Shown piece after piece: positions 1 to 64,000 of a stretch of DNA of 64,000 bases. Origin of the DNA: Magallana gigas. Taxonomy: Eukaryota. Below the pieces are notes generated by a model. It was not told the DNA's origin, ran no database searches, and was given only the letters and a program-made list of their open reading frames with translations. Within the stretch, counting starts at the first letter, position 1; the number at the start of each line of letters is the position of its first letter. The DNA lies in NCBI RefSeq assembly GCF_963853765.1, contig NC_088859.1, positions 29,946,001 through 30,010,000 of the forward strand. Reading direction: 5' to 3'. Position numbers and translations under genes: made by a program.

Positions 1-11806: not shown

Positions 11807-13670
11807 CTATAACGACCATAACTTTGACCATGTTTCATTGGATGAGAAGTTCCTTAGAAAATTGTAAACCTGATTGACGTGCAAGTACATGTAGAGCTCA
11901 AATGAAAGATGCTGAAACCCGTCATCGTCGGGACTTGAATACAGAGGGAAATCTACAATATCTATTCCCTTGAGGACGGAAAAGTTTTCAATGCCACACA
12001 AAAGTCCTTTAACGCTTTTCCTCAACTGTTGGACATCACCACAGATGTTATCATAGCGGACGGTCTCGTTCTGACACCTTTTTTTGATCGCCAAATTCAG
12101 AAGAGCGTAACTTTTGAGGAGGGATGTGTGTAATTCCACAGTTAGGTTTTCTGCAGTAGTCTGGAATAAGATAAAAAGTTTGAATAAAGTGATGTCAATT
12201 GTTTCATTCACAGTTGAGTTTTTGACCTACTCTAGTTTCATCACATAGTTATATTAAATGTAAACTAGCTGTAAAAATGTTTCCAACAATTAGCGACTGA
12301 TATCATTTGCAAAAGCATTCATGCAATCATAAACTTGTAATTAGCTGGCATTACATGTAAAGGAACAGAAATTTTCGAGTCGGTTTATTTTCAATGTTAT
12401 TTTTAAAGACGACCCCTTTGTATTCCTTGAAAAAAGGGCTATGCTAATTTTGGAAAAGTTTAGAAATAGAACGAAATAATAAACCAATGCTACGCCAGTG
12501 TAACAATTATTATTAACAAACTATTTTTTTCTAAAAATTGAAACACAAAATGTTCTTTACTTACCTCATTTTCTAGCATGTTCTCTGAGGCATAACATGT
12601 AAAGTCTTCCTGTTTGAGTTTTTCAATTAAGCTGTCATTCCTTATCTGTTGAAATAAAATTGTTTGGTACATAATTACTGAATGTGACCGTGTGATTGCA
12701 CGTCATCATTTACAAAACTTTTATAAGCAATTGTTTTACTCTATTAAAAAGCAATTAAATAAATTACTAACGATTTCGGAGATTTTGGAGAGCAATTGGC
12801 TGGTGAAATGGACAGACTTTGCGAGAAATTCCTGGATCCTTTGAAGTATGTGTCTCACGTAGTCTTGGTCGTGTTCGGATGGTTTGTTATCGGGGCAGGG
12901 TTTTTTGAGCAATCCATAAATCTTGTTTCCGGTGATTACACCTGATCCCGCGGTGTAGATACGCAGAGGGCAGTCATTCGGATTACTTTCTGAATTATTT
13001 TGATTTTGAGACAGCCCAGGAGTTTCGGTGAAGTCGCTGCTCCTCCTTGTGGACGAATCTGACGTCATAGTAACAGCCGAATCTTGCATCATTTCGGCAC
13101 CTCTAGTCGATTCGAATGCTGTGGACCTCTTGACCCGGACATCGCTGGTAGATAGCAATTTGATGATCTTTGGAGCATTTTTCTTGACTTCTTCGTGTTG
13201 TCCTCTGAAGTTCTGCGATACCGTGTGTTTCGTAACTGGTGACGGCCTGCTACCATCGGCTCGGTTAGCGTTGTCGTCGCCATTGTTGATCGCTGGTACA
13301 ATTACGTCATCTATAAAGCTTTCGTGGGCTATCACATCCTCGGGTATTTGGGGCATTTCAACGGTCAGGTTTTCATTTGAGGTTGGAAATAATGCGAGTT
13401 TAAACCCCCAGCTGACAGAGTCTGTAAAGATAAGATTGATTTTATACTAGTATTATATAAACTGAACGCGTTACGAAATTATCTCATTTCCATTCTCAAA
13501 TATTTCTAGCAGATTACTTTATTATTTCTAGCAGATTACTTTATTTTTCTTCACTGCAGCAAATGAAAGGGTTTCACTAACATAACAGTTTAACGTTAAA
13601 TCTACAGGTGATACATACCATTCAAAAGACATAGAATTGTGAAAAATAATAAAACTGGTTGCATGTTCAT
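11807..13670 (-). CDS. Secreted 378-aa precursor; candidate long-chain class-I helical cytokine (IL-6/Unpaired-like)
   Basis: Exons 13670-13619, 13421-12772, 12645-12565 and 12160-11807 all have GT/AG sites, with intron phases 1,0,0 and an uninterrupted frame. The protein has a signal peptide (MNMQPVLLFFTILCLLNDSVSWG), an RVKR site, six Cys and four amphipathic segments. The gene model is well supported; the fold call is inference. Confidence 0.8.
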
Positions 13671-15703
13671 TTCTTCAGTGTTGAGTCTTATTAAAACTAA
13701 GTTCAAATATATCATGCTTTCGCTGATGTCGAATTTATATATGCAGAAAGAAAGAAAGAATTTTAGAAAGAAAAGTTTCAAATGTTAAATCAAAGTAACT
13801 AATGAATGAATTCTTAAGACGGCATTCAGAGTTGTAATAGAAAAAAGCGACCAATCAGATCCCTATCCTTTAGTTTCGATTTTATCGAAAAATCTTAGAC
13901 AATTTAATTACTTTCACTTTTAATGCTACGGAAACGATGTGTCAGCATCTGATGCTTCGTTCTATATTTAGATTTTTTAAATATACAATTTCTTGATCTG
14001 ATTATTTGTGTGTAAGTAGTAAAAATATATCATAGCTTCAACTGTGTATAATATTCACAGATTCTGAAGATTTTCCTTGAGAAAAAAATCATTAAACGAA
14101 TAGTTTAATAATGCTTTAGGTCAAATATTATTTTTCTTTCAAACTGGTATTGTTATTAAATTCTGTTGAGTGGAGTGTTTAGAATACCAGTACCAGTATA
14201 TGCCTACCAAACTGCACAATTATTTCAAATGTGTGTTTAATTTCATTTTATATATATTAATATGTTTAAATGATATCATTAATGCATATTCTTTCTTTCT
14301 TTTTTTCTTCCACTAATCGGCTCATGAAAAATCATTTGGACAACCTGTAAATATATTTTATCTAAATGGTTAGCCATCCAACTTTAATTCTTATTCACTT
14401 TTTTTTAATCCGAGTAGTCCAACTAAATATAAACTGACTAACCATATTCTTCGCTGGAATCATTCAATGAATGCTTCCGACTTCGAGTATTATAGGTCAG
14501 TGTGGACTAAGAGTGATCTTAATCGAATTTTTTAAAATGATTTGGCTCAAAGGTCTTTGATTAATTTCAAATAATAATATTTTCATATAGAGCTGTGAAT
14601 GCACTCTTTGTAGGTTTGTTTTACTTTAAGTACTTTTTAAAAATATATACATGTATTTGAAAAGTAAAAATCGGACATAGATTTTATATATGTATTAATT
14701 TCTAAATCAAAACTATGACGGACTTGCTCTAAGTTCTACCTAAAAAAAGTTTTGTTTATTTTGTTTTTGTTTTTTGTATTTTTTGTATATTTCATAAAAC
14801 AATCATAAGTTCTCAACGCATTTCTGGCCACTGCGTTATATAATCGGCCAAGGTTTGCCGAATTCACATTCGGCAAAACTCGACTGATTCAATCGCGTAC
14901 AAGTATATCGAAAAAAAAAAGAAGAGTTACGAATGGGCCGTGCTGTTTGGAATGCATAGTTAATCATTAAAAGCTGCTTGTATGACACTCAAGAATGTAA
15001 AGTGCTCGTTTCCGGTTGTCAGATACAACGCCGTCTATTTTCATTTTATATATATATTTGTTTTTTCGCGGAAAAAAACCCTCAAGTAAGTTCTACTGAT
15101 TTGGATTTTTGAAATCCATATCTAAGTGAATCTGTAAAATACGTTAATCCTAATCTGGTTCAACTGATATCTCATTACCAGTATTTTTTAACTTTATTTA
15201 TCTGACAGCTCACCTCAAAATAGTGAAGTTGTACATAATGCAAAAACAAAAGAAAACAAACATTAAATTAACAAACGAAGAACACAATACTTTAATACAT
15301 AAACATAAAACCACCCAACCAGTGAAACTAATTAATGAAACGTTCATATGATCTGATTGACTTGGTTGGGGAGACCGGAGGTGGGGGGGGGGGGGGGGGG
15401 TAAGTCACACGTACTTACCTATAGCAAATTCTTTCTATTTTTAGCATTCTACGGTCTACTGAATTACATATAGCTACGTACGTGTGTAATAATAAATCGA
15501 ATGAGATGCAACGTTTGTGCAGAATATATCGAATCTTATAATTTTCGATTATTCAATCAATTATGATATTTAATCATTGTCAATTAAAATCTATGGAAAT
15601 TCTTTTTGTTTAAGTTCTTAGTTTTACAGCAGAAGAAATCAAACAGAAAAATTTAAAACGAAAATAGAAACTACTAATCGTTTTCTTTCCGGTAGAGATT
15701 GCT

Positions 15704-16044
15704 GGAAATTTCCAAATTGCACGATTTAAATTGATCAAGGAAAAGGGCCAGTAATTTTGGTGATCGAGACAAAATATCTTTATGCCCATGCATTGATCTT
15801 AACAGTTACCAATAAAGCTTATTCCATTAATAGACTTAAATCTTTCGTTCCATCTATGAACTGCAGCTTGTTAATTTTTTACCTTAAAAAACAACTAAAT
15901 GGTCATTGACGAAATAATGTCATTTATTAATGACGAATCAAAAACTTGTACAAATAAACCACATCACAAACAGGGAGATCCCTGACAAAGTCAATACTTA
16001 AACTTATTAAAATGACTTATGTAACAGGTACTGTGGGATCTCCC
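15704..16044. promoter_or_regulatory. Three kB (Rel/NF-kB)-like sites upstream of the cytokine-like gene
   Basis: GGAAATTTCC at 15704-15713, GGGAGATCCC at 15973-15982 and GGGATCTCCC at 16035-16044. They lie 5' of a strong minus-strand donor (AG|GTAAGT, exon end 15419) that may close a 5'UTR exon. Confidence 0.4.
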
Positions 16045-17289
16045 TTATTAGTTAAAAAACACCTGAACAAATATTGAGATCACCCGGTAAAATATAACCA
16101 AAAATAGTAAACAACAATGGCAGGGTGAACTCCCTTAATATAAACATGTAAAAAATTAAGGTGGCATATACAAAGTTCTGCCATAAATCTAATAAAACCA
16201 TGATGCACACAATGTAAACATTAGAATGGATTTCTGATATTGGCACAAGCTATTATGACTGTTTTAAATCATAAAATTATTTGGACGGTTAGATGGGGAT
16301 GGTGGTGGGTTAAACTTTACAAAGCGATCAATATCTTAGATTACGGAAACACGTCTTTCTCACACTTGAGTTTAAAACAAAAGTTATATACACGTGATCG
16401 AAATACTCTCATTTCATTGGCTAATGACAAGGTACAAGCACAGGCATTTATAAATAGATACATGATGGACAAATTAGCTAAAAATAACCAATAAAAACCG
16501 GAACTTAAATTAGAATTTCTAAAAATAGAATTAACGATACAATGATGACATAAAACATATTATTTGGCAATAATATTTCATTACTTCAGTCAATCATCAC
16601 GTTTCTCCATCTCTTTCGGAGAGATGTGATACGTATTGCCTTTGCCGAAAAGAAGCCTAAAATCACATGAGAAATCCCTGTAGATGTGTCAGGAAAAGCC
16701 CTAGTTTGTATATATATATATACATGGAAATGGAAAAGTATACATCGGCTCTAAGCCATCTATATTGTTTTTCTTGTATTGAAAAATTCTTGAACATTTT
16801 AATGTATTTATAAGCGTGAAACTAAAACATTACTTTTCATTCAATTTAGGGCGAGGTACTTAAACCAGCACTGTCTTCACTCTTTATTTTGGAAATTCAA
16901 CAAAAACCACTGGTATTCCAATAGTTTATTAACTCGCATTCCATGATATTCATTTGATATTTTAAAACATTTGAATACATTTGAAACAAGCAAAATAATA
17001 ATCCATTTCTTCTAAAAATCAACTTCTTTACTTATTTATTAATTCATCAATTGCCAAATTAGGGTGTTATTCGTTGAATTAATTATAAGCAAGTTACAGT
17101 TCTTACGATTCTCTGCTTTGTTTTTGTTTACATTTTAAACGTCGAAGTAAAAATTCCAGTTTTAGACTTAAAATGAATTTGTTTAACATTAAGAACTGTT
17201 TTTTTTTATGCTTAAAATGAATAAGAAGATAGACAGATCAGTTTGAAAAAAAAAAAACCATATACTGGTATATTGAACCTATTTAACAT

Positions 17290-17462
17290 AAACAAGGTAC
17301 GGGCCTTGTTTACAAGACAAAGAATTGTAACCCCTTAATCTCGCTTATAACTCTACGACTGACTCTCAAATTTCATTTGATAATTAGAAATGCATTCCTA
17401 AAGCATTGTAAATAATAAAAACAGAAAAAAGGATTTTATCAAATCGTGAACATGCCCCTTTA
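17290..17462 (-). mobile_element. Terminal fragment of a Kolobok-like non-autonomous DNA transposon
   Basis: Ends ...aaatcgtgaacatgcccct|ttaa, the same terminus type and TTAA flank as the 25465-25989 element. Confidence 0.5.
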
Positions 17463-17903
17463 AGAAATGAATCCAAAATGCCTTTTCAAAATAAATAAAA
17501 ACACTGCGGCCTTTTTTTCTTCAAGATTTGGCTTGGTTTGTTTTGAGCGAAAGCATATTAGTCTTCATTTTCAAAATAAATGATTTTTTTTTAACTAGTT
17601 AGAAGGAGTTGGTATCTTGTAGTAACGAGTAAGTATCTCGTTATTCATAAAGAGTTAATTATCTCAACTCAGTTTAGCAATACCCCCCCCCCCCCCCCCG
17701 TAAAAAAATTCAGTTGTGAATACTTTTAAGGAAGGAGTCTTCTCGTTATCAAACACACTTCGTATTATAGGAAACTCAAGAAATTTTGATACAGTCAAAC
17801 AGATCATATAACCAAATGATTCTATCAGTTAAATCAAATTTGACCTCCTTAATTGTTTTTGCATAAGTTCGCATAGTTCTTTGCACTTATGTAGACATCT
17901 GAA

Positions 17904-18063
17904 TTAGATATGAAGATTCTATTCTTCAATGAAATGATAGAATATCAGAATGTCTATCAGCTTGTACTACTCAAAGTAGTAAAAGTACAATATATTTAGA
18001 TATGAAGATTCTATTCTTCAATGAAAGGATAGAATATCAGAATGTCTATCAGCTTGTACTACT
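17904..18063. repeat. Direct repeat, 2 copies of ~68 bp, period 92
   Basis: ttagatatgaagattctattcttcaatgaaa.gatagaatatcagaatgtctatcagcttgtactact at 17904 and 17996. Confidence 0.85.
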
Positions 18064-19321
18064 AAACTGGAATAAATATTTTTAACTATAATTGATATTG
18101 CTTAGCCCGCATTTCCTCTACTTTTCTAAAATTTTGAAGATATTTTGATATTTTTTTATGCTTCCAATATTAAAATATTTCTGATTTTTACGTAATTTTT
18201 GTAAGAGAATTCTTGTAGTCGACAAAAAAAACTACATATAATTTAGTGCATTGTGAACAGGGTAGACTGCCTTTGTACATTAAAAGGAAGCTAACAATTT
18301 GAAACATTGGTCAAAAATTAAAAATACAATTAACATTATCTTGATGGAGGCATGCGAAAGCTTCGCGTCAGGCAATATTTCGTCCCTCGGGGGCTAATAT
18401 AATCAATGTTGCCCTCAACCCCAGTCAATATTTGTATATTGTTGCTTGTTTGATGGCACTATATAAGAAACCAAGCAAAGGTGTACTTAACCTTTATTTC
18501 TTACCTTTGACGACATAATATGTGTATCAGTATAACGCAACTCACATTAAAATTAAAGACGTTTATGTGCATCAACCGTACCCCTTAGAAAATTCAAATT
18601 TCTTAAATAACATAGTAAAGTTTGAATTCAACTTATCAATCTCTGATGAACTTCAAAGACGTTCTAAGATCCTAAAATGGATTTCCGTGAATCGCGTGCT
18701 TACATATTATATGTATTTTCATAGCTTATAAGATATGTTTCTAACTTACAACTTGTAATTGATCATCAACGCTGAAGAAAGGTATTTCGCTTTTTTACGC
18801 AGAACATCACTGCAGAATCATGAATAACCTTTTGTTGACAGCAGACCCTGATAAAAAAGTTTCTCCCATGGGAGAAAAAACTGGGGCTTTAATGTCGAAC
18901 TTATGTAATTAATACACTGTTGATTGTCAAAACAAGCCAGAAAGATGTATATATATCCCACTTTTGACCGTGTAAACAATAAAGTTAACACTAACACGCT
19001 CCATTGAACTAAAATAGCCATTATTACTGCCGCTCCAATGAATACAGATCGCCGTTATTAGTTTCAATTTAGTCTTCTTCTTTTTTTAAATTCATTTTTA
19101 TGCAAAATTATTTTGGGCAGCGACCGCCTCTGTCGCCCCTGTTCCAACATCCATGAAATATCAGTGACTAGTACATGTATAACATTAAGGTGCTATCATT
19201 TGAAGGAAAAACGACATTTAAGGAAAGGCACATGGTGTCTTGATCTCAGACCCTCTCCCCTTTCATCATCTACATTATTACCAGATCAGATAGTCTTGTA
19301 AATTACTCATTATACAAATAT

Positions 19322-19639
19322 AACTTATTCGTCCGAACAAATAGCTAAGTCGTCCGAACAAATAGCTTATTCGTCCCAACAAATCTTAATTCGTCCGAAC
19401 AAATAACCTATTCTTCCGAACAAATCCTAATTCGTTGAAACAAATTGTAATTCCTCCGAACAAATAACTTATTTGTCCGAACAAATCCTAATTCGTCCGA
19501 ACAAATCCTAATTCGTCCGAACAAATAACTTAATTATTTGTCCGAACAAATAGCTAATTCGTCCGAACTAATCCTAATTCGTCCGAACAAAACAAATAAG
19601 ATTGTTTATTTTTCATCCGGCCATTCCACGCCGCCGTAG
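19322..19639. repeat. ~21-bp minisatellite (ttcgtccgaacaaatcctaa-type) in the remnant of a DNA transposon
   Basis: About 12 tandem cgtccgaacaaat units, followed by a terminus-like sequence ttttcatccggccattccacgccgccgta. Confidence 0.8.
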
Positions 19640-20493
19640 GAAACCAATTAATCATGATATAATAAAAAAAAAGTATTTTTCGAACTTCATCACACTCTTT
19701 AGATATTGAAAAGGGTCGACAAAACAAGGTGCTAAGAAATCAGAGATTTTGCAATCTTTGTAATAAAAAATATCTAGAAAATAAGTTCCACTTTTTAACC
19801 ATGTGTCCTTTTTCACGCTGAGTTGTATAAAGAGTTTTTATTCCCCCCCCCCCCCCCCCGGAAAAAGTGTTTTTAGGTTAGTTAAACTTCTAAGTGTTAA
19901 CAATAAAAATGAACTCAAAATTTCAAGTTATTTTATCTTAAATTGATTTTATGTATTTTAAAGATTTTTCCAATCGCGTGCTAGCCAGTGATATAAATTT
20001 ATAGACAAGTAAATAAAGCCATAACATATGTAAAATGATATGAAAAAAAAACCCATAGAAACTTAACTTTTGCAATTACATTGCAACAGAAAGTTTTTAA
20101 GAGAAAATAAGAAAATGAAAAAATTAGTCAGAATTTCCTCTGTTTCGATTCTAATCTACCTTTGTCTGAATATATCTTCCTCAAATAAACAAATCATGGA
20201 TATCAGTATCGTTTTTTGTTGATAACGTTGTTATTTTGTGTTTTAAAAACAACTTTGGACTTCAGATATTGAACTTTGTAAAAATATTTTTTGAAATCTC
20301 AAACCCTGAGTAAACGTAATCCTTAAAGCCTCTTCGCAAGCATTATATTTTTGTACAATTCGCAATAAAATTACATTTCATGTTATAAAGAAAAGATTAT
20401 TTATGGATTTATGGCGTGTTTAACATATTGAAGGATCATAATTTTGGGCAATATATCACCAACATCTTTTATATTAGCTGCGTGTCTGTACTC

Positions 20494-21626
20494 TGTAGCT
20501 CCCGGTCTGAAAAAAAAATCGGATGGACGACCTGGGAGCTACAACTGCAAATTACGGCGCACGAAAAATTGCGCTAGTTTTGGTTCGATTACCGTAATCG
20601 TTTTGATTCCCAAAAAATTCTCGGACATTTTACCACTTTACTGGCCTCTCAGTCTGATATTTTTTTAAACACCACCACCAGCCCAGATAGGTAAAGTTAG
20701 TTATACCAGTAACTGGCCACTAAAAGAAGCTTATCTGTTTAACATATTTGTAATGAAATATACGTATAGGCTAGTAGCTAACGAGACAGATTAAGTGAGA
20801 TATCTGAACAACCGTATTATTATAATATCACGTGGGTGACATAAGAGAATGTTAGAAATAATAAAAATAGTATATATCCTCAATTTATGTTTACAGCTAC
20901 TTGAGTAAGATGTATGAAATTGCTGAAAAATAGAGATATTTGTAAATAGAGGCCTTAGTAGCTCATGAGATAACGAGAGATATCTGAGTAATTGTACTGA
21001 ATATCATGTAGGTGACCTGCAAAAACAATTATATTGACAACACTATTAGACATCTTTATACTATATTAAATGAATTAATGTAATAGTTAAAAGATTAACT
21101 AGTTACAAGTAACTAGTAGACGTGTATTTACTAGTAGCCAACTTATATTTCATCTTGTAGCCAGTTACTAGTGGCTAGTTTTTCTAACTTCTAGTAGCCA
21201 GTTACTGTAGTAGCTCACTTTCTTACTTCTACTAGCCAGTTACTCGTATCCAACTTTTCTTACTGCTAGTAACCAGTTACTAGTTCTAGGAGCCTGTTAC
21301 TAGAAGCTAACTTTACCTATCTCAACAGCCTCCACCCCCCCCCCCCATAGATATTGAAATGGTACAGTTTGTTTACATGTAAAAATCTCGACTCTCGATC
21401 TGGACATGAATTTAACATACTTCAATTTCTGAGGTCAGTAGCATGTTTAAGAGAACGTTGTAGGCAATTAAAGTAACGATATCAGTAGTAAACTGAATAA
21501 ATAATTTACGGTACCCTTTTTCACAGAATGTGTTTGGAAATAAGGTTACCGTAATTAGTCCAAAACTAGCGCATTTTTTGTGCTACGTAAATTGCAGTTT
21601 TTTGCGTGGACCCTGAGGTCCACGCA
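20494..21626. mobile_element. Probable ~1.1-kb element with subterminal inverted repeats and terminal hairpins
   Basis: 20542-20599 is the imperfect reverse complement of 21545-21599. Hairpins lie at 20494-20543 (tgtagctccc...gggagctaca) and 21603-21626 (tgcgtggacc...ggtccacgca). Internal actagtagccagtt repeats occur at ~21110-21310. Confidence 0.5.
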
Positions 21627-22909
21627 GAAAATATATAAGCGAGGTTAAACCGGAGGCTATGGGGAAAATTTAGCCTGCGCATGAGCTAGTCTGGTTCCTG
21701 TGCGTAATAGGTTGCTCAGGGAACCAGGCTATTACATGAATCAGGATCAGGATTCTATGCTATATGCACACATAAGTTCAAAGGCGCTGTAATTGTAAAG
21801 TTGTCGGTAAACAGTAAAGAAACAAAGAATTCCTTTTAAAGAAATGATCGGCATACCGGTATATGAACTGTCAGTATTATGAAATAAGTTAATGTTATGC
21901 CGAAACTACAACAGGCATCAAATAGCATAATTTGCAGTGTTTTGTTGTTTTCCGAAAACTTCCCGATTAAAAATTTTTAAGCATTTAAGTATGATTGAAT
22001 AATTATGTGACTGTATATAATAGATGACTGAATAATTCTGTCACTGTATAAAAGTTAAAATCTCAAGAAAATTACATCAAAATATGAAATTAATTTACAC
22101 ATATAGCTGTCACTGCATAGTTAACAAAGTAGTGCAAAGCGTAATGTTTGCGCAAATAGTAGAATTCGCCGAATGCCTGATACTATACATGCAGTCTTCA
22201 TTAATAAAGATCATAATTATTTAAGAGGTATGAACCTAAACTCTGAGATAAAAAGTCAGGGCTATACTTATATAATACAACATACATACAAATTTAGTGG
22301 CTAAAAGTAGGCGGCTAGAGTCGGAGGAATCTCAGATAATCTTAAGACTTTCACGTTTTCGTTGGAAACACATGCATATGGTCCACGTATTGCAGTCCTT
22401 TTTTAAAGGACAGCAACTTGTTGTTACTATAGATGACACTCTAGTTCCCAGGTAGTCCATCCGAACTTTTATGTCTGACAACATGTATATCTCACTTTTA
22501 TAGATGTATAATATCTCGTAAATATTGTCTTGAATCACGACGATATTGCTATTTTCCATTCCGAAAGACATCATATTATCCTACATCACTGACTAAATCT
22601 ATATGCACGTACTTTTTAATATGAATTATATAAAAAAAAGTGTTAAAAAAATAAACACAAAAAAAAAAAAAAAAAAAATGAAATAAATAATTCGTCACGA
22701 ACTGTGAAATTGACGGATATTTGATCCCTCTCTTACAGGTATAAATTGAATAATGAACCGCGTGAGCGAATTTCAAAACGCAAAAGCTGACAGCAATATT
22801 ATCGATTTATGTGGGCTCATTTTCTTTTGCAAGCGATCTTTCTACATATATATACATATGTAGAACGTAAATGAACGGCAGTCAGAGTTGAGTAGCCTCC
22901 GATAGGAAT

Positions 22910-23175
22910 ATGAACGAAGCGAACCCACAGAATCAAGATGCCAGGATTTCTCCGGAAGGAACCTCACTGCCCGGTGACGAGCGACATTTGCTGGCGTCTT
23001 CAAACATTAAAATGATCAGAAAGTACGTACCCGTCTTGACCAAATCGAAAGCGTCATGCGCCTCGAGAAGATTGCGATTCGTGTATCTTATATGTGGGTG
23101 CCTTTTGTTTGCAATATCTCTGGTATTGATGGTGGCCGGTACCATTAGAGTCAACCAATGCAACAGGGATGAAGA

Positions 23176-23231
<56 letters not shown>

Positions 23232-51700: not shown

Positions 51701-54572
51701 CATTCACTGTTATAAAAAAAATCTATTGACATTTCGTGGGAAGATACTTAAGAACTTGGCATTAACACAAAATTAATGTTATTTAATGCAACGAATGGGA
51801 TAAAGTTATATTACTTTACATGTATTTATCTCATGTTTTATGTGCAAAATCCAATTTCAAAGAGTACTTTTTTCATCTAAAATACAGTTTTACTAGAAAG
51901 TATTGTTTTAATGGGTTGTTTCACTGGTAAAACGACATAATGTGATATTAAAAAACATAGGTAATCAAAGATTACAGAGCTCAACGAGATGATTCATCAT
52001 ATTTATATCATGAAAATCAATCTATATTAAAATATTGTGTGTTATCCTACAATATTGTATCAAATCATATGATACAATATTATATCATACCACATTTAAA
52101 TTTCATAGTGCATTGTACGATACAAAATTTATAAATACACTACTATACTGAGTACAATACAATATTGTATCATATGATGCAACACAATACTGTATCATAT
52201 GATACAATGTTGTATGATATGATGATTTGTGTAAGTGATATTTTATTTTGTTATACTTTCATGTTAAATACTGAAATCTGATTGGTTAAGACGCAGTTAA
52301 TAATATTTACTATTACCCTCAGCGTTAGCAACGCACTTGGCAACGGGTAACATTAAAAAATGTTACATGCGCGAAAATTATGCGCGTACGGTTCGCTGTA
52401 GAATTCACGTTATTCCTATATAAAAGCAGTAAAATTTTCTTAAAATTTTTAAAAAAGATTTTAGCTATGTAAGTTTCTAGAGATCTATGAATCACAATTG
52501 GTTTTCTTAAGAAACAAAGGAAAATTACTCGGTAGATGTAAATAAAAATAAAGAAGATCGATCGATTGAAAATACATTACAATCATACAGTTTAAAAGGT
52601 AATTTTTGCTTAGCTTTTTGCAGCACAAAAAAATTTTCATTCATGCCTTCAAATTTTCTCAAAATCTTGCTGGTACAAAGGACTGTAAATACTGCAGAAT
52701 ATTCAAAGAGTATTTACATCCACTTTTTTCTGGTAAAAAAAAAACCTTAGTACTACTTAACTAATTTATGAACAATTCTGGATCTTAAAAGCATGTTCAA
52801 TAGCAACTTTAAGTGAAATTTGCCCGAAGATGAACAACAGGCCGAATCACCGACGGGTAAAATAAACCGCCTCCAAAAAGACATTTCTAACAAAAAGGTG
52901 TATTTTATTCTTAATTATTCATTTTTTTGTTCAAATACAAATATACTTACAATTCGTAAAATAGAAAGTTAATGTTTAACATTTAACTTTTGGAGTTAAA
53001 GTTTCTAAAACCTTTTCATCGAGAGCGTTCAAAAGTTTTTGCAACATTAAAAGCAACAGAAACGGACAACAGAATTATTTGACTTTTCATCTGTGTTACC
53101 TTTCGATTATTAATGAAGTATTTGTTAATAAAAAATGCTAACTTTATATGTGTTTATATGTGTTACTTAGGAGAGATTTATAGAGGGAGTAAAGATAAGA
53201 CGCTTTTCCGCGTGTTTTTTGTACATATACGGGCAATGAAGAAAGCGTGTAGTGTCAGACAAAATTCATATAATCCAATAAAGCGTGTACACCATCAAAT
53301 GATTTTATATAAATAGTGCCTGTTTGGGAGGGTAACAGTTGAAATTGACACCCCGAGGAAACCATTGTCAACCGACGCGAAGCGGAGGTTGACAATGGTT
53401 TTCGAGGGGTGTCAATTCAACTGTTATCCTCCCATACATGCACTATTTATTTTATTATACTGAATGTCTTGATTTTAGAGATTTTCTTACTGCTTCTATA
53501 TAGAAATGACGTGAATTCCACGGCATTATTTACGCGCATGTAACAATTCGTTGTGTTACCCGTTGCTAAGTGTGTTGCTAACGCTGAGGGTAATAGAACG
53601 GATTATCACCGGGGTCTTAACCAATCAGATTTCAGTATTTAACATGAAAGTATAATTAATACTAATATCATTATACTATTGTATTTTGGTTGAATACATT
53701 GTTAATCTTTGTACTTAAATCTAACGTATACGCAAATACTTGGATATAGTTGTATATGGTTAAAAATTATCCCAAATTAGCCTTTAAAAATGATTTTTAA
53801 TTAAATTGAAACAGAAATTTTTGCATTGTAAATTGACCTTCTTCTCTGATGGGTCAATATGAAATAAATGCATCCTTGAGACATTTCTGCTCGTCGGCGA
53901 TTAAGATTTTATCTCTGTTTTACAGAATATGATTATATAAGATATTTAAAGTAATATAATTATGTGGTTTTTCCAAACTTTCATTCGTTTTTTGCCATTT
54001 GTTTTTACGGATTACTTAAATGGCAAAAAAAATATCAGTCTTTTGTACCGGTCCATATAATAAATGTCTTAAAGGAGATGAATTATTTTTTTGACTTTGA
54101 TAATGCCATTGTCTGAATAAATTTTCGTAATAAAATATCAAAACTTCAATTAGTTTCAAACGAATAGCACATTTCATTATATACTAAAAACACAGAATCT
54201 AAGATATTTTACCGGGTTGATGGATATGGCTTCCTTAAGATAATACACTGTGCCGGTCGTGCTGGAGTCGTTAGCCAGGTCCTCAGGAAAATCCTCGTGA
54301 GTGGCATCGTTTAGAAGACACTGTCGGGTCTTGGACGCAAAGTTGAACGACTGACACCGCGCAGTTCTGTGGCACTCCATCGCACACTGAGTAGCCATGA
54401 ACTTTGTCGAGAAGTTGGAAATCTGGTGGTTCCGAAACTCATGTCCAACGAATGAAAGATTTGAGTTCACATTGAAAGCATAAATTCTGGAATCTCTCTG
54501 TATTTCTGTAATTTGACTAGAAACGCGCGTGAACAGCAGCAAAAATAAAAGAGTTCCCGATGCTGTCTTCAT
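36771..54572 (-). CDS. Large secreted multidomain protein: signal-PAN/apple-EGF-2xTSP1-SRCR-24xTSP1-Caspr/neurexin-IV-type fibrinogen-like domain (33 exons, ~1921 aa)
   Basis: Exons: 54572-54213 (signal, PAN), 51630-51492 (EGF), 51260-51093 and 50993-50826 (TSP1), 50658-50500 and 50183-50043 (SRCR), 49961-49791 (TSP1). Then 22 TSP1 exons of 165 nt starting at 48887, 48636, 48323, 48064, 47810, 47418, 46313, 46051, 45777, 45233, 44961, 44349, 44088, 43563, 43286, 42758, 42518, 42028, 41759, 41278, 40649 and 39889. Then 39331-39155 (TSP1), and 38930-38769, 38573-38148, 36835-36771 (YCDM...HD.E...C.CG...C.CD...W..D.G...IGALQC). The frame is continuous and no TM segment is seen. Confidence 0.9.
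44461..44620. mobile_element. Palindromic MITE-like hairpin element in a TSP1-gene intron
   Basis: Arms taagaaataaacagcaatttaaaaagttcgccgggatagtaagttggtt / aaccaacttcatatcccggagaactttttaacattgctgttaattactta surround a gtgatcaaat...atttgatcac core. Confidence 0.75.
46458..47035. mobile_element. Kolobok-like non-autonomous element in a TSP1-gene intron
   Basis: TIRs aggactaagtgcgg / ccgcacatagtcct. The TSD is degraded. Confidence 0.6.
52248..53655. mobile_element. Two oppositely oriented copies of the Crypton-like element (52248-52445 forward partial; 53303-53655 inverted full) in intron 1 of the TSP1 gene
   Basis: Same arm and hairpin sequences as 2583-3305 and 34531-34890. Confidence 0.8.
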
Positions 54573-55478
54573 TGTTTGGCGTCTCGTCCCTTGTAGGGAC
54601 CTACCTTGAGTAGATTTTCCTAAAAAGTATGTGGTTTTTCTTCTATTGATGACGTATCATCTTCAATTATTTATTTAATTAGTGCTACAGAAAGAAATAA
54701 ACAGTAGGTATAATTGATCGTAAACCTGGACCGTGTTAATTAAATTTTGCGTCAGGGTTTCAGGCAGTGTACAGACTACCAGAGTAAGCCTCCCGTATTG
54801 ACTACCTTTATGCATATTTGATGACTTACTTGGCTTTGTACATTTGCAGGTAAAGGGGTTGTTGTTTCCCAAAGAATCAAAGATTTTTTTACTGCTCAAC
54901 TTGATTGCCATAGGTTTTTCGGTAGTATTTTACCGAAAATCTGGCACTTGCTTTTCTCTTCTCTACATGACAAAAAAGGAATCGAATGAAAGAATCCATC
55001 TATAAACAAGACTTTCAACTCAGTATATCTGTCATATATAATAAACAGGATATACACAGTCGTACATATGTACAATGATACAGGGAAATTTGATTCATCA
55101 TTTATTGAAATAATCAATAAATAAATATCGTTATTGAAATATATTATATGCCTTTTTGTCGCAATAACTGCCCCTGGTGTTATTGATACCATAATAAACG
55201 TTGATCGACAAGAAACTTGCAAGAACGGCCTTTCTTCAGCCATTTTTACCTTCTAGGAAGTAACCCCAACTCCCCAACCCCCTAAAATCTATAAAATATA
55301 TTTGTGCACTGCCTAGACCAAATACAGAGCGGAAATAGAACAGAAAACAGCGCAAAATTTCCTTGATGCGGGAAATTTGTAATACTATTATTTGTATAGA
55401 TTTATTGAAATACGAGCGCGTGAGGTCCGACGGACAAGAAATTATATTGGTGTGGCCCTACAATACTCTGTTTGATTC

Positions 55479-58095
55479 GGTCTTGATCCGGTGTTGTATA
55501 GCAGTTTTTCCCCCATAGTAGCTTTCCCCCCCGGAAAACCTACTATATAGTAGCCTTACCCCCTGGGGGGAAAAGCTACTATATAGTAGCTTTTCCCCCA
55601 TAGTAGGGTTTCTCCCTCACGTTTTTGGTTCAGATTTTATAAAAAATATTTATGGAAATCCAGTAAGGATTAAAATCAATGTTTCTACACTCCCAGGTTG
55701 CATACATGTATATCTGCATTCATCTGTACAGGTTAAGTTTCGTTTTGCCGATTTATTATTTTTATAGACAATGCTGAAAGTTGAACATGTGTGTAATGGA
55801 ATTACACATAGAACTTAATTTAGGTAATTTAAGAAAAGTAATAAAAGTTTTACAAGTTATACACTTATATGCATAATTATGTGTTCTGAAATTGCATCAA
55901 ACGAGAATGTTTTAAGAATTTCTTGATAAATTTATCAGACTGTTTGTCTGTTTTTGAAAACTTCATCAAGGCTATGTAAACCTCTGTTTTAGAGAAATTT
56001 TATTTCCGATGTTTCAGAGCCCGATTTTTAAAATCCTATTATAATAATTATAGTGCATATTCTTTAGGGTCCAATGTCTCATAAACTAGAGATGACCATA
56101 TCACCATATTTTTATAGTGGCAGTGGTTTAGGTGGGGACCCGAATCTCAAATTCTAGAGATGACCAATTAACCATATTTTCACAGTGCTAGAGGTATACC
56201 ACTAGTAGATGACACCGAAAATTTAAGCCCCCATGCAGGGTAGGAGCCTTTGTTGTTTTCGAGGCCGATGTTTGAAATCCAATTATAAAGAATATGTATT
56301 TTTTAGGGCCCCATATCTAAAAAACTATAAATGACCACATGAACATATTTTTACGGTCATTTACAAGTAAAACATCATTTAAAAATACACAATCACTCGT
56401 ATATGTCTTTATCAAAATGATTGAAAATTACGTTTAATTTTGCTGCTTTTTTTTAATTTACGAACAAAATTTTTTAAAACGGTACGCGGGTAAAATTCAT
56501 TATTCTTCAAAACATCTAATCAATTCATAAGATGACTAATGATATACCCGGTAATAAATAATTAGATAAATAAATCAATGAACTTTTATTCATAAAAGGA
56601 GAAACCGAAAATCAAAAAAAATAAAAATAAAATAACCAACCTAAGCGCATATACGACTTTTTTTACTTGTTAGTTGATTAGAAGAACAAGCTTGTATTTA
56701 AAAAAAAGTCAGCTCATCACAATATATGTGTTGGTTGTTTTTTGTTTTTGTTTTGTTTATTTTAATTACCCTTGTTTAATTGTTCGAAGAAATAATATAG
56801 TACACATTGGCAAGTAAATCTTTATTACAAAAATATGAAACAAATAGTATAATTTTTTAGGTAATTGAATCGTATATCTAGATTTATATAGCATCTTTTT
56901 CCAAATTGTATATTTATAAATCACGTTGCAAACTTAAAAGTGGAAAAATTAGCAAATAGTGTGTGACAATATAAACATAAAGTTAGTTCAGGTTCCATTT
57001 CACATTTTCCAAAGTAACCAGGAAAGATACCGACATTGTTCTGGTTGTGAAGACATTTCATTGTTGTTTAAAATGTTTACATCATAATATCTCGCGTTTC
57101 GTAGAAATGTGCTTAAAAATATGAATATGCGTAACTTTAAAACGAAATGGTAAACACTAACTTTAAAAGCATGTGTAAATTTACACATGCTTTTAATACA
57201 TAATTAAAATACCCCTTAACCATGATTTAGAACCCCATCAATCAAAGTAAAACTAAAACATTTCAGTTTCTCATCATATCATTGCACCCTGTCTCCCGTT
57301 TGATATTTAGAAGAACAAATATATAATTGTTTTTAAGATCGTCATTTCTAACAGTATTAATTTAAAATTGAAAGCCTTTTGGACGAAGGGAGAATTACAT
57401 TTCCACTTTTTATTCCCTTCCTCTACAAAATTAAGTCAAGATTGGTCAGTTAGTTCCCTGGGAGAAGCTTATACATTGAATGATGGTAATACATTGGAAA
57501 ATTAATGTGTTCTCACGTGTTCATAACGTCGAAGTCAAAACTGTAGATAAGCATCGATTAGATGAAAAAGATTCGAGGTATTCCGTAATCCGTGTAAACG
57601 GTGTTCCAAAAAGGGGTGAGAACAGGTGAAATAAACGATGATGACACATGCATGTTATGAAGGCGCATGCCTTAGTTCATATTTGGGGTTGAAAAACCAT
57701 GTATTTTATTCTATGTATTAATAAATGCCATAATTATCCTTCTTTGTGAGAAATTAATATCATATCAGTTGTTGCAAATTATTGTCACGAATGGTCCGCA
57801 ATAAACATGGCCGGAAAGTAAAAATGGGGGAAAATCCACTATATAGTAGGTTTTCCGTGGGGGTAATCTGGCTATAAAAAGGGGGAAAGCCCACTATATA
57901 GTCAGCTTTCCGTGGGGGAAAAACTGCTATATAGCCATTTTTCCGGGGGGAAGAACTGCTATATAGCCATTTTTCCGGGGGGAAAGATGGCTAGGGGGAA
58001 AAGGCACTATATAACACCGGCTGAACCTGAATTCGAAAATCACCGTCCAAGTATAAGGCTGGATCCAACTGACGCTGTGATCGTCGACATCATTC
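55479..58095 (+). pseudogene. Orphan lipase exon (GLDPAEPEFENHRPSIRLDPTDAVIVDII) split by the Ginger-like insertion
   Basis: Removing the element and one CCGG copy restores GGT CTT GAT CCG GCT GAA CCT GAA TTC... The acceptor reads CG instead of AG, the conserved HT after DII is lost, and no neighbouring lipase exons were found. Confidence 0.8.
55492..58016. mobile_element. Non-autonomous Ginger1-like DNA transposon (~2.5 kb) with a CCGG target-site duplication
   Basis: Termini TGTTGTATAG...CTATATAACA; exact 4-bp duplication CCGG at 55488-55491 and 58017-58020; subterminal ctactatatagtagctttccccc-type repeats at both ends; no long internal ORF. TGT termini with a CCGG TSD are described for Ginger1. 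Confidence 0.75.
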
Positions 58096-59629
58096 TCCTT
58101 AGTGAATATAATTTTCTTGTAACTACATGTACAGTGGTCATTCTGGCCTCGTGTCTTGCTTGCTTTTAAGGCAGACTCAATTACAGCCTTGCTAAGCTAG
58201 GCCTTGTTTTCGCATTGCTTATATATAATCATTTTAAATGTTAATTGTTTTACATTATCAGTTTACTATGGAACAATTTTTTATAATTATGACAAAAGAT
58301 TATCTTATAGCTAATTGATGAAAACGCCGATGTTGTTTGGGTGTTTTGTTTTTTTTTCAATTCAGTGCTTTATTTTCAACGATGATGTACTGGAATCTAG
58401 CCATTGAATAAAAAAATTATATTTTTACATGGGGAAAATACCATGTAAACAAACAAGTACTTTACACAACCCTAGATCATTCGTAAAAGATGCAGGTTTA
58501 GTTTTTATGTGTTTATATTTGTGCCGTGCCTTGCATCGTGATCCATTTCCCCCCACCATCGTTAACAGGTTTACTTTTTGTTTGAGGGGACAAGCTCTCA
58601 CCGATGGACTACCCGCCACGAATATCAAAAGATCCGCCACATCAATTTGTTAAATCCTTCAAAACTAGCTAGAGACTTGGTCACAGTCTGTCTGTGTTAC
58701 TTGTTGTTCAATGAAAGCACGTTTTTAACAGTCTGTTGTTATTTTTAATTCTTCAAATACTGTAAAATCATTTATATTCGTGGTGGATTCACTTTCGTAG
58801 ATTTCGGTGGCATACGGAAAACTTATCTAAATTTGCACGATAATAAATACACTGAATCATTGGACAAGGTTATTAATTTCCTTCAAAGTCATACTTTTCT
58901 GTGTTTGAAGTTTTCAAAAGTCGAGAATTTTACAGACAAAGTTATAATGAACAATTCTTTACGACAAATAACGACGTATTATATACACCATTGGTGTTGT
59001 AAAACTTATGTCGGCTTTTGGTAAATTCTCTTTTGGCTGGTTGTTTGGGGTTTATTGGTTCAATTTTCGTGGTATTCTAACTGACAAAAACGAAAACAAA
59101 GAGAACACACACCAAATTATTGGTGGCGTAATTGTCATAAATTGAAACATAAAAATTGACCAACCCTTTCCTCTTAGATAAATTATAATCAGAACATGAA
59201 TATTTTTTTCTATAATAAAAAACATCTCGCTTTTTTTTTTATAGTTTTTTTTAAACTCTGTACAGTTATATTGTGTATTAACATAAATAAATATATGGTA
59301 CATGTATTTCGAAAGGATTGACATTTAGAAGGAAATAAAAGATTAAAGGAGTGTGTCGTCTTCTGATAACAAATAGTGCACATTATGACGGCACAGATAG
59401 CAATCCTGTTGACTTTTGTAGGTAAGGATCATCAAAAATTAAGGGAGTAAACCCTGTTTATCAATAAAAGAATAATTCATTCATGATGAAAGATTTTTCT
59501 TAGTTTATTATCATTGATAATATTTATTCGAGCAATTGTGTTTTTAATAGATGGTAGGTATTCTAATTCATTTCATTAAAGAGTTTTAATATTTTTAATT
59601 TAAAGCCCTTGTATGTACGAGTACAACAG

Positions 59630-62170
59630 AAAACCCGTATGAAAACAAAACAGTGTGTTACAAATATGTCGGCTGTTTCAACAACCTCCCTCCGTTTGAC
59701 AACGCTGCTTATGACTTGCCACGCTCGCCCGAGGAGATAGGGACAGAGTTTTTGCTGTTTACACGGAGGAATCCATCAAATCCAGACCGTCTGGATTATG
59801 TATCCCAATCCTCTGTCGTCAGCTCTCATTTCAAGAGCAGTGCCCAGACCAAGATCATTATCCATGGATTCGCTAACACAGTCAAAACCACATGGTTATA
59901 CAAAATGAAACGCGCGCTTTTAACAAAGGTAAAAAAAATGCTTTCTTTACTAGTATATTGCTATCTTCTATTTATTAAAAAATCCAGTATTTCGTTGCAT
60001 ATCAAAAATTTTCAATGACAACAACCATTCTTTGATATATGATTGTATCAACATAGTCTTTATAGGCATTTACCTTTCATAAGAAAATAATTACATTTTT
60101 CGGTGTCTTTGCCTGTGATAATACTCCGTATCGATTTTGTAATATACAGTCCAATAACTTCAAACGACGTATAATTGGGGCGCCAGCGGTGTTTGCCTAT
60201 ATTTAAACATTTACTCGTACAATGACTGAAAATTATATAAATATAAGTAATAAGGACTCATTCTTTGAATATTATGAGGTGATAATTTTGGTCGGGGCGT
60301 GACCAAATCTATCATAAATCCCTTTGGGCTTTAGGCGGCACGGGACAGGTTTTTTTTTGATACAATTCATTGTAGCGTGTCTTCGGAACTCTGTAACTAG
60401 AATTTCATCAGTTCCCATTCAGCACAAATACCTTTAATTCACTCTTTATAAGACCAATCATCAATATCTGAAGAAAATTACTAGTCAAAACCTGTAAAAT
60501 TTACTATTTACTACATACTTGTTTTTATGAGATTTTGACCCTTTCATATTTTGCCAATATTTCATTATTTTTTCAGCTTTTTAGACCCCCCCCCCCCAGC
60601 TAATTCCCTGCAAAGGGTTGACCTTCCGTACCGCGTGCATGTTGCACCATCACATGTCAGAAACTTAGCGGTGTATAGTTTACAATGTCCCATCCACCTA
60701 CTTTTCGTGTTATTTTACCTCCCGTCTGTAACTTGCAATTTCACTGTGTAAAGTCAACACAACAGTCATAGCCGCAGGTTTCGCATTTTACTTCTGATTC
60801 TCATGTACCTAACATATGGGGCCTACATATTGCATATCAATTTCAACAAGAGACACCCCTCTAACTAATGATAATAATTAAAAATCATTTCATGAATTTT
60901 AGCAACACGCATAAGCCTTCAAGTACAGCAACTCTCAATTTTACAAAAATATTGACCAGGTACTTTATCCGAAACTGTCCCTTGCTACCTTATGATACTA
61001 GATTTGATCATTCGGGCTTTATAATAGATTTGATACCTTATCTGACAGCTTGTTTTGATGAGCAAACTAGAAAGTAACATTCCACAGAAAGTGCAAGCTT
61101 TTGTTAAAACGCTTCTATCTCCTCATAATACTCAAAGAATCATTCCTTATTCCTTAAATATTACACACAGTATTTTGTATACTATTATCAAATTGTTCAG
61201 GACGTAATCGCATGAAACAGACATTTTGATTACTTTATCAGAGTAAATTTTAAGTAATTCTTATGACGGCCAACTTAGGCCTTTATTGCGCAATATTCAG
61301 TGCAGCAGAGTGTTTTCTCTACATTGGATTTTTAAATATCGAACTATACACATATCAATTTTCCTTAATACTTATTATACGAAACCTTAATCTACTTTTA
61401 AATCTTTTTAGTACTCCAAAAAAAAATATCAGTGTATTTTTATATTTTGAGATGCTCCCTTTTGAAAACTTATAGTAAAATTATTGCACATAATATCATA
61501 AGTTAAATCATTGCACATAATATAAATACTGTTTCCCAATCCAAGCAAAATGTTTATCGCTGCATTTTTACAATTTGTGTACGTGCCTAAAATGTGATTA
61601 TTTAGTATATAATTCTTAATTAAATGAACCTGTATTTTAAGAGTTCTCTAGGACTATCTAGATAAGGGATTATTGCTGAAACTTTGCAGTTACATAATAT
61701 CGGTGCAATATACATATGATATGAAAATAAAGAGTTTTTGTTGTAGTTGTTACACAAAAAAACCAAAGTCGGTCCCTTAACTACGTTTCACTAAACATAA
61801 TCTAAATATGGGATGAAACAAGCCTTAATTTAATAGTTAATTAACAGCGACCGTGTCGCATCATTCCATTCCTTTTTTGTGCATGAAGCCGATCTTCAAA
61901 ATTAAACATTTGATATGCGTAAGGTATTTCATTGACAGGGAGACTACAACGTAATCGTCGTGGCGTGGGGGGCGGAAGCCGCGGCCCCCGACTACAACCA
62001 GGCCGTCTCCAACACCAGAATGGTGGCCACCCAGACCCGGCTCATCATCGAGGGGCTGGTCCAGGCCGGGGGGAGGCTCGCTGACATCCACCTCATAGGT
62101 CACAGCCTGGGGGCCCACACCGCGGGATCCACGGGCAGACAAGTGGGCGGCAAAATTGGACGAATCACGG
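59630..62170 (+). CDS. Second pancreatic-lipase-like gene, partial (2 exons seen; continues beyond the window)
   Basis: Exon 59630-59928 (TVCYKYVGCF...FLLFTR...IIIHGF...) and exon 61939-62170 (GDYNVIVVAW...GHSLGAHTAG...IGRITG) have canonical sites and are in frame. The signal-peptide exon was not identified. Confidence 0.9.
60248..61152. mobile_element. Hairpin MITE whose two arms are separated by intervening sequence
   Basis: Left arm aataaggactcattctttgaatattatgagg...gaccaaatctatcat (60248-60320); right-arm pieces gggctttataatagatttgat (~61015-61035) and cctcataatactcaaagaatcattccttatt (~61120-61152). A related remnant lies at ~28790-28890. Confidence 0.55.
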
Positions 62171-62314
62171 GTAAGGTGATGACAAGCCAAAACACTAAAA
62201 ATCCCTAGGAATCCTTCGTGCCCAAATAATCGTGTAGTTTGCAAAAGTTGGTTTCAAAACTTAATTAACTCCCCTATATTTTATTCTATAAACAGATAAT
62301 GTGGTCTGATCTGG

Positions 62315-63110
62315 TTTTTGGTTCACCTGAGCTGAAAGCTCAAGTAAGCTTTTCTCATCACTTTCTGTCCGGCGTCCGTCTGTCTGTAAACTTTTTACAA
62401 TTTCGACTTCCTCTCAAGAACCACTGGACCATTTTCAACCAAACTCTGCCCTCTTTAAAGAGAAGTTAATTAGAATTATTGAAAATGTGTTGGTAGTTGT
62501 CGAAAACCTTCTTCTCAATAACCATCTGACAAGAGAAGCTGAATCTTGTGTGGAAACATCCCCAAGTATGGTAGACTGCAACAAGGGGTCCCGTCTTTTC
62601 ATAGAAATATATAGGGTAAATCTTTAAAAAGTTTCTTCTCAAAACCCATATTAGACAGGGAAAACTGAAACTTGTGAGGAAGCATCCTTAGAAAGTTGAG
62701 ATTCAAATTTGTTAAAATCATGATCCCCAGGGGTAGGATGGGGCCACGATGAGGGGTCGGATTTTTGCAGAGGAATATATAGAGTATATCTTTAAAAATA
62801 TTCCTCTTAGAAACCAATCAGGAAGGCTGAACTTGTATGGAAGCATCCTCAGATAGTATAGATTGTAATTTGTTTCAGATCATGATCCCTGGGGACAGGG
62901 TGGGGCCCCAATTGGGGGCGAATTTTTGCATAGGAATATATAGAATAAAATCTTTAAAATTCTTCTACTAAAAACCATTTCCTTAGAAAAGCTGTAACTT
63001 TAGTAAAAGCAACCATAGATAGTGTAGATTCAAATAAGTCAAAATCCTCAGAAGTAGGGCGGGGCCCAATTTCGGGGTCCAATTTCACAAAGGAAAACAT
63101 TTTAAATTGA
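62315..63110 (-). mobile_element. Non-autonomous Helentron carrying Cg170-like ~161-166-bp satellite monomers, in a lipase intron
   Basis: Reverse Helentron end tttttggttcacctgagctgaaagctcaag...gtccggcgtccgtctgtctgtaaac. Monomer anchors gaagcatcc lie at 62679, 62840 and (degenerate) ~63006, with the catgatcccc...ggggccac motif. Confidence 0.8.
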
Positions 63111-63789
63111 TAAAAAAAACTTAAGTACCAGTCCATATTAAATTCAGACAAATGGTGATACATGTAGGTTCTCAGATTATGATGATATTTCACATACTGG
63201 TTTTTTATGGTCCAAATATAGTGTATGTAAAATAAAAATTAAATTCATGAAACGTTGCTATGGAAATCAGTTAAAGATAGTTCCCTTAGCAACGGAGCTG
63301 AATTTGCTCTATGGTTTTGGTATACTATCACCATTTCAGATGTTAAAATTTAATCTTTAAGAATCAATCTGATTAAACAAAATCTGATATCTTAAAGACA
63401 TTATATTATATACTATAATCATCACCAAAATAGATTAAATAGATAAAGGAATTTATTTCTACCGATCCTCAAAAGATAGGTCATTTTCAAATTTTGCTGA
63501 ATCAGCGTTTTAAGCAGTTTTTAGTCAATTTTAATTGAGTAAAGCAAAAAAAGTCAGATAAATATGCATGGTAAGTATATTCAAAATGAATAAATAGGAG
63601 ATGAAATAATTATATCTACTTTTATTTCCGTGGGCTCTTTCTTTAATATGCCCGTTGCTAGGCAACAAAAAATGGTTGTTTTTATACTGAAAATACAAAC
63701 AAATCCCTTTAAGAACACACATTTTAGAAGTTTTACTGCATAAATCAGATAAATGTTATGAAAAGATTTTTTTTCCACCAATTATAATA

Positions 63790-64000
63790 TTTGTAGGAAA
63801 CAAGGTTGTGTTGTGTCCTTGACCCAAGGTCATGTGGACAAGTTCAAGGTCACTTAAATAAAAAGTGTCTGATCCATATATTTCTTTTGGAGTAACATGA
63901 TGATTAGGAATTTCTATATCACACAAAAACTGTTGATGGCCCGAGGTGTGACAAGACCTTGACTCAAGGTCATTTAGATAAGTTCAAGGTCACTTGAAGA
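63790..64000. repeat. ~140-bp satellite-like tandem repeat (ccttgacccaaggtcat motif), truncated by the window end
   Basis: ccttgacccaaggtcatgtggacaagttcaaggtcactt at 63817 and ccttgactcaaggtcatttagataagttcaaggtcactt at 63957. Confidence 0.7.

Follow-up and report, generated by a model that had tools for sequence, protein, structure and literature searches.

Molluscs possess JAK, STAT, SOCS and an IL6R-like receptor, and among invertebrates the only IL-6-type ligand recognised by sequence is insect Unpaired, a gap stated in PMC13203501. The question raised by the present locus is whether an oyster gene encodes a ligand of this kind. In the 64,000-nt stretch of Magallana gigas DNA analyzed here (the window), an earlier note made from the letters alone had described a hidden four-exon gene, whose secreted product of 378 aa was put forward as a candidate long-chain helical cytokine resembling IL-6 and Unpaired.

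The gene and its oyster relatives

As read from the sequence, four exons on the minus strand, separated by GT-AG introns of phases 1, 0 and 0, join into 1137 nt, that is 378 codons. The coding part of exon 1 (13670-13619; 52 nt, or 17 codons plus 1 nt) runs from the ATG to G/GTATGT, where the slash marks the exon border; it carries the putative signal peptide and is followed by the phase-1 intron. Exon 2 (13421-12772; 650 nt, from CAG/AC to ATC/GTTAGT) encodes the pro-region, an RVKR site, a Ser/Thr/Asn-rich linker, a Cys loop and helix A. Exon 3 (12645-12565; 81 nt, from CAG/ATA to GAG/GTAAGT), flanked by phase-0 introns on both sides, supplies the AB loop with the conserved Cys251. The coding part of exon 4 (12160-11807; 354 nt including the stop, after CAG/ACT) encodes helices B, C and D, with a DFPLY motif in the CD loop. 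On the same strand, the proximal promoter has a TATATAA box at 13735..13741, 71 nt before the conserved ATG. The 3' UTR extends at least to 10907 (10907..11806, minus strand) according to the alignment of two sister-species transcripts, L006 and L007, and contains AATAAA signals at 11333 and 11326.

The 378-aa model is identical to residues 16-393 of the RefSeq protein XP_034312529.2, a 393-aa "uncharacterized protein" of M. gigas, and the RefSeq model of Crassostrea angulata, XP_052689785.1 ("uncharacterized protein LOC128167879"), also has 378 aa. The four exons and the phases 1, 0, 0 proposed in the earlier note are thus borne out by the junctions and by this identity. The gene does exist and has been annotated before; since RefSeq models exist in both species, it is not hidden, as had been claimed, but merely uncharacterised. 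Positions 1807-23715 of the window are 100% identical to chromosome OY970751.1 of GCA_963853765.1. The M. gigas RefSeq model adds 15 aa by starting at an upstream in-frame ATG (13713..13715, minus strand). This ATG is missing in the sister species because of a 3-nt deletion and is unused in the C. angulata model, and therefore translation probably does not begin here. No paralogue was found within the window, and synteny with Saccostrea and Ostrea was not evident within +/-10 kb. A literature search for the accessions and the SRA runs found no publications.

To delimit the family, 1.84 billion representative proteins were searched with an HMMER profile of exon 4. Oyster proteins, with E-values from 5.6e-14 to 2.3e-5, made up all the matches but one. 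The exception, P0081 (2061 aa, 8 matched stretches, from an ENA assembly), was rejected as a spurious match, an unrelated repeat protein similar to one helix-like segment. The homologues comprise a 499-aa protein of Saccostrea cucullata (XP_062577356.1), the N-terminally truncated annotated models of Saccostrea echinata (XP_061193636.1) and Ostrea edulis (XP_048737200.1), and an ENA ORF (P0080). None of the annotated oyster homologues (C. angulata, S. cucullata, S. echinata and O. edulis) has a described function.

The S. cucullata gene is likewise split into four exons with intron phases of 1, 0 and 0, a phase-1 intron following the signal exon. In its protein, a signal peptide is followed by an INNGD motif, RRVIR/S, a stretch rich in Ser, Thr and Asn, the Cys loop (here with RIYGL) and the helical domain. 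In O. edulis, both phase-0 introns are kept, and the reading frame stays open for 186 codons before the annotated start. Only in Magallana, Saccostrea and Ostrea did the searches bring up homologues built on the same exon plan. Four Cys are conserved across these genera (168, 193, 251 and 316), together with the motifs TAEN, YALLD, KG..DFP.Y and N(Q/R)(I/V)..(F/Y)L, all located in the Cys loop or the helical domain. The IYGL motif and the Cys168/Cys193 pair are conserved in Saccostrea; Ostrea carries two Cys in the corresponding segment, without IYGL. Judged by their significant HMMER similarity and by their common exon plan, phases, Cys and motifs, the oyster proteins are true homologues.

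Predicted helical domain and fold neighbours

We modelled residues 157-378 (172-393 of P0048) with AlphaFold2, using nine aligned sequences from about five taxa. The domain model reached a pLDDT of 67.0 and a pTM of 0.70, with the helices mostly at 75-87; three of the five models were at about 66 pLDDT and two failed at about 39. Helix A is predicted at residues 203-235 (domain 47-79), helix B at 264-290 (108-134), helix C at 295-324 (139-168) and helix D at 348-366 (192-210), with a short helix in the AB link (238-246) and another at the C-terminus (369-377). The helices fall where the earlier note had placed them, and the inter-helix links (AB 28 residues, BC 4 and CD 23) reproduce the long-short-long spacing that it had read from the sequence. 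As it had also stated, a Cys of the AB loop is supplied by the 81-nt exon, and this Cys251 is conserved across genera. A further pair, C290/C301, had been described as closing the BC link. It is present in gigas and angulata, but the sister species has Tyr and Ser at these positions and the pair is missing from Saccostrea and Ostrea. It is a recent paired gain in gigas/angulata.

In addition to the helices, short strands are predicted in the Cys loop (LRIY and NKIYGL) and in the CD loop (PLYSSP). The Cys168...Cys193 loop (12895..12972, minus strand), which carries the RIY and KIYGL motifs, is modelled as a beta-hairpin with low pLDDT and predicted to pair with the CD-loop strand. Helices A, C and D exhibit a significant amphipathic hydrophobic periodicity of about 100 degrees across taxa. 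Overall, the model supports, at the level of prediction, an up-up-down-down bundle with long AB and CD links and a short BC link.

We compared the model with 350,542 PDB chains using Foldseek. Long-chain class-I cytokines made up 47 of the best 50 PDB matches, and the best of these (IL-11, CNTF, G-CSF, prolactin and LIF) had target-normalised TM scores of 0.66-0.75 and probabilities of 0.98-1.00. No PDB match had an E-value at or below 0.001. The lowest, 0.037, was to IL-27p28, with a target TM of 0.23 on a 370-residue fused chain; other IL-27 entries were at 0.41-0.63. IL-11 followed at E 0.10 (target TM 0.68-0.73), CNTF from E 0.11 (0.67-0.75), prolactin at E 0.23-1.4 (up to 0.71) and LIF at E 0.36 (0.66), and G-CSF, IL-6, OSM and growth hormone were also among the matches. 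In the viral library, nothing comparable was found except one gammaherpesvirus protein.

A model of exon 4 alone (pLDDT 63) gave non-specific, ferritin-like Foldseek matches, which indicates that all four helices together account for the fold specificity. Helices with long-short-long links are almost forced into this topology, so that the fold match cannot count as independent of the loop layout seen beforehand. The predicted four-helix-bundle domain, supported by AlphaFold2, Foldseek and the amphipathic periodicity, would cover residues 203-378 (11810..12867, minus strand, a span that includes introns 2 and 3), and we consider it probable that this domain is a cytokine-type four-helix bundle. 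The PDB-wide comparison was the test that the earlier note had set for its own proposal, and it lands among the long-chain class-I cytokines, with all E-values at or above 0.037.

The relationship to IL-6 or Unpaired that had been suggested did not find the same support in the sequence. Pfam searches (hmmscan, E<=10) with the exon pieces and four full-length homologues matched no cytokine family, and sub-threshold matches (NosD, DUFs) were dismissed as noise. Likewise, neither a PDB profile search with the family alignment nor a phmmer search of PDB sequences with the exon-4 piece recovered a cytokine; matches to calbindin and septin were also dismissed as noise. Since no sequence similarity was detected, the oyster protein is not demonstrably a member of the IL-6/gp130-type family.

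These results leave room for a lineage-specific secreted helical glycoprotein that is no cytokine, such as a carrier protein, a constituent of mucus or extracellular matrix, or a cue for gametes or larvae, whose likeness to cytokines would be convergent or a by-product of the loop lengths in a low-depth AlphaFold model. The restriction of the family to oysters, the lack of sequence similarity to any cytokine family and the Foldseek E-values of at least 0.037 would all be expected from such a protein. The same holds for the long Ser/Thr/Asn-rich linker, which displays a 49-aa length polymorphism, and for the predicted beta elements (the Cys-loop hairpin and the CD-loop strand), which are absent from long-chain vertebrate cytokines. 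However, the fold neighbours are strikingly specific: they are class-I long-chain cytokines and not ferritins, apolipoproteins or other bundles. In addition, rapid change is concentrated in helix C, which has 50% identity between sister species compared to 70-93% elsewhere. Receptor-contact surfaces of cytokines typically evolve rapidly, and a fast helix C would fit such a surface, although this is only suggestive. Taken together, we regard a glycoprotein of this kind as a serious possibility, clearly below an even chance.

Putative processing, transcripts and selection

The features of a secreted protein listed in the earlier note are all present in the 378-aa product: a hydrophobic, signal-like N-terminus, six Cys after the signal (168, 193, 251, 290, 301 and 316; one more lies inside it) and ten NxS/T sequons. 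A furin-type R-x-K-R site, RVKR, at residues 113-116 (13126..13137, minus strand), is a putative point of cleavage. It is invariant across Magallana species, and Saccostrea has RRVIR/S in the same region.

The invariance of RVKR could also indicate a prohormone, from which small peptides would be released at this or other basic sites, the helical domain serving as a carrier or chaperone. One such peptide might be the highly conserved stretch of 40 residues after RVKR, which is the best conserved segment among Magallana species (93% identity). In contrast, this segment has 30% identity in Saccostrea, the RR at residues 143-144 is not conserved, and the motifs shared across genera all belong to the Cys loop and the helical domain. 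We therefore consider a prohormone improbable.

RNA-derived ORFs were recovered from a congener: P0033 (389 aa), in contigs L006 (SRR8427116) and L007 (SRR8427115), and P0044 (195 aa), in contig L008 (SRR8427121). Both confirm junctions 2/3 and 3/4, spliced exactly as the earlier note had predicted, and in L006 and L007 a distal exon stands in place of exon 1. Bases 1-111 of L006 and L007 have no match to exon 1 and share 92% identity with positions 23141-23031 of the window, on the minus strand. This distal alternative 5' exon (23031..23141), 9.6 kb upstream, has the donor CGG/GTACGT in the window, is joined to the exon-2 acceptor in the sister-species RNA and is antisense to exon 1 of an F5/8-type-C gene on the plus strand. 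In the sister species, it contains an in-frame stop and an out-of-frame upstream ATG. Because of this stop, the ORF of the distal-exon transcript begins there at the Met41 equivalent, and with the distal non-coding 5' exon in use the sister-species transcripts are without a signal peptide. We take the proximal exon 1 and the distal exon as alternative promoters. An exact-sequence look-up of the 378-aa ORF and homologous-protein searches recovered no spliced M. gigas transcript ORF.

All the full-length RNA contigs found, which are those of the sister species, carry the distal exon and encode no signal peptide, a complication, so far unexplained, if the protein is to be a secreted ligand.

The main product might thus be intracellular, translated from a distal-exon transcript from the Met41 equivalent without a signal peptide. 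Both full-length sister-species contigs (L006 and L007) are built in this way, and the distal GT donor is conserved in the window. Nevertheless, the genomic contigs L009 and L010 of the sister species conserve the whole stretch that begins with the TATA box and ends with the exon-1 donor, including the ATG and the hydrophobic core, and a phase-1 signal exon recurs in Saccostrea. Moreover, the distal-exon mRNA has its out-of-frame ATG upstream, and conserved Cys pairs, a furin site and ten sequons make sense in the secretory pathway only. An intracellular main product appears, in our judgement, a shade less probable still than a prohormone.

Beyond exon 1, genomic contigs from two further Magallana/Crassostrea taxa keep the splice sites, and both the acceptor and the donor of exon 2 are conserved in L002 and L003. 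The indels (147 nt and 3 nt) are all in frame. Pairwise dN/dS for exons 2 and 4 was 0.45-0.56, and the pooled pN was significantly lower than pS (0.124 vs 0.248; Fisher p = 1e-5). The oyster gene evolves rapidly, under purifying selection. A chance ORF or decaying pseudogene, with which the fairly high dN/dS (about 0.5) and intron flanks as conserved as exon 3 would agree, is effectively refuted by this selection on a 378-codon frame open over four exons, by the existence of spliced RNA and by an exon plan common to three genera.

A candidate ligand and the known cytokine systems

The best explanation of the locus, which we favour tentatively and as just short of an even prospect, is a secreted pre-pro-protein with a class-I cytokine-type bundle, acting as an extracellular signalling ligand. 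The proximal TATA promoter would give rise to the mRNA for the pre-pro-protein, which the signal peptide of exon 1 would direct into the ER. The pro-region of about 95 aa ends at RVKR, and a furin-type convertase would cleave after RVKR116. The variable Ser/Thr/Asn-rich linker is probably glycosylated, as the domain may be too, and disulfides may form between Cys 168 and 193 and between 251 and 316. The C-terminal domain of about 175 aa is predicted to fold as an up-up-down-down bundle of the long-chain class-I type. The mature protein would then be secreted as an extracellular signalling ligand, whose most likely receptor would be a cytokine-receptor-homology protein (IL6R/Domeless-like) driving JAK/STAT.

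That the protein is the extracellular signalling ligand of a class-I receptor seems possible, if somewhat doubtful. The most specific version of this proposal would make it the first molluscan, and lophotrochozoan, long-chain class-I cytokine: furin-released, with an extra disulfide-loop/beta element, and acting as the ligand of the orphan IL6R/Domeless-like receptor-JAK-STAT pathway, either by common descent with IL-6/Unpaired or independently. Taken as a whole, we find it rather unlikely. The family was found in Ostreidae only and the presumed receptor is more widespread, an observation against the ligand reading.

As a secreted candidate ligand, the oyster gene offers a concrete entry to the missing molluscan JAK/STAT ligand: its gene model, putative processing site and domain limits are defined, and orthologues are known from farmed oyster species. 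With a candidate defined in this way, the ligand question becomes directly testable. The answer also bears on the age of helical-cytokine signalling. If the function is otherwise, the locus is still a clean case of a secreted protein that is confined to one taxon, evolves rapidly and offers a predicted structure as its sole functional clue.

Compared to the gp130/IL-6-type cytokines (IL-6, IL-11, IL-27p28, CNTF, LIF and OSM) and their relatives G-CSF, prolactin and growth hormone, the oyster protein has the same four long helices, as predicted, with long AB, short BC and long CD links. Like them, it has a putative signal peptide and N-glycosylation sequons and evolves fast, and an intron follows the signal-peptide region in its gene. 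Exon 4 of the oyster gene encodes helices B to D together, and in LIF and CNTF a single last exon likewise covers all three. In contrast, the oyster protein is about twice as long, with an N-terminal extension of about 200 aa (pro-region, furin site and linker), and has an extra disulfide loop, predicted to pair with the CD-loop strand. The Cys pattern of IL-6 and G-CSF differs from the conserved oyster pattern, which would link the AB loop to helix C. The helical domain is interrupted by two phase-0 introns in the oyster gene, compared to three introns in IL-6 genes (bioRxiv 10.64898/2026.04.02.716188).

Our literature search found no described molluscan class-I helical cytokine, and a 2026 survey reported IL6R-like, JAK and STAT together in Mollusca and no IL-6-type ligand in invertebrates (PMC13203501). 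Another proposed helical-cytokine-like ligand from oyster is CgIFNLP, a class-II-like interferon-like protein of about 15 kDa, reported to bind CgIFNR-3 and to engage JAK/STAT reporters (PMC8218723, PMC9756803). With its 378 aa and its class-I long-chain fold neighbours, the present protein is distinct from CgIFNLP in gene and in size class. Among invertebrates, the comparison leads to Drosophila Upd1-3, secreted and glycosylated proteins of about 400 aa that are regarded as IL-6-like helical ligands of the gp130-like receptor Domeless (PMC6996930, PMC12419797). The oyster protein resembles these Unpaired ligands in its size of about 400 aa, in its predicted glycosylation, in its restriction to one lineage and in being unrecognisable by sequence outside its own clade.

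5' end of the oyster gene and its transcripts

The RefSeq model of the oyster gene, XP_034312529.2, starts at an upstream ATG (window 13713-13715), which adds 15 residues to the 378-aa protein and lies approximately 27 nt 3' of a TATA box. Since this ATG is deleted in the sister species, a Magallana congener, and is not used by the C. angulata model, the RefSeq start is probably an annotation over-extension. Within intron 1 (window ~13507-13549), we observed a unit of about 22 nt duplicated in tandem in M. gigas, both in the window and in the M. gigas sequence L001, whereas the sister species has just one copy.

In RNA of the sister species, a distal 5' exon on the minus strand (window 23031-23141), whose GT donor is conserved, is joined by splicing to exon 2, which lies 9.6 kb further downstream. 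The mRNA starting from this distal exon is devoid of the signal-peptide exon. An F5/8-type-C gene on the plus strand (ATG at 22910) has its exon 1 antisense to the distal exon. Just upstream of the latter, in the minus-strand sense, lies a long (CT)n/(GA)n microsatellite (window 23160-23235), at which the sister-species RNA contigs end and which encodes RERERE... within the plus-strand ORF 22910-23284.

Linker length and the Ostrea edulis model

The reference allele does not carry a 147-nt (49-aa) Ser/Thr/Asn-rich segment comprising several NxS/T sequons, the site of which is located between residues 156 and 157 (window ~13003-13005). As this segment was found in near-identical alleles or close relatives (the homologous ORFs P0006 and P0022) and in both sister taxa, sequence comparison indicates that the linker is polymorphic in length and that the window probably represents the deletion allele. 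In O. edulis, the frame of XP_048737200.1 (171 aa) is open for 186 codons 5' of the annotated ATG (positions 9443-10000 of L016, a genomic stretch of OX387708.1). Since this upstream stretch codes for a Ser/Thr-rich region and the Cys loop, the RefSeq model is, judging from its reading frame, N-terminally truncated.

Neighbouring genes and dispersed repeats

Neighbour-gene exons at 5501-5905 (-), 32680-33093 (+), 45645-46070 (-), 54177-54572 (-) and 59653-60018 (+) were characterised by their Pfam domains, which are profilin, lipase (twice), TSP1 and PAN, all unrelated to cytokine signalling. An element of ~620 bp (window 2686-3305) matches itself in reverse complement at 85% and, together with related copies at 34526-34890, 52242-52437 and 53300-53666, resembles a dispersed repeat of foldback or MITE-like type.

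Helices B and C and their cysteine pair

Helix B showed the highest conservation of any segment across genera (44%). Helix C (residues 295-324, window ~12059-11970) is by far the fastest-evolving segment of the protein, with an identity of 50% to the sister species versus 9% to Saccostrea. Cys 290, where helix B ends, and Cys 301, at the start of helix C (coded in window 11807-12160), are confined to M. gigas and C. angulata. Because both are replaced together in the sister species, by Tyr and Ser respectively, this paired change suggests that a 290-301 disulfide was recently gained.
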